This document shows positions 1 through 32,971 of a stretch of DNA of 32,971 nucleotides, one piece after another. The notes beneath the pieces are model-generated. The model searched no databases. It saw only the letters and a program-made list of their open reading frames with translations, and had not been told where the DNA came from. The DNA lies in the IMG/VR virus record IMGVR_UViG_2563366843_000007; one strand, given 5' to 3'. Positions within the stretch are counted from its first letter, which is position 1. Every line of letters starts with the position of its first letter. Made by a program: the position numbers and the translations under genes. Source of the stretch: a virus. Lineage: Duplodnaviria; Heunggongvirae; Uroviricota; Caudoviricetes.

Positions 1-1131
1 TCAAATGACCAGTTTTTTCCACTCCTTGCCGCGTGCATCGTTGTAAATATCGGTCATTTTTTGATTCGAATGACCCAGCAAAATTTTGGTATCAATTCCC
101 TGTTCTCTGAACAATCTTTCTGATAAAGATCTCTGCTCATGGAAAGAGGGTGGGGTGCCATTAGCACGCCAGTTGTAATCCACAGAATCCCGCGCTTTTT
201 TAAATGCAACAGTTAACGTTGCTGGCTTAACCATCCCGCCGCGCTTAGCTGTCCCTTTCGCGTGATGATGGTGCAATAGCCACGGACTAAGAACGCAATC
301 GCGACAGGATGACACCACATCATCCAGGGTGAGATTTAATTTATCGCAACGCAGAGCCAGAGGGATGGCAATCCGGGTTCCTGTTTTTTGCTGTTCGACA
401 TGAAGATAACCATCCCGGATATCCGAAAACTGCATTTTGCAAATATCTGAAAGGCGCTGGCCTGTCACCAGTGCCAGCAGCATGCCGCGCTGTAAAAAGT
501 AACCATCCTTTTCCGCTGCGTTATAAATCATCATCCACTCATCAAAAGTCAGTCGCTGTCTTGATATCCGCACCTGCGGTTTTTTTGCCGATTCTGCAGG
601 GTTAAAGCCTGGCGGGACATCGCCCGTTTGCTGAGCTTCCCGGAAAACATCGATCAGTACCTTCCTGAAAATTTGTCCCATTCTGTTATGTCCTCTGGCC
701 TTGTACTCTTCCAGCACCGATACCACATCTTTTACGGTGATGGCATCTAACGGTCTGGTGCCAAAACGTTCATCAAATACCCTGAGAGGGGCCGCTTTTT
801 GTTTCAGCGTGTTGAGTTTGATTTCTCCGTTTTCATATCTTTCCTGTTGAATTTTTCTGTAATTATTCAGAAAAATGGAAACAGTTGATGAACCGCCGGT
901 ATCATTAATAATTTTCTCCTGCAGACTGAGCATTTGTTCCATTTGCTGCCTGGCAAGACGGCTGTTCGCTTCTGCTGCAATAGTTTCTGCCAGTTTCTGG
1001 TCAATACTGCCGAGACCGTGATTTTTGCCTGTTATGGGATGCCTGTAACGCCAGTAAACTTTGTTATTTCTTTTGTCAAAATATGGAGACAATCCCGGAA
1101 CATCGGTTTTATATTTTCGCGGGCGCGCCAT
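1..1131 (-). CDS. int: Phage integrase, tyrosine site-specific recombinase
   Basis: 376-aa ORF ending exactly at the window edge; tyrosine-recombinase-like C-terminal region (HHHH...R...LLGHS...Y motif context); immediately downstream of an overlapping excisionase-like gene. Confidence 0.9.
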   Translation of the reverse strand: MARPRKYKTDVPGLSPYFDKRNNKVYWRYRHPITGKNHGLGSIDQKLAETIAAEANSRLARQQMEQMLSLQEKIINDTGGSSTVSIFLNNYRKIQQERYENGEIKLNTLKQKAAPLRVFDERFGTRPLDAITVKDVVSVLEEYKARGHNRMGQIFRKVLIDVFREAQQTGDVPPGFNPAESAKKPQVRISRQRLTFDEWMMIYNAAEKDGYFLQRGMLLALVTGQRLSDICKMQFSDIRDGYLHVEQQKTGTRIAIPLALRCDKLNLTLDDVVSSCRDCVLSPWLLHHHHAKGTAKRGGMVKPATLTVAFKKARDSVDYNWRANGTPPSFHEQRSLSERLFREQGIDTKILLGHSNQKMTDIYNDARGKEWKKLVI

Positions 1132-1357
1132 CTTCCAGTATCCTCTTCAAAGCAGGGTGATCTGTGGCGATCACCTCCGGCTTGTTTACCATTCCGACAA
1201 AGCGAGCTCGCGGATCCACTCGCCAGTGTCTTCCAACTTTTTTGGGGAGAGGAAATATCATTCCGGCTTTAGCGTATTTACTTAACGTGCCTGGAGTAGG
1301 GACCGGATCGCTGAATTCCTCTTTTGCCCACTCAGTGAGCAGAATAAGTCTTGCCAT
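1109..1357 (-). CDS. xis: Excisionase-like protein
   Basis: 82-aa ORF overlapping the integrase start by 23 nt; small basic protein in the canonical xis position. Confidence 0.65.
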   Translation of the reverse strand: MARLILLTEWAKEEFSDPVPTPGTLSKYAKAGMIFPLPKKVGRHWRVDPRARFVGMVNKPEVIATDHPALKRILEDGAPAKI

Positions 1358-1421
1358 GAGCGTCGTTCGCTAATCATGGTCGCCGCCACTATAGCTGGTG
1401 GGCGACGACCGGGGTTGAACA

Positions 1422-3902
1422 TTAAAAATCAGCCTGACTCGGGATCAGTTTTTGTATCGTAGCTGTAACGTATTTTGCCTGGTGACGGGCGTCATCCAGC
1501 GCATTGTGGCGCACGCCTTCGAATGGAATAACGGTTCTGGCATCAAAGTCGATTGTTTTTCCCAGCTCAACGATTGTGCGTACATCGCGATCGTTGTAGT
1601 AGCGCCACGGGCAGGGGATGTCCAGGCGTTCGTATGAGGTGCGCAAAATTGCGTTATCGAAAGTTGCACCATTACCCCATACCTGAACTAATTTTTCATC
1701 TGAGTATTCGTTGATGAACTCCCGAAACCGCGAAAGGGCATCCTTCAGTTTTACCTGGTCTGTTAAAATGGCAGCTCTGGCTTCACTGGACTGCTTCAGC
1801 CACCATTCGATGGTTCCACCGTCAGGAACAGCCCCTGTATTCATTGCGTCAGTCAGACTGATAACGATATAAAATACTGGCCCGATTTCCCCTGTTTGTG
1901 GGTCGAAGAAAACCGCACCAATAACCACGATGGGCGCATTGGTGTTGGTTCCCATTGTTTCAAGGTCGATCATCAGGTGGTACCACACTCTGTTGGTGGA
2001 TGTGATAACGTGATGACCGTTCACCGCAATTAAGGGATCTGCCGTCTCGCCAGTTTCATTATCGCTGGCGTGGTCCTGAGCGCTGCCAGCATTCTCCTTT
2101 TGTGGATGTTCAGCGCCTTCCATTTCCTCCGGATCATTTTCCTGAACTTCAACCTGATTCTCTTCATCGAATGTTTCCTGGTATGTTGCGTCGCCCATCA
2201 CCGCACTACAATCAGGGCAGTTGCCGCCACCGATCTGACCGCAGGCTGTGCAGACTTTTTCCGCTTCCTGTTGCGCTACCGGTTCGGATTGTTTCGTTTC
2301 TGGCTCGTTTTGTAACGCATTTTGGCTGTTTTGTTCCGCTTTCTGGTTGTTCTGTTCCGTTTCTTGCTGGTTCTGGTTCACGGAATCGCGGGTTTCAATC
2401 CCCTTCACCCATTTCGGATCATTCGGGTCGCTAATCCCTGCAACAAATTCTCCGCGAGAGGCAGCAAGCAGTTCATTAGCGTCAGGCTGGCTGATATTGG
2501 CTGCCTGCATAATTTTGTTTACTTCGTCAGCGGTAACTTTTACCGGCTCTGGTTGTGCGGTCGTGTCAGATGCACCAGTATTTTGTTGTGAGCCTGAGTA
2601 TGTACCGTTTTTGCGGGCAAAATATTCTTCTTTCGTGATTTCAGTAGCCCCTGCAGCCAGCGCCTTATTCAGACCAGAAAGTTTGTTTGCACGACCATAT
2701 TTTTCGCCATCCTTATCGGTGAAAAGGAAGTAGAACGGCCCCTCACGCTCTACAGATGGTTCAGTTTCCAGCGTGCTTTCATTTTTTTGGGTATCAGATA
2801 CTTCAGTTTCCACTGCATCAGTTTGTGCTGCTGACGGCTGGAGAATATCAGCAGTGTTCTGGTCTGTTTCTTCATCCTCAAACACGCCCTTTGTCGCCAG
2901 GTATTCAGTGATGTATTTGTTCAGTGCTACGGGATCTTTGTGAATGTCGATCGGACGCTCACGGACAAGGCCAAAAATAGTCTGACGGTCGTAGCGAACG
3001 GCATCGAGTTGTTTGCGCATTGATGCGGAAATGCGCTTCCAGTCTTCGCGATCTTTGTCGATAACTTCATTTTTTGCCCAGCGATGGATGCTGCCGTCAA
3101 TGTTTCCGGCATTAATATCGCCAGGCCACAGAGCGTAGGCCAGTTCTTCATCCAGCGTTTTCCATGTCTGCTTGTATTCGCGACGAATGGCGGCAGTGGC
3201 GGGGTTGATTTTTCCTGCTGAGTTTTCAGTGTGCTGCCGGTTGACTCTGGCGCGGGCAAGATCAACAACAGACGTGTATTTCCCGGTTTCTTTGCGTTCG
3301 GCTTCGCGACGTTTTTTCCAGGTGCGTAATTCTGTCTGGATCTCAGGCCATTTTGCACCCGGCTTACATTTATGTTTAACCCACCCGATGGCGAGCAGCT
3401 TTAGTTCTGAATACATGACGTTAACTTCAGGCATTTTCATCAATGCCTCAACGATATGCCCGTCGAATGTTGCCATGTCCTCCTGCAACAATTCCTGTGC
3501 ACTAATCACCATATCAACAGTGATGTTTTCACATGTACCGAACTTAACCAGGACCGCGTTCTGTACTTCAAGGGACAGCTTGTCAAAATTGACGTTCATC
3601 GGATCGGATTCTGGTTCGACCGGGACAAAGGAAGCGCCTTCCTCATCCCAGCGGTTTTCCAGCATATATTCGGTATCCCAGGAGTCGATGGCAGGGCGGG
3701 GCATGCCGGGTTTATCCTCGCAGACAAGAAATTTATAAGCGCAGTCCTGAGCAGCCGGATATTGCTCCAGGAATTGCCAGGTAAATTTGGCACGGGCGCG
3801 GCGTTCGTCACCGGCTTCAATGGCAGTGGCTACAGCCACTGCACCTTCTTCCTTTATTGCCTGTTCGTCCGGAATGGCGGCGCAAATAAAGACTTTACTC
3901 AT
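1422..3902 (-). CDS. Exodeoxyribonuclease VIII-like protein with C-terminal DnaQ-like 3'-5' exonuclease domain
   Basis: 826-aa ORF. C-terminal ~190 aa has DEDD-type exonuclease signatures (MIDLETMG..., ...[12 protein letters not shown]..., H...ALDDARHQA). Central Cys4 motif [15 protein letters not shown] and a Q/N/E-rich low-complexity segment. Confidence 0.7.
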
Positions 3903-3981
3903 TTTGTTTTAACCTCATTACAGATTTAAGGGTGAACAAATCCCTGCCATTGCTGGCATATAAAATGAAACCGGATATTAA

Positions 3982-4185
3982 TTACGGCGCTGTTTTAAGT
4001 CCTGCCGGGATTTCGTTATTATCCATGTGAATAACTTTATCGACCGGATAGCAGTTACCGGGAATTTTTTGTTCTGCTGCGGCAGCCATGCATTCTTTCA
4101 TTGAACCGTAAATGTCAATAACCATGTCAACAGGTTCGCCAGTATTAAGAAAAACAGTCAGAGTGAGGGCAATAGCAGTATTCAT
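3982..4185 (-). CDS. Small protein, YdfD-like (DUF1482-like)
   Basis: 67-aa ORF starting MNTAIAL with hydrophobic N-terminus; its ATG overlaps the dicB stop (ATGA), as for ydfD in the Qin dicB operon. Confidence 0.5.
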   Translation of the reverse strand: MNTAIALTLTVFLNTGEPVDMVIDIYGSMKECMAAAAEQKIPGNCYPVDKVIHMDNNEIPAGLKTAP

Positions 4186-4370
4186 TGCCAGTATCCTTTT
4201 TGCATCGGGCGTAAACGTGCCAGCATTGAAAGAATGCATATTTTATTTAATAGCTCCCGTTCGTGTTTTCTTTTGTTAATGGCCTCTTCAGTAAATACAG
4301 GATTACTGATAGTGACACCAATTTCAAAACAACCTTCAGACGTATTAACGTTTGGTAATAACGTTTTCAT
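4182..4370 (-). CDS. dicB: Cell division inhibitor DicB
   Basis: 62-aa ORF MKTLLPNVNTSEGCFEIGVTISNPVFTEE... matching my recollection of E. coli DicB in length and N-terminal sequence; GAGGG Shine-Dalgarno 8 nt upstream; lies 169 bp downstream of DicF. Confidence 0.7.
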   Translation of the reverse strand: MKTLLPNVNTSEGCFEIGVTISNPVFTEEAINKRKHERELLNKICILSMLARLRPMQKGYWQ

Positions 4371-4539
4371 TATCGCGCCCTCAACAATGAGTTTTGTGAT
4401 GCGGTGCCTGGTGCCTCCAGGTGACGTTAACCAGTTAACAATTAACGCCGGATACAGAGAATCCACCCATAACACTGTTTTTGGTTTTAACTGTTCCGCG
4501 TGCGCTCAGCCGCATTCACCGCATCACAAAATTCACTTT

Positions 4540-4597
4540 AAAAAGGGCGGCAGAGCAGTCACGGAGTAAAACTGATACCGCCAAACGTCACCAGAAA
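4540..4597 (-). ncRNA. dicF: DicF small regulatory RNA (ftsZ-targeting sRNA) with intrinsic terminator
   Basis: Minus-strand sequence UUUCUGGUGACGUUUGGCGGUAUCAGUUUUACUCCGUGACUGCUCUGCCGCCCUUUUU matches the DicF sRNA as I recall it, including the GGCGG/CCGCC terminator stem and U-tail; sits directly upstream of dicB. Confidence 0.8.
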
Positions 4598-4931
4598 ATT
4601 GATAACAGAGGGCGTTGCAGCGGGGTTGTCACTTAAGCGTATGGTCAACCTGACAACCCGGTGTCCTCAACGGGGGAAGGAATAACCCCGCCATACTTAC
4701 CGCCGCGCCATTTCGCGGATTGCCACAACCGGAAGCGCACGGTCGACGAAAATTTAACGACAGGCTATCTATGAACCAGCTACCTCGCCGTGCGCTTTCG
4801 CGTTATGGTCTGACTTTTCAGGGAAATATCCTTTCAGTAAACTGTCAGTGCCGGATGTTCACCCGTGTCCGGCGCACGCACTCCACCTCACCCGTGGAGA
4901 ACTCCTTAATTACCAACCCTCAGGAGGGTGA

Positions 4932-5165
4932 ATGTTAAAATCAACTCTTATTGCTAAATGCCTTTATCAAAATCGCATGGTAAGCAGCATTTCAATAGGC
5001 GAGTCTGCAGTTAAAAGTATTTTCGAAGAGTACTTCCCCGGGCATGATTTTAATAAATGGAATACCAAATTACCGCCAGCAGTTTCAACGCGTATTCTGA
5101 AAGCAACTGAAAGAGCAAGTACAATTCGCGTTAACTATTTCATTAAAGATTTGTGGGATCTTTGA
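4932..5165 (+). CDS. Hypothetical protein (77 aa), AT-rich, no recognisable motif
   Basis: ATG preceded by AGGAGGG at 5-nt spacing; ~38% GC; convergent with and overlapping the 3' end of the 135-aa minus-strand gene by 23 bp. Could instead be antisense to that gene's 3' UTR. Confidence 0.4.
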   Translation: MLKSTLIAKCLYQNRMVSSISIGESAVKSIFEEYFPGHDFNKWNTKLPPAVSTRILKATERASTIRVNYFIKDLWDL

Positions 5166-5550
5166 CATCCACAGAGCCTAAAGTATGTGCATATGGATGT
5201 GCTATTGTGCGCCCTCGCAGATTTGCATCATTTTCTAAATTCACTGAACGAAACAGGGCATCAACAAGGCTCTGTACAATGCAAAGGCAATCGAAGACTG
5301 TCGCTGTTTCTGTTTTGATTGATGAAAGAACATGGCCATTCACGCAAACAGAAATTACCCGTTCATTAACATCGCTTTCCTGCTTTTGATTATCAGAACC
5401 ATATAGCCCAGAAAAAGCATTGCGCACATTACGAACCATATTATCGATGGTTTCTTTTTTGGTGTATGCCGGGTCAATTTTCACCAGACTATCACCGAGA
5501 GTCGTTGCAGCAATTGTCTGGATTTCTTTTGGTAAATCTTTAAATTCCAT
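5143..5550 (-). CDS. Hypothetical protein (135 aa), AT-rich moron gene
   Basis: ATG with GAGG 6 nt upstream, immediately downstream of the ydfC-like gene; ~40% GC against a markedly more GC-rich left flank; no recognisable family motif. Confidence 0.55.
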   Translation of the reverse strand: MEFKDLPKEIQTIAATTLGDSLVKIDPAYTKKETIDNMVRNVRNAFSGLYGSDNQKQESDVNERVISVCVNGHVLSSIKTETATVFDCLCIVQSLVDALFRSVNLENDANLRGRTIAHPYAHTLGSVDVKDPTNL

Positions 5551-5572
5551 TATTAGCCTCGTTGGTTAGCTA

Positions 5573-5791
5573 TTAACGTGGGTATGTAATCATTCTGGCA
5601 ATGCTTAATGCCGCTGCTTTTTCCAGCCTGGTGATATCCTGCTCCAGAGCGGACAGATTTTCAGCCTGCTTAGCCCTGGCTTCATTGGCCCATTTCAGAT
5701 CCTGCGCTGCATTAATTTTCTGGCGCATCCACTCATAAAGTTCATCATCGGTATAGTCTGGCGCGATGATTACGGGTTCTCGTTTCTGCAT
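5573..5791 (-). CDS. YdfC-like protein
   Basis: 72-aa ORF in the position and of the size of Qin ydfC, upstream of dicF in the minus-strand operon. Confidence 0.55.
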   Translation of the reverse strand: MQKREPVIIAPDYTDDELYEWMRQKINAAQDLKWANEARAKQAENLSALEQDITRLEKAAALSIARMITYPR

Positions 5792-5811
5792 ACTGATTCC
5801 TCGCGGTGCTG

Positions 5812-5949
5812 TTTCGCTTATCAGCCGTTAGATTTTGCCGAACTGGAAAGCGCCTGTTTAAATTCGCTGAAGCTGAGAGTTTCTTCGCCTTCGGCAAGGC
5901 CTTCGAAGTATTCTTCGTAAGCCTTTTTCATGATTGTGTCGAAATCCAT
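5812..5949 (-). CDS. YdfB-like small protein (45 aa)
   Basis: Short ORF MDFDTIMKKAYEEYFEGLAEGEE... (below the 60-aa ORF track cutoff), starting 1 nt after the ydfA-like stop; tightly packed operon context. Confidence 0.4.
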
Positions 5950-5950
5950 A

Positions 5951-6106
5951 TCACTCACCTGAGTTTCTTTCCAGCCAGCGACGCGCGCCAGATTCGGTTT
6001 TAAACGTTTTGCTTTTGGTATACGTCATCGCGGTGAACGTACCGTCCTGGTTGGGGAACACGCCACATACCAGAGATTCGCTGTTGCCAAGATCGATAGT
6101 ATCCAT
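5951..6106 (-). CDS. YdfA-like small protein (51 aa)
   Basis: Internal ATG (MDTIDLG...) with GAGGT Shine-Dalgarno 5 nt upstream gives a 51-aa product, the size of Qin YdfA; the longest ORF extends to 6187. Confidence 0.5.
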   Translation of the reverse strand: MDTIDLGNSESLVCGVFPNQDGTFTAMTYTKSKTFKTESGARRWLERNSGE

Positions 6107-6287
6107 GCTGACCTCATTTCCCCTTAACGCCGGGGTAGCGGAACAAAAACCTGCTGCATAGTTATTAAAGTTGAACCCTGCCGTCATGTTCTTACGCCTC
6201 GGGCTGGCTACTTAACCCCTGACCACTGCCTGGTAACTCGAAGTATTGCCCTGCATTCTGTGGGGCGGGGTGGGTTGGTATGTTGTT

Positions 6288-6307
6288 AAGGTAACAAGAG
6301 TTACCTT
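6288..6307. promoter_or_regulatory. Candidate OL-type operator (AAGGTAAC-N4-GTTACCTT) in the promoter region of the ydfA-dicB operon
   Basis: 8-bp inverted-repeat arms around a 4-bp spacer, sharing the GTAAC-N4-GTTAC core with the two sites between the repressor and cro-like genes. Confidence 0.5.
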
Positions 6308-6345
6308 TAGAGTCAATACAATGTTGCAAAAGGTACATTTGAGGG

Positions 6346-6373
6346 CATAAAAAACCCGCAATGAATGCGGGTT
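6346..6373 (-). terminator. Rho-independent terminator downstream of the repressor gene
   Basis: Minus-strand hairpin ACCCGCA-UUCAU-UGCGGGU followed by a U-run, 6 bp after the repressor stop. Confidence 0.6.
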
Positions 6374-6378
6374 CTGAC

Positions 6379-7053
6379 TCAGTCTAAGTATTGATGTATT
6401 TGTGAAACTTTACCTTTAATGGTGTAACCACCATTCAGTTCGATGGGTTTGTAAAGCGGATTCAGTGACAACAGATAGATGTTTGGTCCGTCAATCGCAA
6501 CTTTTTTTAGTGTTACGTTTGGCGTTCCTTCCAATTGGATTAAGATTATTTTTCCCACCAGTTCTCTAATGTTACTTGAGCATGGTGTGATCAGCACGGT
6601 AGATCCGTCGGGGATGGTTGGGAGGCCGTTAGAGTTTGTCATCGCATCTCCCTCAACATGCAATAAAAAAGAGTTTTCAGCGGTTTTTGTCATGACATCA
6701 ACCCAATTCTTAATACCAGGAATCTCGGTTACTGGACAACTCATATCCCAATAACCAGCCTGTTCCCACGTTAAAACGGGCAACCGGGCGATGTTGTCAC
6801 TAATGTAAAGGTACTGATTCAGACGCAGATCATCGGTTTTATCGTGACCGTCCTTTCCATAAAGAATCCATTCAGGAGATTTGGAAAGCAATTTTGACAG
6901 TAGATGTAAATTCTCACCGTCAGGTTTTGAAGAGCCATTTTCCCATTTTGTTACGGATACACGAGATATGCCGATTGCTTTCGCAACCTGCTGTTGGGTT
7001 AATCCTACGTCTTTTCGACGATTCCGAATACGTTCGCTGATAGTGTTTTTCAT
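6379..7053 (-). CDS. CI/C2-type prophage repressor (N-terminal HTH, C-terminal S24 LexA-like peptidase)
   Basis: N-terminus MKNTISERIRNRRKDVGLTQQQVAKAIGISRVSVTKWENG... is an XRE-type HTH resembling P22 C2; the C-terminal half is assigned as S24 self-cleaving peptidase fold from overall resemblance to C2/CI (catalytic Ser/Lys not individually identified). Start at 7053 keeps both OR operators intergenic; the longest ORF extends to 7152 (TTG). Confidence 0.85.
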   Translation of the reverse strand: MKNTISERIRNRRKDVGLTQQQVAKAIGISRVSVTKWENGSSKPDGENLHLLSKLLSKSPEWILYGKDGHDKTDDLRLNQYLYISDNIARLPVLTWEQAGYWDMSCPVTEIPGIKNWVDVMTKTAENSFLLHVEGDAMTNSNGLPTIPDGSTVLITPCSSNIRELVGKIILIQLEGTPNVTLKKVAIDGPNIYLLSLNPLYKPIELNGGYTIKGKVSQIHQYLD

Positions 7054-7054
7054 G

Positions 7055-7115
7055 TAACCAATGTTACTACCAAGTGATGTTGCTATGGTTGACATCGATA
7101 TGTAACTATTGTTAC
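7055..7115. promoter_or_regulatory. OR operator/promoter region with two GTAAC-N4-GTTAC operators (7055-7068, 7102-7115)
   Basis: GTAACCAATGTTAC and GTAACTATTGTTAC, 47 bp apart, between the divergent repressor and cro-like genes; a TTGACA hexamer at 7089-7094 lies between them. Confidence 0.55.
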
Positions 7116-7144
7116 CCTCCTGCTCGAAATAACAGGAGAGTTTT

Positions 7145-7360
7145 ATGTTCAAAGATGATGTTCTGCGCTATTTCAAAAAAAAGCGACTAGTAGCTGAGGC
7201 TCTTGGAATTTCACATGTGGCTGTTGTGCGGTGGAAAGCAGTTATTCCCAAACTTCGCGCAATGGAACTGGATGAAATTACTAACGGTGAATTGAAATAC
7301 AACCCAGAACTTTACAAGAAGCAGGATAGCACCTCGAACGAAGGAAAGAATGATTCATGA
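7145..7360 (+). CDS. Cro/YdaS-like HTH transcriptional regulator
   Basis: 71-aa ORF divergent from the repressor; HTH-like segment RLVAEALGISHVAVVRW; GGAGAG Shine-Dalgarno. Confidence 0.7.
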   Translation: MFKDDVLRYFKKKRLVAEALGISHVAVVRWKAVIPKLRAMELDEITNGELKYNPELYKKQDSTSNEGKNDS

Positions 7361-7782
7361 AAATCAAGCATGAACACATCCGCATGGCGATGAATGCCTG
7401 GGCGCATCCGGACGGCGAGAAAGTACCGGCTGCGAAAATTACCAAAGCGTATTTCGAACTGGGAATGACGTTCCCGGAACTGTATGACGATAGCCATCCG
7501 GAAGCCCTGGCTCGCAATACTCAGAAAATATTCCGCTGGGTGGAGAAAGACACCCCTGATGCTGTTGAAAAAATTCAGGCGTTGTTACCAGCGATCGAAA
7601 AAGCAATGCCACCTCTGCTGGTGGCCCGAATGCGCAGCCACAGTTCAGCCTATTTTCGGGAGCTGGTGGAGACGCGGGAACGACTGGTGAGGGACGCTGA
7701 TGATTTTGTCGCAGTGGCGATCGCTGGTTTCAATCAGATGAATCGTGGTGGTCCGGCGGGAAATGCCCTGGTGATGCACTAA
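7357..7782 (+). CDS. YdaT-like protein (CII functional analogue family)
   Basis: 141-aa ORF beginning MKIKHEHI..., as I recall for Rac YdaT; overlaps the cro-like stop (ATGA). Confidence 0.6.
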   Translation: MKIKHEHIRMAMNAWAHPDGEKVPAAKITKAYFELGMTFPELYDDSHPEALARNTQKIFRWVEKDTPDAVEKIQALLPAIEKAMPPLLVARMRSHSSAYFRELVETRERLVRDADDFVAVAIAGFNQMNRGGPAGNALVMH

Positions 7783-7805
7783 AAGCACGGTGTTCGGAGT
7801 TTTTT

Positions 7806-8753
7806 ATGAGCAGCAAGCTTCATGGTCTTGTCTGGGAAGGGTGCGCCTTCACCGGCATGATCTTATCCAGGGTGGCAGTAATGGCTCGCCTTGCAGATTA
7901 CAGCAATGACGAAGGTGTGTCATGGCCTGCAGTGGAGACCATTCGTCGTCAGATTGGGGCAAAGAGTGAATCAACGGTTAAAGCTGCGATAGCGGAACTG
8001 GAAAAGAACGGCTGGCTGACGAAGGAGGAACGTAAGGTCGGTGGGCGTAATGTAAGCAATATCTACCGTCTTAATGTGGAAAAACTAGAAGCAGCAGCAG
8101 CGGCGGCGCGTGAGGCATATAAACCGAAAAGAAAAATTAGCCAGGCAAAAAATGACCCGTCAAATATTGCCCCCTCAACGGTTGACCCCTCAAATTTTGA
8201 TGGATCAACCATTGATAAAAAACAACCTGATAGGGGGGCGATGGTTGGCCCCGATCCGTCAGTATTAAAACCTGATCCGTCAGATAAAAGATCTTTTCGT
8301 CCGGAAGCTTCGCAACCGGACTCGCAGACGACTGAACAGGATTTTTTAACCCGACACCCTGACGCGGTTGTGTTCAGTGCGAAAAAACGCCAGTGGGGCA
8401 GCCAGGAAGATTTAGCGTGTGCGCAGTGGATCTGGGGACGAATCGTGAGTCTTTACGAGCAGGCTGCCAGCGATGATGGCGAAATCATGCGACCGAAAGA
8501 ACCAAACTGGACTGCATGGGCCAATGATGTGCGCACAATGCGGATGCTGGATGGCAGAACTCACAGACAAATTTGCGAAATGTTTGGTCGGGCACAGCGG
8601 GATCCATTCTGGGTAAAAAACGTCATGAGCCCGTCAAAGCTTCGCGAAAAATGGGATGAGCTGGTTATTCGTCTGGGGCGTTCGCCTGTACAGCGTTGCG
8701 TGAATCACATTTCTGAACCGGATACCGAAATTCCGCCGGGCTTCAGGGGGTAA
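7806..8753 (+). CDS. Replication initiation protein (O-like; N-terminal HTH, C-terminal DnaT-like domain)
   Basis: 315-aa ORF; N-terminal winged-helix region; a repeat-encoded linker (DPSNIAPSTVDPSNF...PDPSVLKPDPSDK); C-terminal region typical of DnaT-like initiator domains. Confidence 0.75.
   Translation: MSSKLHGLVWEGCAFTGMILSRVAVMARLADYSNDEGVSWPAVETIRRQIGAKSESTVKAAIAELEKNGWLTKEERKVGGRNVSNIYRLNVEKLEAAAAAAREAYKPKRKISQAKNDPSNIAPSTVDPSNFDGSTIDKKQPDRGAMVGPDPSVLKPDPSDKRSFRPEASQPDSQTTEQDFLTRHPDAVVFSAKKRQWGSQEDLACAQWIWGRIVSLYEQAASDDGEIMRPKEPNWTAWANDVRTMRMLDGRTHRQICEMFGRAQRDPFWVKNVMSPSKLREKWDELVIRLGRSPVQRCVNHISEPDTEIPPGFRG
8153..8287. repeat. Iteron-like direct repeats (candidate ori) within the O-like gene
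   Basis: Core GAYCCNTCA repeated at 8154, 8184, 8253 and 8274 with 21-30 bp spacing, plus a degenerate copy near 8203 and an A/T-rich flank. Confidence 0.5.
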
Positions 8754-8793
8754 GTGTTTATTTCAGATCATGAGGTAATTTTCAGGAGGACTT

Positions 8794-9210
8794 GTGGCAA
8801 AAGTTTTTACTTCCGAACAGCGGGAAGAAGTGAAGGCGCGCATTGTGGAACTGGTACGCAGAGATGGTCGGAAAACGCGTAAACAACTGGAAAATGAAAT
8901 TGGGGTGACGAGACATCTGATAGAAGTTCTGACGAAAGAGCTGGTAGCCAGTGGTGTTGTATATGGTTCAGGGTATGGAATATTCCCTTCAGCGCAGGCG
9001 CGTAAGGACTGGATAAAAGCCATCGAAAAGATGTCGAAAGCGGCGGTGAAGAAAAAGAGCGATCCTGACCTGATTTATTCATTACCAGATGGAGAGATAC
9101 GCCGCTACGACAGACACCTGAACATAATCTGTCGCGAGTGCCGGAAGAGTGAGGTTATGCAGCGAGTGCTGGCGTTTTATCAGGGGAAATTTCAGGAGGT
9201 GATGCTGTGA
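8794..9210 (+). CDS. Hypothetical protein (138 aa), possible winged-helix protein of the replication module
   Basis: GTG start 4 nt after a GGAGG core; occupies the position of a P/DnaC-type helicase loader but has no ATPase motifs. Confidence 0.5.
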   Translation: MAKVFTSEQREEVKARIVELVRRDGRKTRKQLENEIGVTRHLIEVLTKELVASGVVYGSGYGIFPSAQARKDWIKAIEKMSKAAVKKKSDPDLIYSLPDGEIRRYDRHLNIICRECRKSEVMQRVLAFYQGKFQEVML

Positions 9211-9473
9211 GCGAATCAAAATGTCAGGTTAATGGCAATCAGATAGAACCATGTGCGGCACTGGCAAAAGCCCTTGAGCATGATGCTGAATACACGACGC
9301 GAAAAGGTCTGCTGATATACAAAATCTGGAATGAGAATTTAACTCGCGCCCCTGATTTGGTGATGTTGCGTTCCGGTGAATTTTCTAAATCACCTATTCG
9401 AGTCTCATTTTGCCCGTTCTGTGGTGAAAGTCTGAAAACATGGAAAAAGGAGACAACCAGTGAGCAAGATTGA
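9207..9473 (+). CDS. Hypothetical protein (88 aa) with putative Cys4 zinc-ribbon
   Basis: GTG start with AGGAGG at 7-nt spacing, overlapping the upstream stop; Cys pairs CQVNGNQIEPC and CPFCG. Confidence 0.45.
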   Translation: MSESKCQVNGNQIEPCAALAKALEHDAEYTTRKGLLIYKIWNENLTRAPDLVMLRSGEFSKSPIRVSFCPFCGESLKTWKKETTSEQD

Positions 9474-9984
9474 CTATCAGGCACTGCGTGGGGCGGCAGA
9501 AGCAATAAAAATAGCAGCCACACCACAAAAATTTCTGGCATTTCGTATGAAAGCCACACCTCAGGTTGTGCTGGAACTGCTGGATGAACTGGAAATTAAA
9601 AGCAAACGAATTAACGAGTTAATCAAGGGGGGGGAAAACGCCAAATACGTGACAGAAATTTTCCGACTTGAGAAAGAACGCATGACGCTGGCGGCGGAGA
9701 ATGCGCGGCTGAATAAATTTATCGTACAGAGTTGCTATGTGTTTAATGGCGAGCAGGATGAAATATCTGATGCGTATATCTGCGCAACAGACGGAGGTAT
9801 GCCGCAAACCCAGGCTACAGATGCTTTCCTGGCTGATGTACGGGCGGTGGCGTTTAACGAGCTTCGCGCGGCGTTTGTCAGGCACGCAAAAGTTGCAGGA
9901 CTGGATGATGCCGATACCGTAACGCTTAAGGAAGTGACAGAAGCATTATTGCATTGTGCGGAACAGATTCGCGCGCCTGAATAA
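9460..9984 (+). CDS. Ead/Ea22-like protein
   Basis: 174-aa ORF, GTG start with AGGAG Shine-Dalgarno; charged helix-rich sequence typical of lambdoid early-region Ea22-like proteins. Confidence 0.45.
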   Translation: MSKIDYQALRGAAEAIKIAATPQKFLAFRMKATPQVVLELLDELEIKSKRINELIKGGENAKYVTEIFRLEKERMTLAAENARLNKFIVQSCYVFNGEQDEISDAYICATDGGMPQTQATDAFLADVRAVAFNELRAAFVRHAKVAGLDDADTVTLKEVTEALLHCAEQIRAPE

Positions 9985-10078
9985 TTAAATTTAGTGTTGT
10001 AAATAAAATTTAATCCTTAACCGGAGGGATTCCTTCACCCTCAAATCATCAGGAGGCCGCCCGAAAGGGCGGTAATGA

Positions 10079-10297
10079 ATGGTCACATTATTTAGAAAAA
10101 AATATCCGCGAAAGAGTAGAACAACAGAATTTCTGTTTCTCATTCTGTTTATCGTGTTGATGATACCGATATCCCCGCTAATTTTTGTCTGGACAATCGG
10201 GAAAATAATTGAGCCAGTTATTGAATTGTATAACGACGTGGTGTGGGCGTCGTTCAACACACTGCACAATAAAATTAATCCGTATAAGGAAAGCTGA
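10079..10297 (+). CDS. Small membrane protein (72 aa)
   Basis: Hydrophobic segment FLFLILFIVLMIPISPLIFVWTIG; AT-rich; stop lies 1 nt before the HNH gene start. Confidence 0.4.
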   Translation: MVTLFRKKYPRKSRTTEFLFLILFIVLMIPISPLIFVWTIGKIIEPVIELYNDVVWASFNTLHNKINPYKES

Positions 10298-10298
10298 T

Positions 10299-10664
10299 AT
10301 GGCACTGACGAAAAAACAACGTGCAGAGCTGCGCATGAAGTTCGGCGGTCGCTGTGCTTATTGCGGCTGCGAACTTGGCGAAAAGTGGCATGCAGACCAT
10401 GTAAAACCGGTCATTCGTTTTGCTGGAAATATGCTTCACCAGGAACGTGACGATATATCCAACATGGTTCCGGCATGCCACCCATGCAATCTGCACAAGC
10501 ATTGCAGCAGCCTGGAAGATTATCGGCGAATTATCAGTGATGGTCGTCGTGAATTCCTTGCGTCCGGGAAAGGCAAAGTGCTGGTTCGTATGGGATTGGT
10601 TGAAATGAAACCTGACCCGGTTGTGTTCTGGTTTGAAAAATATCAAGAAGGGGCTACAGCATGA
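10299..10664 (+). CDS. HNH endonuclease
   Basis: 121-aa product from the internal ATG with AAGGA Shine-Dalgarno; HNH/zinc motif CAYCGC...HADH...N...CHPCNLHKH. Confidence 0.75.
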   Translation: MALTKKQRAELRMKFGGRCAYCGCELGEKWHADHVKPVIRFAGNMLHQERDDISNMVPACHPCNLHKHCSSLEDYRRIISDGRREFLASGKGKVLVRMGLVEMKPDPVVFWFEKYQEGATA

Positions 10665-11260
10665 CCACTTTTACCAATAGCAAACTAACAGACGAATACG
10701 TTTCAAATGCAACGTTGATTCGGCTCATTCTGTGGGCTGACCAGCACAATAGTCATTATGTTGCAGCGGCTCTGCGCGAGCTACAGGAGCGCCGCAAGGC
10801 TGATAGTGTGCCTGTAGAAATCAACGACGACATGGCTTACGCATTCCATCGCGCACTGTCAGATTCATCGCCAGGTGCTGATGAGGTAGAGGAAATTAAG
10901 GCCGGGTTGCGTGCAGCCTTTGCCAATGTCACCACCCAACCAGCACCAGTAGTGCCGGAATTTGAAACATGGTTTAACAGCCAGGAGTCAGGGAGGAGTA
11001 TATGCAGCACACAGATTCGTCGTTCCCTTCAGGAAATTTCATGGAACGCCTGCTGCGCCGCCATGCTTCAGGGGAAAGGCGATGGTATCCTCACCAATGA
11101 GGATACCAAAGGGGACGTTCAGGTACGGGAATTAACAATGCTGATTAAACAACTGGTTAGCCAATTGAGGAAAGCGAAGCCGGACTGCAAATTACCGGAG
11201 AAGGCGATGGTCTACCTGAAGCGAAACGGACTGATAAGCGCGGAGGATATTTTACGATGA
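10661..11260 (+). CDS. Hypothetical protein (199 aa), lambdoid early-region family
   Basis: ATG overlaps the HNH stop (ATGA); no catalytic motifs recognised. Confidence 0.55.
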   Translation: MTTFTNSKLTDEYVSNATLIRLILWADQHNSHYVAAALRELQERRKADSVPVEINDDMAYAFHRALSDSSPGADEVEEIKAGLRAAFANVTTQPAPVVPEFETWFNSQESGRSICSTQIRRSLQEISWNACCAAMLQGKGDGILTNEDTKGDVQVRELTMLIKQLVSQLRKAKPDCKLPEKAMVYLKRNGLISAEDILR

Positions 11261-11340
11261 CCTGGCCTGAAGCATTCACAACGGTAGGAATTGCACTGGC
11301 GGTGGCGCTGGTTGTGTATTCGATTTGCCGTTGGGGATAA
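11257..11340 (+). CDS. Putative 27-aa hydrophobic peptide
   Basis: MTWPEAFTTVGIALAVALVVYSICRWG; ATG overlaps the upstream stop (ATGA); single predicted transmembrane helix. Below the ORF track cutoff. Confidence 0.3.
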   Translation: MTWPEAFTTVGIALAVALVVYSICRWG

Positions 11341-11551
11341 AAACGGTTTGCGGGAAAAGGAGAGTTAAGTAGAATTGCAGCGGGTGCTTGAGGCTATCTG
11401 TCTCAGGCATGAACACCAAAAGGCAGATAGAGAAAAGCCCCAGTTAACATTACGCGTCCGGCAAGACGCTTAACATTAATCTGAGGCTCAATCTATGAAC
11501 GGCAAATCTAGGTTAGCCTCTTACGTGCCGAAAGGCAAGGAGAAGCAGGCT
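11341..11551. promoter_or_regulatory. hok mRNA leader region (possible mok-like upstream start and antisense Sok-like RNA)
   Basis: Structured leader upstream of hok; an in-frame upstream ATG at 11495 with GAGG; inverted repeat CTATCTG...CAGATAG at 11395-11439. Confidence 0.35.
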
Positions 11552-11707
11552 ATGAAGCAGCAAAAGGCGATGTTAATCGCCCTGATCGTCATCTGTTTAA
11601 CCGTCATAGTGACGGCACTGGTAACGAGGAAAGACCTCTGCGAGGTACGAATCCGAACCGGCCAGACGGAGGTCGCTGTCTTCACAGCTTACGAACCTGA
11701 GGAGTAA
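11552..11707 (+). CDS. hokD: Hok/Gef-family type I toxin (HokD/RelF-like)
   Basis: 51-aa product MKQQKAMLIALIVICLTVIVTALVTRKDLCEVRIRTGQTEVAVFTAYEPEE, typical Hok transmembrane and periplasmic domains, essentially as I recall RelF/HokD; AAGGAG Shine-Dalgarno. Confidence 0.8.
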   Translation: MKQQKAMLIALIVICLTVIVTALVTRKDLCEVRIRTGQTEVAVFTAYEPEE

Positions 11708-11776
11708 GAGACCCGGCGGGGGAGAAATCCCTCGCCACCCCTGATGTGTCAGGCATCCTCAATGCACCCGCACTTA

Positions 11777-11804
11777 ACCCGCTTCGGCGGGTTTTGTTTT
11801 TTCT
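11777..11804 (+). terminator. Rho-independent terminator at the 3' end of the hok transcript
   Basis: ACCCGC-UUCG-GCGGGU hairpin followed by UUUUGUUUUUU. Confidence 0.65.
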
Positions 11805-11874
11805 GAGCATCCTGGTTTACAATCCACATGCCAGCCTGAACAACTGGCACCTGCTGCGCCAGCAGAGATAGCAG

Positions 11875-12147
11875 ATGGCGCACAAAACCAAATTTCACAA
11901 ATCTGATACCGACCTTACCATCCGGCACGGGCGGCGTTCACGCGCATTTAAAACCGACTGGTTCCAGCATGACCCCTGCACTGAAGAACAGGCCGAATGG
12001 CTGATTCAGAACTACCGCAGACGTGGCTATGAGTTTCAGAAAGACCTCAGTCTTGACTTCCGACACTGGATAATTTCCGTCAGGCTCCCCTATTCCGAAC
12101 GCCCACCACGCCCGTCCCGCACATTCCAGCAACGCATCTGGAGGTAA
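11875..12147 (+). CDS. Hypothetical Arg-rich protein (90 aa)
   Basis: ORF between hok and the DUF968 gene; weak Shine-Dalgarno; its 3' end carries the Shine-Dalgarno of the next gene. Confidence 0.35.
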   Translation: MAHKTKFHKSDTDLTIRHGRRSRAFKTDWFQHDPCTEEQAEWLIQNYRRRGYEFQKDLSLDFRHWIISVRLPYSERPPRPSRTFQQRIWR

Positions 12148-12148
12148 C

Positions 12149-13195
12149 GTGCGGGTATTACTTCGACCTGTTCCGGTACCGGAACTCGGGCTGGTGGTCC
12201 TTAAGCCGGGGCGTGAATCCATGCAGGTATTTCATAACCCTCGAGTGCTGGTGGAGCCTGAACCGAAAAGCATGCGCGGGCTGCCGTCCGGGGTCGTTCC
12301 TGCCGTTCGCCAGCCGCTGGTGGAAGACAAAACATTGCTGCCGTTTTTCAGTAACGCACGGGTGATTCGTGCTGCTGGTGGTGCTGGTGCATTGTCTGAC
12401 TGGCTGTTGCGCCATATTAAATCCTGCCAGTGGCCACACGGCGATTATCATCACAGCGAAACTGTCATTCACCGTTATGGTACCGGCGCGATGGTGTTGT
12501 GCTGGCACTGCGACAACCAGCTGCGTGACCAGACCTCAGAATCACTTGAGCAACTTGCTCAACAAAACCTGACAGCATGGATGATTGACGTCATCCGTCA
12601 CGCAATAAGCGGTGCGCAGGAGCGTGAATTATCGCTGGCTGAATTATCCTGGTGGGCTGTCTGCAATCAGGTGGCGGACGCACTACCGGAGGTAGTATTA
12701 CGTCGTTCTCTGGGGTTACGTGCGGAAAAAATTCGCTCGGTGTACCGCGAAAGCGACATCATACCGGGAGAGCAGACAGCCACCAGCATACTGAAGCAGC
12801 GCACAAAAAATCTTGCGCCGCTGCCTCACGCCCACCAGCAAAACCCGCCACAGGAAAAGACGGTGGTCAGTATTGCCGTTGATCCGGAGTCTCCTGAATC
12901 TTTCATGAAGCGGCCTAAACGTCGCCGTTGGGTGAATGAGAAATACACGCGTTGGGTAAAGACACAGCCGTGTGCGTGTTGTGGTAAGCCAGCCGACGAT
13001 CCCCATCACCTGATTGGTCACGGTCAGGGAGGGATGGGGACAAAAGCCCACGATATTTTCACGCTACCGCTGTGCCGGGAGCATCACAATGAACTTCATG
13101 CTGATCCGCTGACATTTGAAGAAAAGCATGGTTCCCAGATTGATTTAATTTTTCGTTTTCTTGATCACGCCTTTGCAACCGGCGTGCTCGGGTAA
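12149..13195 (+). CDS. DUF968-family protein (YdfU-like) with C-terminal HNH-like Cys/His motif
   Basis: 348-aa ORF, GTG start 4 nt after GGAGG; C-terminal CACCGK...DPHHLIGHGQGGMGTKAHD...CREHHNELH motif as in lambdoid DUF968 proteins. Confidence 0.65.
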   Translation: MRVLLRPVPVPELGLVVLKPGRESMQVFHNPRVLVEPEPKSMRGLPSGVVPAVRQPLVEDKTLLPFFSNARVIRAAGGAGALSDWLLRHIKSCQWPHGDYHHSETVIHRYGTGAMVLCWHCDNQLRDQTSESLEQLAQQNLTAWMIDVIRHAISGAQERELSLAELSWWAVCNQVADALPEVVLRRSLGLRAEKIRSVYRESDIIPGEQTATSILKQRTKNLAPLPHAHQQNPPQEKTVVSIAVDPESPESFMKRPKRRRWVNEKYTRWVKTQPCACCGKPADDPHHLIGHGQGGMGTKAHDIFTLPLCREHHNELHADPLTFEEKHGSQIDLIFRFLDHAFATGVLG

Positions 13196-13207
13196 AAGAG
13201 GTTACTG

Positions 13208-13582
13208 ATGCGTATAGAGTTTGTTTTGCCTTACCCGCCAACGGTAAACACCTACTGGCGACGTCGTGGCAGCACATATTTTGTATCAAAAGCCGGTGAG
13301 CGTTATCGCCGTGATGTGGCGCTCATTGTTCGCCAGCAGCGGCTGAAATTAAACCTGTCCGGAAGGCTGGCGATAAAGATCATTGCAGAGCCGCCGGATA
13401 AGCGCCGTCGTGACCTGGACAATATTCTGAAAGCACCACTGGATGCACTGACACATGCGGGGTTGCTTATCGACGACGAGCAGTTTGATGAAATCAATAT
13501 TGTGCGCGGTCAGGTCGTTCCCGGTGGGCGGCTGGGCGTGAAAATTTACGAAATAATGCATGACGGGCAGGTCAAAAAATGA
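13208..13582 (+). CDS. rusA: Holliday junction resolvase RusA
   Basis: 124-aa ORF with RusA signature (PPTVNTYW, RRRDLDNILKAPLDAL, DDEQ); AGAGG Shine-Dalgarno. Confidence 0.85.
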   Translation: MRIEFVLPYPPTVNTYWRRRGSTYFVSKAGERYRRDVALIVRQQRLKLNLSGRLAIKIIAEPPDKRRRDLDNILKAPLDALTHAGLLIDDEQFDEINIVRGQVVPGGRLGVKIYEIMHDGQVKK

Positions 13583-14400
13583 AGCTGGAAGATTTACCGA
13601 AATACTATTCCCCGAAATCGCCTGGCCTGACCGATGCGTCCGCCTCGACATCAAAAGATGCGCTGAGCATCACTGATGTGATGGCTGCGCAGGGTATGAC
13701 ACAAAACCGGGCTGAGATGGGGTTTTCTGCGTTCCTAGGGAAAATGGGCATTAGTATGAATGACAGGGCGCGGGCAACAGAATTACTGGCAGATTATGCA
13801 TTAAGTCAGTGCGATCGCGTGGCGGCGTTAAGAAAACTTCCGGCAGAAATAAAACCGGCAGTGATGCGCATTATGGCTTCGTATGCTTTTGAGGATTATG
13901 CCCGCAGCGCAGCGAGTAAAAAGCAGTGCCCTTGTTGCCATGGGGAAAAATTTATTGAAAGCGTAGTTTTTACAAACAAGGTTCAGTATCCGGATGGCAA
14001 GCCGCCAGTATGGGCAAAGTGTACGAAAGGTGTGTATCCGTCTTACTGGGAAGAATGGAAAAAAATCCGGGAGGTGGTGAAAGTCTCCTGTCCTGAATGT
14101 AAAGGGAAGGGGGAGATTTCCACTGCCTGTAAAGACTGCCGTGGGCGTGGTGTCGCCATTCATCGTGAAGAGTCGGTAAAACGTGGTATGCCTGTTATCA
14201 GAGACTGCCAGCGTTGTGGTGGTCGTGGCTATGAAAGATTGCCGTCAACAGAGGCGTTTAATGCCATATGCAAAGTGACGAGCGCTATCACTCTTGATAC
14301 GTGGAAAAAATCAGTGAAGCGTTTTTACGATACGCTGGTGGTTCGGTTTGACATTGAAGAGTCATGGGCGGAGCGGCAGTTGAAGAGGGTAACGCGATAG
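13579..14400 (+). CDS. Late-gene antitermination protein Q (phage 21/82 Q family)
   Basis: 273-aa ORF overlapping the rusA stop (ATGA); multiple CxxC zinc motifs (CPCCHGEKF, CPECKGKG, CKDCRGRG, CQRCGGRG); directly upstream of a promoter-terminator unit and the lysis cassette. Confidence 0.85.
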   Translation: MKLEDLPKYYSPKSPGLTDASASTSKDALSITDVMAAQGMTQNRAEMGFSAFLGKMGISMNDRARATELLADYALSQCDRVAALRKLPAEIKPAVMRIMASYAFEDYARSAASKKQCPCCHGEKFIESVVFTNKVQYPDGKPPVWAKCTKGVYPSYWEEWKKIREVVKVSCPECKGKGEISTACKDCRGRGVAIHREESVKRGMPVIRDCQRCGGRGYERLPSTEAFNAICKVTSAITLDTWKKSVKRFYDTLVVRFDIEESWAERQLKRVTR

Positions 14401-14405
14401 TGTTG

Positions 14406-14434
14406 TTGATTTTTCCCGAATCTGTGGTAAATTT
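14406..14434 (+). promoter_or_regulatory. Candidate late promoter PR' (extended -10 type)
   Basis: TTGATT (14406-14411), 16-bp spacer, TGgTAAATT extended -10 (14425-14433), just downstream of Q. Confidence 0.4.
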
Positions 14435-14480
14435 GTCCTAACGATGGGCGTTTTATGCCTGACGTTAAAAGATTTTTTAC

Positions 14481-14506
14481 AACCCGCCGCCGTGCGGGTT
14501 TTTTTG
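14481..14506 (+). terminator. Rho-independent terminator, tR'-like (Q antitermination target)
   Basis: CCCGC-CGCCGU-GCGGG hairpin followed by UUUUUUU, ~70 nt downstream of the candidate PR'. Confidence 0.65.
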
Positions 14507-14785
14507 TCTGCACAACAGGTAAGAGCACTGAACCCGCAGACCTCGCGGAATTGGTGAAAGGTGCCGCGCAGTGCTCTTTCCGTTGTGCTGAATTAAGCGA
14601 ATGCCGGAAGCAGAACCGGATTACCAAATGCGCACGGGCGTCATCGCCGCCCAGTAACAGCACAACCCTAACTGAGCCGTAGCCACTGGCTGTCCTGAAC
14701 TCATCAGTGACAGTTATGCTGCGGCCTTCTTTTTTCCCTTCCCGATATAAGAATTACGCCATCCGTTCCGTGCGGAGGTGAGGCT

Positions 14786-15001
14786 ATGAAATCCATGGAT
14801 AAAATTTCAACGGGCATTGCCTACGGCACCTCCGCAGGCAGTGCTGGCTACTGGTTTTTACAGTGGCTTGATCAGGTCAGTCCGTCACAGTGGGCTGCGA
14901 TTGGTGTACTGGGGAGTCTGGTTCTGGGCTTCCTGACTTATCTGACAAATCTGTACTTCAAAATCAGAGAAGACAGAAGAAAGGCTGCGAGAGGTGAATA
15001 A
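14786..15001 (+). CDS. Pinholin S21-type holin with dual-start motif
   Basis: 71-aa [30 protein letters not shown]... with Met1-Lys2-Ser3-Met4 dual start and two transmembrane segments, essentially as I recall phage 21 S21; GGAGGTGAGG Shine-Dalgarno. Confidence 0.9.
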
Positions 15002-15498
15002 TGCCTCCATCATTACGCAAGGCTGTTGCAGCTGCTATTGGTGGCGGGGCTATTGCCATAGCGTCTGTGCTCATCACTGGTCCAAGTGGTAACGATGGTC
15101 TGGAAGGTGTCAGCTACATACCATACAAAGATATCGTTGGTGTATGGACTGTATGTCACGGGCATACAGGAAAAGACATCATTCCCGGTAAAACGTATAC
15201 CGAAGCAGAATGCAAAGCCCTCCTGAATAAAGACCTTGCCACGGTCGCCAGACAAATTAACCCGTACATCAAAGTCGATATACCGGAAACAACGCGCGGC
15301 GCTCTTTACTCGTTCGTTTACAACGTGGGCGCTGGTAATTTCAGAACATCGACGCTTCTTCGCAAAATAAACCAGGGCGATATCAAAGGCGCATGTGATC
15401 AGCTACGGCGCTGGACATACGCTGGCGGTAAGCAATGGAAAGGGCTGATGACTCGCCGTGAGATTGAGCGTGAAGTCTGTTTATGGGGGCAACAATGA
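15001..15498 (+). CDS. SAR endolysin (lysozyme with N-terminal signal-anchor-release domain)
   Basis: 165-aa ORF; Gly/Ala-rich N-terminal SAR segment [20 protein letters not shown] followed by a lysozyme domain; start overlaps the holin stop (TAATG). Confidence 0.9.
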
Positions 15499-15962
15499 GC
15501 AGAGTTACCGCGATTATCTCCACACTGGTTATCTGCATCATCGTCTGCCTGTCGTTGGCTGTTAATCATTACCGTGATAACGCCATCTCCTACAAAGAGC
15601 AGCGTGACAAAAACGCCAGAGAGTTGAAGCTGGCGAACGCCACCATCGCTGACATGCAGCAGCGTCAGCGTGATGTTGCTGTGCTAGATGCAAAGTACTC
15701 GAGAGAATTAGCCAATGCGAAAGCTGAAAATGAAACTCTGCGCGCTGATGTTGCCGCTGGTCGTAAGCGCCTGCGGGTCAATGCCAGTTGCTCCGCAGCC
15801 GTGCGTGAAGCCACCGGACCCACCCGCGTGGATAATGCAACCAGCCCCCGACTGGCAGACACCGCTGAACGGGATTATTTCACCCTCAGAGAACGGCTGA
15901 TGACAATGCAAAAGCAACTGGAAGGGGCGCAGGAGTATATCCGCACTCAGTGCATTAAGTAG
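15495..15962 (+). CDS. Spanin inner-membrane subunit Rz
   Basis: [20 protein letters not shown]... N-terminal transmembrane segment plus coiled coil, closely resembling lambda Rz as I recall it; start overlaps the endolysin stop (ATGA). Confidence 0.85.
15715..15900 (+). CDS. Spanin outer-membrane lipoprotein Rz1, embedded in Rz in the +1 frame
   Basis: Lipobox LPLVVSAC followed by a Pro-rich segment ([30 protein letters not shown]) resembling lambda Rz1. Confidence 0.8.
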
Positions 15963-16004
15963 CCTTTTTATCGTGGTAAACATTTCGCAGGGTATGAGGT
16001 ATTT

Positions 16005-16355
16005 ATGCCATCACTAATTCCACGTGCCTGCCGTAAGCGTGGATGTGCAGGTACAACCACAGACAGTTCTGGTTACTGCGATAAACATCGTGGTGAAGGA
16101 TGGGTACAGCATCAACGCGGACTGAGTCGCCACCAGCGTGGCTATGGCTCGAAATGGGATGCCATACGTGCGCGCATACTGAAGCGTGATAATCATCTGT
16201 GTCAGAACTGCCTGCGCAATGGGAGAGCCGTTGAAGCCAGAACTGTGGACCACATCATTCCGAAAGCTCATGGTGGCACGGATGCAGACAGTAACCTGCA
16301 GAGTCTGTGCTGGCCCTGTCATAAAGCAAAAACAGCGCGCGAACGCATCAATTGA
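16005..16355 (+). CDS. HNH endonuclease (terminase-associated)
   Basis: 116-aa ORF with HNH motif (CQNC...DHIIPKAHGG...N...CWPCH) immediately upstream of the terminase genes. Confidence 0.8.
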   Translation: MPSLIPRACRKRGCAGTTTDSSGYCDKHRGEGWVQHQRGLSRHQRGYGSKWDAIRARILKRDNHLCQNCLRNGRAVEARTVDHIIPKAHGGTDADSNLQSLCWPCHKAKTARERIN

Positions 16356-16503
16356 TAACAGTTCCCATCTGTAGGGGAGGGGCGGGTCAAATCTCTGCAG
16401 CCCTGGCTGCTCAGTACCGCCGCCTGACCTTTCCTCGCATCGCCGCAGGTTCGAAAACTTTTTTTTGGGAATGTGATTAAATGATTGATAGGTAAAACCG
16501 ATT

Positions 16504-16986
16504 ATGTCAGGACCCCCGAAAACCCCGCCACGCCTGCATTTGATACGAGGCAACCCCTCAAAGCGCCCCGTTAAAGACCCAAAAAAAACCGCTAAAAAGG
16601 ATGAAAAAGGTCTCCCTAAAATTCCGCAACATTTAGGGTCGCAGGGGAAGTACTGGTTCAGGCGAATGGCGGAAGAACTGAATGCGGAAGGGATCATTTC
16701 TCAGCTTGATGCGCGTGCACTCGAGTTACTGGTGGAAGCCTACACCGAATATCGGCATCACTGCGAAACACTCGATGTTGAGGGGTATACCTACCGCACG
16801 GAAACGCAGAGCGGTGATGTACTGATTAAGGCGCACCCCGCGGCGGCAATGAAAGCGGATGCCTGGAAGCGGATCCGGGCAATGCTTGCAGAGTTTGGTA
16901 TGTCACCGGCAAGCCGGGCGAAAGTAAATATCGCCGGACCGGATGATGTTGATCCGCTGGCAGAGCTTTTAAAAGCGAGAGACTGA
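16504..16986 (+). CDS. Terminase small subunit (P27 family)
   Basis: 160-aa ORF with basic N-terminus and P27-family-like core; stop overlaps the TerL start (TGATG). Confidence 0.8.
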   Translation: MSGPPKTPPRLHLIRGNPSKRPVKDPKKTAKKDEKGLPKIPQHLGSQGKYWFRRMAEELNAEGIISQLDARALELLVEAYTEYRHHCETLDVEGYTYRTETQSGDVLIKAHPAAAMKADAWKRIRAMLAEFGMSPASRAKVNIAGPDDVDPLAELLKARD

Positions 16987-18743
16987 TGGCAAAAGTGGCT
17001 GACGGGATCCGCTACGCCGAACGTGTTGTTGCAGGAGAAATTGTCGCTGGCGAATTTGTCCGTCTGGCCTGCCAGCGTTTTCTTGATGATCTGAAGTACG
17101 GCGAAGAGCGGGGGATTTATTTCAGTGAACCCCGTGCGCAGCACATCCTGAATTTCTACAAATTTGTGCCTCATGTAAAAGGGGCGCTGGCAGGCCAGCC
17201 CATTGAGTTGATGGACTGGCATGTATTTATCCTCATTAATATTTTTGGTTTTGTCATTCCGCTGGTGAATGAAGAGACCGGGGAAGTTGTCATGCGCAGC
17301 GATGGCAGCGGACGTCCGGTGATGGTGCGCCGGTTCCGGACGGCGTACAACGAAGTCGCCCGTAAAAACGCAAAATCAACTCTGTCATCGGGTATCGGCC
17401 TGTATATGACGGGGGCAGATGGTGAAGGTGGAGCTGAGGTGTATTCAGCCGCAACCACGCGTGACCAGGCCAGAATCGTGTTTGAAGACGCCAAAAATAT
17501 GGTCAGAAAAGCCCGGTCGACACTCGGGCGGTTATTTGATTTCAACAAGCTGGCGATCTACCAGGAGCAGAGCGCATCAAAATTTGAACCGCTTTCCTCG
17601 GATGCAAACAACCTGGACGGTCTGAACATCCACTGCGCCATTATTGATGAGCTGCATGCACATAAAACCCGTGACGTGTGGGACGTTCTGGAAACGGCAA
17701 CCGGTGCCCGTCTGCAGTCCCTTTTATTTGGTATCACCACGGCAGGGTTTAACAAGGAAGGGATTTGTTACGAGCAGCGTGATTACGCCATTAAGGTATT
17801 GCGTGGCTATAACAGTGACGTGGAGGGCGCGGTAAAAGACGACTCTTACTTTGCGATCATTTACACGCTCGATGAGGGAGATGATCCGTTTGATGAAACG
17901 GTCTGGCAGAAAGCGAATCCCGGCCTGGGCATCTGTAAACGCTGGGATGATCTGCGTCGTCTGGCGAAAAAGGCGAAGGAGCAGGTCTCGGCGCGGGTGA
18001 ATTTTTTCACAAAACACATGAATGTGTGGGTAACAGCAGAGTCTGCCTGGATGGACATGATTAAGTGGGAGAAGTGCGAATACATTGCCCCACGACATGA
18101 GCTGAAAACGTATCCCATGTGGGTCGGCGTTGACCTTGCTCATAAGATTGATATCTGTGCGGCGGCAAAACTCTGGCGAACGGATAACGGGCATGTTCAT
18201 GCCGATTTTAAATTCTGGCTTCCGGAAGGACGGCTGGAACGATGCTCGCGGCAGCAGGCAGAACTTTACCGGAAGTGGGCGGAGATGGATAAGCTGATTC
18301 TGACGGATGGTGATGTTATCGATCATGCTCAGATAAAAAGTGACTTACTGGAATGGATTGGTGGTGAAAACCTCAGGGAGCTGGGATTTGACCCGTGGAG
18401 CGCGATGCAGTTCAGCCTGGCACTGGCTGAAGAAGGGATACCGCTGGTGGAGGTTCCGCAGACGGTTCGCAATCTGTCAGAGGCCATGAAGGAAACGGAA
18501 TCACTGGTCTATGCCGGGCGTTTCCATCACAGCAATCATCCGGTCATGAACTGGATGATGTCTAACGTTACGGTAAAACCGGACAAAAACGACAATATCT
18601 TCCCGAATAAATCCACGCCGGAAGCCAAAATCGACGGCCCTGTTGCGATGTTTACAGCAATGAGCCGGATGCTGGTCAATGGTGGTGAACCGGAGCCGGA
18701 TCTGTCTGAACATCTGGTCAGCGTGGGCATCCGCTCGCTTTAA
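16986..18743 (+). CDS. Terminase large subunit
   Basis: 585-aa ORF in the canonical position with ATPase/nuclease architecture of HK97-type large terminases. Confidence 0.9.
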
Positions 18744-18754
18744 CCGAGGTCATT

Positions 18755-18937
18755 ATGTTTCTGATAATTCTCGCACCACTGGTGGGCGTGCTGGGTGCGC
18801 TTTTGCTGGCGTATGGTGCCTGGCTGATTTATCCCCCGGCGGGTTTTGTTGTTGCCGGGGGGCTGTGCCTGTTCTGGTCGTGGCTGGTGGCGCGATATCT
18901 CGACCGTACACAGCCGTCTGTCGGCGGAGGTAAATAG
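18755..18937 (+). CDS. Small membrane protein (60 aa)
   Basis: Two hydrophobic segments ([40 protein letters not shown]); stop overlaps the portal start. Confidence 0.4.
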
Positions 18938-20178
18938 TGTTCTTTTCGGGATTATTTCAACGAAAAAGTGACGCGCCGGTGACCACGCCAGCAGAGCTGG
19001 CGGATGCTATCGGGCTGTCATATGACACCTATACCGGAAAGCAGATCAGCAGCCAGCGGGCCATGCGACTGACGGCGGTTTTTTCCTGCGTCAGGGTGTT
19101 GGCAGAGTCGGTCGGGATGTTGCCCTGCAATCTGTATCACCTGAACGGCAGCCTGAAACAGAGAGCCACCGACGAACGTCTGCATAAGCTGATCTCCACG
19201 CATCCCAATGGCTATATGACGCCGCAGGAGTTCTGGGAGCTGGTGGTCACCTGTCTGTGCCTGCGGGGAAACTTTTACGCCTACAAAGTGAAAGCATTTG
19301 GCGAAGTGGCTGAAGTGCTGCCCGTCGATCCCGGCTGTGTGGTACCGAAGCTTAACAGTAGCTGGGAACCGGTCTATCAGGTCACATTCCCGGACGGCTC
19401 CACGGATGTGCTGACCCAGGAGGATATCTGGCATGTGCGCACGCTGACGCTGGACGGTCTGGTGGGACTGAATCCCATCGCCTATGCCCGCGAGGCAATA
19501 TCGCTGGCAGCTGCGACCGAAGAGCACGGGGCCAGGCTGTTCAGCAATGGTGCGGTGACGTCCGGTGTGTTGCGTACTGAACAGACGCTGTCGGATCAGG
19601 CTTATGAGCGCCTGAAGAAAGATTTTGAGGAGCGTCACACCGGGCTTGGTAATGCTCACCGCCCGATGATCCTTGAGATGGGGCTGGACTGGAAGTCGAT
19701 GGCGCTGAACGCCGAGGACAGCCAGTTCCTGGAAACCCGCAAGTTTCAGCTTGAAGAAATCTGTCGTCTGTTCCGGGTACCGTTGCACATGGTACAGAAC
19801 ACCGATCGCGCCACCTTCAACAATATCGAAGAACTGGGGCTCGGATTTATCAACTATTCACTGGTGCCGTATCTGACCCGCATCGAACAGCGGATCAACA
19901 CCGGACTGGTACGAAAAAGTAAGCAGGGCGTTTATTACGCCAAATTTAACGCCGGGGCGTTACTGCGCGGGGATATGAAGTCCCGTTTTGAAGCCTACGC
20001 CACCGGGATTAACTGGGGAATTTACTCTCCCAATGACTGCCGCGACCTGGAAGATATGAATCCACGTCCCGGTGGGGATGTCTATCTCACACCGATGAAC
20101 ATGACCACGAAACCCTCCGATGGCAGTAAAGCCGGCAAGCAGAAGGATAACGCCAATGCAGACGAAACAACGTCTTGA
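18937..20178 (+). CDS. Portal protein (HK97 family)
   Basis: 413-aa ORF, GTG start with GGAGGT Shine-Dalgarno; canonical position between terminase and prohead protease. Confidence 0.9.
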   Translation: MFFSGLFQRKSDAPVTTPAELADAIGLSYDTYTGKQISSQRAMRLTAVFSCVRVLAESVGMLPCNLYHLNGSLKQRATDERLHKLISTHPNGYMTPQEFWELVVTCLCLRGNFYAYKVKAFGEVAEVLPVDPGCVVPKLNSSWEPVYQVTFPDGSTDVLTQEDIWHVRTLTLDGLVGLNPIAYAREAISLAAATEEHGARLFSNGAVTSGVLRTEQTLSDQAYERLKKDFEERHTGLGNAHRPMILEMGLDWKSMALNAEDSQFLETRKFQLEEICRLFRVPLHMVQNTDRATFNNIEELGLGFINYSLVPYLTRIEQRINTGLVRKSKQGVYYAKFNAGALLRGDMKSRFEAYATGINWGIYSPNDCRDLEDMNPRPGGDVYLTPMNMTTKPSDGSKAGKQKDNANADETTS

Positions 20179-20806
20179 TGTACCGCTGAGTCTGAAATCT
20201 GTCAGTGACTCCGGTGAGTTTGAAGGGTATGGCTCCGTCTTTGGTGTAAAGGACAGCCACGATGATGTGGTGATGTCCGGGGCATTTGCTGCTTCCCTGC
20301 GGGCGTGGAGTGACAGAAAAGCGTTACCTGCGCTGCTCTGGCAGCACCGCATGGATGAACCCATCGGTGTTTACACCGAAATGAAGGAAGACGATGTCGG
20401 GCTTTACGTCAGGGGACGGTTGCTTATTGATGATGATCCCCTCGCAAAACGCGCACATGCACACATGAAGGCCGGTTCGTTAACCGGCCTTTCTATTGGG
20501 TACGTCCTGAAAGACTGGGAATACGACCGGAGCAAAGAAGCCTTTCTGCTGAAAGAAATCGACCTCTGGGAAGTCAGCCTGGTGACGTTCCCGTCTAACG
20601 ACGAGGCGCGGATCAGCGACGTCAAGAACGCACTGGCCCGCGGGGAAATCCCCGAACAGAAAAAAATCGAAAGAGTCCTGCGTGATGTCGGACTCTCCCG
20701 TACCCAGGCCAAAGCATTCATGGCCGGGGGCTATGGCGCACTGTCCCTGCGCGACGCTGAGGATGTGGGCTTTGCACTGAATGCACTGAAAAATCTGAAC
20801 TTCTAA
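20156..20806 (+). CDS. Prohead maturation protease (HK97 family)
   Basis: Start at the ATG preceded by AAGGA (MQTKQRLDV...), overlapping the portal end by 23 nt; the longest ORF starts at 20120. Confidence 0.85.
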   Translation: MQTKQRLDVPLSLKSVSDSGEFEGYGSVFGVKDSHDDVVMSGAFAASLRAWSDRKALPALLWQHRMDEPIGVYTEMKEDDVGLYVRGRLLIDDDPLAKRAHAHMKAGSLTGLSIGYVLKDWEYDRSKEAFLLKEIDLWEVSLVTFPSNDEARISDVKNALARGEIPEQKKIERVLRDVGLSRTQAKAFMAGGYGALSLRDAEDVGFALNALKNLNF

Positions 20807-20820
20807 TCAGGAGAAATACG

Positions 20821-22026
20821 ATGGCGGTTGATATTAAAGATGTCGAACAGGTCGCGCAGGAGCTGCAGCAGAAGTTTGACGACTTCAAAGCAAAGAACGA
20901 CAAGCGCGTGGATGCGATTGAGCAGGAAAAAGGCAAACTTGCCGGGCAGGTGGAAACCCTGAACGGGAAACTCAGCGAGCTGGAAAACCTCAAAAGCGAT
21001 CTTGAAAAAGAGCTGCTTGAGCTGAAACGTCCGGCAGGTGGTGCGCAAAATAAACTGGCCACCGAGCATAAAGAAGCGTTTGTGGGCTTCCTGCGTAAAG
21101 GCCGTGAAGATGGTCTGCGCGATCTGGAGCGCAAGGCATTACAGGTGGGCACCGATGAAGACGGCGGCTATGCCGTGCCGGAAGCACTGGATCGCAACAT
21201 TCTCACCCTGCTGAAAGATGAAGTGGTGATGCGCCAGGAAGCCACGGTGATCACCGTTGGTGGTTCCGACTACAAAAAACTGGTGAATCTGGGCGGCACG
21301 GCTTCCGGATGGGTTGGCGAGACTGACGCGCGCTCCCAGACTGCCACCTCAAAACTGGGCCTGATTGAACCTTTCATGGGGGAAATCTACGGTAACCCGC
21401 AGGCCACCCAGAAAATGCTGGATGATGCCTTTTTCAACGTGGAGGCCTGGATCAACAGCGAGCTGGCAACCGAATTTGCCGAACAGGAAGAAATTGCCTT
21501 TACCACCGGCGATGGTACCAAGAAGCCGAAAGGGTTCCTGGCGTATGAATCCACTGATGAAACCGATAAGGTCCGGGCGTTCGGCAAACTTCAGCATATT
21601 GTATCCGGCGAAGCGACGGCGGTGACCGCAGACGCCATTATCAAACTGATTTACACGCTGCGTAAGGCACACCGCACTGGCGCGAAGTTCATGATGAACA
21701 ACAACAGCCTGTTTGCCATCCGTCTGCTTAAAGACAGCGAGGGTAACTATCTGTGGCGTCCGGGGCTGGAACTGGGGCAGCCGTCCTCTCTGGCGGGTTA
21801 CGGTATCGCTGAAAACGAACAGATGCCGGATATCGCCGCTGATGCGAAAGCCATTGCATTTGGTAACTTCAAACGGGGTTACACCATCGTTGACCGTATC
21901 GGCACCCGCATTCTGCGTGACCCGTACACCAATAAACCGTTTGTCGGTTTTTATACCACCAAGCGCACCGGCGGGATGCTGGTCGATTCGCAGGCCATCA
22001 AACTGCTGAAGATTGCAGCGGCGTAA
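20821..22026 (+). CDS. Major capsid protein (HK97 fold) with N-terminal coiled-coil delta domain
   Basis: 401-aa ORF with AGGAG Shine-Dalgarno; N-terminal ~100 aa coiled coil followed by an HK97-like capsid domain. Confidence 0.9.
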   Translation: MAVDIKDVEQVAQELQQKFDDFKAKNDKRVDAIEQEKGKLAGQVETLNGKLSELENLKSDLEKELLELKRPAGGAQNKLATEHKEAFVGFLRKGREDGLRDLERKALQVGTDEDGGYAVPEALDRNILTLLKDEVVMRQEATVITVGGSDYKKLVNLGGTASGWVGETDARSQTATSKLGLIEPFMGEIYGNPQATQKMLDDAFFNVEAWINSELATEFAEQEEIAFTTGDGTKKPKGFLAYESTDETDKVRAFGKLQHIVSGEATAVTADAIIKLIYTLRKAHRTGAKFMMNNNSLFAIRLLKDSEGNYLWRPGLELGQPSSLAGYGIAENEQMPDIAADAKAIAFGNFKRGYTIVDRIGTRILRDPYTNKPFVGFYTTKRTGGMLVDSQAIKLLKIAAA

Positions 22027-22032
22027 TCACTC

Positions 22033-22060
22033 AGGGGCGCGGAACCGCGCCCCCTGTTCT
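22033..22060 (+). terminator. GC-rich hairpin, possible partial terminator after the capsid gene
   Basis: AGGGGCGCGG / CCGCGCCCCT inverted repeat followed by GUUCUG, a weak U-tract. Confidence 0.4.
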
Positions 22061-22075
22061 GACGGGTGAAGAATC

Positions 22076-22264
22076 ATGATCCTGAAACAAGATCTGAAAT
22101 GGTCACCGGACGGTATGCGTGTTGAGATCATTCGGGCCGGTGAGTATGAAGATAAAGAATTACCCGAACGGGTACGCGAAATTGCCACTGCAGCTGGGAT
22201 TGTCTCTGATAAGAGAACACCTGTTGCGCGGGGGGCTGATAAGTCTAAAAAACAGCATTCATAG
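22076..22264 (+). CDS. Hypothetical small protein (62 aa)
   Basis: ORF between the capsid and head-tail connector genes; weak ribosome-binding site. Confidence 0.4.
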   Translation: MILKQDLKWSPDGMRVEIIRAGEYEDKELPERVREIATAAGIVSDKRTPVARGADKSKKQHS

Positions 22265-22275
22265 AGGTTGCCCAA

Positions 22276-22581
22276 ATGATGCCCACTCTGGAAGAGCTTC
22301 GTGTTCAGTGCCGGATTGATGATGACAATGAACAGGAGAATTCTCTTCTTATGATGTATCTGGATGCTGCCAGGGAAGAGGCTGAAAAGTTTTTAAACCG
22401 GACGCTTTACGATGAAACTGTTTCTGAGCAGGATACGACCGGGCTTGTAATAACACCTCTGATAAAACTGCGTCTTATGCAACTGGTTGGCTACTGGTAC
22501 GAGAACAGGGAAATGCAGGATGCAGTGCCTGATTTTTTCTATACCGGACTGCGGATGTATCGGCTTCATCCCGGAACATAG
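22276..22581 (+). CDS. Head-tail connector protein (gp6-like)
   Basis: 101-aa ORF with AGAGG Shine-Dalgarno in the canonical position. Confidence 0.7.
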   Translation: MMPTLEELRVQCRIDDDNEQENSLLMMYLDAAREEAEKFLNRTLYDETVSEQDTTGLVITPLIKLRLMQLVGYWYENREMQDAVPDFFYTGLRMYRLHPGT

Positions 22582-22589
22582 GAGGATTC

Positions 22590-22928
22590 ATGCAGGCAGG
22601 AAGATTACGTGATCGTGTGGTTATTCTGAATGCCACCACCGTTCGGTCTCCGTCAGGGCACCCTGTGGAAACAATGACGGAGGGGGCAACCATATGGGCA
22701 GAAGTTAAGGGAATCAGTGGCAGGGAGAGAATATCCGGAGGTGCAGAAACTGCTCAGGCTACAGTGAAGGTCTGGATGAGATTCCGGCGAGATGTGACAG
22801 CAACTTCATGTCTGAAAGTGCTGACTGGTGCATTCAAAGGCGCGATTCTGAGTATAGACGGTCCGCCGATACCGGATGCCCGTGCCACACGGCTTGAGAT
22901 ACTCTGTTCTCAGAAGGGGAATGTGTGA
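22590..22928 (+). CDS. Head-tail adaptor / head closure protein
   Basis: 112-aa ORF with AGGAGG Shine-Dalgarno; canonical position and size. Confidence 0.7.
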   Translation: MQAGRLRDRVVILNATTVRSPSGHPVETMTEGATIWAEVKGISGRERISGGAETAQATVKVWMRFRRDVTATSCLKVLTGAFKGAILSIDGPPIPDARATRLEILCSQKGNV

Positions 22929-23374
22929 TGGATTTCAGTCTTGATTTTTCAGGTCTGGCGGATATTGCACGGGATCTGGAGACGCTCAGCAGGGCAGAAA
23001 ACAATAAGGTACTGCGCGATGCCACCCGTGCCGGTGCTGAAGTTATGCGGGATGCAGTTGTTGAACGTGCGCCGGAGCGAACCGGGAAACTGAAGAAAAA
23101 TGTGGTTGTTCTCACTCAGCGTTCAAAGCGTCGGGGGGAAATTATCTCGGGTGTCCACATTCGTGGACGGAACCTGCGAACCGGGAACAGTGATAACAGC
23201 ATGAAAGCCAGTGATCCCCGAAATGCGTTTTACTGGCGCTTTGTGGAGCTGGGAACGGTAAACATGCCCGCGCATCCGTTCATTCGCCCGGCTTTCGATA
23301 CGACAGAGGAACTGGCAGCACAGATTGCCATACAGCGAATGAATCAGGCTATTGATGAGGTCTTAAGTAAATGA
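22928..23374 (+). CDS. Tail component protein (HK97 gp10-like)
   Basis: ATG overlapping the upstream stop (TGATG); the longest ORF starts one codon earlier at GTG 22925. Confidence 0.7.
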   Translation: MDFSLDFSGLADIARDLETLSRAENNKVLRDATRAGAEVMRDAVVERAPERTGKLKKNVVVLTQRSKRRGEIISGVHIRGRNLRTGNSDNSMKASDPRNAFYWRFVELGTVNMPAHPFIRPAFDTTEELAAQIAIQRMNQAIDEVLSK

Positions 23375-23715
23375 GAGAGACCACACTGTATTCCCTGCTG
23401 TCTCAACTGGCCGGAGGACAGGTTTATCCTTATGTGGTCCCGCTGACGGAGGGAAAGCCTGCGGTATCTCCGCCATGGCTGGTATTTTCTGTGGTGTCTG
23501 ACACGGCGTCTGATGTGCTTGATGGTCAGGCTGAATCCAGAATTACCGTGCAGATCGATGTCTGGGCAACAGTACCTGATGACGCAGATGATATCCGTGA
23601 GCAGGCGCTTGATGCGGTAAGAAAACTGGCACCCTCCGTTATTTCTAAAACGCAGGGTTATGATCCTGACTCCCGTCTGAGCAGAGCCACGCTTGAATTC
23701 CAGGTAATAGCCTGA
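23371..23715 (+). CDS. Tail completion / tail terminator protein
   Basis: 114-aa ORF, ATGA overlap with the upstream gene, directly before the major tail protein gene. Confidence 0.65.
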   Translation: MRETTLYSLLSQLAGGQVYPYVVPLTEGKPAVSPPWLVFSVVSDTASDVLDGQAESRITVQIDVWATVPDDADDIREQALDAVRKLAPSVISKTQGYDPDSRLSRATLEFQVIA

Positions 23716-23735
23716 GGTCATTAATGATTTTACCC

Positions 23736-23759
23736 ACCCGCCGCTGGCGGGTTTTTTTA
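23736..23759 (+). terminator. Rho-independent terminator-like hairpin upstream of the major tail protein gene
   Basis: CCCGC-CGCUG-GCGGG followed by UUUUUUU. Confidence 0.6.
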
Positions 23760-23775
23760 TTTTCAGGAGACGAGT

Positions 23776-24480
23776 ATGTCCTCTAATTTTGAGCGTTCGC
23801 AACTGACGAAAATTATGATTTCGTCTGCACCGGTAACAGCAGAAACCCTGGATTCTGCCAGCTATCTTGGCCTGAGCTGTACAATCAAAGAGGTGCAGTT
23901 TACCGCAGGACAAAAGCAGGATATTGATGTCACCACGCTGTGTTCTGTTGAGCAGGAAAATATTAACGGTCTTGGTGCCGCGTCAGAGATTTCCATGTCA
24001 GGCAACTTTTACCTCAATGCTGCCCAGAACGCGTTGCGCAGTGCCTATGACAATGACACCACGTATGGCTTTAAAGTTATTTTTCCGTCAGGCAACGGAT
24101 TTACCTTTATGGCAGAGGTGCGTCAGCATACCTGGTCTGCAGGAACCAATGGTGTTGTGGCTGCAACGTTTTCCCTGCGTCTGAAAGGTAAACCTGTGCT
24201 GACGACAGTTCCGCTGAAAGTGAAGGTTGATTTAAACAGCACGCTGCAGGTTGCTTCCGGTTCGAAACTCGAAATGGTGGTTGAGGCTGCCGGTGGTGTG
24301 CCGCCTTATTCTTATGTCTGGAAGAAAGGTGGTTCTCCTGTTTCCGGACAGACGGCGGCAACGTTCAGTAAGGCATCAGCAGCATCCGGTGATGCCGGTG
24401 CGTATACCTGCGAGATTTCTGATTCAGCAAGCCCGGTTAACAAGGTGACCTCCACTTCCTGCACTGTTACCGTCAGTTAA
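23776..24480 (+). CDS. Major tail (tube) protein with C-terminal Ig-like domain
   Basis: 234-aa ORF with AGGAG Shine-Dalgarno; C-terminal ~90 aa is beta-rich and Ig-like (PYSYVWKKGG...YTCEISD). Confidence 0.8.
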   Translation: MSSNFERSQLTKIMISSAPVTAETLDSASYLGLSCTIKEVQFTAGQKQDIDVTTLCSVEQENINGLGAASEISMSGNFYLNAAQNALRSAYDNDTTYGFKVIFPSGNGFTFMAEVRQHTWSAGTNGVVAATFSLRLKGKPVLTTVPLKVKVDLNSTLQVASGSKLEMVVEAAGGVPPYSYVWKKGGSPVSGQTAATFSKASAASGDAGAYTCEISDSASPVNKVTSTSCTVTVS

Positions 24481-24866
24481 TGAGGATAGATGTGATGACT
24501 AAAAATATCCGTAATCTGGCACTGGCAACGATGTCGGGGTTTCGCCATAAAACTGTTGATGTGCCTGAATGGGAAGGGGCAACGGTTGTATTACGGGAAC
24601 CTTCTGCAGAAGCCTGGTTGCGCTGGCAGGAGATCGTTAAAGCAAAAGATGATGAGACACCGTTATCCGTTGCTGAGCGCGCCCGCCGAAATCTGGAGGC
24701 AGATGTTGAACTGTTCATTGATGTTCTGTGTGATACCGGACTGCAACCCGTATTTTCAGAGGATGATCGTGAACAGGTGATTGCCGTGTATGGCCCGGTG
24801 CATGCGCGGCTTCTTCGGCAGTCTCTGGAACTGATCAGTGATGCCGGCGAGGTTAAAAAAAAGTAG
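24480..24866 (+). CDS. Tail assembly chaperone (lambda G-like)
   Basis: 128-aa acidic protein ending at the A AAA AAG slippery site followed by TAG. Confidence 0.8.
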   Translation: MRIDVMTKNIRNLALATMSGFRHKTVDVPEWEGATVVLREPSAEAWLRWQEIVKAKDDETPLSVAERARRNLEADVELFIDVLCDTGLQPVFSEDDREQVIAVYGPVHARLLRQSLELISDAGEVKKK

Positions 24867-25168
24867 CGCTTCCGGGGATGCGTTTTCTGATGATGCTGGC
24901 GCTCAGGATGGGGCGCACATTGTCAGAGTTACGTCGGGAAATGTCCGCATCAGAAATCATGATGTGGGCAGAATTTGACAGGTTCAGCCCGCTGGGTGAC
25001 GAGCGGGCTGATATCCGGGCTGCCCAGATAGTTTCTGCGGTTTACGGTGCGCAGGGTGTCAAAGTACCACTGAATGATGCGCTTCTTCAGTGGGAACAAG
25101 AGCAGACAGAAGGCGTCTCAGATCCATTTGCCGGACTGGAAAACGCGCTTTTAATAGTCTCTCAGTGA
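24857..25168 (+). CDS. Tail assembly chaperone frameshift extension (lambda GT-like; made only as a fusion with G by -1 frameshifting)
   Basis: The -1 frame is open from 24857 to 25168, starting exactly at the slippery heptamer A AAA AAG (24857-24863), immediately upstream of the tape-measure gene. Confidence 0.7.
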   Translation, partial: KKVALPGMRFLMMLALRMGRTLSELRREMSASEIMMWAEFDRFSPLGDERADIRAAQIVSAVYGAQGVKVPLNDALLQWEQEQTEGVSDPFAGLENALLIVSQ

Positions 25169-25176
25169 GTCAACAT

Positions 25177-25198
25177 AACCGCTTCGGCGGTTTTTTTC
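25177..25198 (+). terminator. Rho-independent terminator-like hairpin between GT and the tape-measure gene
   Basis: ACCGC-UUCG-GCGGU followed by UUUUUUU. Confidence 0.55.
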
Positions 25199-25207
25199 GT
25201 CCGGAGA

Positions 25208-28200
25208 ATGAGTGTGGCGACATTACGTGAACTGATTATTAAAATCTCGGCAAACTCCCGGTCATTCCAGTCAGAGATCTCCCGGGCTTCGCGTATGGGG
25301 CAGGATTACTACCGTACCATGCAGAACGGGGGCCGGCAGTCCGCTGCTGCATCCCGTGAAATGCGGCGTGCACTGGCAGAAGTGACGGATCAGATAAATA
25401 CAGCTAAATCTTCGGCACTGAATATGGCGGGGGCATTTGCCGGGGCTTTTGCTACCGGTCATCTTATTTCTCTCGCCGATGAGTGGAATTCAGTAAATGC
25501 CCGTCTGAAGCAGGCCTCACAGTCCAGTGATGATTTTCAGGCATCACAGCGTGAATTAATGGCGATCAGCCAGAGAACGGGGACGGCGTTTTCTGATAAC
25601 GCCAGCCTTTTTGCCCGTTCTGCAGCTTCCATGCGGGAGTATGGTTACAGTTCTGAGGAGGTACTGAAAGTCACCGAGGCGATCTCCACGGGCCTGAAAT
25701 TATCCGGTGCCAGTACAGCAGAAGCCAGTTCGGTGATCACGCAGTTCAGTCAGGCACTGGCGCAGGGAGTGCTGCGCGGTGAAGAGTTTAACTCGGTGAA
25801 TGAGAACGGCGATCGTGTTATTCGTGCGCTGGCTGCGGGAATGGGGGTTGCCCGTAAGGATCTGAAGGCCATGGCGGATAACGGAAAACTGACCGCCGAT
25901 AAGGTTGTTCCTGCACTGATTAGTCAGCTTGGGGCATTACGTGATGAATATGCGGCAATGCCTGATACGGTTTCATCCTCTGCAACCAAAGTTGAAAACG
26001 CCTTTATGGCCTGGGTTGGTGGTGCGAACGAGGCAAGCGGAGTGACGAAGACGCTCTCCGGTGTGCTGAATGGTATTGCAGGCAATATTGACACCGTGGC
26101 AACCGCTGCCGGTGCTCTGGTTGCCGTCGGGGTAGCCCGATATTTTGGCAATATGGCGTCGTCTGCTGGATCTGCAACTGCCGGATTAATTACTGCAGCC
26201 AGAAACGAAGTGGCTCTTGCTGAAGTGCAACTTCGGGGGACACAGATAGCAACCGCCAGGGCGCGTGCGGCGGTTTATCGTGCGCAACAGGCGGTTGTTG
26301 CTGCTCGCGGTACCGAAAGGCAGGCCGCAGCAGAAGCGAAGCTGACAGCTGCCCAGGCGTCACTTACCCGTAATATTGCGGCCAGAACAGCGGCACAGAC
26401 AACGCTGAATAATGTTACGTCAGTGGGGAGTCGTTTATTAAGTGGCGCGCTGGGGCTGGTTGGTGGTGTGCCGGGACTCGTCATGCTGGGGGCTGCGGCC
26501 TGGTACACGATGTATCAGAATCAGGAGCAGGCCAGAGAATCTGCACGCCAGTATGCCGCAACAATCGACGAAATTCGCCAGAAAACGTCGGCAATGTCGC
26601 TTCCTGAAGCGTCAGATAATGAGGAAAAGACGCGACAGGCACTGAAGGAGCAGAACAGGTTAATTGACGAGCAGAAAAGTAAGATTAAATCCTTACAGGA
26701 AAAAATTGCTGGCTATCAGTATGTGCTGGCAAATCCGGGCTGGACAACCGATAACGGTTTTATGATTAACCACATGACGTCGGTAAAAACTGTCACAGAA
26801 GGGCTTGCAGAAGCAACAAATCAACTGGCAGTTGAACAGTCTCGCCTCACTCAAATGCAGGGCAAAGCGCAATCCATTCAGGATGTGCTTGCCGGGCTGG
26901 AGGAGCGACGGGTGGCGTTGATCCGTCAACAGGCGGCGGAACAAAACAAAGCGTATCAGTCCCTGTTGATCATGAATGGGCAGCATACCGAGTTTAATCG
27001 CCTTCTTGGGCTTGGTAATGAATTACTTCAACAGCGACAGGGGCTGGTGAATGTACCGTTACGGCTACCACAGGCAACCCTGGATGATAAACAGCAGACC
27101 GCACTGAATAACAGCAAGCGCGAACTGGCTCTGTCCCGCCTTAAGGGGGAAGCGCGTGAGCGTGCCCGACTGGGCTATGCTGCGGATGATCTCGGCTTTG
27201 TGGGAGAGGCGTATCAGACAGCCAGACAGAATTATATCAATAACTCACTGGATGCCTGGCGAAATAACCAGGCAAATAAACCCAAAGCGCATAAAAAGAC
27301 CGAAGCGGAAAAAACAGAAGATATTTATAAACGGCTGATTAAACAGCAAAAAGAACAGATAGCACTGGCAGGGCAGAATACTGAACTGGCTAAGATGAAA
27401 TATCAGGTCAGTCAGGGCGAATTATCAACCCTGTCAGAAGCGCAGAAAAAAACGCTTTTGCAGAATGCAGCACTCATCGACCAGAGAAAGATTCGTGAGC
27501 AGCTTGCTGCGTATGAGAGCAGTCTGGCGGACAGTAATGCCAGTGCCCGGGCATCTGACGACGCGCAGTTGCTGGGATATGGTGAAGGCTCACGGATGCG
27601 TGAACGACTCCAGGAAATGTGGAGTATCCGGCAGACGTTTGAGCAGAAAAATAACGAGCTGCTGAGACAGTATCAGGCCGGAGAAATTGAAGAAGCCCTG
27701 TGGAAACAGGAGAAAGAACTGAATAAAAAATATCTGGAAGAGCGTCTCAGCGATCAGCAGGATTATTATGCAAAGGCCGATGCTTTACGTAATAACTGGA
27801 ATGCCGGACTCCAGGAGGGACTGACCAACTGGGCAGACAGTGCCACCGATTATGCTTCACAGGCGGCAGATGCTGTCGTTTCCACGATGGACGGGCTGGT
27901 ATCAAATATTTCCGATGCACTGGCCGGGAATGTTGTGGAGTGGAGGAACTGGGGGTGTTCAGTTCTCCGGGAAGTTTCAAAAATTCTTATGAATGCGGCC
28001 ATTGTTAACGGACTGAAGTCACTCTCCGGTGCCGGAGGGTGGCTTGGTACGGTCGGCGGATGGATTTCGGGGGCGGTGGCAAACGCAAAAGGTGGTGTTT
28101 ACACATCGGCAAATCTGAGTGCTTACAGTAACACTATTGTGGATACACCGACGTATTTTGCTTTTGCGAAAGGTGCCGGGCTGATGGGCGAGGCCGGGCC

Positions 28201-28441
28201 TGAAGCAATCATGCCACTGACACGGGCAGCGGACGGCTCTCTTGGGGTCAGAGCCATTGGCAATGTGAATGGTGGCGGTGGATTTGTTTATTCTCCCGTG
28301 TATCACATCAGCATTCAGAATCAAGGGAGCAATGGCGAGATAGATGCGCGATCAGCCAGGGGGCTGGTGGATCTGATCGACAGCAGGGTTGTGTCAATTA
28401 TGCAGTCATCGCGTCGGGATGGAGGATTATACAGTGCCTGA
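25208..28441 (+). CDS. Tail tape measure protein
   Basis: 1077-aa alpha-helical, Ala/Gln-rich ORF in the canonical position; the start could alternatively be GTG 25214, which has better Shine-Dalgarno spacing. Confidence 0.9.
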   Translation: MSVATLRELIIKISANSRSFQSEISRASRMGQDYYRTMQNGGRQSAAASREMRRALAEVTDQINTAKSSALNMAGAFAGAFATGHLISLADEWNSVNARLKQASQSSDDFQASQRELMAISQRTGTAFSDNASLFARSAASMREYGYSSEEVLKVTEAISTGLKLSGASTAEASSVITQFSQALAQGVLRGEEFNSVNENGDRVIRALAAGMGVARKDLKAMADNGKLTADKVVPALISQLGALRDEYAAMPDTVSSSATKVENAFMAWVGGANEASGVTKTLSGVLNGIAGNIDTVATAAGALVAVGVARYFGNMASSAGSATAGLITAARNEVALAEVQLRGTQIATARARAAVYRAQQAVVAARGTERQAAAEAKLTAAQASLTRNIAARTAAQTTLNNVTSVGSRLLSGALGLVGGVPGLVMLGAAAWYTMYQNQEQARESARQYAATIDEIRQKTSAMSLPEASDNEEKTRQALKEQNRLIDEQKSKIKSLQEKIAGYQYVLANPGWTTDNGFMINHMTSVKTVTEGLAEATNQLAVEQSRLTQMQGKAQSIQDVLAGLEERRVALIRQQAAEQNKAYQSLLIMNGQHTEFNRLLGLGNELLQQRQGLVNVPLRLPQATLDDKQQTALNNSKRELALSRLKGEARERARLGYAADDLGFVGEAYQTARQNYINNSLDAWRNNQANKPKAHKKTEAEKTEDIYKRLIKQQKEQIALAGQNTELAKMKYQVSQGELSTLSEAQKKTLLQNAALIDQRKIREQLAAYESSLADSNASARASDDAQLLGYGEGSRMRERLQEMWSIRQTFEQKNNELLRQYQAGEIEEALWKQEKELNKKYLEERLSDQQDYYAKADALRNNWNAGLQEGLTNWADSATDYASQAADAVVSTMDGLVSNISDALAGNVVEWRNWGCSVLREVSKILMNAAIVNGLKSLSGAGGWLGTVGGWISGAVANAKGGVYTSANLSAYSNTIVDTPTYFAFAKGAGLMGEAGPEAIMPLTRAADGSLGVRAIGNVNGGGGFVYSPVYHISIQNQGSNGEIDARSARGLVDLIDSRVVSIMQSSRRDGGLYSA

Positions 28442-28775
28442 GCCTGAAGTTTTTAACTGGATCCCCCGCGAGGGGATGGAGACGACACGAAAGCCATCAG
28501 TTATTACGGTAAAGTTTGGTGACGGATATGAACAGCGACGGGCTGGTGGTCTGAATGCGGATCTGAAAACGTTTAAACCGGTATTTCGTGTCACAGATGA
28601 ATATTCCCGTGCCGCGCTGGACAGTTTTTTATCCCGTCATGCCGGGATTCGTGCTTTTTTGTGGCGTCTGCCAAAACACAACAGGACTGTCCGGGTTGTC
28701 TGCAGGGAGTGGAGCATTTCGGATAATGCCATGTATACCGATTTTAACTGCACCTTTGAAGAGGTCACTCACTGA
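28434..28775 (+). CDS. M: Minor tail protein M
   Basis: FGDGYEQR motif and overall similarity to lambda gpM as recalled; GTG start with GGAGGA at 7-nt spacing; the longest ORF starts at 28389. Confidence 0.8.
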   Translation: MPEPEVFNWIPREGMETTRKPSVITVKFGDGYEQRRAGGLNADLKTFKPVFRVTDEYSRAALDSFLSRHAGIRAFLWRLPKHNRTVRVVCREWSISDNAMYTDFNCTFEEVTH

Positions 28776-29473
28776 TGCAGGATATACAGCAGGAAACACT
28801 CAATGAGTGCACTAAAACGGAGCAATCCGCGCTGGTCGTGCTCTGGGAAATTGATTTGACAGAGGTCGGCGGAGATCGTTATTTCTTCTGTAATGAGCAG
28901 AACGAAAAAGGTGAGCCGGTCACATGGCAGGGGCGACAGTATCAGGCGTACCCTATTCAGGGGAGCGGCTTTGAGATGAACGGCAAGGGAGCCAGTGCAA
29001 GGCCAACGCTGAAAGTCTCTAATCTGCACGGCATGGTAACCGGGATGGCCGAAGATCTGCAGAGTCTGGTCGGCGGAACGGTGGTCCGGCGTAAGGTTTA
29101 CGCCCGTTTTCTGGATGCGGTGAACTTCGTCAACGGAAACAGTGACGCCGATGCGGAGCAGGAGGTGATCAGCCGCTGGCGCATCGAGCAGTGCAGCGAA
29201 CTGAGCGCGGTCAGTGCTTCCTTTGTACTGTCCACGCCGACGGAAACGGATGGCGCTGTTTTTCCGGGACGTATCATGCTGGCCAACACCTGCACCTGGA
29301 CCTATCGCGGCGATGAGTGCGGTTATCACGGTCCGGCGGTCGCGGATGAATATGACCAGCCAACGTCCGATATCACGAAGGATAAATGCAGCAAATGCCT
29401 GAGCGGCTGTAAGTTTCGCAATAACGTCGGCAACTTTGGCGGCTTCCTTTCCATTAACAAACTTTCGCAGTAA
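28775..29473 (+). CDS. L: Minor tail protein L
   Basis: 232-aa ORF with conserved C-terminal Cys cluster (CTWTYRGDECGY...CSKCLSGC); start overlaps the M stop (TGATG). Confidence 0.85.
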   Translation: MQDIQQETLNECTKTEQSALVVLWEIDLTEVGGDRYFFCNEQNEKGEPVTWQGRQYQAYPIQGSGFEMNGKGASARPTLKVSNLHGMVTGMAEDLQSLVGGTVVRRKVYARFLDAVNFVNGNSDADAEQEVISRWRIEQCSELSAVSASFVLSTPTETDGAVFPGRIMLANTCTWTYRGDECGYHGPAVADEYDQPTSDITKDKCSKCLSGCKFRNNVGNFGGFLSINKLSQ

Positions 29474-29477
29474 TCCC

Positions 29478-30221
29478 ATGACACAGACAGAATCAGCGAT
29501 TCTGGCGCACGCCCGGCGATGTGCGCCAGCGGAGTCGTGCGGCTTCGTGGTGAGAACGCCGGAAGGGGAAAGATATTTTCCCTGCGTGAATATCTCCGGT
29601 GAGCCGGAGGCGTATTTCCGGATGTCGCCGGAGGACTGGCTGCGGGCAGAGATGCAGGGTGAGATTGTGGCGCTGGTCCACAGCCACCCCGGTGGTCTGC
29701 CCTGGCTGAGTGAGGCTGACAGGCGGCTGCAGGTGCAGAGCGATTTGCCTTGGTGGCTGGTCTGCCGGGGTGAGATTCATAAATTCCGCTGTGTGCCGCA
29801 TCTTACCGGGCGGCGCTTTGAGCACGGGGCGACGGACTGTTACACGCTGTTCCGGGATGCTTATCATCTGGCGGGGATTGAGATGCCGGACTTTCATCGT
29901 GAGGATGACTGGTGGTGTAACGGCCAGAATCTCTATCTGGATAATCTGGAGGCCACAGGGCTGTATCAGGTGCCGTTGTCAGCGGCGCAGCCGGGCGATG
30001 TGCTGCTGTGCTGTTTTGGTTCATCGGTGCCGAATCATGCCGCCATTTACTGCGGCGACGGTGAGCTGTTGCACCATATTCCTGAACAACTGAGCAAACG
30101 AGAGAGGTATACCGACAAATGGCAGCGACGCACACACTCCCTCTGGCGTCACCGGGCATGGCACGCATCTGCCTTTACGGGGATTTACAACGATTTGGCC
30201 GCCGCATCGACCTTCGTGTAA
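29478..30221 (+). CDS. K: Tail tip assembly protein K (JAB/MPN plus NlpC/P60-like)
   Basis: JAMM-like motif HSHP...SEAD; ATG (MTQTESAIL...) just after the L stop; the longest ORF starts at 29436. Confidence 0.85.
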   Translation: MTQTESAILAHARRCAPAESCGFVVRTPEGERYFPCVNISGEPEAYFRMSPEDWLRAEMQGEIVALVHSHPGGLPWLSEADRRLQVQSDLPWWLVCRGEIHKFRCVPHLTGRRFEHGATDCYTLFRDAYHLAGIEMPDFHREDDWWCNGQNLYLDNLEATGLYQVPLSAAQPGDVLLCCFGSSVPNHAAIYCGDGELLHHIPEQLSKRERYTDKWQRRTHSLWRHRAWHASAFTGIYNDLAAASTFV

Positions 30222-30766
30222 AAACGGGGGCTGAAGCCATCCGGGCGTTGTCCACACAGCTCCCGGCGTTTCGTCAGAAACTGAATGACGGCTGGTATCA
30301 GGTGCGCATTGCCGGGCGTGATGCAGGTGAAACCGAATTATCTGCCCGTCTTAATGAGCCGCTGGCAAATGGTGCCGTGATCCACATCGTGCCGCGTCTG
30401 GCGGGAGCTAAAAGTGGCGGTGTGTTTCAGGTGGTGCTGGGGGCGGCGCTGATTGCGGTGGCATGGTGGAACCCTGTGGGCTGGCTGGGTGCCGCGGCTG
30501 TATCGGGCATGTATGCGGCAGGGGCCAGTATGATCCTGGGTGGTGTGGCCCAGATGCTGGCACCGAAAGCCCGGACGCCCACAGCGACCAGCACGGATAA
30601 CGGTAAGCAGAACACCTATTTCTCATCACTGGATAACATGGTTGCCCAGGGCAATGTTCTGCCTGTTCTGTACGGTGAAATGCGCGTGGGGTCGCGGGTG
30701 GCTTCTCAGGAGATCAGCACGGCAGACGAGGGGGACGGTGGTCAGGTTGTGGTGATTGGTCGTTGA
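30119..30766 (+). CDS. I: Tail tip assembly protein I
   Basis: 215-aa ORF with Gly/Ala-rich hydrophobic segment and conserved C-terminus (NGKQNTYFSSLDNMVAQGNVLPVLYGEMRVGSRV); overlaps the K end by ~100 nt, so the start may be downstream. Confidence 0.8.
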   Translation: MAATHTLPLASPGMARICLYGDLQRFGRRIDLRVKTGAEAIRALSTQLPAFRQKLNDGWYQVRIAGRDAGETELSARLNEPLANGAVIHIVPRLAGAKSGGVFQVVLGAALIAVAWWNPVGWLGAAAVSGMYAAGASMILGGVAQMLAPKARTPTATSTDNGKQNTYFSSLDNMVAQGNVLPVLYGEMRVGSRVASQEISTADEGDGGQVVVIGR

Positions 30767-30785
30767 TGAAAAACGTTTTATGTGA

Positions 30786-30812
30786 AACCGCCTCAGGGCG
30801 GTTTTGTCGTTT
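30786..30812 (+). terminator. Terminator-like hairpin between I and J
   Basis: AACCGCC-UCAG-GGCGGUU followed by a U-rich tract. Confidence 0.5.
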
Positions 30813-30836
30813 CTGGAGCGTGAGGAATGGGTAAAG

Positions 30837-32971
30837 GCAGCAGTAAGGGGCATACCCCGCGCGAAGCGAAGGACAACCTGAAGTCCACGCAGATGCTGAG
30901 CGTGATAGACGCCATCAGTGAAGGGCCGATTGAAGGTCCGGTGGACGGATTAAAAAGTGTGCTGCTGAACAGTACGCCAGTGCTGGACAGTGAGGGGAAT
31001 ACCAATATCTCCGGTGTCACGGTGGTTTTCCGGGCAGGTGAGCAGGAGCAGACACCGCCGGAGGGATTTGAATCCTCCGGCTCCGAGACGGTGCTGGGTA
31101 CGGAAGTGAAGTACGACACGCCGATTACCCGGACCATCACGTCTGCAAACATCGACCGTCTGCGCTTTACCTTCGGTGTGCAGGCACTGGTGGAAACCAC
31201 CTCAAAGGGGGACCGGAATCCGTCGGAAGTCCGCCTGCTGGTTCAGATACAGCGTAACGGTGGCTGGGTGACGGAAAAAGACATCACCATTAAAGGCAAA
31301 ACCACCTCACAGTATCTGGCCTCGGTGGTGGTGGGTAACCTGCCGCCGCGCCCGTTTAATATCCGGATGCGCAGGATGACACCGGACAGCACCACAGACC
31401 AGCTGCAGAACAAAACGCTCTGGTCGTCATACACCGAAATCATCGATGTGAAACAGTGCTACCCGAACACGGCACTGGTCGGCGTGCAGGTGGACTCGGA
31501 ACAGTTCGGCAGCCAGCAGGTGAGCCGTAATTATCATCTTCGCGGGCGCATTCTGCAGGTGCCGTCGAACTATAACCCGCAGACGCGGCAATACAGCGGT
31601 ATCTGGGACGGAACGTTTAAGCCAGCATACAGCAACAACATGGCCTGGTGTCTGTGGGATATGCTGACCCACCCGCGCTACGGCATGGGTAAACGTCTTG
31701 GTGCGGCGGATGTGGACAAATGGGCGCTGTATGTCATCGGCCAGAATTGCGACCAGTCGGTGCCGGACGGTTTTGGTGGCACGGAGCCGCGCATTTCCTG
31801 TAATGCCTGGCTGACCACACAGCGTAAGGCGTGGGATGTTCTCAGTGATTTCTGCTCGGCGATGCGCTGTATGCCGGTATGGAACGGGCAGACGCTGACG
31901 TTCGTGCAGGACCGACCGTCGGATAAGGTGTGGACCTATAACCGCAGTAATGTGGTGATGCCGGATGATGGCGCGCCGTTCCGCTACAGCTTCAGCGCCC
32001 TGAAGGACCGCCATAATGCCGTTGAGGTGAACTGGATTGACCCGGATAACGGCTGGGAGACGGCGACAGAGCTTGTGGAGGACACGCAGGCCATTGCCCG
32101 TTACTGTCGTAACGTCACGAAGATGGATGCCTTTGGCTGTACCAGCCGGGGGCAGGCACACCGCGCCGGGCTGTGGCTGATTAAAACGGAGCTACTGGAA
32201 ACGCAGACCGTGGACTTCAGCGTGGGTGCAGAAGGGCTTCGCCATGTACCGGGGGATGTCATTGAAATCTGTGATGATGACTATGCGGGGATCAGCATCG
32301 GCGGGCGCGTGCTGGCGGTGAACAGCCAGACGCGGACACTGACGCTCGACCGTGAAATCACGCTGCCATCCTCCGGCACCACGCTGATAAGCCTGGTTGA
32401 CGGACAGGGGAATCCGGTCAGCGTGGAGGTCCAGTCCGTCACCGACGGCGTGAAGGTAAAAGTAAGCCGTGTTCCTGACGGCGTTGCAGAATACAGCGTG
32501 TGGGGGCTGAAGCTGCCGACGCTGCGCCAGCGCCTGTTCCGCTGTGTGAGTATCCGTGAGAACGATGACGGCACGTATGCCATCACTGCCGTGCAGCATG
32601 TACCGGAAAAAGAGGCCATCGTGGATAACGGGGCGCACTTTGACGGCGACCAGAGCGGCACGGTGAACGGTGTCACGCCGCCAGCGGTGCAGCACCTGAC
32701 TGCCGAAGTCACCGCAGACAGCGGGGAATATCAGGTGCTGGCGCGCTGGGACACGCCGAAGGTGGTGAAGGGGGTGAGCTTTATGCTTCGCCTGACCGTG
32801 GCAGCGGATGACGGCAGTGAGCGGCTGGTCAGCACGGCCCGGACGACGGAAACCACATACCGCTTCACGCAACTGGCGCTGGGGCGGTACACGCTGACAG
32901 TCCGGGCGGTAAATGCGTGGGGACAGCAGGGCGATCCGGCGTCGGTATCGTTCCGGATTGCCGCACCGGCA
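30837..32971 (+). CDS. J: Tail tip / host specificity protein J (3'-truncated by the window end)
   Basis: Open frame from ATG 30837 to the window end (711 codons), N-terminus MGKGSSKGHTPREAKDNLKSTQ..., near-identical to lambda J as I recall it; absent from the ORF track only because no stop is reached. Confidence 0.9.

Follow-up and report, generated by a model that had tools for sequence, protein, structure and literature searches.

A dicBF operon in the early-left region of an intact-looking lambdoid prophage of Escherichia coli, with a two-gene cassette between ydfC and DicF

Which operon lies beyond the repressor gene of this prophage, and how far does it agree with the dicB operon of the Qin prophage of E. 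coli K-12? The window (the whole stretch of 32,971 nucleotides that was analysed) carries on its minus strand the order ydfA-ydfB-ydfC-(cassette)-dicF-dicB-ydfD-ydfE-type exonuclease (Table 1). The locus is very probably the dicBF operon, serving as the early-left operon (equivalent to PL) of a lambdoid E. coli prophage that looks intact; its content, the bacterial division inhibitors DicF and DicB, is already known. The gene order is that of the dicBF (Qin) type, with two extra genes after ydfC, one co-oriented (ORF135) and one antisense (ORF77), and both order and spacing match the MG1655 annotation. The closest genomes carry the same operon genes in their RefSeq annotation, and of the 5426 complete E. 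coli genomes searched about 4770 gave a match to the operon. All elements of the original prediction, a Qin-type dicB operon with DicF, were recovered on the minus strand at, or a few bases away from, the predicted positions; against the limit of ~85% identity set there for DicF, the RNA proved 100% identical, and the proteins, for which homology to DicB and the Ydf proteins had been expected, are 70–99% identical to those of K-12.

Table 1. Positions of the features of the operon, its cassette and the adjoining immunity region within the window.
Feature	Position	Strand	Evidence or remarks
ydfE-type gene, full length, 826 aa	1422..3902	-	C-terminal Rv2179c-like 3'-5' exonuclease; PF16473, E 1e-67
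ydfD homologue, 67 aa, DUF1482	3982..4185	-	PF07358, 71.8 bits; 44/63 identical to K-12 YdfD
dicB, 62 aa, cell-division inhibitor	4182..4370	-	PF05358, NF049927; 55/62 identical to K-12 DicB
DicF-dicB spacer, 174 nt	4371..4544	-	170/174 identical to K-12, equal length
DicF terminator U-tract	4540..4544	-	directly 3' of DicF; identical to K-12
DicF sRNA (53 nt)	4545..4597	-	Rfam RF00039; base 4597 from K-12 annotated 5' end
Untranslated DicF leader (precursor region)	4598..4918	-	K-12 RNase III/RNase E processing determinants by similarity
Two-gene cassette, 634 bp	4919..5552	.	alignment vs K-12 Qin and strain 52F4, both without cassette
ORF77, 77-aa hypothetical protein, antisense to operon	4932..5165	+	phrog_10348, E 1e-47
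ORF135, hypothetical protein	5143..5550	-	phrog_1363, E 4e-46
ydfC homologue, 72 aa	5573..5791	-	71/72 identical to K-12 YdfC; phrog_1744
ydfB homologue, 42 aa from ATG	5821..5949	-	40/42 identical to K-12 YdfB; phrog_2061
ydfA homologue, 51 aa, DUF1391	5951..6106	-	PF07151, 96.9 bits, E 5e-28; 48/51 identical to K-12 YdfA
Candidate early-left (dicBp/PL-like) promoter	6288..6316	-	-35 TTGACT 6311..6316; weak -10 TACCTT 6288..6293
Hairpin + U-run directly after repressor stop	6349..6373	-	read from sequence AACCCGCAttcaTGCGGGTTTTTT
Prophage repressor, 238 aa	6379..7095	-	P22 C2/DicA-like HTH + C-terminal S24 (LexA/cI-like); Pfam HTH_3, Peptidase_S24

The ydf names, which had been given by position and size, turned out to be those of true K-12 homologues, with Pfam or NCBIfam matches where such models exist. 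The sizes proposed for the ydfA-like (51 aa) and ydfC-like (72 aa) genes were confirmed. The ydfB-like gene is also real; the 45 aa ascribed to it correspond to a mechanical GTG open reading frame from 5958, and the ATG start, which gives 42 aa, agrees with the K-12 annotation and with the RefSeq ORF in relatives. The 62-aa dicB product is matched over residues 1–62 of 62 by PF05358 (124.8 bits, cut-off 27) and NF049927 (128.6 bits, cut-off 100). As foreseen, ydfD is ATGA-coupled to dicB, its start visibly overlapping the dicB stop; YdfD runs on here for 4 aa past the K-12 C-terminus, owing to a deletion of one nucleotide. DicB differs from its K-12 counterpart in 7 of 62 residues and YdfD in 19 of 63, and DicB may be presumed to block the Z ring here as well, the activity of YdfD being likewise assumed. 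The genes named for the operon stood, and beyond ydfD it extends into an exonuclease gene of the ydfE type, full length here. The N-terminal 255 aa of its product are 87% identical to the product of the K-12 ydfE pseudogene, the form in which this gene survives in K-12.

The RF00039 covariance model matched 4545..4596(-) over model positions 1–52 of 52 with 76.7 bits (E 1.9e-15; gathering score 48 bits), and over this match DicF is identical to K-12 dicF (52/52). DicF had been placed at 4540–4597, the extra five bases at one end being the terminator U-tract. It sits in the long untranslated stretch from ydfC to dicB and ends at its own stem-loop and U-run, visible as the stem GGCGG...CCGCC followed by CUUUUU. 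The distance between DicF and dicB fits the E. coli locus, as had been claimed, but with the 3' end of DicF as annotated the spacer measures 174 nt; the figure of 169 bp resulted from setting the end of DicF at 4540. The leader block 4597..4918 (322 nt) is 97.8% identical (315/322) to the K-12 ydfC-dicF leader. In K-12, DicF is processed by RNase III/RNase E (PMC10448788, PMC5069750); no internal promoter for DicF was found in the K-12 work, and DicF therefore depends on upstream read-through. The predicted fold of the 211-nt DicF precursor was only mildly more stable than those of shuffled sequences (z -2.3) and thus uninformative.

Immediately upstream of the operon lies a repressor/Cro pair. 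Just downstream of the repressor gene, a palindromic operator GTAAC-N4-GTTAC (6291..6304) overlaps the candidate promoter of Table 1. Within the window this palindrome is present at three sites and no more (6291, 7054 and 7102, with 0.29 expected by chance). All lie in the immunity region, the two other copies being located at the repressor/cro boundary. The assignment of the promoter is that of a candidate and its control by the repressor is putative; the consensus promoter scan did not list this site, the -10 of which is weak. The hairpin after the repressor stop is likely a terminator separating the repressor gene from the operon promoter, and it was not flagged in the consensus scan.

The HTH of the repressor is 54% identical to that of DicA, and the likeness to DicA is limited to this part. 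In the alignment with lambda cI, VEGDAMT stands opposite VEGNSMT, i.e. an Ala occupies the position of the catalytic Ser149. Among the S24 self-cleavage features, the Ala-Gly (EQAGYW) and the Lys (TLKKV) are present and the catalytic Ser is absent, so that the set required in LexA/lambda cI-type proteins (Ser-Lys dyad plus Ala-Gly site) is incomplete. The usual SOS route to derepression is therefore doubtful. The same Ala-for-Ser allele is found in two other strains; related repressors of Serratia, Klebsiella and Yersinia have Ser at that position. No similarity to a Rem-type antirepressor was found beside hokD, its position in Qin.

Following the mechanism worked out for DicF and DicB in K-12 (PMC5069750, PMC10448788), the repressor would hold the early-left promoter off in the lysogen, and derepression would give rise to one polycistronic transcript. 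RNase III and RNase E would cut DicF from the long untranslated stretch, with its own terminator providing the 3' end, and DicF with Hfq would repress ftsZ and other mRNAs, host targets that are encoded outside the window. Read-through would yield DicB (an indirect block of the Z ring) and YdfD (a lysis protein), and division arrest with filamentation would follow early in induction. That derepression should filament the host, as originally proposed, is a reasonable expectation from the K-12 experiments reported in the same two papers.

Does the operon belong to a functional phage or to a relic? The window contains genes for an integrase, Q antiterminator, lysis/lysozyme proteins, terminase, portal, capsid and tape measure, with no obvious disruption. 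It starts within the integrase gene, which places its own integration junction outside the view, and because it ends inside the tail region the completeness of the prophage can be judged only in part. The prophage of strain 52F4, 99.6% identical and without the cassette, adjoins ompW. The operon is of the Qin type, as had been stated, but the prophage is not Qin itself: the DicA/DicC immunity region is absent, this prophage and K-12 have unrelated DNA upstream of ydfA, and the 52F4 relative lies at ompW, in contrast to the Qin end at ynfP/rspB (MG1655). In our view the locus is unlikely to be, as Qin is in K-12, a cryptic prophage in decay, whose operon was kept only as a host-domesticated module. 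Such an origin would agree with the location of the K-12 operon in a defective prophage, with a repressor devoid of the catalytic serine and with a 2016 survey, in which neither DicF nor DicB was seen in the phage genomes sequenced. It is at odds with the undisrupted appearance of the genes listed above, as well as of the immunity and full-length exonuclease genes, and with the INPHARED database, where the operon occurs in records of phages and induced prophages, e.g. phage Tritos, vB_EcoS-689R5 and the PPompW prophages.

An insertion between ydfC and DicF had been noticed earlier; it is real and could be delimited exactly as the 634 bp at 4919..5552, with the joints GCTAA|TAATGG ... CCTGAG|GGTTGG. 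Among 5426 complete E. coli genomes the cassette was found in 646 when at least 80% coverage was required, and these include O157:H7; in E. coli this module would lie inside the DicF precursor. That it is a transposable element, or else DNA inserted recently and at random with no function of its own, is highly improbable. The clean presence/absence difference between otherwise 99.6%-identical prophages would suit such an origin; however, no transposase, terminal inverted repeats or target duplication were found at the joints, and a transposon origin was rejected on these grounds. ORF135 and ORF77, moreover, both belong to conserved protein families, and the convergent pair of ORF77 and its partner keeps its early-left position in Serratia, Dickeya, Xenorhabdus, Yersinia and Klebsiella.

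ORF77 is preceded by the Shine-Dalgarno sequence GGAGGG, 5 nt before its ATG, and converges with ORF135, their 3' ends overlapping by 23 bp. Its family has a fixed length of 77 aa in Serratia, Dickeya, Klebsiella, Xenorhabdus, Yersinia, Morganella and Salmonella. In ORF135, the N-terminal ~55 aa are a module common to many proteins with other C-termini (this part alone matches 4 further PHROGs), and the C-terminal ~75 aa form a 'partner' domain conserved beside ORF77. ORF77 and the partner domain occur as a convergent pair in early-left operons of prophages of at least six enterobacterial genera, and their overlap is 23 bp in relatives and 26 bp in Yersinia. The AF2 model of ORF77 is all-helical (pLDDT 97), and no fold relative was found for it in the PDB; that of ORF135 (pLDDT 62 overall, 74–84 in the partner domain) gave no match in the fold search. 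Neither protein matched Pfam, NCBIfam or PADLOC, all PHROGs matched are unnamed, and a literature search by accession retrieved nothing on either. One database source names ORF77 a 'dGTP triphosphohydrolase', which is impossible for a 77-aa protein and was treated as an annotation error. A derivation of the K-12-type DicF leader from the sequence upstream of ORF77 was also considered and dismissed, the best similarity in Serratia being a 29-nt hairpin-like stretch that was equalled in 16 of 300 shuffles (not significant).

How would the cassette affect the operon? It is quite unlikely that it splits it, with early-left transcription ending or being blocked within ORF135/ORF77 by convergent collision or by RNase III at the 23-bp overlap, and DicF/dicB silent or driven from elsewhere. 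Ahead of the DicF leader there are indeed 634 additional bases, among them a convergent gene that is well conserved and has a strong Shine-Dalgarno sequence, and the need for read-through from upstream, seen in K-12, would make DicF sensitive to them. On the other hand, the scan of the minus strand from ydfC to DicF revealed no terminator-like site in the cassette or elsewhere in that stretch, so that the cassette should make the DicF precursor longer but not abolish it. ORF77 has no sigma-70 consensus promoter upstream in the window, in Serratia or in Klebsiella, and no CII-type TTGC-N6-TTGC box was seen near it. Furthermore, the leader, DicF, spacer and dicB of the cassette-bearing loci (646 genomes) remain 92–100% identical to K-12, a pattern different from that of decay after silencing. 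Read-through into DicF might nevertheless be reduced if ORF77 is transcribed against the operon.

We tentatively suggest, as one possibility, that the cassette is a conserved two-gene module of temperate enterobacterial phages with a function expressed in the lysogen (e.g. exclusion of other phages, or toxin-like), which might be shut down or neutralised on induction, once the partner protein and the early-left transcript are made. Antisense transcription of the module might, in addition, adjust how much DicF and DicB is produced. It is the convergent, antisense, 3'-overlapping arrangement that hints at expression in the lysogen.

The main finding is no new biology, DicF, DicB and YdfD having been under study for decades. 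Cassette-bearing versions of the operon are already public, with their genes annotated as hypothetical, and the cassette, common and unstudied, is the sole part out of the ordinary. The locus is nonetheless a clean example of dicBF in its native context, a lambdoid prophage that is apparently complete and has dicBF as its early-left operon. This context supports the view of dicBF as the module with which the phage arrests division, as opposed to an invention of the host. The prophages of 52F4 (without the cassette) and of the present strain (with it) constitute a near-isogenic pair for the role of ORF135 and ORF77 and for their effects on the expression of DicF and DicB.

The closest known system is the K-12 Qin dicBF operon (b1571-b1577, ydfA-ydfB-ydfC-dicF-dicB-ydfD-ydfE), which shares the genes, their order and the ATGA coupling of dicB and ydfD, with DicF identical at 52/52 positions, the leader at 97.8%, a 174-nt spacer of the same length, YdfA/B/C 94–99% and DicB 89% identical. 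It differs in the absence of the 634-bp cassette after ydfC, in unrelated sequence beyond about 35 nt upstream of ydfA, in a 135-aa DicA in place of the 238-aa S24-like repressor, and in a ydfE truncated by IS2 that is full length here; identity falls to 70% in YdfD, which has 4 more aa here, and the surrounding prophage looks intact here, its 52F4 relative being at ompW and not at the Qin site.

Two kinds of lambdoid prophage from pathogenic E. coli, the PPompW prophages (LC567822 and relatives, PMC8112680) and the prophage of O157:H7 PV15-279, carry the contiguous ydfC-ORF135-ORF77-dicF-dicB at ~95% identity. In PV15-279, ydfD and the 2.5-kb exonuclease gene come next, and the cassette genes are hypothetical proteins in RefSeq; the near-identical 52F4 relative is integrated next to ompW. 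Both differ at the ydfA/ydfB end and in the immunity region, the PPompW match covering only query positions 397–1929, and in O157:H7 the first ~30 aa of ORF135 are different.

SieB/Esc of lambda and P22 combine an exclusion gene of the early-left region with a product that gives self-protection. With them the cassette may share only its proposed logic, a lysogen product and an early-left counter-product; there is no homology, and instead of converging, SieB and Esc are read in one orientation and one frame. Phage lambda Kil and Rac prophage KilR are small, repressor-controlled early-left products that block the FtsZ ring on derepression. DicF and DicB would resemble them in action, as early-left inhibitors of host division, with no sequence relationship claimed, and differ from them in what would be a double block, an sRNA acting on ftsZ mRNA together with DicB, which prevents FtsZ polymerisation indirectly.

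The original prediction placed a complete Qin-type dicB operon with the DicF sRNA on the minus strand; this layout was confirmed and the interpretation supported. The Rfam scan detected a single DicF across the window, as a full-length match to RF00039 (76.7 bits versus a gathering score of 48; E-value 1.9e-15). Per-feature identities were scored on a three-way alignment of the window, E. coli K-12 MG1655 and strain CV839-06. The homology of the small proteins was borne out by their identities to the K-12 counterparts and by curated models, i.e. PF07151 (YdfA), PF05358 and NF049927 (DicB) and PF07358 (YdfD). YdfB and YdfC gave PHROG matches, Pfam having no model for either, and RefSeq labels ydfB and ydfC in the closest genomes. 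Some predicted details were revised: ydfB encodes 42 aa from an ATG at 5949, the 45 aa stemming from a mechanical GTG ORF, while the DicF end set at 4540 is 4545 in the K-12 annotation, so the spacing to dicB, although K-12-like, is 174 nt with annotated ends instead of 169 bp. Divergence from K-12 is concentrated in the 3' end of dicB and most of ydfD (76% nucleotide identity in ydfD versus 92–100% elsewhere), which points to a mosaic joint inside dicB. YdfD (67 aa) is four residues longer (…AGLKTAP) because of a 1-nt deletion near the K-12 ydfD stop.

Coordinates of the dicBF operon, its cassette and neighbouring features, with identities to K-12
Feature	Position	Strand	Identity to K-12	Remarks
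ORF with integrase domains	1..1131			after the ydfE-type gene
ydfE-type gene	1422..3902	minus		826 aa
dicBF operon	3982..6187	minus
YdfD			44/63
YdfD extension	3982..3996	minus
DicB			55/62
DicF-dicB spacer			170/174	same length
dicF	4545..4597	minus	52/52	Rfam match 4545..4596
DicF leader retained in window			315/322
Hairpin upstream of ORF77	4848..4875	plus
Cassette	4919..5552			634 bp
ORF77	4932..5165	plus		GGAGGG ribosome-binding site
ORF135/ORF77 overlap	5143..5165
ORF135	5143..5550	minus
ORF135 N-terminal module	5386..5550	minus
YdfC			71/72
YdfB			40/42
YdfA			48/51
Candidate early-left promoter palindrome core	6291..6304
-35 TTGACT	6311..6316
Hairpin and U-run	6349..6373
Repressor	6379..7095	minus		238 aa
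Repressor/cro boundary palindrome cores	7054..7067, 7102..7115
sok (Rfam)	11382..11557	plus		112 bits
ORF at hok/sok	11495..11707

The predicted insertion proved to be an exactly delimited cassette, absent from both K-12 and the 52F4 prophage, a near-identical relative, and alignments against these two revealed no repeats at its joints (...GCTAA and GGTTGG...). It carries two convergent hypothetical genes, ORF135 on the operon strand and ORF77 antisense to it, whose 3' ends share 23 bp. This overlap codes for both C-termini (…IKDLWDL-stop and …VKDPTNL-stop) and includes the short inverted repeat AAAGAT-N7-ATCTTT. At a coverage of at least 80%, the cassette is present in 646 of 5426 complete E. 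coli genomes (O157:H7 included), in the inspected cases always in the ydfC-dicF interval; the entire 2.5-kb arrangement was found in 122 genomes.

ORF77 represents a strongly conserved family of fixed length, with members in Serratia, Dickeya, Klebsiella, Xenorhabdus, Yersinia, Morganella and Salmonella. In all ten loci inspected, from five other genera, it lies antisense within the early-left operon, with a cI-like repressor one or two genes away, and shares 23 bp (26 bp in Yersinia) with the 3' end of a convergent gene. The 77–79-aa partners checked in Serratia and Dickeya share 34–41% identity with the C-terminal half of ORF135, and the wider partner family comprises 77–86-aa proteins, including those of Klebsiella, Citrobacter and other genera. 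ORF135 begins with a separate, portable module of ~55 residues (MEFKDLPKEIQ...NVRNAFSGLY), which in prophage proteins of E. coli and Salmonella encoded at the equivalent operon position (P0042, P0044, P0045, P0047, P0051 and locus L004, 3001..3390) is joined to no fewer than five unrelated C-terminal regions. Some partners, Citrobacter ones among them (P0113 and P0138-P0140, P0138 being from Citrobacter freundii), have an N-terminal ClpX-type C4 zinc finger (PF06689) instead, a fusion that may hint at a link to ClpX-dependent proteolysis. A 201-aa ORF135 variant (P0004, P0029) diverges precisely at the start of the ORF77 overlap (SVDAKNNTLQ... versus SVDVKDPTNL-stop), continuing into another domain, so that these prophages seem to have something else in place of ORF77.

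Neither cassette protein matched Pfam, NCBIfam or PADLOC. The predicted model of ORF77, of very high confidence (pLDDT 97), has five helices and found no relative in a PDB fold search; that of ORF135 was weak and uninformative. A search upstream of ORF77 revealed no recognisable promoter. A hairpin, GCCGG(N)-12 nt-(N')CCGGC, with a compensatory-looking change, occurs in the window and in L008 (~3930..3959), about equally far upstream of ORF77 in E. coli and Serratia; the similarity is not significant (16/300 shuffles). A literature search found no study of the ORF77/partner module, which is widespread, conserved in arrangement and the sole part of the locus beyond known biology. We consider it rather unlikely that the cassette functions as a lysogen/induction switch, which might also modulate DicF/DicB output.

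Upstream of the operon are the repressor gene, which shares its strand, and a P22-Cro-like gene in divergent orientation. Immediately 3' of the repressor stop codon there is a hairpin with a U-run, then a -35 and a weak -10, overlapped by the perfect palindrome AAGGTAAC-N4-GTTACCTT. Its core, GTAAC-N4-GTTAC, has exactly three copies in the 33 kb (0.29 expected by chance), all within the immunity region. These palindromes are probably operators, and we infer that the one at the candidate operon promoter is the OL equivalent; a consensus scan of the window did not call this promoter. In alignment with lambda cI, the repressor S24 domain (LexA/cI-type) retains the Ala-Gly cleavage site and the catalytic Lys, and has Ala at the position of the nucleophile Ser149 (VEGDAMT opposite VEGNSMT), making RecA-stimulated self-cleavage doubtful and suggesting a prophage repressor without it, a caveat for the derepression assumed in the original prediction. 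CV839-06 and 52F4 have this allele too; related repressors of Serratia, Klebsiella and Yersinia have Ser.

Following K-12, in which DicB is the main toxic product (PMC5069750, PMC10448788), the repressor would hold the operon promoter off, and derepression would yield a polycistronic RNA from which RNase III and RNase E would free 190-nt and 53-nt DicF species. DicF would then repress ftsZ and other mRNAs, DicB would block FtsZ polymerisation indirectly and YdfD would act as a lysis protein. Downstream of the cassette every K-12 processing determinant is preserved, and a scan found no terminator-like site on the operon strand inside the cassette; we therefore expect production of DicF and DicB, with the precursor lengthened by 634 nt. 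Operon expression, DicF processing, target pairing and filamentation are thereby predicted by homology.

The dicBF operon is textbook material and the main finding is already known: it matches ~4770 of 5426 complete E. coli genomes, and as many as four copies of dicF are present in EHEC strains (PMC7873438). A 2016 survey detected neither DicF nor DicB in phage genomes; in the current phage collection 60 records match, among them phage Tritos, in which DicF is annotated, and induced prophages.

Past ydfD, the operon continues with a gene whose product has a long acidic, Q/E-rich middle region and a C-terminal Rv2179c-like 3'-5' exo(ribo)nuclease domain; its first 255 residues are 87% identical to the K-12 ydfE product. 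In K-12, ydfE survives only as an IS2-truncated pseudogene, whereas the window copy is full-length. To the right of the repressor and the Cro-like gene come a YdaT-like gene, a replication gene, a hok/sok type I toxin-antitoxin, a DUF968 gene and a Q-type antiterminator, and further on lysozyme, large terminase, portal, capsid and tape measure genes. This content, from integrase to tape measure, indicates an intact-looking lambdoid prophage with dicBF as its early-left operon. The prophage is not Qin. DNA similarity to K-12 begins only ~35 nt before ydfA, and the repressor has the HTH alone in common with DicA (54% identity). Qin likewise has hokD, annotated at the hok position in the 52F4 prophage, but in the window neither relBE nor a Rem homologue adjoins it, and a search for a counterpart of this Qin antirepressor there found none. 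Prophages located at ompW ('PPompW') are known from pathogenic E. coli (PMC8112680), and their records match the dicBF region of the window. The 52F4 prophage, 99.6% identical over the first 12 kb, adjoins ompW, whereas Qin ends at ynfP/rspB.

Follow-up and report, generated by a model that had tools for sequence, protein, structure and literature searches.

A convergent two-gene module between ydfC and DicF in a dicBF-type prophage operon, its alternative cassettes and a possible antagonist role

The dicBF operon of the Qin prophage (ydfABC–dicF–dicB–ydfD) has been described in the literature, and the window analysed here, a stretch of 32,971 nucleotides of viral DNA, carries its counterpart with two additional small genes between ydfC and DicF. 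Where did these genes come from, and what might their products do? The operon of the window is a dicBF-type early-left operon of Qin-like lambdoid prophages, sharing DicF, DicB, DUF1391 and DUF1482 with that of Qin; the genes for DicB, YdfA (DUF1391), YdfC and YdfD (DUF1482) follow a repressor gene on a single strand, arranged as in K-12, with ydfB also among the flanking genes. Pfam, the PGAP names given in near-identical genomes and alignment to K-12 all agree with the identification of ydfC and the dicB operon genes in the earlier note on this DNA. [quoted passage not shown] The operon descriptions in these two papers do not mention the additional module, and K-12 is without its 634 bp.

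The ydfC–DicF interval and its two genes

The earlier note had proposed alignment to K-12 Qin as a means of setting the boundaries of the segment. Using blastn and alignment of the junctions, the DNA that is extra relative to both K-12 Qin and phage Tritos is placed at exactly 4919-5552, with 95% identity to K-12 on both sides; of 5426 complete E. coli genomes, 646 have this DNA in full. Its GC content is 39.4%, against 54.0% for the left-hand ydfC–DicF spacer (4597-4918) and 51.5% for the whole window, in line with the first description of an AT-rich segment of about 40% GC beside a GC-richer left flank. The ydfC–dicF spacer of the window had been given correctly as about 975 bp (it is 976 bp), whereas the figure of about 260 bp for K-12 was too low, the measured length being 340 bp. 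The coordinates, strands and convergence of the two ORFs, their 3' overlap and their Shine–Dalgarno sites are as first reported (Table 1), and the description of the segment as a two-gene unit holds. At the Shine–Dalgarno sequence of the plus-strand gene, ORF77, the junction CTCAGGAGGGTGAA is identical in loci L004 and L005.

Table 1. Features of the ydfC–DicF interval in the window
Feature	Position	Strand	Remarks
DicF sRNA	4545-4596	-	Rfam RF00039, 76.7 bits (gathering score 48)
ydfC–DicF spacer (DicF precursor region), GC-rich	4597-4918	-	Present with or without the cassette; 95% identity to K-12
Leader 5' of ORF77	4848-4918	+	Retained in K-12; homologous to ORF77 leaders of other genera (10-locus alignment)
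Two-gene cassette	4919-5552		Missing in K-12 Qin (L002) and Tritos (L003); 39.4% GC
ORF77 Shine–Dalgarno, AGGAGG	4922-4927	+	4 nt 5' of ATG; common to alternative cassettes at the site
ORF77	4932-5165	+	77 aa; phrog_10348; WP_000920491.1; small, basic, five helices; antisense to the dicBF-type operon
Convergent 3' overlap of ORF77 and ORF135	5143-5165		23 bp; kept across genera
ORF135	5143-5550	-	135 aa; phrog_1363; exact sequence WP_001605306.1; operon gene directly after ydfC
ORF135 core domain, residues 56-135	5143-5385	-	Homologous to stand-alone 75-90-aa Enterobacterales proteins
ORF135 N-terminal domain, residues 1-55 (MEFKDLP...GLY)	5386-5550	-	Helical hairpin (AF2 and comparison)
ORF135 Shine–Dalgarno, GAGG	5557-5560	-	6 nt 5' of ATG; outside the cassette; empty sites have it too
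ydfC	5573-5791	-	Next gene upstream in the operon

Judged by comparison between genera, both ORFs are real genes and not chance ORFs, since same-length homologues with invariant motifs occur in other genera; the homologues of both show conserved length, invariant residues and synonymous variation. At least ten other genera have homologues of ORF77, 77 aa long and 25-78% identical. The gene of the window differs from that of O157 by two synonymous and no non-synonymous changes. The AF2 model of ORF77 is very confident (pLDDT 96.7) and predicts a soluble bundle of five helices that has neither a long hydrophobic segment nor transmembrane helices. This fold has no neighbour in the PDB, and a search against BFVD returned only its own homologue. 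The database name ‘dGTP triphosphohydrolase’ was found to be unsupported, and a reading of MLKSTLIAKC as a lipoprotein or signal peptide was rejected, the segment being too short, with K at -1, and packed by AF2 as a core helix.

ORF135 is modelled by AF2 as two domains (pLDDT 75.9) with a disordered linker at residues 52-61, and alignments identify it as an N-terminal domain fused to a mobile core of about 77 aa. The N-terminal domain is common to E. coli and Salmonella proteins with unrelated C-termini, and the core alone (~77 aa), without this domain, is found in the non-E. coli genera that carry ORF77. The core has the motif T..AVAADY...LE.EAN.SG(K/R)T..H, and an HMM search with it against 1.84 billion representatives gave only 71 matches, all of them small proteins, among which the sole recognisable fused domain is a ClpX-type zinc finger; some homologues (e.g. 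P0193) combine a YdfC-like domain with the core. Helix 1 of ORF135 exists as two diverged alleles in the window and O157 (dS 0.40, dN 0.27). Positive selection on ORF135, indicated by a crude count, was not upheld by the Nei–Gojobori method, which gave a diverged, mosaic helix 1 (dN/dS 0.66) and a nearly invariant core. Two further candidate assignments were discarded: EANASGKT has the wrong spacing for a Walker-A motif and lies in a domain that is too small, and the core is not read as an N-like antiterminator, being folded and having no arginine-rich motif.

The observation that neither protein has a recognisable motif still stands. Pfam, NCBIfam and PADLOC gave no hits for either ORF at E<=0.01 and nothing consistent when every alternative cassette protein and the alignments, member by member, were searched as well; a PDB profile search was empty, and PHROGs places both ORFs in families of unknown function. 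PADLOC-DB 2.0 gave no significant match for ORF77, ORF135, the core homologues or the alternative cassette proteins, and no description was found in the literature by accession, PHROG id or gene name. The earlier note had named close homologues of known function at the same position as evidence against its reading. Close homologues do occupy this position in prophages of O157:H7 and in about 650 complete genomes, but no function is known for any of them, and the suggestion that the function is undescribed is borne out.

Conservation across genera and absence from K-12

Lambdoid prophages of Serratia, Klebsiella, Dickeya, Xenorhabdus, Proteus, Providencia, Citrobacter and Leclercia have the same convergent pair in their early-left region, and the pair was seen in all of at least 14 loci, from 11 genera, that were inspected by hand. 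It directly follows a ydfC-like gene in Proteus and Providencia, adjoins an S24 (cI-type) repressor gene in Serratia, Klebsiella, Dickeya, Citrobacter and Leclercia, and lies about 0.8 kb downstream of the repressor gene, after ydfABC, in the window. The flanking genes are reshuffled across genera, with RdgC, YfdP, CsrA or DicF downstream and cI or ydfC upstream. In IMG/VR all 79 assessable ORF77 loci have the core, with an overlap of exactly 23 bp in 70 of these pairs, and 40 of 44 core loci have ORF77, all 40 pairs overlapping by 23-51 bp; the four exceptions are truncated or C-terminally extended. ORF77 has 664 sites in the complete E. coli genomes, the core 675. ORF77 is never alone and the core sometimes is, as would be expected if ORF77 depends on the core.

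The earlier note had read the segment as an AT-rich insertion into the dicB operon, and its convergent genes as typical of morons for defence, anti-defence or toxin–antitoxin functions; the segment would then be foreign and recently acquired by a Qin-type operon. A GC content below that of the flanks and the clean 634-bp presence or absence relative to K-12 favour this reading, but the module and its leader occupy the same operon context in distant genera, the leader is kept in K-12, the two genes are convergent and form no operon, and homology to toxin–antitoxin or defence genes is absent. We consider such an origin very improbable and largely refuted by the cross-genus synteny, which includes the same 23-bp overlap; these comparisons give good support to the view that lambdoid prophages have long carried the two genes as a module and that the segment is no recent insertion. 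K-12 Qin has probably lost the ancestral module by deletion, because it retains the leader that precedes ORF77 elsewhere; both K-12 and Tritos keep this leader as far as the Shine–Dalgarno sequence. Among lambdoid phage isolates, Evi carries the core and Tritos lacks it. Type II toxin–antitoxin systems do share with the pair two small adjacent genes, one basic and one acidic, of which one is never found without the other. They differ in being co-transcribed bicistrons, whereas the genes here converge with overlapping 3' ends in every genus, have no homology to toxin–antitoxin families and encode no recognised autoregulatory DNA-binding domain.

The leader contains an inverted repeat, GCCGG (4850-4854) and CCGGC (4869-4873). 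In most non-E. coli loci a conserved TG-extended -10-like element, TGGTATCYT, lies about 35 nt 5' of ORF77, although it scores only 8/12, under the threshold of the scan; Klebsiella has a sigma-70 site that scores 10/12 in the stretch from cI to the core. The element is degenerate in the E. coli leader, where about 18 nt are inserted, and a plus-strand promoter scan of 4380-4931 found no convincing sigma-70 site, so ORF77 may be poorly transcribed here.

The module immediately precedes DicF, or in Klebsiella a DicF-like RNA (29.9 bits), which raises the question of whether it acts mainly as RNA, with convergent transcription from the ORF77 leader, and the antisense RNA that this yields, gating read-through from dicBp/PL into the toxic dicF–dicB genes, and the proteins being secondary. 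Possible parallels are lambda oop/cII and the face-to-face promoters of phage 186. Terminators have no space within the convergent overlap, the terminator-like hairpins found on the two strands are weak and all lie away from the ORF ends and the zone of convergence, and RNase III takes part in DicF maturation (PMC10448788). Set against this are the protein-level constraint on both ORFs, with synonymous variation at invariant residues, and the confident ORF77 fold; a CsrA homologue in place of DicF downstream in Xenorhabdus and Providencia; a predicted duplex between DicF and the ORF77 leader that scores no better than shuffled controls; and the production of DicF in K-12 without the module. 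An RNA-level role thus appears improbable.

Alternative cassettes at the same site

The E. coli site is polymorphic, with at least five alternative cassettes, each consisting of the common N-terminal domain, its own C-terminal domain and its own convergent small gene. The long ORF and partner measure 135/77, 201/63, 133/92, 179/80 and 212/69 aa, and the partner genes of 77, 63, 92, 80 and 69 aa are present in 650, 8, 127, 387 and 597 of the 5426 genomes, respectively. The 201-aa variant has the core with a different partner, and a 124-aa variant of the long ORF has no partner gene. O157:H7 strains are among the carriers, some with more than one allele in different prophages. It is well supported that recombination in E. 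coli swaps the variable C-terminal domain together with the convergent small gene between conserved flanks.

This arrangement recalls the CdiA-CT/CdiI proteins of CDI and the Rhs systems, with which it shares a conserved N-terminal part, a swappable C-terminal domain, a matched small neighbour and several alleles within one species; the proteins here are, in contrast, tiny (124-212 aa) and cytoplasmic, without secretion or delivery domains, and the partner gene is on the opposite strand. In gene order there is a likeness to the pore-forming colicin operons (e.g. colicin A, E1 and Ia), in which the immunity gene, read from the other strand, separates the effector from the genes downstream. Shared with these are a repressor-controlled gene followed by a small opposite-strand gene, the location of the small gene between the regulated gene and downstream host-damaging genes (ORF77 on the plus strand between ORF135 and DicF/dicB on the minus strand), and polymorphic cognate pairs. 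The element here is a phage and not a plasmid, there is no similarity in sequence or fold, no colicin Pfam domains were found, and ORF77 is modelled as a soluble protein without transmembrane helices, whereas the colicin immunity protein is an integral inner-membrane protein.

Should the colicin logic nevertheless apply, the long operon protein would be an early host-toxic or takeover effector and the small convergent gene its cognate immunity, which lysogens would produce constitutively as a buffer against leaky expression and as protection against the effector of superinfecting relatives. The conserved N-terminus, variable C-terminus and adjacent variable small gene resemble those of polymorphic toxin/immunity cassettes, the opposite-strand placement between effector and downstream genes fits, and the neighbours dicF and dicB are host-toxic (PMC5069750). 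The distribution of the two genes does not fit: ORF77 is missing from 4 of the 44 IMG/VR core loci and from about 11 places in E. coli that have the core, the 124-aa variant is partnerless, and the small gene is never alone. Such an asymmetry suggests that the small gene depends on the long one, contrary to what an immunity gene would show. ORF77 is, moreover, the better conserved (mean identity 56%, against 46% for the core) and better folded of the two, and toxin motifs are lacking. We regard this assignment of roles as unlikely.

A different view of the same cassettes is that the genes are functionally independent morons that travel together only through their overlapping 3' ends and the swapping of blocks at conserved flanks, formed by the N-terminal domain on one side and the leader and Shine–Dalgarno sequence on the other. 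In a mirror-tree test of ORF77 against core divergence over nine genera the correlation was not significant (r=0.14), so there is no co-evolution signal; the cassette borders are the conserved flanks common to every allele; and the core combines with other modules and other partners. Co-occurrence could be explained by overlapping 3' ends and block inheritance alone. We doubt that the genes are functionally independent, given their 79/79 co-occurrence despite fully reshuffled flanking genes across genera, the preserved overlap length and the fact that such tight linkage amid mosaicism is unusual for unrelated lambdoid genes.

A possible antagonist pair

The reading that we prefer, offered tentatively as one that may well prove wrong, is that the module encodes an antagonist pair, a small lysogen-expressed protein (ORF77) and an early-lytic neutraliser (the core), whose expression is mutually exclusive. 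The core gene belongs to the repressor-controlled early-left (PL/dicBp) operon, and ORF77 is the sole gene antisense to it. In the lysogen, with the operon repressed, ORF77 would be expressed by way of its separate leader. When the prophage is induced or a phage infects, PL transcription would cross ORF77 in antisense and silence it, and the same transcription would yield the core protein, which would neutralise the ORF77 protein already made. ORF77 would then be a lysogen effector harmless to the cell and harmful to phage development, excluding superinfecting relatives, while the core would serve as the prophage's own antidote and, when brought by an incoming phage, as counter-defence. The many alleles may be the outcome of an arms race between related prophages.

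The evidence that both ORFs are genes, the confident fold and better conservation of ORF77, the linkage of ORF77 and the core, its asymmetry, their opposite polarity with the Klebsiella sigma-70 site and the conserved -10-like element, the cassette locus, the leader kept in K-12 and the charge of the two products, basic for ORF77 and acidic for the core as counted from the sequences, speak for an antagonist pair. Against it are the lack of similarity to defence, anti-defence or toxin–antitoxin families, the uncorrelated divergence and the degenerate -10-like element of E. coli, and the 201-aa variant, with the core and another partner, can be accommodated only with an extra assumption.

Prophages usually place genes for conflict with other phages beside the immunity region. 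BstA/aba of BTP1 and SieB/Esc of P22 and lambda lie beside the prophage repressor and early-left operon; the pair adjoins the repressor gene in five genera and lies about 0.8 kb from it in the window. They would share with the antagonist pair the logic of a lysogen exclusion factor with a prophage-borne antidote, but the putative antidote here is a separate early-operon protein, whereas theirs is an internal translation product or a DNA element. Pfam and PADLOC gave no match to BstA (KilA-N/ANT) or SieB, and PHROGs gave only families of unknown function.

A wider and more speculative extension, which we think unlikely as it stands, is that the ydfC–DicF site is, in lambdoid prophages, an unrecognised ‘duel’ locus of interchangeable antagonist pairs, a new class of defence and counter-defence between prophages. 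The lysogen-expressed small effector of each pair would exclude related phages, the early operon would bear a modular antidote chain of N-terminal domain, core and further modules, and convergent transcription would keep the expression of the partners mutually exclusive. If true, a large share of E. coli genomes, O157:H7 among them, would carry such a locus.

Even if there is no antagonism, the picture of this operon is corrected, in that ORF135 would be a fusion of domains and K-12 a form with a deletion. Enterobacterales conserve the pair next to the immunity region, and the 135/77 form alone occurs in about 12% of the complete genomes of E. coli. Were the two products antagonists, they would constitute a new and easily testable family of exclusion and counter-exclusion genes, in which ORF77 would represent a small protein fold without a solved relative and the module a natural case of expression switching through convergent overlap.

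Layout and boundaries of the cassette

The region is the early-left operon of an apparently intact lambdoid prophage, with terminase, portal and capsid genes further along in the window, and between ydfC and DicF it carries two convergent genes, ORF77 (77 aa) and ORF135 (135 aa), whose 3′ ends overlap by 23 bp. The earlier note described their coordinates, Shine–Dalgarno signals and low GC accurately, as the sequence and a GC count bear out. Alignment with the K-12 Qin prophage and phage Tritos places the 634 extra bases at exactly 4919-5552, between flanks of 95% identity on each side; the left junction is CTCAGGAGGGTGAA and the right one lies at the first codons MEFKDLP. GC content is 39.4% in this segment, 54.0% in the conserved ydfC–DicF spacer and 51.5% in the window. 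Neither stop codon, nor the stretch separating them, carries a terminator-like hairpin.

Features of the operon region and of the wider prophage
Feature	Position	Strand	Remarks
STnc100 sRNA match	4393-4533	minus	DicF–dicB spacer; below threshold (39.8 bits, gathering score 47)
DicF	4545-4596	minus	Rfam 76.7 bits
dicB, ydfD/DUF1482, 826-aa exonuclease		minus	past DicF in operon order
ORF77 leader homology	4848-4918		about 70 nt upstream of ORF77
Leader inverted repeat	4850-4873		GCCGG...CCGGC
ACCAAC/GTTGGT arms	4913-4918, 5562-5567		about 640 bp apart, flanking the cassette
ORF77	4932-5165	plus	Shine–Dalgarno AGGAGG 4922-4927
ORF135	5143-5550	minus	Shine–Dalgarno GAGG 5557-5560 (minus)
ydfA/DUF1391, ydfB, ydfC	5573-7791 region; ydfC 5573-5791	minus	
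Inverted repeat aaggtaac-aaga-gttacctt	6284-6310		upstream of ydfA; likely operator of a dicBp/PL-type promoter
Terminator hairpin	6348-6375		just past repressor gene; its Rfam score is a weak Trp_leader match
S24-type repressor, 257 aa	6379-7152	minus	
sok antitoxin RNA, hok/sok type	11382-11557	plus	elsewhere in prophage; Rfam RF01794, 112 bits

The earlier note took the segment for an insertion and gave the Qin ydfC–dicF spacer as about 260 bp; the K-12 spacer is in fact 340 bp, and the insertion framing is wrong. The sequence upstream of ORF77 is homologous to the ORF77 leader of other genera, sharing an inverted repeat (GCCTG...CAGGC elsewhere) and a GTGG... element, and the junction alignment shows that K-12 and Tritos keep this leader up to the ORF77 Shine–Dalgarno. 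Most simply, the module would be ancestral to this operon type and K-12 Qin would probably have lost it through a 634-bp deletion. The low GC is the module's own property and no sign of recent arrival. At empty sites a small hairpin, ACCAAC-9 nt-GTTGGT, holds the deletion junction in its loop (about 3010-3035 in the Tritos locus). The leader repeat shows compensatory changes between genera (window, L007, L010, L024-L026 and L030), and could form a hairpin in the operon RNA or, over the -35 region, a palindromic site for protein binding.

A polymorphic site and two protein families

Other E. coli prophages carry alternative gene pairs between the same two junctions. The 135/77 pair, whose 77-aa partner occurs in 650 of 5426 genomes, is matched by a 212-aa ORF abutting a 69-aa partner (L014; 597/5426), a 179-aa ORF overlapping an 80-aa partner by 20 bp (L015; 387/5426), a 133-aa ORF overlapping a 92-aa partner by 41 bp (L004; 127/5426) and a 201-aa ORF, made up of the core described below and an extra domain, overlapping a 63-aa partner by 23 bp (intact in L019 and L020, a pseudogene in L005; 8/5426); a 124-aa form stands without partner. 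The convergent partners of different cassettes are mutually unrelated and fall in different PHROGs. O157:H7 has the 135/77 cassette in a PPompW-type prophage, with an ORF77 protein identical to that of the window and a diverged allele of helix 1 of the N-terminal domain. Non-conserved ORFs were shown, uncommented, in earlier comparative work on dicBF loci (PMC5069750). In prophages near-identical to this one a RelE/ParE-RelB or PaaA2-ParE toxin–antitoxin pair sits between repressor and ydfA (L001 5998-6469, L020 1694-2172), which shows the neighbourhood to be a landing zone for accessory pairs in general.

ORF77 and ORF135 are genuine genes, labelled hypothetical proteins by PGAP, and the remark that neither product has a recognisable motif holds, no profile from Pfam, NCBIfam, PADLOC or PDB matching either family. 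Homologues of ORF77 (phrog_10348) are nearly all exactly 77 aa long and 55-72% identical, and come from Serratia, Klebsiella, Dickeya, Xenorhabdus, Yersinia, Morganella, Salmonella, Proteus and Providencia; the stretches MLKSTLIAKCL and FIKDLW scarcely vary among them, with synonymous variation in the codons of these invariant residues. The AlphaFold2 model is a five-helix globule (pLDDT 96.7, pTM 0.85). The name "dGTP triphosphohydrolase", attached in a public source to the exact 77-aa protein, was supported by none of the searches.

ORF135 (phrog_1363) is a two-part protein. Residues 1-55 form a helical hairpin that recurs, ahead of mutually unrelated C-termini, in 124-212-aa proteins from E. 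coli and Salmonella. Residues 56-135, the core, exist in many Enterobacterales as a stand-alone protein of 75-90 aa with the motif T..AVAADY...LE.EAN.SG(K/R)T..H. An exhaustive HMM search, run against 1.84 billion representative proteins, returned only 71 core relatives, all but three below 210 aa; among them are fusions to a YdfC-like domain (P0193), to a C4 zinc finger of ClpX type (P0194/P0112) and to the module at the C-terminus of the 133-aa cassette protein of E. coli (P0197). A short N-terminal motif, FK(V/D)xPxE, recurs.

Linkage of ORF77 and the core across genera

The ORF77–core pair is ancient and tightly linked. At every locus inspected, in Serratia, Klebsiella, Dickeya, Xenorhabdus, Proteus, Providencia, Citrobacter, Leclercia and E. 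coli, the two homologues converge with a 23-51-bp overlap, usually directly adjoining an S24 cI-type repressor. Klebsiella has a 10/12 sigma-70 site between cI and the core gene and a weak DicF-like element (29.9 bits) after the pair. Like the window, Proteus and Providencia have a ydfC-like gene ahead of the core. Immediately after the pair in operon order, prophages of Xenorhabdus and Providencia have a gene for a CsrA-like protein (L022 3725-3919 (-), L025 3704-3907 (-)); this is the position of DicF/dicB in E. coli, so that a different post-transcriptional regulator fills the same slot.

In IMG/VR a convergent core gene was found at all 79 assessable ORF77 loci, with an overlap of exactly 23 bp in 70, and, with the core as starting point, ORF77 was present at 40 of 44 loci, the other four being truncated or bearing a C-terminal extension. 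In complete E. coli genomes, ORF77 DNA was located 664 times, in 650 genomes, and DNA of the core 675 times, in 656 genomes. From these counts, ORF77 is never seen without the core, and the core occasionally without ORF77.

Possible mode of action

ORF77 is antisense to the operon, and convergent transcription together with antisense RNA would make the two mutually exclusive in expression. The products of the two genes may antagonise each other, with ORF77 acting as an effector in the lysogen and the core as an antidote made early; this polarity is favoured because of the asymmetric co-occurrence, the greater conservation and compact fold of ORF77, and the opposite net charges. We hold this mechanism with low confidence, as somewhat doubtful, because pairwise divergences of ORF77 and core are uncorrelated (r=0.14), the candidate ORF77 promoter (TG-extended TATCYT), conserved outside E. 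coli, scores only 8/12 and is degenerate in the window, where no good alternative was found, and neither protein is tied to any known activity. That the genes are independent and simply locked together by their overlap, which the uncorrelated divergence would suit and the co-occurrence at all 79 ORF77 loci would not, is unlikely. The reversed polarity resembles pore-forming colicin operons, with their opposite-strand immunity gene, but the module shows neither homology to these nor a colicin-like membrane protein, and we consider this equally improbable. A purely RNA-level gate on dicF–dicB would work through convergent transcription and antisense RNA, with the proteins secondary; it is very unlikely.

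The arrangement is also like that of prophage defence with self-immunity (BstA/aba, SieB/Esc), toxin–antitoxin pairs and polymorphic-toxin C-terminal-domain and immunity cassettes, but the module has homology to none of them, nor is it a toxin–antitoxin operon; it belongs to none of these systems or to the colicins. The defence, anti-defence or toxin–antitoxin role put forward in the earlier note is a plausible candidate only. The pair forms a genuine and conserved, though uncharacterised, two-gene module; it occupies a polymorphic site and offers a clean and widely distributed lead.

Follow-up and report, generated by a model that had tools for sequence, protein, structure and literature searches.

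A conserved, covariation-supported RNA domain in the DicF precursor of a Qin-like lambdoid prophage

By identity and synteny with E. coli K-12, segment 4598-4931 of the window (the whole 32,971-nt stretch of viral DNA analysed here) is the untranslated spacer or leader that precedes the small RNA DicF, i.e., the minus-strand part of the DicF precursor, and it contains a domain of about 120 nt (4607-4728, minus strand) for which covariation supports a conserved fold of four helices plus a candidate pseudoknot. As a structured element within the precursor of an already known small RNA, the domain lies outside the put, nut and Rfam families. The region and its processing in K-12 are already known, as is the similarity of phage P1, which is noted in the P1 record, while neither the fold with its covariation, nor its combination as a module with different small RNAs, nor its wide distribution was described in the literature searched, a search whose reach did not extend to Faubladier 1990/1994 and the P1 genome paper.

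The segment lies in the early-left operon of a Qin-like lambdoid prophage, on the minus strand of the window. In the direction of transcription this operon comprises a repressor (6379-7152), a DUF1391/ydfA-like gene (5951-6187), a 45-aa ORF (5821-5958), ydfC (5573-5791), a 135-aa gene (5143-5550) between ydfC and the segment, then DicF (4545-4597), dicB (~4182-4370), ydfD and a RecE-like exonuclease. DicF was recognised by Rfam RF00039 with 76.7 bits over 4545-4596, the 5' end of its 53-nt form corresponds to 4597 and the U-run of its terminator reaches ~4540. The first-pass annotation, made from the sequence alone, had named a DicF-precursor region among its possibilities and had pointed to the K-12 ydfC-dicF spacer for comparison. 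This proposal holds up well: positions 4598-4918 are 97.8% identical to that spacer of the K-12 Qin prophage, the gene order ydfC, spacer, DicF, dicB, ydfD is common to both, with the pair formed by the 135-aa gene and a plus-strand 77-aa ORF (4932-5165) as an extra between ydfC and the spacer in the window, and RNase III and RNase E processing of that transcript has been published. The K-12 190-nt DicF precursor thus has the same sequence (98%) in the same operon position and by its length spans both the domain and DicF. By megablast the segment is present in 4326 of 5426 complete E. coli genomes, and of the 30 RefSeq records listed, 29 carry no annotation beneath the match.

The earlier statement that the segment lacks a convincing ORF was also borne out. 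Its longest ORF is a 72-aa TTG ORF on the plus strand (4720-4938), the frame of which is not kept in relatives (the window and phi367 use a different frame from phiSTEC1589) and which gave no match in a Pfam search; in the open minus-strand frame, substitutions in the alignment of relatives are, by eye, mostly non-synonymous. As judged from these alignments, the kept frame and mostly synonymous change of a protein-coding sequence are not seen. Two minus-strand leader peptides were considered and rejected, namely GUG AGG UGG … UGA (10 aa) after AAGGAG and the frame EFSTGEVE.VRRTRV, with the start lost in phiSTEC1589, the spacing wrong in the other lineage and non-synonymous substitutions as the reasons. 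GC content peaks at 0.55-0.57 in the segment compared with ~0.40 in the flanks, and folding gave z = -2.4 for the whole 396 nt of the minus strand and z = -3.1 for 4598-4931 on the plus strand. The Rfam search that had also been suggested (Rfam 15, 4227 models, 4300-5300, E <= 10) returned DicF next door and no family for the segment itself: the RF00039 match adjoins at 4545-4596 with none within 4598-4931, and the only other matches in 4300-5300 were a sub-threshold STnc100 (4393-4533) and two at chance level.

Comparison with other phages shows that the segment is a mosaic, its three modules probably being exchanged independently. The piece 4606-4729 recurs in the cdtI phage, Stx2c phages, pPE4 and phage P1, 4724-4931 recurs without it in phiSTEC1589, and 4837-4931 recurs alone in phi367. 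When 103 distinct upstream sequences were compared with the window, their homology broke off at ~4818, 4878, 4896, 4918 or 4932.

To describe the domain, 90 distinct sequences were collected by two pattern scans of viral contigs together with annotated records, and a covariance model (R1) was built on a hand-derived structure whose nested helices were used to build the alignment; the effective sequence number of R1 is 1.38 and all sequences come from Enterobacterales phages. R1 scores 150.3 bits at the domain of the window and 84-152 bits across all 90 sequences, and alignment with the P1, cdtI and pPE4 domains revealed invariant blocks. In this model-guided alignment of the 90 sequences 95.3% of the cells are paired, falling to 33-55% in slid-partner controls, and changes on both sides occur in 19 of 35 pairs (115 cells), a level reached by none of 500 shuffles. 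G.U cells outnumber A.C cells in the domain pairs (166 versus 45), so the RNA is placed on the minus, i.e., transcript, strand. The possibility of an unannotated RNA, raised at the outset, therefore takes the form of a covariation-supported structured domain at 4607-4728 (minus strand) with no match in Rfam.

Three helices are established on the alignment, namely P0 (4722-4728 with 4615-4621), P2 (4686-4689 with 4672-4675) and P3 (4651-4658 with 4624-4631), all on the minus strand. P3 is the clearest and best-supported helix of the domain, with the arm sequences GGGUUGUCA/UGACAACCC in the window, GGGUAACCA/UGGUUACCC in locus L140, GAGCUACCA/UGGUAGCUC in L141, GGAUCACCA/UGGUGAUCC in L145 and L206, and GAGUUGCCA/UGGCAACUC in P1-like elements. 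The inverted repeat GGTTGTCA/TGACAACC, which the first-pass annotation mentioned in passing, is this helix of a larger conserved fold; the repeat is present as said, with a size of 9 bp instead of 8 and a position one base off (GGGTTGTCA/TGACAACCC, 4623-4631/4651-4659). P0 covaries from UUGUGGC/GCUGCAA to UUGUGGU/ACCACAA, with GCUGU/ACAGC in the L145 type, and P2 covaries while being variable in length. An RNAalifold consensus of the first alignment, in which an invariant GGUUG paired with CAACC, was rejected because CAACC varies in concert with the upstream arm in L140, L141 and L145.

The P1 helix (4714-4718 with 4703-4707), Pa (4699-4702 with 4659-4662) and the pseudoknot (4691-4696 with 4639-4644), again on the minus strand, remain candidates in this alignment. 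The pseudoknot, GUAUGG with CCAUAC in the P3 loop, shows one covarying pair (U-A to C-G in 13 P1-like sequences) and two wobbles, its covariation being confined to one lineage, and Pa (CGGU/ACCG) is invariant except for two wobbles. Unpaired nucleotides in CAGGUUGACCAU.CGC and GGCGCGGCGGUAAG are near-invariant from lambdoid phages to P1, an invariance that is partly built in, as the search patterns demanded CAGGTTGACCAT and GGCGGT.AG, parts of both unpaired blocks. Such near-invariance, superfluous in a purely structural 5' cap, points to a specific partner. The words CCAU.C…AAGUGA.AAC of the invariant loop are also 5S rRNA-like; a reading on these lines was dropped, Rfam giving no 5S match.

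DicF is among the oldest known bacterial small RNAs, and a 190-nt form of it has reportedly been seen on gels since 1990, when Faubladier et al. described it. In K-12, the 190-nt species is RNase III-dependent and the 53-nt species RNase E-dependent; stationary-phase cells accumulate both, and an internal promoter is absent (Ragunathan et al. 2023, bioRxiv 10.1101/2023.04.14.536235). The DicF literature (the same preprint and reviews) treats the upstream 137 nt as precursor sequence or as a 'long untranslated region'. In the segment, the strongest stem is one that the first-pass annotation did not list, 4730-4742 with 4788-4800 (AAGCGCACGGCGA / UCGACCGUGCGCUU, 92% complementary over 13 nt). 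It is the 13-bp core of a long stem of ~20 bp (4724-4807, minus strand), detected as an inverted repeat and in the minimum-energy fold and a probable RNase III substrate. Pairing of CAUAAC (4802-4807) with GUUGUG (4724-4729) lengthens the core, a conserved UGUCGUUAAAUUU lies within the variable loop, and at its 3' end the stem overlaps with the 5' strand of P0. Across 17 arm combinations of this stem, wobble-preserving single changes, as read on the transcript strand, outnumber those of the A.C type (11 versus 4), with no double changes.

Counting 190 nt back from the DicF terminator leads to 4729-4735, the 3' arm or base of the 13-bp stem, and because this count, arithmetic rather than mapping, ends there, the 190-nt RNA should correspond to the domain, a linker and DicF. 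By length, the domain probably represents the 5' domain of the published 190-nt species, and the RNase III cut probably sits in the long stem 4724-4807. The linker is AU-rich and single-stranded (4598-4606, minus strand; …GUUAUCAAU|UUUCUGG) and, judging from the annotated DicF 5' end, is the expected site of the RNase E cut that creates this end.

Together, the explanation that we put first, and for which we consider the case evenly balanced, is that the segment is the DicF-precursor leader on the minus strand of a prophage early-left (dicB-type) operon, made up of three modules. The distal block 4809-4931 would be transcribed first, as a variable spacer, after which the ~20-bp stem 4724-4807 would form and be cut by RNase III near 4729-4735, freeing UUGUGG to close P0 of the 120-nt domain 4607-4728. 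The product would be the 190-nt long DicF RNA, consisting of the folded domain, the 9-nt AU-rich linker and DicF with its terminator, from which RNase E would release the 53-nt DicF by a cut in the linker. P0 would set the RNase III-generated 5'-monophosphate end beside the RNase E site. Our best guess for the role of the domain is a cis-acting processing and stability module, which would give the small RNA a defined, protected 5' body and time the RNase E release of the active form; the exact cut sites, the switch at P0 and the protective or timing role of the domain we infer. In favour of this explanation we count the K-12 identity, the published nucleases, the covarying fold, the coupling to terminators, the apparently shared 5' end near P0 and the wide spread. 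Counted on the other side are the near-invariant unpaired bases, DicF-like RNAs without the domain, domains without a terminator, the sparse covariation of the pseudoknot and Pa, and a sample drawn from Enterobacterales only.

The domain was found in 4315 of 5426 complete E. coli genomes (~80%), in up to 8 copies, as well as in Salmonella phage F1055 and in the ban leader of phage P1, its carriers being numerous phages of E. coli, Shigella and Salmonella. The BLAST similarity of Klebsiella Kp4866-6 and Salmonella 118970_sal3 lies in other parts of the unit, and as both lack the domain they were discarded as carriers. Of 75 distinct downstream sequences, 70 possess an intrinsic terminator located 27-74 nt beyond P0; in L061 and L140 a longer hairpin followed by a U-run was missed by the terminator detector, and three distinct downstream sequences (four loci: L141, two of the L145 type and L180) had no terminator within 170 nt of the domain. 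At least nine distinct small-RNA/terminator modules occur 3' of the domain, including DicF and those of the cdtI and pPE4 types, with a plain terminator in P1, and most of these modules share UUUGGCGG…CCGCC. The domain is thus coupled to a terminator-bearing small-RNA module, and its conservation across phages exceeds that of DicF itself in this alignment. Conversely, phiSTEC1589 has a DicF-like RNA without the domain, with only UUGUG-AAUA-ACAAC in its place, and in a Salmonella prophage the long stem runs straight into DicF, the domain missing; a DicF-like RNA can therefore be made without the domain. Small RNAs such as MicL and SroC (PMC9438474) are likewise cut from a longer mRNA with their ends defined by flanking structure, but here, unlike in the MicL/SroC type, the small RNA is less conserved (in this alignment) than its flanking structure, which phages exchange as a unit together with different small-RNA modules.

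Upstream of the domain, in Qin-, cdtI- and F1055-type loci, a long stem abuts P0, the stems being unrelated in sequence, with z = -2.7 for the non-homologous stem of the cdtI type and z = -4.1 for that of the F1055 type at the same place. Phage P1 offers a different arrangement: its ban operon leader holds an annotated 'dicF-like region' (NC_005856, misc_feature 68791-68892), which fits R1 at 88.7 bits (L012 2487-2605) and has the C1-controlled promoter P1ban immediately before it and an intrinsic terminator behind it, the domain beginning ~26 nt past the start expected for the annotated promoter. A defined 5' end near P0 would be the feature common to P1 (by a promoter) and to the Qin-, cdtI- and F1055-type loci (by an abutting stem). 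In all four, an upstream CA(C/U)AAC or GCAACG is able to pair with UUGUG, the P0 5' strand, and so this UUGUG has two possible partners. The P1 annotation is a similarity note only, DicF itself is unrecognisable in P1 and there is no Rfam DicF match; since R1 matches and the Rfam DicF model does not, P1 has the domain and not DicF. A literature search on a P1 ban-leader RNA returned nothing useful.

The distal block 4809-4931 calls for a separate assessment, since it holds the structures on which the first-pass annotation had laid most stress. It contains a small stem region, CUGAC…GUCAG (4809-4848, minus strand), seen in the lineage alignment and reading CCCUGA-AAAG-UCAGGG in most relatives, then hairpin 1 (GCCGGA…TCCGGC, 4850-4855/4868-4873) and hairpin 2 (CTCCAC…GTGGAG, 4881-4886/4894-4899), both without an assigned strand, with copies of TCACCCGTG at 4859-4867 and 4888-4896. 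Both hairpins and the duplicated motif lie where they had been described; the emphasis placed on them did not survive comparison, as neither stem shows a single compensatory change and neither loop retains the duplicated motif across lineages. Nor is the duplication statistically unusual: the 9-mer occurs three times exactly and ten times within one mismatch in the window, where 7.5 +/- 2.6 are expected, and chance alone should yield ~5 direct repeats of an exact 9-mer at distances of up to 40 nt per 33 kb (33,000 x 40 / 4^9). The hairpin 1 loop reads CACGGGUGAACA, …UGCGCA in K-12, or CACGGAUAAGAA.

It is possible, though we lean against it, that the two hairpins are ordinary conserved spacer, GC-rich palindromes between functional modules with no specific role. 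The missing compensatory changes in both stems and the chance-level, unconserved 9-mer duplication speak for this, as do the folding of 4725-4935 on the minus strand, ordinary against shuffles (z = -1.1), and the homology breakpoints at ~4878 and ~4896, which set recombination joints between the hairpins and inside hairpin 2. Two observations are harder to reconcile with a mere spacer. Among 21 sequence variants, single mismatches are the only departures from a constant hairpin 1 stem, whereas its loop differs at 4 of 12 positions between lineages. Hairpin 2, for its part, is kept in ~38 distinct upstream sequences and lost in 5 at a recombination joint, but in ~15 others an unrelated hairpin (GACCAACACG…CGUGUGGUC) takes its place, which suggests that some stem is maintained there.

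A second reading of the block, which we put forward tentatively and hold to be no better than the spacer reading, looks to the opposite strand: ~4809-4931 may be the plus-strand promoter and 5' UTR of a variable small-gene slot opposing the early-left operon, with the hairpins in its leader. As the first-pass annotation had observed, the segment lies directly upstream of the 77-aa ORF, whose ATG is at 4932, and the end of the conserved block (4900-4931, plus strand) includes its ribosome-binding site AGGAGG (4922-4927). In the window, phi367, phiSTEC1589 and many viral contigs, the conserved block stops exactly at the SD and start codon of a plus-strand ORF, these ORFs being unrelated; the proteins of the first three show no mutual similarity. 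Among 74 loci with hairpin 1, 30 carry a plus-strand ORF 57-68 nt beyond it, and these belong to at least eight unrelated families of 57-99 aa, two ORFs matching PHROG families over their full length. However, the other 44 loci, of the K-12 type, retain the block without an ORF, their homology ending at 4918, and mosaic joints are commonly located at gene ends, so that the coincidence with the start codon may just mark a recombination boundary. The best promoter-like site on the plus strand of the segment in a custom scan, TTTTCA (4815-4820), 17 nt and TAAACT (4838-4843), has both hexamers conserved across lineages and would start transcription at ~4850, the first base of hairpin 1, which would gain two extra G.U pairs on the plus strand, the strand on which the segment folds at z = -3.1; yet it is a weak match (8/12 to consensus) and a stricter scan reported nothing at 4815-4843. 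Because the block ends at the RBS and ATG and this site would start an RNA at hairpin 1, the hairpins may belong to the leader of the slot. This does not exclude the DicF-leader explanation, and the hairpins may be part of the leader of an oppositely transcribed gene slot, of the DicF-precursor spacer, or of both.

For the domain itself, we consider it unlikely, yet worth weighing, that it represents a new class of phage cis-regulatory RNA, i.e., a put-unrelated processive antiterminator or a conformational switch that would decide between stopping at a DicF-type terminator and reading on. Both variants are retained because the near-invariant unpaired bases argue for a partner that the DicF-leader model does not name. 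As a cis-acting processive antiterminator similar to put of phage HK022, which we regard as improbable, the domain would fold on the nascent transcript and modify RNA polymerase, allowing read-through of DicF-type and later terminators into dicB/kil and the recombination genes. HK022 put (putL, putR) and the domain are both RNA elements of early phage operons, located upstream of terminators in phages without N, which act or could act without a phage protein. The domain indeed precedes an intrinsic terminator in operons whose distal genes need expression (dicB, ydfD and the exonuclease in the window; tRNAs, tciABC and ban in P1), and its near-invariant unpaired bases would fit binding to a conserved host machine. 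In the cdtI phage, an early-left promoter-like site (11/12 matches) is followed by ~600 nt without an N-like gene. A search for N homologues found none in the window or in any domain-bearing locus, while phiSTEC1589, the one related locus with N, is precisely without the domain. But this search used three queries, N proteins are diverse and many loci do not extend as far as the immunity region, and with one match in ~227 loci the anticorrelation of N and the domain was set aside as an argument.

Other comparisons weigh against an antiterminator. Wild-type K-12 shows no transcript longer than ydfABC-dicF (bioRxiv 10.1101/2023.04.14.536235), and the domain keeps a tight spacing of 27-74 nt to a single terminator, whereas put acts at a distance. 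Identity with put was rejected after putL and putR had been located in HK022: there was no BLAST match and, with filters off, no R1 match, and only the short words GCGCGGCGG and ACCAUGCG are common to both. The folds differ as well, put consisting of two stem-loops of ~70 nt with a triplex and the domain of four helices and a candidate pseudoknot, and put is present in both early operons, whereas the domain occurs once, with no second copy in the early-right operon. A lambda-type nut site was likewise rejected, there being no N homologue in the window or in domain-bearing loci and the boxB-like loop and the order being wrong: the CCCUGA-AAAG-UCAGGG of relatives differs from boxB in its loop, precedes the boxA-like UGUCGUUAAAUUU and is degenerate in the window. 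That the domain is instead a sensor, a riboswitch or thermosensor whose folding state picks termination (DicF) or read-through (dicB), seems very improbable: a conserved pseudoknotted domain does precede a variable segment ending in an intrinsic terminator, the conserved block GCGGCGGUA can pair with the terminator 3' arm, a pairing seen when the 190-nt RNA is folded at minimum energy, and UUGUGG has two alternative partners, but no Rfam riboswitch matches, pairing with a terminator 3' arm is a poor kinetic way to prevent termination, the alternative pairing lacks covariation, the downstream genes hint at no ligand and the domain is also found without a terminator.

In conclusion, for the well-studied DicF, the upstream part that has so far figured only as precursor in the literature searched proves to be a covariation-supported fold, and its processing, its stability and terminator read-through are testable in K-12 with existing tools. 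For genome annotation, the ORFs annotated over this structured RNA in several phage records are probably spurious, and the variable small-gene slot on the plus strand may hold accessory genes expressed by the prophage. If the domain does form a new cis-regulatory class, this class would control DicF-type termination versus expression of a cell-division inhibitor and recombination genes, and it would act in lambdoid prophages that lack N as well as in the ban operon of P1, hence in most E. coli genomes, including K-12. Being more conserved than DicF in this alignment, joined to at least nine small-RNA modules, reaching as far as P1 and present unannotated in ~80% of complete E. coli genomes, the upstream domain may matter more than the small RNA for which this locus is known.

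Hypothetical-protein ORFs that span the conserved RNA domain (window 4607-4728, minus strand) are annotated in the cdtI phage (orf40, L013 2124-2579), in phage F1055 (F1055_0036, L227 2333-2905) and in several further phage records; where the strand was checked, these ORFs lie opposite to the RNA, and they are probably spurious. Within the domain itself, close relatives differ in how many C residues form the run on the 3' side of helix P2 (window 4672-4676), with CCCCC in the window versus CCCC in K-12. The HK022 antiterminator RNA putL (L017 28240-28310, minus strand), considered as a possible relative, has the words GCGCGGCGG and ACCAUGCG in common with the domain, the latter matching its P1 form; the common words occur in differing order, and the two RNAs do not align.

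At the position of the CTCCAC…GTGGAG hairpin (window 4881-4899), some lineages carry an unrelated hairpin in two forms, and comparison of the L029/L131 type with the L060/L130 type gave ACACG-CTGTCA-CGTGT and ACACG-TGACAG-CGTGT. Each loop is the reverse complement of the other, and it looks as if this palindrome had been flipped. Next to it, the 77-aa ORF (window 4932-5165, plus strand, PHROG 10348) and the 135-aa gene (window 5143-5550, minus strand, PHROG 1363) are convergent with a 23-nt overlap, and the pair is an insertion relative to K-12, which lacks it. In other prophages the plus-strand slot of the 77-aa ORF is filled by at least eight unrelated small ORFs, and one conserved ribosome-binding region precedes the starts of all slot ORFs. 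Elsewhere in the prophage, a match to the sok antitoxin RNA (window 11382-11557, plus strand, 112 bits) points to a putative hok/sok-type toxin-antitoxin locus.

Regarding what follows the domain, pPE4 carries two tandem copies of the small-RNA-plus-terminator module behind it (L014 2373-2479); the pPE4 record is labeled as an Actinobacillus phage, but its neighbors resemble E. coli phage sequences. The most divergent members (L145, ~4000-5800; also L141 and L180) have, in place of small RNA and terminator, several hundred GC-rich bases with few ORFs, part of which is common to Klebsiella and Citrobacter phages. In the window, the interval between DicF and dicB (4393-4533, minus strand) contains a sub-threshold match to the Rfam family STnc100 (39.8 bits versus a threshold of 47). 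Since a related viral contig (L169 9587-9777) has an above-threshold STnc100 match directly after a DicF-like terminator, STnc100 appears to be the next module of the DicF unit.

Follow-up and report, generated by a model that had tools for sequence, protein, structure and literature searches.

A P22-type immunity module in a dicB/dicF-bearing lambdoid prophage and its predicted non-cleavable repressor

The prophage locus described here raises the question of which repressor keeps a dicB operon silent, and whether DNA damage can release that control. The locus was analyzed within a window of 32,971 bp, the whole stretch of DNA under study, to which all positions refer. Sites and their positions, conservation, domains and the substitution in the repressor with its frequency were computed. 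The region 6288–7367 is likely a lambdoid prophage immunity module, which follows the plan of P22 immC and Qin dicA-dicC and carries a predicted ind- variant of the repressor. The repressor and cro genes diverge, and operators overlap the putative promoters of both. The element itself is a lambdoid prophage with an integrase identical to that of an ompW-site prophage, and not Qin. The design of the switch is ordinary, in textbook P22/lambda style, with a predicted natural ind- repressor. The value of the switch lies mainly in its defined repressor/operator specificity, which is uncharacterised yet common in E. coli and would control dicB and dicF, two genes with effects on cell division and on resistance to phages.

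The repressor gene (6379–7053, minus strand) encodes 224 residues, arranged as an N-terminal HTH domain of the P22 C2/DicA type, a linker and a C-terminal S24 domain. Pfam matches to HTH_3 (2e-16) and to Peptidase_S24 (9.4e-17, over 115 of 116 model positions) bear out the initial annotation, which had described a P22 C2-like repressor with an S24 domain. In PDB searches the HTH aligns to the N-terminal domains of P22 C2 and 434 (E of about 3e-12 to the P22 C2 entries 1adr and 2r1j), and the protein aligns to residues 24–226 of lambda CI with E = 1e-13. The repressor is 36% identical to P22 C2 and phage 21 cI, and its residues 4–73 are 54% identical to DicA. A literature search on this repressor (WP_001394126), on the repressor and operators of ZF40, on loss of the catalytic serine in nature and on ompW dicB prophages returned nothing specific to the repressor. 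An intrinsic terminator follows the gene at 6349–6373 (minus strand), formed by AACCCGC, a loop and GCGGGTT and then a U run; its RNA fold has an energy of −16.7 kcal/mol (z = −3.65). A hairpin with a T-run is found at this position also in relatives.

A motif search with GTAACNNNNGTTAC gives exactly three matches in the 32,971-bp window. These are OL1 with the core GTAACAAGAGTTAC at 6291–6304, OR3 with GTAACCAATGTTAC at 7054–7067 and OR1 with GTAACTATTGTTAC at 7102–7115. The chance expectation for GTAAC-N4-GTTAC in the window is 0.03, and none of 100 shuffles reaches three, so the three sites first proposed are borne out. When one mismatch is allowed, the sole further match in the window is 13192–13205. 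The first right-hand site had been placed at 7055–7068, which is off by one base. OL1 is a perfect motif match within an extended 8+4+8 inverted repeat at 6288–6307 (AAGGTAACAAGAGTTACCTT). Its position was given correctly, but it is not a perfect 20-bp palindrome, as had been stated, since the 8-bp inverted repeat surrounds a non-palindromic AAGA. OR3 abuts the ATG of the repressor (CAT at 7051–7053), and OR1 lies in the spacer and −10 of the putative rightward promoter PR.

The positions of these sites are quite conserved. We compared 25 related loci with repressors 42–89% identical; they come from many enterobacterial genera, among them Yersinia, Buttiauxella, Erwinia, Edwardsiella, Klebsiella and Salmonella. 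A site is found at exactly −14 from the repressor ATG (the OR3 position) in all 25 and at exactly −62 (the OR1 position) in 24, and in 21 an equivalent of OL1 follows the stop codon of the repressor gene. OR1 and OR3 are both perfect and 48 bp apart, the same distance as in P22. Among 87 near-identical sequences none of the 30 strong half-site positions is polymorphic, against 5.35 expected (P = 0.0014), and the OL1 half-sites and OR3 are invariant. The conserved offsets in the related loci and the P22 OR spacing thus support the original assignment of the three perfect sites as operators of the P22 C2-like repressor.

Since the operator spacings equal those of P22 OR3 and OR1, a weak OR2 at 7079–7092 (GTTGCTATGGTTGA) and a weak OL2 at 6323–6336 (GTTGCAAAAGGTAC) are implied. 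Candidate OR2 has 4 mismatches of 10 and overlaps the −35 of PR. Its center is 25 bp from OR3 and 23 bp from OR1, equal to the P22 spacing, and the same position in close relatives reads TCAAC-N4-G[TGC][TA]AC. Candidate OL2 has 3 mismatches, lies upstream of the −35 of the putative leftward promoter PL and corresponds by position to the second downstream site that relatives and Qin dicBp have; among the 87 near-identical sequences it varies at 6327, 6332 and 6336. As motif matches both were rejected, because sites with 3–4 mismatches are common in the window. There are 113 window 14-mers with up to 3 mismatches to the operator motif, so OL2 is by sequence not above background, and OR2 has no significance in the motif comparison over the window. 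Both are kept as positional candidates. The number of three thus stands for perfect matches, while the total is probably five operators, two of them placed by position only.

A consensus scanner for promoters and terminators run over 5900–7400 found nothing, and the promoters were then read by hand. The putative PL-like promoter of the dicBF operon (6288–6316, minus strand) consists of a −35 TTGACT at 6311–6316, a 17-bp spacer and an extended −10 TGT-TACCTT at 6288–6293, and its start, read from the sequence, would be near 6281. OL1 therefore sits inside TTGACT-17-TACCTT upstream of ydfA. This layout is kept in relatives as TTGACN, 17 bp and a −10 made from the last 3 operator bases. The putative PR-like promoter of cro (7089–7118, plus strand) has a −35 TTGACA at 7089–7094, an 18-bp spacer and an extended −10 TGT-TACCCT at 7113–7118; the ribosome-binding site AGGAGAG at 7134–7140 and then the cro ATG at 7145 follow. 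The −10 hexamers of both are weak, with 3/6 each. OL1 and OR1 occupy the spacer and −10 of these TTGAC-type promoters, OL1 for the ydfABC-dicF-dicB operon and OR1 for cro-ydaT. A PRM-like −10, TAACAT, is read at 7061–7066 on the minus strand, inside OR3.

The left operon (3982–6106, minus strand) comprises ydfA, ydfB, ydfC, an extra 135-aa ORF, the DicF sRNA, dicB and a ydfD-like gene. Downstream of the left operator site lies ydfA (5951–6106, minus strand; DUF1391 by Pfam), DicF is recognized by Rfam at 4545–4596 (minus strand, 76.7 bits), and dicB is at 4182–4370 (minus strand). Pfam matches in the operon are DUF1391, DicB and DUF1482; gene names were taken also from the annotation of genomes carrying the identical module. 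The operon runs on into the exonuclease, xis and int genes (1–3902, minus strand). On the right, the Cro-like lytic repressor (7145–7360, plus strand, 71 aa) matches PF14549 P22_Cro with 2.9e-16 and shares 39% identity with DicC and 47% with the Cro proteins of phage 21 and the P22 group. It is followed by the CII-equivalent YdaT (7357–7782, plus strand, 141 aa), which is near-identical to YdaT of CP-933P (PDB entries 3c4r and 8bt1, E = 3.6e-89) and also matches the CII-like activator family phrog_163. A probable YdaT binding site, ATGATTCATGAAAATCAA, is located at 7350–7367 in the cro/ydaT junction, where it marks a PRE-type establishment promoter region. TTGATT-N6-AATCAA with at most one mismatch occurs in the window at this place alone, with 0.11 expected. 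The motif and its place at the end of ydaS have been described, and it likewise sits where the cro-like gene ends in CP-933P, whose YdaT is essentially the same protein (PMC9986795). In contrast, PaaR2 of CP-933P and its operators are unrelated to those here, and the repressor operon there contains a toxin-antitoxin pair.

From this arrangement we infer how binding, repression and transcript starts would combine in a switch. A dimeric HTH repressor would bind the 14-bp GTAAC-N4-GTTAC operators. Bound to OL1, it would cover the spacer and −10 of PL and silence ydfABC-dicF-dicB-ydfD, exo, xis and int. On the right, the repressor on OR1, and probably also on a weak OR2 filled cooperatively, would cover the −10 and −35 of PR and block cro-ydaT-replication. 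Because OR3 abuts the ATG and overlaps the TAACAT −10, high repressor or Cro should shut the maintenance promoter. A lambda-like activation of this promoter was considered and not adopted; OR2 would center near −32.5 (for a start at 7053) compared with −42 in lambda, so activation of that style cannot be assumed. YdaT bound at 7350–7367 would activate establishment transcription, which would run back through cro. The S24 domain may be kept for dimerisation and cooperativity, and derepression would need an antirepressor or a stochastic takeover by Cro, or would never occur.

The closest designs are those of P22 and Qin. P22 immC likewise has divergent repressor and cro genes with a Cro of the P22_Cro family, and P22 C2 shares the HTH and S24 domains. 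Its 14-bp operator cores are also built from 5-bp half-sites with a 4-bp gap, at offsets of −16/−41/−64 compared with −14/−39/−62 here. However, the half-site in P22 is TTAAG rather than GTAAC, and the recognition helix reads SNVAISQWER in P22 and SRVSVTKWEN here. P22 has a stronger OR2, a catalytic Ser and CII, whereas the present module has a much weaker OR2, an Ala and YdaT, and its left operon carries the dicBF genes. In Qin, dicA-dicC takes the same place in the ydfA-ydfB-ydfC-dicF-dicB-ydfD context, dicBp has the same promoter/operator layout, and an operator abuts the dicA ATG too. DicA has 135 aa and no S24 domain, and the homology is limited to the N-terminal 70 residues, after which the repressor here has its S24 domain instead. 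Its operator Oc, TTGTTAGTCATAACTAACAA (of the TTGTTAG...CTAACAA type, PMC3441716), differs from GTAAC-N4-GTTAC, so the two modules should be heteroimmune. The NCBIfam models for DicA (81.7 bits, cut-off 101) and DicC (56.1 bits, cut-off 130) both score below their cut-offs. With an HTH 54% identical to DicA and a Cro 39% identical to DicC, the module is therefore best seen as related to those of Qin and P22 but heteroimmune. The earlier suggestion that it replaces DicA and DicC is right for the place in Qin, but its regulators are homologues of the two and not unrelated replacements.

The unusual feature of the repressor is found in the S24 active site. Ala137, encoded by GCG at 6643–6645 (minus strand), takes the position of the nucleophile, which is Ser149 in lambda and Ser119 in LexA; VEGDAMT of the repressor aligns with VEGNSMT of lambda, which puts Ala in the nucleophile column. 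This column is Ser in 72 of 78 homologue clusters, and Ala is confined to four of the 78, the closest E. coli/Salmonella clusters. The other elements of the cleavage reaction are kept. The Ala-Gly site is A99-G100 (EQAGYW, compared with HVQAGMF and A111-G112 in lambda), and the general-base Lys is K182 (TLKKV, aligned with FKKL and K192 in lambda). Q and A/G of the cleavage motif are conserved in the homologues, and QAG is strictly retained in all Ala-type clusters.

The substitution is widespread. Of 5,426 complete E. coli genomes, 683 contain the 55-mer with GCG, none contains its TCG counterpart, and 16 have a Ser-type sister allele (TCA). Ala is carried by 86 of 87 IMG/VR loci; as these are mostly prophage calls from isolate genomes, we do not use them as evidence of free virions. 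Ala137 is not a sequencing error, because it is found in the 683 genomes and the 86 viral contigs. Between two Ala lineages the dN/dS of the C-terminal domain is 0.05 with dS of about 0.7, and the S24 domain of these lineages is under strong purifying selection. The Ala codon is GCG in E. coli and GCA in Salmonella, and the neighboring Ser relatives use TCG or TCA, which implies two or more changes of the catalytic codon. Two gains of Ala, and one gain with one reversal, are equally parsimonious.

LexA S119A abolishes both autodigestion and RecA-mediated cleavage, and Slilaty and Little in 1987 reportedly found no autocleavage in mutants of LexA (S119A) and of lambda (S149). With Ala137 as the nucleophile residue, the repressor should be unable to self-cleave on activated RecA, and we infer its non-cleavability from this comparison. 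It is predicted to be a natural ind- repressor in which RecA-stimulated autocleavage is absent. The first description as "probably RecA-cleavable" is not supported, and with the catalytic serine lost the prophage is probably not induced by the usual DNA-damage route. As in lambda cI ind- and LexA S119A, the cleavage site and Lys are intact and the Ser nucleophile is missing, and here too the predicted outcome is a non-inducible state. Those are laboratory mutants, whereas the present change is natural, near-fixed in a widespread allele, and of an age that allows a dS of about 0.7 between lineages with Ala.

A bolder reading, somewhat less likely than not, is that a single TCN to GCN nucleotide change at the S24 nucleophile created a natural ind- allele that is now dominant in its immunity type, with at least two changes of the catalytic codon in E. 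coli and Salmonella lineages, that the prophages carrying it and the dicB/dicF cell-division inhibitors they silence are RecA-blind, and that either nothing or a separate antirepressor induces them. If true, it suggests population-scale selection against SOS inducibility with the rest of the switch left intact. If Ala137 prevents cleavage of the repressor, roughly one in eight E. coli genomes (about 13%) holds a lambdoid prophage without a RecA induction route. This would bear on the prediction of antibiotic prophage induction and on prophage taming.

Somewhat less probable is that a protein antirepressor inactivates the repressor, as for Gifsy or DicA/Rem, with the dead S24 domain serving as a docking or oligomerisation surface and the antirepressor expressed on SOS or another signal. 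Gifsy-type repressors are not cleaved in the SOS response and need another route of inactivation, and DicA, which represses dicBp, is not SOS-cleaved either, so that non-cleaved, antirepressor-controlled lambdoid repressors have a precedent even among dicBF repressors (PMC10448788). The present repressor is likewise predicted to be non-cleaved, but it keeps the entire S24 domain and differs in one catalytic residue. In a genome with the identical module and integrase, a gene with an ORF6N domain lies just inside attR and matches PHROG anti-repressor families with 3e-88. Against this, no antirepressor gene is recognized inside the window, and neither a cognate antirepressor nor a LexA box of the Gifsy kind was identified there. 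The ORF in the Qin rem position, a 90-aa frame at 11875–12147 in a hokD/ydfU-like interval, was rejected as Rem, with no similarity to Rem and no NCBIfam match. Perfect LexA boxes (CTGT-N8-ACAG) number 0 in the window, one-mismatch boxes number 13 compared with 10.8 expected, and the sequence ahead of the ORF6N gene shows no such box.

Equally possible, and equally short of probable, is that Ser to Ala was favored since it stops lethal induction, so that the prophage line is grounded and its module is of use to the host, stably silencing the toxic dicB/dicF, giving superinfection immunity and switching only rarely and stochastically. The excess of Ala over its Ser sister allele (683 complete E. 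coli genomes compared with 16) and the repeated change of the catalytic codon speak for this, although with gain and reversal as parsimonious as two gains the latter point is weakened. In the mouse gut, lysogeny no longer carries a fitness cost when lambda has a cI ind- mutation (PMC4752277). In a DNA search of phage records the immunity region is found in no sequenced phage and the flanks alone match; this absence says little, as no more than 10 phage records match even in the flank. The Ala-type module, however, occurs together with two distinct integrases, at two attachment sites and beside apparently complete early regions, which fits an element that is still moving.

A standard SOS-inducible CI/C2 repressor, self-cleaving on RecA so that DNA damage directly lifts repression of the dicB operon and of the prophage, is improbable. 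The full-length S24 domain and the alignment of the Ala-Gly site and Lys with A111-G112 and K192 of lambda agree with it, and isolated-phage relatives such as Pantoea phage AH07 (P0040) keep the complete dyad, but the nucleophile is Ala throughout the 683 genomes and 86 of 87 viral contigs, and LexA S119A is uncleaved. Strict retention of Ala-Gly in the Ala lineages could mean that cleavage by some route is still happening, although such conservation needs no cleavage, because the Ala-Gly region is also structural. Least probable of all is cleavage in trans, by which a co-resident Ser-bearing S24 protein, for example a homologous repressor in a mixed dimer, would cut the Ala-Gly bond: the strictly kept QAG and the several lambdoid prophages often present per E. 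coli genome (the flank matches up to 8 places) would allow it, and Kim and Little in 1993 reportedly had LexA and lambda CI substrates cleaved intermolecularly by C-terminal domains in vitro, but that in-vitro reaction is inefficient and few genomes (16) have the Ser-type sister allele.

The start of the repressor deserves a comment. Met at 7053 is invariant in 21 homologues, and in 10 of 25 relatives no in-frame start lies further upstream, which supports the start at 7053 with little or no leader, as first proposed. The maintenance transcript would start at the AUG or within about 1 nt of it and thus be leaderless. The lambda cI mRNA is leaderless as well. The repressor mRNA of CP-933P is another such case (PMC8630535). 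The start annotated by PGAP at 7095 was rejected; the ATG there is only the PR −35 box read as its reverse complement. Annotation systematically makes this repressor protein family 14 codons too long, and the extra residues are translated operator and −35 box.

The inverted repeat GTAACNNNNGTTAC matches the window at three places, all listed here: 6291–6304 (OL1), 7054–7067 (OR3) and 7102–7115 (OR1). Dinucleotide-preserving shuffles of the window give a mean of 0.03 matches and never three, which confirms the three GTAAC-N4-GTTAC sites of the initial annotation. Its coordinates hold for 6288–6307 and 7102–7115; the site it placed at 7055–7068 is one base off. The 20-mer 6288–6307, taken there for a perfect 20-bp palindrome, is an inverted repeat of 8 bp with a non-palindromic AAGA centre. 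The motif search proposed for further copies finds no other perfect one; with one mismatch allowed, the single extra match in the window is 13192–13205 (GTAAAAGAGGTTAC), at the 3' end of a DUF968 (ydfU-like) gene and probably there by chance. The gene setting is as first described. OR3 and OR1 sit between the minus-strand HTH_3/Peptidase_S24 ORF (the repressor) and the plus-strand P22_Cro-family ORF, and OL1 lies upstream of the ydfA (DUF1391), ydfB, ydfC, DicB and DUF1482 ORFs; the DicF RNA maps to 4545–4596 (Rfam).

The placement of these sites is conserved in 25 related loci from Yersinia, Buttiauxella, Erwinia, Kluyvera, Rahnella, Edwardsiella, Klebsiella, Salmonella, E. coli and others, with repressors 42–89% identical to that of the window. 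In all 25, a site with at most one mismatch begins precisely 14 bp ahead of the conserved repressor ATG; 24 have a second that begins precisely 62 bp ahead of it, and 21 a further site 3' of the repressor terminator. Across 87 near-identical copies of the module, polymorphism is absent from all 30 half-site positions of the three strong sites but affects 28 of the 127 other intergenic positions (P = 0.0014). The N-terminal domain of the repressor is homologous to the P22 C2 DNA-binding domain. Positional conservation, half-site invariance and this homology together give good comparative support for a role of the three sites as repressor operators; we infer binding, like transcript starts and cleavage behaviour, from sequence. 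The most variable intergenic stretches in the 87 copies are 7119–7122 and 7096–7098. The latter, between the −35 element of the rightward promoter and OR1, reads CGA only in the window; at 7096 all other copies have T, and at 7098 they have T or C.

In P22, counting from the c2 ATG, the 14-bp core of OR3 starts at −16, that of OR2 at −41 and that of OR1 at −64; the outer sites are 48 bp apart in both P22 and the window. P22's own OR2 lies 25 and 23 bp from the outer sites, and this spacing predicts an OR2 at 7079–7092 (GTTGCTATGGTTGA), where close relatives have better versions, e.g. TCAACCATGGTTAC. In relatives and in Qin, a second left site precedes the −35 element of the leftward promoter; its window counterpart, the candidate OL2 at 6323–6336 (GTTGCAAAAGGTAC), is polymorphic among the 87 copies. 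With four (OR2) and three (OL2) mismatches, neither exceeds background by sequence, and both are positional candidates.

The leftward promoter PL reads as a −35 element TTGACT (6311–6316), a 17-bp spacer and TGT-TACCTT (6288–6293), and the rightward promoter PR as TTGACA (7089–7094), an 18-bp spacer and TGT-TACCCT (7113–7118); AGGAGAG and then the cro ATG come next. The operator occupies the spacer of each promoter and contributes the first three bases of its −10, a layout common to relatives. An automatic scanner gave no promoter over 5900–7400, so these assignments are hand readings. A terminator hairpin with a U-run (6349–6373) lies 3' of the repressor gene.

RefSeq starts the repressor at 7095, giving 238 residues (WP_001394126.1). 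All 21 homologues compared have the Met of 7053, and most of them start there; 10 of the 25 relatives have no upstream in-frame start; the codon position of the 7095 ATG is often a TAG stop in relatives. The residues from the 14 extra codons (7054–7095) are artefacts: 'GNIGY' is OR3 translated, and 'MS' comes from TTGACAT, the PR −35, read as its reverse complement. We therefore reject 7095 and uphold the earlier choice of 7053; the annotated start is probably wrong across the repressor family. OR3 adjoins the 7053 ATG, with no Shine-Dalgarno sequence, and on the minus strand TAACAT (7061–7066) is found 7 nt upstream of the A of this ATG. This fits a maintenance transcript with no leader or a 1-nt leader, as had been suggested. 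The lambda cI mRNA is leaderless. So is the maintenance transcript of paaR2 (PMC8630535). Lambda-like activation of the maintenance promoter cannot be assumed, because a 7053 start puts the centre of OR2 near −32.5.

The S24 domain had led to the view that the repressor is probably RecA-cleavable, which the active site does not support. VEGDAMT of the repressor aligns with VEGNSMT of lambda CI (PDB 3bdn), so that Ala137 replaces the nucleophile Ser149; the Ala-Gly site (QAGYW, lambda QAGMF) and the catalytic Lys (LKKV, lambda FKKL) are kept. Among 78 homologue clusters, 72 have Ser, four (the closest E. coli/Salmonella clusters) have Ala and two lack the motif. Of 5,426 complete E. coli genomes, 683 contain the 55-mer centred on the nucleophile codon with Ala (GCG), none contains its TCG version and 16 carry a TCA sister allele; in 87 sequences (86 IMG/VR loci and the window), 86 have Ala and one Ser. 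The Ala codon is GCG in the E. coli alleles and GCA in those of Salmonella, and the closest Ser-bearing relatives use TCA or TCG; the catalytic codon has thus changed two or more times. Between two Ala lineages the C-terminal domain has a dN/dS of 0.05 (dS ~0.7), and it is presumably maintained for dimerisation and cooperativity. Since LexA S119A is unable to self-cleave, the repressor is predicted to be a natural ind- allele, i.e. one without RecA-stimulated self-cleavage. Of the module's features, only the active-site alanine might surprise a specialist.

Selection for non-inducibility is plausible, because in the mouse gut a lambda ind- mutation abolishes the cost of lysogeny (PMC4752277). 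As to how derepression might come about, the window contains no perfect LexA box and no Rem homologue. Outside it, the matching genome (NZ_CM147848.1) carries next to attR an ORF6N-domain gene (10975–11535 of locus L032) that matches PHROG anti-repressor families (3e-88) and is a candidate antirepressor for the predicted uncleavable repressor. Upstream of this gene are a promoter-like TTGACA-N17-TATATT and a hairpin-containing leader with a T-run, with no visible LexA box.

DicA of Qin is 54% identical to the repressor N-terminal domain and DicC 39% identical to the window Cro; repressor and Cro score below the DicA and DicC family cut-offs, and the DicA operator is different (PMC3441716). The proposed replacement of DicA/DicC thus stands as one by homologues, not by unrelated substitutes: from its sequence, the module is a heteroimmune homologue of dicA-dicC and a new addition to the P22/Qin family of immunity modules. 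Qin itself is a different element. The literature yielded nothing on this repressor or its operators, weak evidence given incomplete coverage.

Window YdaT is near-identical to, and essentially the same protein as, the crystallised YdaT of CP-933P. The only window match to the YdaT motif TTGATT-N6-AATCAA, the inverted repeat at 7350–7367 (ATGATTCATGAAAATCAA), spans the cro stop and the ydaT start, and CP-933P has a YdaT site at the same cro-like/ydaT location (PMC9986795). This implies a PRE-type establishment region, and a PRE-like promoter would be common to prophages with unrelated repressors.

The window opens on the stop codon of an integrase that matches, at 100% identity, the one in an ompW-site prophage of E. 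coli 52F4; the 52F4 genome is also identical to the window over 6200–7400. The same module is found in a potC-site prophage with an integrase only 45% identical; it is therefore an exchangeable immunity cassette. Its occurrence with differing integrases suggests continuing mobility or recombination. Similarity of the ydfA leader to phages of other immunity types ends at ~6280–6288, at the OL1 edge. This mosaic junction (6283–6288) is sharp: the OL1 edge and the inferred PL start are both only a few bases from the break. A 135-aa ORF without Pfam match (5143–5550, minus strand) lies between ydfC and dicF; neither K-12 Qin nor the 52F4 prophage, which is ~630 bp shorter there, has it. The early-right region carries a hok/sok type I toxin-antitoxin (11382–11707; sok RNA, 112 bits, and a HokD ORF), as does that of Qin. 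In the position of Qin rem lies a 90-aa ORF (11875–12147, plus strand; phrog_1212, unknown function) unrelated to Rem, with a match of at least 99% in 2 of 5,426 genomes and 80–90% relatives in more than 2,500.

What the first reader, a model, noticed from the sequence alone, without database searches (positions are those of the whole stretch)
8153..8287. Iteron-like repeats inside the O-like replication initiator gene (candidate ori)
Four copies of GAYCCNTCA at 21-30 bp spacing, plus a degenerate fifth, encode a repetitive linker in the protein and are flanked by an A/T-rich stretch. This is the arrangement of the lambda origin, which sits within the O gene.
Basis: partly seen in the sequence, partly recalled or inferred. 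Interest (0 to 1): 0.45.

Follow-up and report, generated by a model that had tools for sequence, protein, structure and literature searches.

The report
Replication origin inside prophage initiator gene
The short repeats inside this E. coli prophage's replication-initiator gene are very probably the initiator's own binding sites, i.e. the phage origin of replication laid out as in phage lambda; this is a well-supported but expected feature of a lambda-like phage.

Summary
Four exact GAYCCNTCA copies lie at 8154, 8184, 8253 and 8274. They belong to a larger set: four 15-bp tandem units (8154-8213, two of them degenerate), one 23-bp palindrome (8184-8206), and a distal pair GATCCGTCAG (8253, 8274).

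All repeats lie in the predicted disordered linker (aa 109-171) of a 315-aa O-like initiator. Its N-terminal domain is a winged helix (Pfam HTH_36, not Phage_rep_O). Its C-domain is homologous to lambda O (38% identity, hhalign 99.6%). The repeats start at gene nt 349; lambda's iterons start at nt 349.

- **DNA-level conservation:** in 67 distinct linkers, mostly from different Enterobacterales species, the distal site keeps its synonymous positions (GAT 100%, CCG 94%, TCA 100%, GTA 97%). The commonest codon at invariant N-domain residues averages 51%.
- **Linkage to the N-domain:** the 10-mer occurs in 82/84 genes with this N-domain, whichever C-domain they carry, and in 1/49 with other N-domains.
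- **Surroundings:** the four least stable 40-bp stretches of the gene and the window's densest GATC cluster flank the repeats.

Verdict: a lambda-style origin within the initiator gene, with a different DNA-binding domain and iteron sequence. It is a new member of a known kind. Binding and origin activity are untested.

The parts
7806..8753 (+). O-like replication initiator gene (315 aa)
   Evidence: ORF. phrog_391 'replication initiation O-like', E 8.5e-113. 100% identical to a gene annotated 'helix-turn-helix domain-containing protein' in E. coli 52F4, in a prophage next to ompW.
7806..8117 (+). Coding region of the N-terminal winged-helix DNA-binding domain (aa 1-104), the presumed iteron reader
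   Evidence: Pfam HTH_36, aa 25-71, E 5e-8. AlphaFold2 gives H-H-H-H-beta-beta-H with pLDDT 70-88. Foldseek finds MarR/PadR/ArsR-type wHTH folds. No hit to Phage_rep_O or TIGR01610.
8130..8318 (+). Coding region of the disordered inter-domain linker (aa 109-171); it contains all the repeats
   Evidence: AlphaFold2 pLDDT below 50 for residues 109-171.
8154..8213 (+). Proximal array: four 15-bp tandem units with cores at 8154-8162, 8169-8177 (degenerate), 8184-8192 and 8199-8207 (degenerate)
   Evidence: TRF period 15; codon-level reading. Copy number varies among homologs, from 3 to about 9. Across species the core Ser codon is TCA in 77% of cases, against 15% elsewhere in the same genes.
8184..8206 (.). 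23-bp palindrome GACCCCTCAAA-T-TTTGATGGATC, formed by units 3 and 4
   Evidence: Minus-strand motif hit at 8198-8206. The same element is kept in divergent homologs: GACCCCTCAAA-A-TTTGAGGCGTC in 733R5 and Klebsiella phage 1, GACCCGTCAAA-A-TTTGATGCGTC in SfII.
8253..8262 (+). Distal repeat 1, GATCCGTCAG (contains GATC); the most conserved DNA element of the linker
   Evidence: Across 67 distinct linkers: GAT 100%, CCG 94%, TCA 100%, following GTA 97%. The commonest codon at invariant N-domain residues averages 0.51.
8274..8283 (+). Distal repeat 2, GATCCGTCAG (contains GATC), 21 bp after repeat 1
   Evidence: GAT 90%, base 3 of the core codon A 100% (Ser/TCA in about 81%), across 67 linkers. 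Pair spacing is 24 bp in 59, 18 bp in 6 and 21 bp in 2. The mosaic breakpoint with other N-domain types lies at query positions 479-481, i.e. window 8284-8286, directly after this repeat.
8117..8156 (.). A-rich, low-stability stretch on the left flank of the repeats
   Evidence: AT 0.70, nearest-neighbour dG -47.4 against a gene mean of -56.1 +/- 3.2. It is absent from SfII-type homologs, so it is probably not essential.
8193..8232 (.). A/T-rich stretch between the proximal array and the distal pair
   Evidence: AT 0.72, dG -46.2, at the least-stable 0.5% end of the whole window. The A6-7 run is kept in homologs.
8259..8298 (.). A/T-rich stretch that holds distal repeat 2; candidate unwinding region
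   Evidence: AT 0.68, dG -46.6. In 66 of 66 homologs the 45 nt after distal repeat 1 are more AT-rich than the gene (mean 64% against 48%). The sequence ...AAAAGATCTTTTCGTCCGGA... resembles the stretch to the right of the iterons and A/T tract in phi80 (AAAAGATCTTCGTCCGAGA) and lambda (AAAAGATTATTCGTCAGAGA).
8203..8293 (.). Cluster of four GATC (Dam) sites at 8203, 8253, 8274 and 8290
   Evidence: This is the only place in the 33-kb window with 4 GATC in 100 bp; the window average is 1 per 308 bp.
8322..8675 (+). Coding region of the lambda-O-type C-terminal domain (aa 173-290)
   Evidence: BLASTP against lambda O: 38% identity, E 3e-27. hhalign 99.6%. Against phi80 gp15: 37% identity. AlphaFold2 helical domain with pLDDT about 90.
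8691..8750 (+). C-terminal tail QRCVNHISEPDTEIPPGFRG, similar to the C-terminus of host DnaT
   Evidence: 14 of 20 residues identical to E. coli DnaT aa 160-179, E 1e-7. A weak NCBIfam DnaT hit covers these 20 residues only. Disordered in the model.

Best explanation
The repeats are the iterons of the prophage's replication origin, placed inside the initiator gene as in lambda.

Proposed mechanism (all inferred):
1. The initiator's N-terminal winged-helix domain binds the GAY(C/G)CNTCA(R) units. These are four proximal 15-bp units, one pair of which forms a 23-bp palindrome, plus the strongly conserved distal pair GATCCGTCAG.
2. The assembled nucleoprotein complex destabilises the interleaved and adjacent A/T-rich DNA (8193-8232 and 8259-8298).
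3. The lambda-O-type C-domain then brings in the host helicase-loading machinery. No P- or DnaC-like gene follows the initiator gene here, so recruitment may run through the DnaT-like C-terminal tail.
4. The four GATC sites suggest that Dam methylation and SeqA modulate firing.

Shown here: the anatomy; homology of the C-domain to lambda O; equivalent position in the gene; DNA-level purifying selection on the repeats; and their linkage to the N-domain type. Inferred: binding, unwinding, helicase recruitment and Dam control.
For: 1. **Homology and position.** The C-domain is homologous to lambda O and phi80 gp15. The repeats start at gene nt 349. Annotated or experimentally known origins start at nt 349 (lambda), 365 (phi80) and 353 (P22).
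2. **The repeats lie in a disordered linker** (AlphaFold2), where protein constraint should be weak.
3. **DNA-level selection.** Across 67 distinct linkers from about 60 species, the core Ser codon is TCA in 420 of 543 cases, against 214 of 1407 elsewhere in the same genes. The spacer Ser codon is TCT in 70%, against 13%. Distal site 1 keeps all four third positions at 94-100%. The commonest codon at 28 invariant N-domain residues averages 0.51.
4. **Specificity linkage.** GATCCRTCAG occurs in 82 of 84 unique genes with this N-domain: 38 of 39 with the lambda-O-type C-domain and 44 of 45 with another C-domain (Phg_2220_C in the one tested, L130). It occurs in 1 of 49 genes with other N-domains. 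The recombination breakpoint lies right after the last repeat.
5. **Sister N-domain types carry their own arrays at the same place.** One has five 23-nt repeats at 23-bp spacing. That is not a multiple of 3, so the repeats are read in different frames and must be DNA-level features.
6. **A/T-rich, low-stability DNA flanks and interleaves the repeats**, here and in 66 of 66 homologs.
7. **The densest GATC cluster of the window lies here**.
8. **Isolated phages deposited as complete genomes carry this gene with no second replication gene annotated beside it** (SfII, SfIV, HannyBb). The module is therefore presumably sufficient.
Against: - No binding or replication data exist for this family in the literature I could search.
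- The geometry is atypical for lambdoid iterons. The core is 9-11 bp, the period is 15 bp (about 1.4 helical turns), only one unit pair is a dyad, and the two groups are 69 bp apart.
- The A/T-rich tracts are moderate (68-72% AT).
- The left A-rich flank is missing in SfII-type relatives.
- The repeats and the N-domain lie within about 150 bp of each other, so co-inheritance alone would give some linkage.
- The nonsynonymous positions (D-P-S) are conserved too, so a protein-level role for the peptide motif is not excluded.
- DnaA-box-like sites are not enriched.
- The prophage in this window may be defective, so the origin may not fire here.
Confidence: 0.75

Rival explanations
1. The repeats are only a by-product of a low-complexity, slippage-prone flexible linker (DPS/SDxSK pentapeptides). 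They have no function as DNA.
For: - The repeats lie in a predicted disordered linker.
- Copy number varies between relatives, as expected for replication slippage.
- The amino-acid motif D-P-S is itself conserved.
Against: - Synonymous positions are conserved far beyond background: 94-100% against 51%.
- Ser codon choice depends on position: TCA in the core and TCT in the spacer.
- The sister type repeats at 23 bp, out of frame.
- Within the window alone, P = 0.0028 given the protein.
Confidence: 0.04
2. The conserved DNA elements are functional but are not initiator sites. They could be Dam/SeqA or host-factor sites, a transcriptional roadblock or autoregulatory operator, or a conserved 'joint' that promotes exchange of modules between initiator genes. 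The true origin would then lie elsewhere.
For: - Both distal repeats contain GATC and are spaced 18-24 bp apart, and the GATC cluster is the densest in the window.
- Several relatives carry a DNA methylase gene just downstream.
- The mosaic breakpoint abuts the last repeat.
- The same N-domain plus repeats is joined to two different C-domains.
Against: - Conservation covers the whole 13-mer GATCCGTCAGTAA, not just GATC.
- The motif family is repeated 4-9 times per gene and tracks the N-domain type.
- Its place matches proven origins in lambda, phi80 and P22.
- A recombination joint would not need multiple direct repeats or A/T-rich neighbours.
- Dam control and initiator binding are not mutually exclusive, as in oriC and the P1 origin (established knowledge).
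Confidence: 0.14
3. The conservation acts at the RNA level: an mRNA structure or an antisense/sRNA target that controls translation or stability of the initiator message.
For: The RNA fold of 8140-8300 is somewhat more stable than shuffles (z = -2.2; 3 of 200 shuffles fold at least as well).
Against: - That fold rests on a C-run/G-run pairing (8169-8175 with 8232-8239), read from the alignment, that is specific to the window's clade and absent from SfII-type relatives.
- The conserved elements are direct, not inverted, repeats.
- No Rfam family matches.
- No promoter-like site for an antisense transcript was found.
Confidence: 0.03

Closest known systems
Phage lambda origin (ori-lambda) within gene O
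   Same: - The origin elements lie inside the initiator gene, between the DNA-binding N-domain and the C-domain, starting at the same gene position (nt 349 in lambda, nt 349 here).
- The C-domains are homologous.
- An A/T-rich tract lies next to the repeats.
- The sequence right of it is similar (AAAAGAT..TTCGTC..GA).
- The half-site even resembles lambda's (CCCTCAAAT in lambda iteron 3 and in window unit 3).
- The repeats encode a dispensable-looking linker. In Stx phages, extra iterons add residues to O (PMC7466680).
   Different: - The N-domain is HTH_36, not Phage_rep_O/TIGR01610.
- Lambda has four 18-19-bp dyad iterons at 20-24 bp. Here there is a 9-11-bp core, a 15-bp period, one dyad and a separate distal pair.
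- No P gene follows.
- The protein has an extra DnaT-like tail.
Phage phi80 gene 15 origin and P22 gene 18 origin
   Same: Same architecture and same place in the gene: phi80 has four gp15 sites at 21-bp spacing from nt 365, and the P22 rep_origin starts at nt 353. Each specificity class has its own iteron sequence, as found here for each N-domain type.
   Different: Both have Phage_rep_O N-domains and a dedicated partner gene (gene 14, P-like; gene 12, DnaB-like). P22 gp18 has no detectable similarity to the window protein.
Stx-phage (933W, P27) origins with six iterons
   Same: Iteron copy number varies between related phages, with matching insertions in the initiator's linker. The iterons nearest the A/T-rich tract are the best bound (PMC7466680). 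Here, too, the pair next to the A/T-rich tract is the most conserved.
   Different: Those are true lambda O/P systems with lambda-type iterons and have been studied experimentally.
Iteron origins of plasmids (pSC101, R6K, P1, F) and oriC
   Same: Multiple direct repeats read by a winged-helix initiator, an adjacent A/T-rich unwinding element, and a cluster of GATC sites as in oriC and the P1 origin (established knowledge; GATC count).
   Different: Plasmid iterons are 17-22 bp, lie outside the rep gene and are read by two-winged-helix Rep proteins. DnaA boxes are usual there but are not enriched here.

Membership tests
Lambdoid origin within the initiator gene (ori-lambda type) | The repeat array lies inside the initiator ORF, between the DNA-binding domain and the C-terminal domain | tested here: met
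   All repeats (8154-8283) fall in the disordered linker, aa 109-171. The gene offset of 349 nt matches lambda 349, phi80 365 and P22 353.
Lambdoid origin within the initiator gene (ori-lambda type) | Four or more iterons of about 18-19 bp with internal dyad symmetry, spaced about 20-24 bp | tested here: not met
   The core is 9-11 bp and the proximal period is 15 bp. Only units 3 and 4 form a dyad. The distal pair is spaced 21 bp here and 24 bp in most relatives.
Lambdoid origin within the initiator gene (ori-lambda type) | An A/T-rich, easily melted tract next to the iterons | tested here: met
   The four least stable 40-bp windows of the gene lie at 8048-8298 (AT 0.68-0.72). In 66 of 66 homologs the distal 45 nt are more AT-rich than the gene.
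Lambdoid origin within the initiator gene (ori-lambda type) | The initiator's N-terminal domain belongs to the Phage_rep_O family (PF04492 / TIGR01610) | tested here: not met
   Only HTH_36 is found. There is no TIGR01610 hit, whereas lambda O hits it at 5e-39. hhalign aligns the C-domain only. Lambda, phi80 and P22 all hit PF04492.
Lambdoid origin within the initiator gene (ori-lambda type) | The initiator's C-terminal domain is homologous to that of lambda O | tested here: met
   BLASTP 38% identity, E 3e-27. hhalign probability 99.6%, E 6.7e-25.
Lambdoid origin within the initiator gene (ori-lambda type) | A partner helicase-loader or helicase gene (P, DnaC-like or DnaB-like) lies directly downstream | tested here: not met
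   The next gene is DUF977/Ren-like. Close relatives in O103:H2 (L006) and L007 do have an ATP-binding, DnaC-like gene there. SfII and HannyBb do not.
Lambdoid origin within the initiator gene (ori-lambda type) | The initiator binds the repeats, and the segment supports initiator-dependent replication | not testable with these tools
   This needs EMSA or footprinting and a replicon assay. No published data were found for this family.
Iterons as cognate sites of a specificity domain (general iteron criterion) | The repeat sequence co-varies with the DNA-binding domain type and is conserved as DNA | tested here: met
   The 10-mer is in 82 of 84 genes with this N-domain, whatever the C-domain, and in 1 of 49 genes with other N-domains. 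Other N-domain types carry different arrays at the same place. Synonymous positions are kept at 94-100%, against a 51% background.
phrog_391 / HTH_36 'O-like' phage initiators (SfII, SfIV, HannyBb and many Enterobacterales prophages) | Full-length similarity to the family profile | tested here: met
   phrog_391: E 8.5e-113 over residues 1-315. 984 homologs at E <= 1e-5.

The most novel reading that the evidence does not exclude
This could be a P-independent class of O-type initiators. A winged-helix (HTH_36) domain would read short GATC-containing iterons whose occupancy is gated by Dam methylation and SeqA. Helicase loading would run not through a phage P or DnaC protein but through a C-terminal peptide that mimics the tail of host DnaT, plugging the origin complex straight into the host replication-restart primosome.
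Probability: 0.2. Interest if true: 0.6.

Novelty: new member of a known kind. Interest (0 to 1): 0.33.

Why it matters
- **Annotation.** It would place the origin of a very common family of Enterobacterales prophages and temperate phages. The gene matches in 3882 of 5426 complete E. coli genomes, over at least 80% of its length in 1515, and relatives occur in SfII/SfIV-type Shigella serotype-converting phages. Their replication modules are annotated only as 'helix-turn-helix protein' or 'primosomal protein I'.
- **Recognition rule.** It gives a simple 13-mer, GATCCGTCAGTAA, that marks this origin class.
- **Practical uses.** It would help in building replicons, reading prophage induction coverage data and understanding replication incompatibility between co-resident prophages.
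- **Concept.** It extends the lambda rule, that the iterons travel with the initiator's DNA-binding domain as one exchangeable module, to a second unrelated DNA-binding fold. It does not add a new principle.

Tried and rejected
- **Rac prophage oriJ.** K-12 YdaU is a DUF1376 protein, not this family. The literature search gave only passing mentions of oriJ, and a whole-word search for 'oriJ' returned an author name.
- **Membership of the phi80 gene 15 family.** This was suggested by the source name 'Replication protein 15' on one homolog. Only the C-domain matches, and the phi80 N-domain is Phage_rep_O.
- **P22 gp18.** No similarity.
- **DnaA boxes.** A single relaxed match at 8075-8083 is not conserved in relatives, and there is no enrichment (56 found, 58 expected).
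- **Known RNA family or promoter in the region.** None found.
- **Solved structures by sequence.** Nothing useful.
- **SfV genome paper (PMC134923).** Not held, so I cannot say whether that paper mentions an origin.
- **Stx 'Eru' replication-region paper.** It does not describe origins or repeats.
- **tRNAs.** None in the window.
Full report
**1. What is in the sequence**

The finding lies inside a 948-nt ORF (7806-8753, + strand, 315 aa). GAYCCNTCA matches exactly on the + strand at 8154, 8184, 8253 and 8274, and once on the - strand at 8198-8206. That is five hits in 129 bp, against 2.03 expected in the whole 33-kb window on both strands.

- The spacings are 30, 69 and 21 bp.
- The first group is a 15-bp tandem array (TRF, 8153-8200). 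Its four units are GACCCGTCAAATATT, GCCCCCTCAACGGTT, GACCCCTCAAATTTT and GATGGATCAACCATT, so two units are degenerate rather than one.
- Units 3 and 4 also form a 23-bp palindrome, GACCCCTCAAA-T-TTTGATGGATC (8184-8206).

The second group is a pair of identical 10-mers, GATCCGTCAG, at 8253 and 8274. In protein terms the repeats read DPSNI-APSTV-DPSNF-DGSTI ... GPDPSV ... PDPSDK. Conditional on that protein sequence, resampling synonymous codons gives four or more DNA matches with P = 0.0028. Six of the nine linker Ser codons are TCA, against 3 of 17 in the rest of the gene.

**2. The gene and its setting**

The neighbourhood is a lambdoid immunity and replication region:
- a LexA-family cI-like repressor (6379-7152, - strand);
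- a Cro-like gene (7145-7360);
- a YdaT/CII-like gene (7357-7782);
- the initiator gene;
- a DUF977/Ren-like gene (8794-9210).

The gene is 100% identical to one in a prophage next to ompW in E. coli 52F4. It matches phrog_391 'replication initiation O-like' end to end (E 8.5e-113). Pfam sees only HTH_36 at aa 25-71.

AlphaFold2, run with 21 homologs, gives four parts:
- a winged-helix domain, aa 1-104;
- a disordered segment, aa 109-171, with pLDDT about 30;
- a confident helical domain, aa 173-290;
- a disordered tail, aa 293-315.

Foldseek places the N-domain among MarR/PadR/ArsR-type winged helices.

The C-domain is homologous to the C-domain of lambda O (38% identity, E 3e-27; hhalign 99.6%) and of phi80 gp15. 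The N-domain is not. There is no Phage_rep_O or TIGR01610 hit, whereas lambda O, phi80 gp15 and P22 gp18 all have that domain. The protein is thus a different DNA-binding head on a lambda-O-type body. Every repeat lies in the disordered linker.

**3. Same place as proven origins**

| Element | Start within its gene | Source |
|---|---|---|
| Window repeats | nt 349 | |
| Lambda iterons | nt 349 of O | |
| phi80 gp15 binding sites | nt 365 | |
| P22 rep_origin | nt 353 of gene 18 | |

The DNA just right of the repeats (AAAAGATCTTTTCGTCCGGA) resembles the corresponding stretch of phi80 (AAAAGATCTTCGTCCGAGA) and lambda (AAAAGATTATTCGTCAGAGA). One half-site, CCCTCAAAT, is shared with lambda iteron 3.

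**4. Are the repeats conserved, and as DNA?**

Related genes were collected from phage records, viral contigs and a one-genome-per-species collection. They come from Erwinia, Edwardsiella, Morganella, Providencia, Proteus, Yersinia, Pantoea, Enterobacter, Kluyvera and others.

All genes with this N-domain keep the same layout. There is a variable number (3 to about 9) of 15-bp units, with consensus TCT GAC GCR TCA AAA or the window's GAC CCN TCA AAT NTT. These are followed by the distal pair.

In 67 distinct linkers:
- The core Ser codon is TCA in 420 of 543 cases, and the spacer Ser codon is TCT in 182 of 260. Elsewhere in the same genes these codons make up 15% and 13% of Ser codons.
- Distal site 1 reads GG(G)GATCCGTCAGTAA, with GAT 100%, CCG 94%, TCA 100% and GTA 97%.
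- Distal site 2 reads GATCC(A/G)TCAG, with base 3 of the core codon A 100% (Ser/TCA in about 81%).
- The pair is spaced 24 bp in 59 linkers, 18 bp in 6 and 21 bp in 2.

As a control for shared ancestry, I took 28 N-domain residues that are invariant in the same sequences. Their commonest codon has a mean frequency of 0.51, with a range of 0.32-0.79. Synonymous sites are therefore well randomised in these genes except in the repeats. The selection acts on the nucleotide sequence.

**5. Linkage to the DNA-binding domain**

blastn hits to genes with a different N-terminus begin at query positions 479-481, which is window 8284-8286, immediately after the last repeat. Among unique genes, GATCCRTCAG is distributed as follows:

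| Gene class | Genes with the 10-mer |
|---|---|
| This N-domain, lambda-O-type C-domain | 38 of 39 |
| This N-domain, another C-domain (Phg_2220_C in L130, the one tested) | 44 of 45 |
| Other N-domains, same lambda-O-type C-domain | 1 of 49 |

Within roughly 5.5-kb loci the 10-mer occurs almost only in the linker.

Genes with other N-domains carry other arrays at the same place:
- HannyBb-type genes have five 23-nt repeats (CATCNGGTCAAAATG...) at 23-bp spacing.
- A Trabulsiella relative has four listed copies at 23-bp spacing.
- Another type has seven copies at 21 or 24 bp.
- The same tool recovers the known phi80 sites.

A 23-bp period cannot be a protein repeat. This is the module structure expected for cognate pairs of initiator and iterons.

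**6. Surroundings**

The four least stable 40-bp windows of the gene are 8048-8087, 8117-8156, 8193-8232 and 8259-8298 (AT 0.68-0.72). They are about 3 SD less stable than the gene mean. The three most extreme, the ones tested, lie at the least-stable 0.5-0.8% end of the whole window. In 66 of 66 homologs the 45 nt after distal site 1 are more AT-rich than the gene (64% against 48%). The left A-rich flank is missing in SfII-type relatives, so it is probably not essential.

Four GATC sites (8203, 8253, 8274, 8290) form the densest GATC cluster in the window. Several relatives carry a DNA methylase gene just downstream.

DnaA-box-like sites are not enriched, and the one relaxed match nearby is not conserved. 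No Rfam family or promoter-like site overlaps the region. The RNA fold is only mildly more stable than shuffles (z = -2.2), and, as read, it depends on a pairing specific to the window's clade.

**7. Most likely mechanism**

By analogy with lambda (summarised in PMC7466680), the winged-helix N-domain binds the repeats. The resulting complex stresses the adjacent A/T-rich DNA, and the C-domain recruits the helicase loader.

In lambda, the two iterons next to the A/T-rich tract suffice in vitro (PMC7466680). Here the pair next to, and embedded in, the A/T-rich tract is the part under the strongest selection.

No P- or DnaC-like gene follows the initiator in this window, in SfII or in HannyBb, although some close relatives have a DnaC-like gene there. 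The last 20 residues (QRCVNHISEPDTEIPPGFRG) match the C-terminus of host DnaT in 14 of 20 positions (E 1e-7). This explains the 'primosomal protein I' labels on homologs. It also suggests, as speculation only, that the tail connects the origin complex to the host DnaB-DnaC loading pathway.

Binding, unwinding, recruitment and Dam control are all inferences.

**8. Rivals**

- **Pure linker or slippage artefact.** Contradicted by the synonymous-site data and by the out-of-frame repeats in sister genes.
- **Functional DNA element that is not an initiator site** (Dam/SeqA site, operator or recombination joint). Not excluded. It explains the multiplicity, the link to the N-domain and the match to proven origins less well.
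- **RNA-level element.** Unlikely, because the conserved elements are direct repeats and no conserved pairing was seen.

**9. Comparison and novelty**

An origin inside the initiator gene is textbook for lambda, phi80, 82 and P22, and for replisome-organiser genes of Gram-positive phages. Four things differ here:
- the DNA-binding fold (HTH_36 instead of Phage_rep_O);
- the iteron sequence and geometry (short core, 15-bp period, distal GATC-bearing pair);
- the lack of a dedicated loader gene;
- the DnaT-like tail.

I found no description of this iteron set in the searchable literature. The SfV genome paper could not be read, so prior mention cannot be ruled out.

I file it as a new member of a known kind. 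It fails strict membership of the ori-lambda family on N-domain family, iteron geometry and partner gene, but it very probably works like that family.

**10. Verdict**

Confidence that these repeats are the initiator-binding sites of the prophage origin is about 0.75. Interest is modest (0.33): a specialist would expect it. The strength and breadth of the DNA-level conservation and the P-less, DnaT-tailed initiator are worth a bench test.

Noticed in passing
window 8691-8750 (aa 296-315 of the initiator): The C-terminal tail QRCVNHISEPDTEIPPGFRG matches the extreme C-terminus of E. coli DnaT ([20 protein letters not shown]) in 14 of 20 positions (E 1e-7). It is disordered in the model and absent from lambda O and phi80 gp15. 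It may be a short motif that links the initiator to the host primosome.
   Followed up: partly
window 8754-9210 and related loci L002, L005, L006, L007: No P-, DnaC- or DnaB-like gene follows the initiator gene in the window, where a DUF977/Ren-like gene comes next, nor in SfII or HannyBb. Close relatives in E. coli O103:H2 and JNE141411 have an 'ATP-binding protein' (DnaC-like) gene at that position.
   Followed up: partly
L005 2349-2464 (phage HannyBb); L116 796-924; L109 2731-2890: Initiator genes with other N-terminal domains but the same C-domain carry their own repeat arrays at the same place. HannyBb has five 23-nt repeats and L116 four listed copies, both at 23-bp spacing and so out of reading frame. 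L109 has seven 24-nt repeats at 21 or 24 bp.
   Followed up: partly
window 8203-8293: Four GATC sites within 91 bp form the densest Dam-site cluster in the 33-kb window. Two of them lie inside the conserved distal repeats. Several related phages carry a DNA methylase gene directly after the initiator gene.
   Followed up: partly
window 8169-8175 and 8232-8239: A C-run and a G-run (GCCCCCT ... AGGGGGGC) form an imperfect inverted repeat that brackets the 23-bp palindrome and an A/T-rich stretch. It is present in the window's clade only and drives the mildly stable RNA/DNA fold (z = -2.2).
   Followed up: no
L130 and about 44 other loci among L122-L167: In many Enterobacterales species the same N-domain plus repeat module is fused to a different C-terminal domain; in the one locus tested (L130) it is Pfam Phg_2220_C, not the lambda-O-type domain. 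The break lies right after the distal repeats.
   Followed up: partly
window 6346-6439 (- strand): A weak Rfam hit to Trp_leader (26.5 bits against a gathering score of 41, E 0.027) overlaps the 3' end of the repressor gene (its stop-codon end, at 6379) and the DNA beyond it. It is probably chance.
   Followed up: no
whole window compared with L001: The prophage in E. coli 52F4 that shares the initiator gene at 100% identity has tRNA-Thr and tRNA-Gly genes about 8.5 kb downstream. ARAGORN finds no tRNA in the window, so the two prophages differ downstream.
   Followed up: no

Follow-up and report, generated by a model that had tools for sequence, protein, structure and literature searches.

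A lambdoid replication module with a single O-type initiator, a DnaT-type initiator tail and two small genes in the usual loader position

The replication module in this E. coli prophage DNA (32,971 nt, the whole stretch analysed and hereafter the window) consists of one lambda-O-type initiator gene followed by two small genes, ORF138 and ORF88, in the position usually taken by a helicase loader. We estimate at roughly 70 % the probability that this is an O-only module whose initiator brings in host DnaB·DnaC, and that ORF138 and ORF88 are accessory genes and not loader substitutes. The initiator would bind the origin as the sole replication gene product of the module, and host DnaB·DnaC, most likely the source of the helicase in this prophage known here from its sequence, would reach the phage origin via the initiator, with the DnaT-type tail of the initiator as the probable contact element. 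ORF138 and ORF88 would be the first genes of a dispensable ren/nin-type accessory region, co-transcribed rightward. The argument builds on what the genes are, on the lack of a loader among them, on a DnaC-like gene that comes and goes like a cassette in relatives, and on where the tail occurs.

The initiator and the search for a helicase loader

The features of the module are collected in Table 1. The initiator is composed of an HTH_36 winged-helix N-domain (Pfam match at the N-terminus, 5e-8), a repeat-bearing linker, a lambda-O-like C-domain (approximately residues 161-288) and a DnaT-type tail. It matched PHROG 391, 'replication initiation O-like', at 8.5e-113, and its C-domain is 38 % identical to that of lambda O over 128 aa (E = 1e-24). 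On the evidence of the N-terminal winged helix-turn-helix (wHTH) and the C-domain, we classify it as a lambda-O-type initiator. Within the initiator gene, TRF identified a 15-nt repeat unit (3.2 copies, 8153-8200, score 54), and two copies of a 13-nt repeat follow at 8250 and 8271. By analogy with ori-lambda, which is located within gene O, these repeats are a candidate origin.

Table 1. Features in and around the replication module, with positions in the window
Feature	Position	Strand	Basis or remark
Replication initiator, 315 aa	7806..8753	+	Pfam, PHROG, lambda O and DnaT comparisons
Iteron-like direct repeats, candidate origin	8153..8285	.	TRF and repeat pair; A/T-rich stretch follows
DnaT-type tail codons and stop codon	8691..8753	+	DnaT alignment; DnaC-like cassette joins directly 3′ in relatives
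Spacer between initiator and ORF138, 40 nt	8754..8793	+	Bears the ORF138 Shine-Dalgarno AGGAGG, 8784-8789
ORF138, DUF977 / Ren-like protein, 138 aa	8794..9210	+	Pfam PF06163, PHROG 142, AF2 model
ORF88, Cys4 protein (C-x9-C … C-P-F-C-G), 88 aa	9207..9473	+	PHROG 4030
Ead/Ea22-like accessory gene	9460..9984	+	Pfam Ead_Ea22, 1e-9; overlaps the ORF88 3′ end

The tail comprises residues 296-315, QRCVNHISEPDTEIPPGFRG, and the end of the protein (…SEPDTEIPPGFRG) corresponds to the extreme C-terminus of host DnaT. Fourteen of the final 20 residues are identical between the initiator and E. coli DnaT, and the tail also matched the DnaT PDB chains 2ru8, 6aep and 9zbt. Outside the tail no alignment to DnaT was obtained, both the three-helix ssDNA-binding domain (84-153) and the N-terminal oligomerisation domain being missing, and the score with the NCBIfam DnaT profile was 16.6 bits, where the cut-off is 201. 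Because of this missing alignment and the score below the cut-off, we do not regard the initiator as a member of the DnaT family; it shares the tail only.

The original prediction held that the module lacks a recognisable loader and that neither small protein has ATPase motifs, and our searches agree with it on both points. From integrase to terminase, none of the large ORFs matched a loader or a helicase in Pfam, PHROG or NCBIfam. When the 33-kb window was searched by tblastn with lambda P, DnaC, YdaV and DnaB, the best hit had an E-value of 0.006 over 19 residues. ORF138 and ORF88 contain no P-loop / Walker A motif by either the strict or the relaxed pattern, and neither has a Pfam, PHROG or NCBIfam match to the loader families (lambda P PF06992, DnaC/IstB AAA+, DnaD/DnaB_2 and DciA). 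A canonical loader elsewhere in the prophage would have spoken against the prediction; none was found in the window, which is what the search covers and which stops within the tail genes, short of the far end of the prophage. Within the window the initiator has no cognate P-type gene downstream, and a lone O-homologue, unaccompanied by a helicase or loader gene, is the composition of an O-only lambdoid module.

ORF138 and ORF88

Both small reading frames had been predicted from the DNA, and their coordinates, ribosome sites and overlap were all confirmed. They start with GTG and are preceded by AGGAGG, 4 nt upstream of the start for ORF138 and 7 nt upstream (9194-9199) for ORF88. The start of ORF88 overlaps the stop of ORF138 by 4 nt (GTGA), and from this arrangement we take ORF88 to be translationally coupled to ORF138. 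In a relative that is 99.6 % identical across the matching part, NCBI PGAP called identical starts for the two genes.

ORF138, which ends with TGA, encodes a basic protein (pI 9.69) that the original prediction listed as unassigned, a description that no longer applies. Pfam PF06163 (DUF977) matched it with 111.9 bits (3e-32), above the curated threshold of 22.1, over residues 1-134 of the 134-position profile, and PHROG 142, 'Ren-like exclusion protein', matched at 4.4e-41; lambda Ren falls in the same PHROG (1.6e-41). Direct BLASTP comparison with lambda Ren gave an E-value of 4e-7 in the C-terminal half, and the C-terminal motif N-I-I-x-x-E-C-R-x-S-x-x-M-x-R-V-L is common to both proteins. 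Three positions of the family alignment (N110, I112 and E115) never vary, and six others (C116, R117, S119, M122, R124 and L126) reach 90 % conservation or more.

The AF2 model of ORF138 (pLDDT 78.9; above 90 by 10-residue block in residues 11-70) displays an N-terminal wHTH followed by a long helix, and its C-terminal third is poorly modelled. Fold searches of PDB and BFVD returned generic wHTH regulators only (E about 0.01-0.1) for the model and no match for its C-terminal part, and the PDB sequence search gave only weak wHTH matches, to CodY and AraR. The profile, motif and positional evidence identifies ORF138 as a Ren-family (DUF977) winged-helix protein, homologous to lambda ren and its positional equivalent. 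The modelled fold suggests that it probably binds DNA. Its role is probably a modulating one, in exclusion or in replication, as for lambda Ren, and replication probably does not require it. The phenotype associated with lambda ren is escape from Rex exclusion. The Court laboratory described Ren as 'likely involved in DNA replication' and reported that Rex proteins contact O and Ren in two-hybrid assays (bioRxiv 2021.04.19.439022).

K-12 YdaW was considered as a homologue of ORF138 and ruled out, as there is no BLAST-level homology; in Rac-type modules DUF977 is a gene separate from YdaW and lies farther downstream. Some annotations label DUF977 proteins 'LygF'.

Regarding ORF88, the earlier label of unassigned still fits. 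It matched PHROG 4030 at 2.5e-40. Its 69 close clusters are all labelled hypothetical, and the family comprises 209 representatives at E ≤ 1e-3. The prediction of a Cys4 protein was borne out: the four cysteines (C6, C16, C69 and C72) are invariant across 40 aligned relatives with 24-42 % identity, and P70 is the sole other invariant column. We therefore place ORF88 in a conserved Cys4 family defined by this alignment, and it probably binds zinc, judging from the cysteine pattern. A weak Pfam match to DUF6980 (E = 0.009) is below threshold, and a Pfam scan of ten distant relatives assigned no family. A lipocalin match in one 348-aa relative is partial and probably spurious. The structure prediction proposed as a check was thus informative for one protein of the two: it gave the generic wHTH for ORF138, and the AF2 model of ORF88, built with 24 close homologues, had a pLDDT of 46.6 and was unusable for a fold search.

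Downstream of ORF88 lies an Ead/Ea22-like gene, and in phage P7 the ORF88 homologue has an ead/Ea22-like gene as its second neighbour on the downstream side (upf87.4 … upf88.3). In both cases the Cys4 gene is close to Ead/Ea22-type accessory genes.

The DnaC-like gene in relatives and the distribution of the tail

We collected 80 IMG/VR loci with an initiator C-domain at least 92 % identical to that of the window; the search was made for relatives of the lambda-O C-domain and returned close relatives only. In 49 of them DUF977 follows the initiator directly, in 23 a YdaV-like (DnaC-like) gene comes first, and three have only a YdaW-like gene. One locus (L058) is 96.4 % identical to the window in its DNA as far as the initiator stop codon and then carries a 1.5-kb insert with ydaV and ydaW, and in two others (L018 and L085) the insert at this point is 746 nt long and carries ydaV only. 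In all three the homology to the window breaks exactly at 8753 and picks up again at 8771-8785, which in L058 is just upstream of the ORF138 ribosome site. The YdaV-like gene of the window's relatives is located 6 nt past the initiator stop codon. In these alignments the DnaC-like gene appears as an optional cassette behind initiators approximately 96 % identical in DNA. The orders O-DUF977 or O-YdaV-(YdaW)-DUF977 were recovered in about 190 of 280 related loci sampled.

Such a junction could also be what a deletion left behind, the module having lost its DnaC-like gene in a cryptic prophage unable to replicate alone. The presence of the ydaV-like cassette exactly at the junction in relatives with nearly identical initiator DNA fits this explanation, and the defective state is common among E. 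coli prophages. We nevertheless consider it quite improbable, since the loader-less layout is the commoner one in close relatives (49/80) and the junction is a clean 40-nt spacer in which the ORF138 ribosome site is kept. The window also keeps its integrase, Q, lysis, terminase, head and tail genes. Moreover, the layout occurs in isolated phages: HannyBb and mEp460_ev081 have an O-like gene followed by a Ren-like gene and are loader-free in the 13-kb early region examined, and the O-only phage LLS plates on K-12 (PMC12315714).

The same loci bear on the prediction of a new accessory pair, with ORF138 and ORF88 recruiting or loading DnaB instead of P or DnaC. The two genes do adjoin the initiator, are coupled and have strong ribosome sites; Ren-family genes always adjoin replication genes, a replication role has been suggested for Ren in the preprint cited above, and the fold of ORF88 could not be modelled reliably. 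Against this, both small genes are also found 3′ of DnaC-like loaders in close relatives with near-identical modules. Among 120 loci whose initiator bears the tail (see below), DUF977 is present in 42 of the 61 with a loader and in 49 of the 59 without (Fisher p = 0.09), which leaves ten loader-less loci lacking it; for ORF88 the counts are 3/61 and only 8/59 (Fisher p = 0.12). These samples are mostly closely related E. coli prophages and so phylogenetically non-independent, and in them neither gene tracks the absence of the loader. LLS plates without either gene: across its entire genome there is no homologue of ORF138 or ORF88, nor any of P, DnaC or DnaB. The well-modelled part of ORF138 is a generic wHTH, and no loader-like domain was found in the model; lambda ren is listed as non-essential in the literature cited in PMC10695390. 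An accessory pair in the loader's place is therefore very improbable, and the two genes are better explained as ordinary biology, a Ren-family gene and a sporadic accessory gene. This is also an annotation trap, as a gene in the usual loader position is not thereby a loader.

Back-translating the tail pattern and searching IMG/VR with it gave 120 matches, and all 120 are C-termini of initiator-like ORFs. A DnaC-like gene accompanies the tail in 61 of these loci and is absent from 59, and lambda P or DnaB was found in none. Looking from the loader side, a tail-bearing initiator lies directly upstream of YdaV-like loaders in 76 of 76 cases, whereas the O preceding lambda-P loaders ends in DWIYGV[DE]L and lacks the tail, likewise in 76 of 76. 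This tail-minus control is nearly clonal (P at least 98 % identical) and was drawn from a separate lambda-P scan, because the O C-domain scan had given only relatives of at least 92 % identity.

In a 596-Gb scan of genomes over half of the pattern matches were chance matches, which we removed by demanding a stop codon and the extended PDxxIPPGFRG context. The true tails of bacterial genomes belong either to DnaT, with dnaC next in nearly all loci, usually at a distance of -4 to +2 nt, or to YdaU-like initiators with YdaV-like genes after them. Where the organism is listed, all genomes with a true tail are Enterobacterales, mostly Enterobacteriaceae. In the samples taken, the tail is a specific C-terminal motif that occurs beside DnaC-type loaders or beside no loader, and never beside lambda P. 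The proposal that helicase recruitment may use the DnaT-like C-terminus of the initiator gains support from this distribution and from the 14/20 identity of the tail, both comparative lines of evidence. Inherited linkage, with a dnaT-dnaC operon of phage origin, could give the same association of tail and loader. Furthermore, in DopC proteins a DnaT-type C-terminal domain is paired with a P-like loader (PMC5509034), so that a C-terminus derived from DnaT does not strictly go with DnaC.

The tail might instead contact PriA or PriB of the restart primosome, or drive self-assembly on ssDNA, and not touch DnaC or DnaB, which would then come by the normal restart route. In the preprimosome the C-terminal domain of DnaT uses a conserved hydrophobic surface to dock on PriA, and it assembles into filaments on ssDNA (PMC13377028); DnaT without residues 154-179 has lower ssDNA affinity and cooperativity (PMC4132743). 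The initiator, however, shares only the final 20 residues of DnaT, without the filament-forming three-helix bundle, the literature text on the preprimosome does not place the tail in the PriA interface, and the genomic partner of the tail is consistently a DnaC-family gene or nothing. We regard this route as unlikely.

Recruitment of host DnaB·DnaC by the initiator may be one case of something more general. A tail of approximately 13-20 residues (…[SP]xPDxxIPPGFRG), common to DnaT and at least three unrelated phage initiator scaffolds, could be a portable linear motif which couples an origin- or fork-bound protein to complexes of a DnaC-family loader with DnaB. We put this forward tentatively, as it seems to us more doubtful than probable. 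The preprimosome work favours the N-terminal domain of DnaT as the recruiter of DnaB/DnaC and gives the tail no role (PMC13377028), and in neither its main text nor its supplement did we find a role for the tail in the structure. If the proposal is true, the motif would allow lambdoid phages to dispense with a DnaC-like gene of their own and use host DnaC. It would also point to the element by which DnaT passes DnaB/DnaC on to the restart primosome, which is unexplained according to that 2026 paper.

Comparison with known replication modules

The loader-less layout was already known, and the module is a further O-only lambdoid case. About a tenth of lambdoid phages, 34 of 314, are O-only (Genome Res 2025, PMC12315714). 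Their replication has been called 'not yet understood' in the literature, and a term search of PMC12315714 found DnaT and DnaC unmentioned. The distribution of the tail offers a concrete account of how such phages might replicate, with the link between tail and DnaC as a lead. Like the window, LLS has a single O-homologue, which shows 36 % full-length identity to the window initiator and ends in the related tail IPEGFRG; LLS differs in having a methyltransferase gene after O and no Ren-like or ORF88-like gene.

The window initiator resembles lambda O in its N-terminal origin-binding wHTH and its homologous C-domain (38-46 % identical), and its in-gene repeats are candidate counterparts of those in O. 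The modules differ in that lambda O ends in …TDWIYGVDL and is always followed by P (76 of 76), while the window initiator has the DnaT tail and no P. The gene order in lambda is O-P-ren, and ORF138, like ren, is the first gene past the replication genes in the rightward early (pR) operon. In common with Ren it has a wHTH at the N-terminus and the motif N[IL]I..EC[RK]xSxxMxR[VI]L at the C-terminus. It is longer, however, with 138 aa compared to 96 aa for Ren, the overall identity is only about 25 %, and an insert of approximately 30 residues (FPSxQARKDWIKA…KKK…DPDLIYS) lies behind its wHTH.

With the Rac YdaU-YdaV(-YdaW) module and with dnaT-dnaC, the window has in common an upstream protein bearing the …PDxxIPPGFRG tail, and relatives of the window carry a YdaV-like DnaC paralogue approximately 80-95 % identical to YdaV, which is itself 50 % identical to DnaC. 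In the window this DnaC-like gene is missing. YdaU and DnaT carry the DnaT three-helix C-domain, whereas the window initiator has instead a lambda-O-type C-domain and the 20-residue tail. The classification of phage replication modules by Weigel and Seitz (2006) reportedly includes an 'initiator-solo' type, in which the initiator stands alone and the host supplies the loading functions; the module of the window presumably resembles this type, a resemblance that we offer as a lead only.

Gene layout of the window and absence of a helicase loader

The window is a lambdoid E. coli prophage, spanning the integrase into the tail genes. The start of ORF88 overlaps the stop codon of ORF138 within GTGA. 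A prophage adjoining ompW in E. coli 52F4 (locus L001) shows 99.3-99.96 % DNA identity to the window across shared blocks, and NCBI annotation calls both small genes there with the same start codons. The two prophages differ by two block replacements, which are typical mosaic exchange: window 4919-5552, with a 135-aa ORF (PHROG 1363, no assigned function), and 9444-10084, which takes in the Ead/Ea22-like gene as well as the end of ORF88. The nin-like region contains a type I toxin-antitoxin locus, whose Hok-type ORF ends in …MLIALIVICLTVIVTALVTRKDLCEVRIRTGQTEVAVFTAYEPEE and has a counterpart annotated as hokD in a relative. Three HNH-type nuclease genes are present in the window.

Features of the window
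Feature	Coordinates	Strand	Remarks
Integrase	1-1131	minus	
826-aa exonuclease			between integrase and CI-type repressor in gene order
135-aa ORF	5143-5550	minus	
CI-type repressor	6379-7152	minus	
Cro	7145-7360		
YdaT/CII-like activator	7357-7782		
Initiator	7806-8753		315 aa
15-nt repeat, 3.2 copies	8153-8200		inside initiator gene
CCyGATCCGTCAG, twice	8250 and 8271		inside initiator gene; A/T-rich stretch next
ORF138	8794-9210		GTG start 8794; AGGAGG at 8784-8789
ORF88	9207-9473		GTG start 9207; AGGAGG at 9194-9199
Ead/Ea22-like gene	9460-9984		
HNH, hok-like, DUF968, RusA genes, then Q, lysis genes, terminase onward			3′ of Ead/Ea22-like gene
Small HNH gene	10209-10664		
Hok-type toxin ORF	11495-11707		
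DUF968/HNH gene	12149-13195		
HNH gene	16005-16355		adjoins small terminase gene

Scans of the large ORFs from integrase to terminase against Pfam, PHROG and NCBIfam found no P-, DnaC/IstB-, DnaD- or DnaB-type protein, and the best result of tblastn searches of the 33-kb window with lambda P, Rac YdaV, E. coli DnaC and DnaB was a 19-residue chance match. The loader is missing within the window, and to this extent the original prediction of a replication module without a recognisable helicase loader holds. The module falls into the O-only class of lambdoid replication modules (O homologue, no loader gene), a layout already on record.

The two small proteins downstream of the initiator

The two ORFs following the initiator had been described as a basic 138-aa protein and an overlapping 88-aa Cys4 protein, both with strong Shine-Dalgarno sites and no ATPase motifs. 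This description was confirmed: ORF138 has a pI of 9.69, ORF88 has four cysteines (positions 6, 16, 69 and 72), AGGAGG precedes both, and the P-loop is absent from both. A shared 10-nt context, TTTCAGGAGG, is found upstream of the two genes (8781-8789 and 9190-9199), and GTAATTTCAGGAGGACTT upstream of DUF977 is retained in relatives, with or without a DnaC-like gene upstream.

The claim that ORF138 is unassigned had to be abandoned. Its match to Pfam DUF977 runs over the full length (111.9 bits), and at 4e-41 it hits PHROG 142, 'Ren-like exclusion protein', which also includes lambda Ren (1.6e-41). Lambda Ren aligns with ORF138 in BLASTP (E = 4e-7) and, from end to end, in an alignment of 38 sequences. 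Common to both are an N-terminal winged helix and the C-terminal motif N-[IL]-I-x-x-E-C-[RK]-x-S-x-x-M-x-R-[VI]-L, whereas DUF977 proteins have an additional insert of ~30 residues. By every sequence-level criterion ORF138 is a Ren/DUF977 family member. Because of these matches and the lambda gene order O-P-ren, we regard it as homologous to ren and as the counterpart of that gene, not of P, in position. The AlphaFold model (mean pLDDT 78.9, above 90 for residues 11-70 by 10-residue block) predicts a winged helix-turn-helix at residues 7-64 and, after it, a long helix. In Foldseek searches of PDB and BFVD, every match was to the DNA-binding domain of a GntR-, MarR- or ArsR-type regulator, and none was loader-like. 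Lambda ren is listed as non-essential (PMC10695390); the Court laboratory considers Ren 'likely involved in DNA replication' and reportedly saw Rex proteins contact O and Ren in two-hybrid assays. Ren-family proteins could still have a modulatory, non-essential link to replication.

In relatives (loci L007, L020, L058 and others), a YdaW-like gene of 250-270 aa lies between the DnaC-like gene and DUF977. The YdaW-like proteins show weak wHTH and PHROG 142 (Ren-like) similarity, and many modules therefore carry a tandem pair of Ren-related genes downstream of the loader. The 3′ end of K-12 ydaW is fused to Rz-like sequence.

ORF88 belongs to PHROG 4030, a family without assigned function, and no Pfam family covers it. 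Its close relatives form 69 clusters, all named ones from Enterobacteriaceae and none with a functional name, and when 1.84 billion representatives were searched with a profile, 209 members were recovered, most of them free-standing proteins 75-110 residues long. Only C6, C16, C69, P70 and C72 are invariant among 40 members that are 24-42 % identical. ORF88 is a genuine Cys4 protein of an uncharacterised family, presumably zinc-binding; its structure model (pLDDT 46.6) was too low for use. The phage P7 homologue, upf87.4, is located in an accessory block outside any annotated replication module, two genes upstream of an Ead/Ea22-like gene, and ORF88 likewise has such a gene downstream.

Related loci with and without a loader gene

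We scanned IMG/VR for the C-terminal IPPGFRG of the initiator plus stop codon in back-translated form; this sequence belongs to its DnaT-type C-terminal tail (…PDxxIPPGFRG). Each of the 120 matches fell at the C-terminus of an initiator-like ORF, and the complete ORFs among them were ~260 to 408 aa long. Two layouts were seen: either a YdaV-like DnaC paralogue starts 6 nt past the stop, in most cases with a YdaW-like gene and DUF977 after it in that order, or DUF977 starts 40 nt past the initiator stop codon. Taken over the whole locus, a DnaC-like gene was present in 61 loci and absent from 59; P or DnaB was found in none of the 120. DUF977 occurred in 42/61 loci with the loader versus 49/59 without, and ORF88 in 3/61 versus 8/59, neither difference being significant and some loci being incomplete. 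Among 80 close relatives (initiator C-domain at least 92 % identical to that of the window), the initiator was followed directly by DUF977 in 49, a DnaC-like gene was present in 23, and ORF88 in only six, across both layouts. The junction between initiator and ORF138 is cassette-like. The DNA of L058 is 96.4 % identical to the window as far as the initiator stop codon at 8753 and then carries a 1.5-kb insert of ydaV and ydaW, with homology returning at 8785, just 5′ of the ORF138 ribosome site. In L018 and L085, a ydaV-only insert of 746 nt lies between window 8753 and 8771.

In the isolated phages HannyBb and mEp460_ev081, a Ren-like gene comes directly after an O-like one, and the 13-kb early region examined contains no loader. 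Phage LLS, an O-only phage that forms plaques on E. coli K-12 and has an O protein 36 % identical to our initiator, encodes no homologues of ORF138, Ren, ORF88, P, DnaC or DnaB in its 42.9-kb genome. The loader-less form works without ORF138- and ORF88-type genes too. The original prediction of an accessory pair in the place of the loader is not supported by this comparative context: both genes occur in both layouts, ORF88 is rare and LLS has neither.

Another loader-less variant has a tail-bearing initiator of 270-275 aa (IMG/VR loci L052, L061, L068, L076, L099 and L113), whose C-terminal region shares 60-62 % identity with the C-terminal domain of DnaT. These loci contain neither a DnaC-like nor a DUF977 gene; unassigned ORFs of 114-155 aa follow at a distance of 115-120 nt.

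The initiator tail and the probable source of the loading function

Three parts can be recognised in the initiator. An HTH_36 domain forms the N-terminus, and the C-terminal domain is homologous to its lambda O counterpart (38 % identity, 128 residues, E = 1e-24). Its final 20 residues, QRCVNHISEPDTEIPPGFRG, match the last 20 of E. coli DnaT at 14 positions, and the remainder of DnaT is absent. Judged by sequence, the likeness to DnaT is a shared tail, not family membership, and the initiator is a lambda-O-type protein with a DnaT tail. The initiator gene contains repeats of the 15-nt unit TGACCCCTCAAATAT; by analogy with ori-lambda inside gene O, the region of iteron-like repeats (8153-8350) is probably the phage origin.

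Chromosomal DnaT and three or more unrelated types of initiator have this tail at the C-terminus (loci L005-L124 from IMG/VR, L370-L489 from genomes); the initiator types are YdaU/DUF1376 with a DnaT C-terminal domain, HTH_36 with a lambda-O C-domain, and one of ~358 aa. A tail-bearing initiator precedes the YdaV-like loader in 76/76 cases, an O protein without the tail precedes the lambda-P loader in 76/76, and the tail is present in loader-less modules of the window's group. The LLS O protein (L369, PQ299149, 34213-35067) ends in a variant, …VDTKIPEGFRG; neither DnaT nor DnaC turned up in a text search of the LLS paper. In a bacterial scan of one genome per species, true tails were of two kinds, chromosomal DnaT, with dnaC next in nearly all loci (usually -4 to +2 nt away), and prophage YdaU-like initiators with a YdaV-like gene next. 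Nearly all adjoined a DnaC-family gene, and wherever the organism was listed it belonged to the Enterobacterales, in most cases to the Enterobacteriaceae. Each of the samples shows the tail following loader type, the samples being mostly related E. coli prophages and not independent.

On the simplest reading, the initiator would hand the helicase over to a DnaC-family loader, with the tail as candidate contact. A DnaC paralogue encoded by the phage itself (50 % identity to the host protein) would be optional because the host supplies a DnaC that could serve instead. The tail match and distribution support the earlier suggestion of helicase recruitment via the DnaT-like C-terminus. The dnaT-dnaC and ydaU-ydaV pairs may simply be of common ancestry. 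Alternatively, the tail might contact PriA or PriB, or help in ssDNA binding, and deletion of DnaT residues 154-179 does lower affinity and cooperativity (PMC4132743). Published preprimosome structures give the tail no function, and their authors suggest the DnaT N-terminal domain as recruiter by a mechanism that 'remains unknown' (PMC13377028).

The tail-DnaC association provides a directly testable lead on how O-only lambdoid phages replicate, and also bears on how DnaT couples to DnaB/DnaC. Among known systems, lambda O has a C-domain homologous to that of the initiator, yet its C-terminus is …TDWIYGVDL. Rac YdaU has the same tail plus a DnaT-type C-terminal domain, with the DnaC-like YdaV next, and in DopC proteins a DnaT-type C-terminus is paired with a P-like partner (PMC5509034).

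Follow-up and report, generated by a model that had tools for sequence, protein, structure and literature searches.

We find that positions 11347-11803 of the window hold, with a probability of roughly 85%, a complete and apparently functional hok/mok/sok type I cassette that carries the hokD allele, belongs to the hokW/sokW lineage and resides in a lambdoid prophage beside ompW. The window is the whole stretch of DNA that was analysed, 32,971 nucleotides from IMG/VR virus record IMGVR_UViG_2563366843_000007. Every checkable sequence element of the cassette is intact and none is disrupted, as judged from its fold, from an alignment of 39 loci and from comparison with phage 933W. Judging from its sequence, the cassette is probably active. 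The cassette is already known and apparently intact, and it is ordinary in its reading frame, its context and its distribution. A preliminary description had bounded the locus at 11341-11804, and this interval is a good bracket of the transcription unit, which runs from a -35 hexamer at about 11347 to the end of a T-run at 11803.

The toxin gene, hok, occupies positions 11552-11707 on the plus strand, with its ATG at 11552 and its TAA at 11705-11707. Translation of this open reading frame gives a 51-aa product, MKQQKAMLIALIVICLTVIVTALVTRKDLCEVRIRTGQTEVAVFTAYEPEE. The product matches HOK_GEF in Pfam (PF01848; E = 1.2e-23), spanning the full 42-position profile, and PHROG 251, 'MokW-like host killing' (E = 2.8e-33). 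When the window was searched by tblastn with K-12 HokD, 51 of 51 residues aligned at 100% identity, and the same protein (RefSeq WP_000813254.1) is annotated in K-12 KLY and at the twin locus of E. coli 52F4, which has 100% identity to the window over 11341-11810. The preliminary description had recognised the toxin as HokD/RelF, and these matches confirm the assignment. The Pfam, PHROG, Rfam and HokD matches of the locus are far beyond chance. In K-12, overexpression of HokD/RelF is toxic.

A Shine-Dalgarno sequence for hok, AAGGAG (11537-11542, plus strand), can be read 9 nt 5' of ATG 11552. It is kept as CAAGGAG in the 39-locus alignment and is present in K-12 too, where homology runs from 11538. 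Towards the 3' end of hok, the Tyr47 codon TAC (11690-11692, plus strand) lies within an invariant TTACGAA motif, and columns T309-A314 around this codon do not vary in the 39-locus alignment. The codon is likely a site of A-to-I recoding by TadA, which would act on A11691 and change Tyr to Cys. In K-12, hokD mRNA is reported to be edited at a level of 6% at the position-46-equivalent cysteine (PMC12214031).

The window starts at a prophage integrase, and in large blocks it is 99.3-99.96% identical to the prophage adjoining ompW in E. coli 52F4. From left to right, its first genes are int, xis, exo, dicB, the DicF sRNA (4545-4596) and ydfB/ydfC-like genes. These are followed by a LexA-family repressor, cro/cI, ydaT, replication genes, an HNH gene, a 199-aa ORF and the hok cassette. 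To the right of the cassette lie a 90-aa ORF, DUF968 (ydfU-like) and RusA, and then lysis, terminase, portal, capsid and tail genes that resemble lambdoid phage records. The rest of the window presents a full lambdoid structural gene set. The proposed placement in a nin-like region was correct: the replication genes, the HNH gene and the 199-aa ORF are on one side of the cassette and DUF968 and RusA are on the other. Phage vB_EcoS-640R1 (ON470612) carries the same cassette, at 97% identity, between replication protein O and YdfU/RusA/Q.

The cassette sits where 535 bp separate the flanking ORFs. Copies found in other contexts are homologous to the window from about 11360-11374 to about 11780-11795. 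Because homology is bounded in this way, we regard the cassette as a discrete module, complete with a promoter and a terminator of its own. A 27-aa ORF at 11257-11340 was considered as a further part of the cassette and rejected, since only ~24 of 123 copies carry it. The toxin gene had also been described as lacking an adjacent relBE. This is accurate for the window as a whole: a tblastn search of all 33 kb with K-12 RelB and RelE gave no match (best E = 1.1).

A putative hok promoter lies at 11347-11375 on the plus strand and consists of a weak -35 (TTTGCG, 11347-11352), a 17-bp spacer and a -10 (TAGAAT, 11370-11375). The placement of the -10 predicts a transcript start at G11382. The TAGAAT hexamer is kept in nearly all of 100 distinct phage copies, including those with an unrelated upstream flank. 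A consensus sigma-70 scan of 11200-11900 on both strands flagged neither the hok nor the sok promoter, because each has a weak -35 or -10 and is a poor match to the consensus. We rejected the blank scan as proof that promoters are absent, as both are homologous to mapped or validated promoters.

The predicted full-length mok-hok mRNA is ~422 nt long (11382-11803, plus strand) and runs from position 1 of the Rfam model to the terminator T-run. The Rfam family RF01794, 'sok', matches 11382-11557 on the plus strand over the full model, with 112.4 bits against a gathering score of 59 (E = 4.8e-25). The match is on the sense strand and spans the mRNA from its 5' end as far as the ATG of hok; therefore, RF01794 models the leader and not the antisense RNA. 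For the same reason, the match was rejected as direct proof of an antisense gene. Within the leader, a Shine-Dalgarno sequence for mok, GAGG (11483-11486, plus strand), can be read 8 nt 5' of an ATG at 11495. Its positions, G102-G105, are invariant across the 39-locus alignment, and the mok ATG is conserved there too.

We placed the antisense RNA by transferring coordinates from the annotated sokW of phage 933W. The predicted Sok RNA is 71 nt long (11433-11503, minus strand) and spans both the mok Shine-Dalgarno and the mok ATG. It comprises a 14-nt single-stranded 5' tail, a long hairpin and a U-tail, with a predicted folding energy of -29.9 kcal/mol (z = -4.9), and none of 200 shuffles folded as well. 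The sok promoter (11510-11538, minus strand) has a -35 TTGCCT at 11533-11538, a 17-bp spacer, a -10 TAACCT at 11510-11515 and its +1 at 11503. This stretch is identical between the window and 933W. Mutation of AGGTTA, which equals the minus-strand -10 TAACCT, unleashed HokW toxicity in an earlier study (pro-less construct, primer YO-421; Takada et al. 2021, PMC8621323). In that construct, the -10 reads GAGCCG. Because the -10 in the window is the very hexamer mutated in that study, we infer that the sok promoter of the window is functional. The expectation that the leader encodes a Sok-type antisense RNA is therefore upheld by homology to sokW, which has been both annotated and experimentally tested.

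The translational activator, tac, is GGGTGCTTGAGGC (11382-11394, plus strand) and was identified by its conservation and by its pairing with the fold-back inhibitory element, fbi. The latter is CCTCAATGCACCC (11757-11769, plus strand) and pairs with 11382-11393. The entropy of tac is zero over 100 distinct copies. The tac-fbi duplex has a predicted energy of -21.5 kcal/mol, and an equivalent duplex occurs in the same place in ~40 loci. A second partner for tac, at 11400-11408 on the plus strand, would form an alternative 5' hairpin (fold, z = -4.3). The anti-Shine-Dalgarno element ucb, AAGCCCC (11435-11441, plus strand), sequesters the mok Shine-Dalgarno and pairs with 11483-11488 in the predicted full-length fold.

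The Sok target, sokT, is a stem-loop at 11442-11482 on the plus strand. According to the Rfam alignment, it contains a 16-nt GC-rich insertion at its tip (11454-11469) that is typical of the hokD/hokW clade; the insertion occurs in hokD/W-type loci and is absent from hokC-type, Photorhabdus and R1 loci. Downstream of hok, the fold contains a 3' stem-loop of 9 bp with a GAAA loop (11715-11736, plus strand). Its position matches that of the R1 stem-loop, and it is presumed to be the point at which 3' exonucleolytic processing stops. A terminator scan identified an intrinsic terminator-like hairpin followed by a T-run (11776-11803, plus strand), which is kept in most hokD-type copies and replaced in 933W. 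Alignment with the hok/sok and hokD loci had been suggested in the preliminary description; we read the elements of the window against an R1-type hok/sok locus, 933W and the 39-locus alignment.

In the minimum-free-energy fold of 11382-11803, tac and fbi close the 5' end against the 3' end, and the mok Shine-Dalgarno is buried against the anti-Shine-Dalgarno. The same 5'-3' closure, with the mok Shine-Dalgarno likewise sequestered, appears in the minimum-free-energy fold of an R1-type control (L003). We then considered covariation by projecting the window fold onto 39 loci. The set covers E. coli, Shigella, E. albertii, other Escherichia, Kluyvera, Pseudocitrobacter, Citrobacter, Photorhabdus and Pantoea, and it also takes in 933W, a Rac-like phage and an IncFII plasmid. 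Across the 39 loci, 86.2% of cells were paired, compared to 38-44% when partners were slid by 1-3 columns. We observed 37 double-changed pairs as against 21.3 ± 2.5 after shuffling, and 0 of 500 shuffles matched the observed values.

Individual helices showed the same kind of change. Helix 1, formed by tac and fbi, was 89.7% paired across the 39 loci, and in 12 sequences both partners of a pair had changed, from UA to CG. Covariation was also seen in helix 4 of sokT, and helices 16 and 17 of the 3' stem-loop were 94-98% paired with compensatory changes. When the 3'-truncated RNA was folded with ViennaRNA, the open tac/ucb conformer had an energy of -134.8 kcal/mol, which is 2.5 higher than the minimum of -137.3 kcal/mol; it was thus not the predicted optimum, and for the R1-type control the open form was not the predicted optimum either. 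The open conformer of the truncated RNA does form the expected SD/dcb pairing.

In the phage database, 110 records carry the hok cassette, and the best annotated is that of the Stx2 phage 933W (AF125520). Its annotation lists a 213-nt mokW in frame with hokW, a 156-nt hokW and a 71-nt 'SokW antisense RNA'. The 933W locus has ~92-93% nucleotide identity to the window over 11257-11779 and 93.2% over the core, 11341-11779. The hok -10, tac, the sokT hairpin with its 16-nt tip, the sok -35 and -10 and the hok Shine-Dalgarno are identical. Both loci have a 70-codon mok in frame, a 71-nt Sok and a 51-aa Hok.

The window departs from hokW in five respects. In the 5' hairpin a pair has changed with compensation, and the changes in the 3' stem-loop are compensated too; the other differences lie in the Sok-tail patch, at the C-terminus of Hok and in the terminator. 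At the Sok 5' tail, where mok codons 2-5 lie, 8 of 12 positions differ. The C-terminus reads TAYEPEE in the HokD of the window and VDYESEK in HokW. Homology between the window and 933W stops at 11779, and the terminators differ. The two cassettes also differ in location: that of the window lies in the nin region and is co-directional with the early-right genes, whereas that of 933W belongs to a leftward group near the right end.

From the homology with R1 hok/sok and Sp5 hokW/sokW, we infer the transcription, processing, toxicity and biological role of the cassette along with the following mechanism. A weak constitutive promoter would produce a ~420-nt mRNA in which tac pairs with fbi while ucb sequesters the mok ribosome-binding site. 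Because of this pairing and sequestration, the full-length mRNA is proposed to be neither translated nor bound by Sok. Slow 3' trimming to the stem-loop at 11715-11736 would remove fbi, and the 5' end could then refold and expose the mok Shine-Dalgarno and the Sok target. While the sok promoter is active, the unstable 71-nt Sok would pair over the mok Shine-Dalgarno and start codon, and the duplex would be destroyed. When the supply of Sok ends, mok would be translated, the hok start would be opened, and the Hok produced would depolarise the inner membrane. Induction of the prophage, a shut-off of transcription or the loss of the element could act as the trigger.

In the Sakai prophage Sp5, HokW is toxic and its 51-aa ORF alone suffices for toxicity (Takada et al. 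2021, PMC8621323). Expression of sokW from its own promoter neutralises HokW, and both RNAs are seen on Northern blots (PMC8621323). Treatment with mitomycin C makes sokW disappear and HokW build up in the inner membrane in a RecA-dependent manner, and deletion of the hokW/sokW locus delays growth arrest and halves phage release (PMC8621323). The cassette in the window most likely plays the same role as hokW: once the prophage is induced, the membrane would be damaged sooner and phage release would improve. The induction-linked behaviour of hokW may not transfer to the window, since 933W hokW is located outside the nin region.

Phage exclusion or prophage stabilisation is also a possible role, and such a defence or addiction function and an aid to lysis are not mutually exclusive. 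That the main role is abortive infection, superinfection exclusion or prophage-stabilising addiction, and not assistance to the phage's own lysis, seems to us rather unlikely. The proposed mechanism would respond to any transcription shut-off, consistent with such a function. However, PADLOC models gave no match for Hok, the 70-aa ORF or either neighbouring ORF, and hok is not enriched beside defence systems. Moreover, hokW is the one near-identical phage copy to have been tested directly, and it showed a pro-phage role in release.

We consider it improbable that the cassette is a silent relic, one that looks intact, is effectively never expressed and hitch-hikes on the prophage. The weak consensus matches of the hok and sok promoters would suit such a relic. 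So would earlier tests of chromosomal hokA, hokB and hokC, in which neither post-segregational killing nor activation by rifampicin was found (summarised in bioRxiv 10.1101/2025.08.07.668861). However, the absence of any disrupted element argues against a relic, and both expression and a phenotype have been shown for hokW/sokW, which is 93% identical (PMC8621323). Given that tac is invariant in the 100 copies and that compensatory changes occur among the 39 loci, selection on the RNA structure appears to be ongoing.

The mok reading frame (11495-11707, plus strand; ORF list) has 70 codons. Its ATG at 11495 is 57 nt (19 codons) 5' of the hok ATG in the same frame, and the ORF continues through the hok start to a common stop. 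The preliminary description had rightly noted this in-frame ATG but had called the arrangement unusual. It is not: mok is in frame in 89 of 108 phage copies and in 933W mokW. The 108 comprise phage and prophage copies taken from IMG/VR and other loci; mok starts 57 nt ahead of hok in 89 of them, while 12 have an offset of 56 nt and 7 one of 58 nt. The offset is mostly 57 nt in hokC-type and Photorhabdus loci and 58 nt in Kluyvera loci. MN652886, the copy of a Rac-like phage with 94% identity to the window, has mok annotated out of frame; in the R1-type IncFII plasmid copy (L003), mok is in frame. The mok of the R1 prototype is out of frame, with 70 codons and a stop 4 nt before the hok stop.

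Because the frame varies among close relatives and codons 2-5 are the most variable, these data suggest that it is the translation of mok that is conserved and not its product. This reading is consistent with R1, where mok translation rather than its product matters (PMC9841398). With mok in frame, ribosomes that initiate at mok would make a 70-aa, N-terminally extended Hok. Least probable of all, in our view, is that this single long Hok from 11495 is the real product, with no coupling of leader peptide and toxin and with 'mok' a misnomer: ATG 11495 is in frame and has its own Shine-Dalgarno, the in-frame offset dominates (89 of 108 copies) and some phage records annotate only a 213-nt CDS, 'host killer protein', but the 19-codon extension includes mok codons 2-5, where the transcript varies most, and is out of frame (56 or 58 nt) in 19 of 108 copies and is thus not conserved as protein, a strong and conserved AAGGAG precedes ATG 11552, K-12 hokD keeps only the start equivalent to ATG 11552, and the 51-aa ORF of HokW is toxic by itself (PMC8621323).

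A hypervariable patch at 11488-11509 (plus strand) takes in the spacer between the mok Shine-Dalgarno and ATG, mok codons 2-5 and the 5' tail and start region of Sok. Per-position variation was measured on an alignment of 100 distinct copies. Positions 11498-11509 are the most variable 12-nt run in the transcript, ranking 1 of 378. Their entropy is 0.95 bit, compared to 0.28 at the third-codon positions of hok, and their pairwise divergence is 37.5%, compared to 7.7% in the rest of the transcript. Among 108 copies we counted 18 Sok-tail alleles. The allele of the window, ATGAACGGCAAATCTAG, is found in 14 of the 108 and is therefore no private lesion. Another allele, TCTCACAAATG, is distinct from those of the window and of 933W.

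It is possible, though less likely than not, that 11488-11509 is a specificity code under diversifying selection, with each of the 2-8 cassettes that reside together in an E. coli genome answering only its own Sok. If this is true, a prophage that is induced or lost would set off no toxin but its own. Alternatively, the patch may reflect relaxed constraint on a leader peptide of indifferent sequence. Of the cassette pairs within the same genome, 1 of 10 shared a Sok-tail allele where chance predicts 0.11 per pair, and only 10 pairs were available.

The order of elements in the window is shared with the hok/mok/sok (parB) locus of R1/IncF: tac, ucb, sokT, the mok Shine-Dalgarno and ATG, a convergent sok promoter inside mok, the hok Shine-Dalgarno, hok, the 3' stem-loop and fbi. 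The R1-type locus also shares the long-range 5'-3' closure of the fold. In contrast, the Hok proteins are highly diverged; according to Takada et al. 2021 (PMC8621323), HokW and R1 Hok are 44% identical. In addition, sokT is 16 nt longer in the window, and the carrier of R1 is a plasmid and not a phage. The hokC (gef)/mokC/sokC locus resembles the window in having a Hok that is ~80% identical, a mok that is mostly in frame at a 57-nt offset, the same tac sequence and a tac-fbi pairing. It differs in that it is without the 16-nt hairpin-tip insertion and occupies a fixed chromosomal site adjoining nhaA, not a prophage.

The relB-relE-hokD (relF) locus of the K-12 Qin prophage encodes an identical Hok protein and has 98.5% identity to the window over 11538-11801. 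It retains the hok Shine-Dalgarno, the CDS, the 3' stem-loop, an orphaned fbi and the terminator. Homology of K-12 to the window starts only at 11538, which is 14 nt 5' of the hok ATG; therefore, K-12 has lost the hok promoter, tac, ucb, sokT, mok and sok. In K-12, relBE occupies the place of the lost leader, whereas the window has the full leader and no relBE. Both have the same kind of downstream neighbour, DUF968/ydfU. In K-12, rem is inserted downstream of hokD, and homology resumes at 11858.

The preliminary description had treated the K-12 arrangement as the reference state, a view that the distribution of the two forms contradicts. Of 5426 complete E. coli genomes, 1165 have the relE-hokD junction and 4139 (76%) have the full leader, scored as present where 80% or more of 11382-11560 was covered. 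The full leader is present at a median of 2 places per genome and a maximum of 8. In 3920 of the 5426 genomes, coverage of the entire 470-nt unit reaches 80% or more, and 361 genome records match the full leader allele of the window at 99% identity or better. In our interpretation, the arrangement seen in the window is the ancestral one and that of K-12 is derived.

Much of this locus was known already. RefSeq annotates hokD, and AF125520 annotates mokW/hokW/sokW of 933W, the phage homologue that was put to experimental test in 2021. A survey of how hok is enriched in prophages dates from 2025-26. Our analysis is corrective in three respects. The textbook relBE-hokD of K-12 is a truncated minority form. 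The common form is the full cassette, equipped with a promoter, mok and sok of its own, which is found in 76% of complete E. coli genomes and often in multiple copies. Finally, a mok that is in frame is normal for the hokD/hokW clade. Natural E. coli isolates are expected to carry several intact cassettes per genome, which is relevant to prophage induction, lysis timing and persistence through membrane depolarisation.

A hypervariable patch at 11488-11509 overlaps the 5' single-stranded tail and start site of Sok, the predicted antisense RNA, as well as codons 2-5 of mok. Across the 108 phage copies compared, the patch occurs as 18 alleles, and pairwise divergence reaches 37.5% within it compared to 7.7% in the rest of the transcript. 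The cassette surrounding the patch is otherwise strongly conserved. The patch may be a determinant of Sok/hok specificity.

TadA has been reported to catalyze A-to-I recoding (Tyr to Cys) in the hokC, hokD and hokE mRNAs of K-12, with hokD recoded at 6% (PMC12214031). In the window, the Tyr47 codon of hok (TAC, 11690-11692, plus strand; target base A11691) lies within a TTACGAA motif that shows no variation in 39 of 39 aligned hok loci, the R1-type copy among them. On sequence grounds, A11691 is likely the same kind of site and is a candidate for recoding.

Two small open reading frames adjoin or overlap the cassette. Upstream, an unannotated ORF on the plus strand (11257-11340) encodes a hydrophobic peptide of 27 aa, MTWPEAFTTVGIALAVALVVYSICRWG, and its start overlaps the stop of a 199-aa ORF via ATGA. 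Homology to the hokW locus of the Stx2 phage 933W starts precisely at the ATG of the 27-aa ORF, which is found in approximately 24 of 123 phage copies and is intact in 23 of those. No family match was found for this peptide. At the other end, a 59-aa minus-strand ORF (11749-11928) overlaps the hok terminator and is listed as hypothetical in RefSeq; a homologous, shorter ORF in phage vB_EcoS-640R1 (ON470612) is labelled "mobile element protein". The 59-aa ORF is probably a spurious call across the fbi and terminator region.

Several hok records bear the names of other hosts. Tiny contigs (275-431 nt) assigned to Acinetobacter idrijaensis and Xanthomonas pisi carry HokD sequences that share 96-100% identity with the E. 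coli one, and a 2995-nt contig attributed to a Candidatus Scatousia MAG has such a sequence at its end; a 97.4%-identical cassette is found in "Actinobacillus phage vB_Apl-pPE4". These records most likely reflect contamination or mislabelling rather than true host range.

The DicF sRNA gene (4545-4596, minus strand; full-length Rfam RF00039 match, 76.7 bits) adjoins dicB/ydfB/ydfC-like genes, and the ompW prophage therefore has a Qin/Kim-type dicB-DicF cell-division-inhibition module. The twin prophage of E. coli 52F4 lacks approximately 630 bp (4919-5552) and also departs from the window at 9444-10007 and beyond 13554, whereas it is 99.3-99.96% identical elsewhere.

The hok terminator (11776-11803, plus strand) lies inside the early-right operon, upstream of the DUF968, RusA and Q-like genes. 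Delayed-early phage transcription has to read through this terminator and also meets the sok promoter head-on. Although the idea is not transferable to 933W, because its cassette is located elsewhere, such head-on early transcription could hypothetically lower Sok output upon induction.
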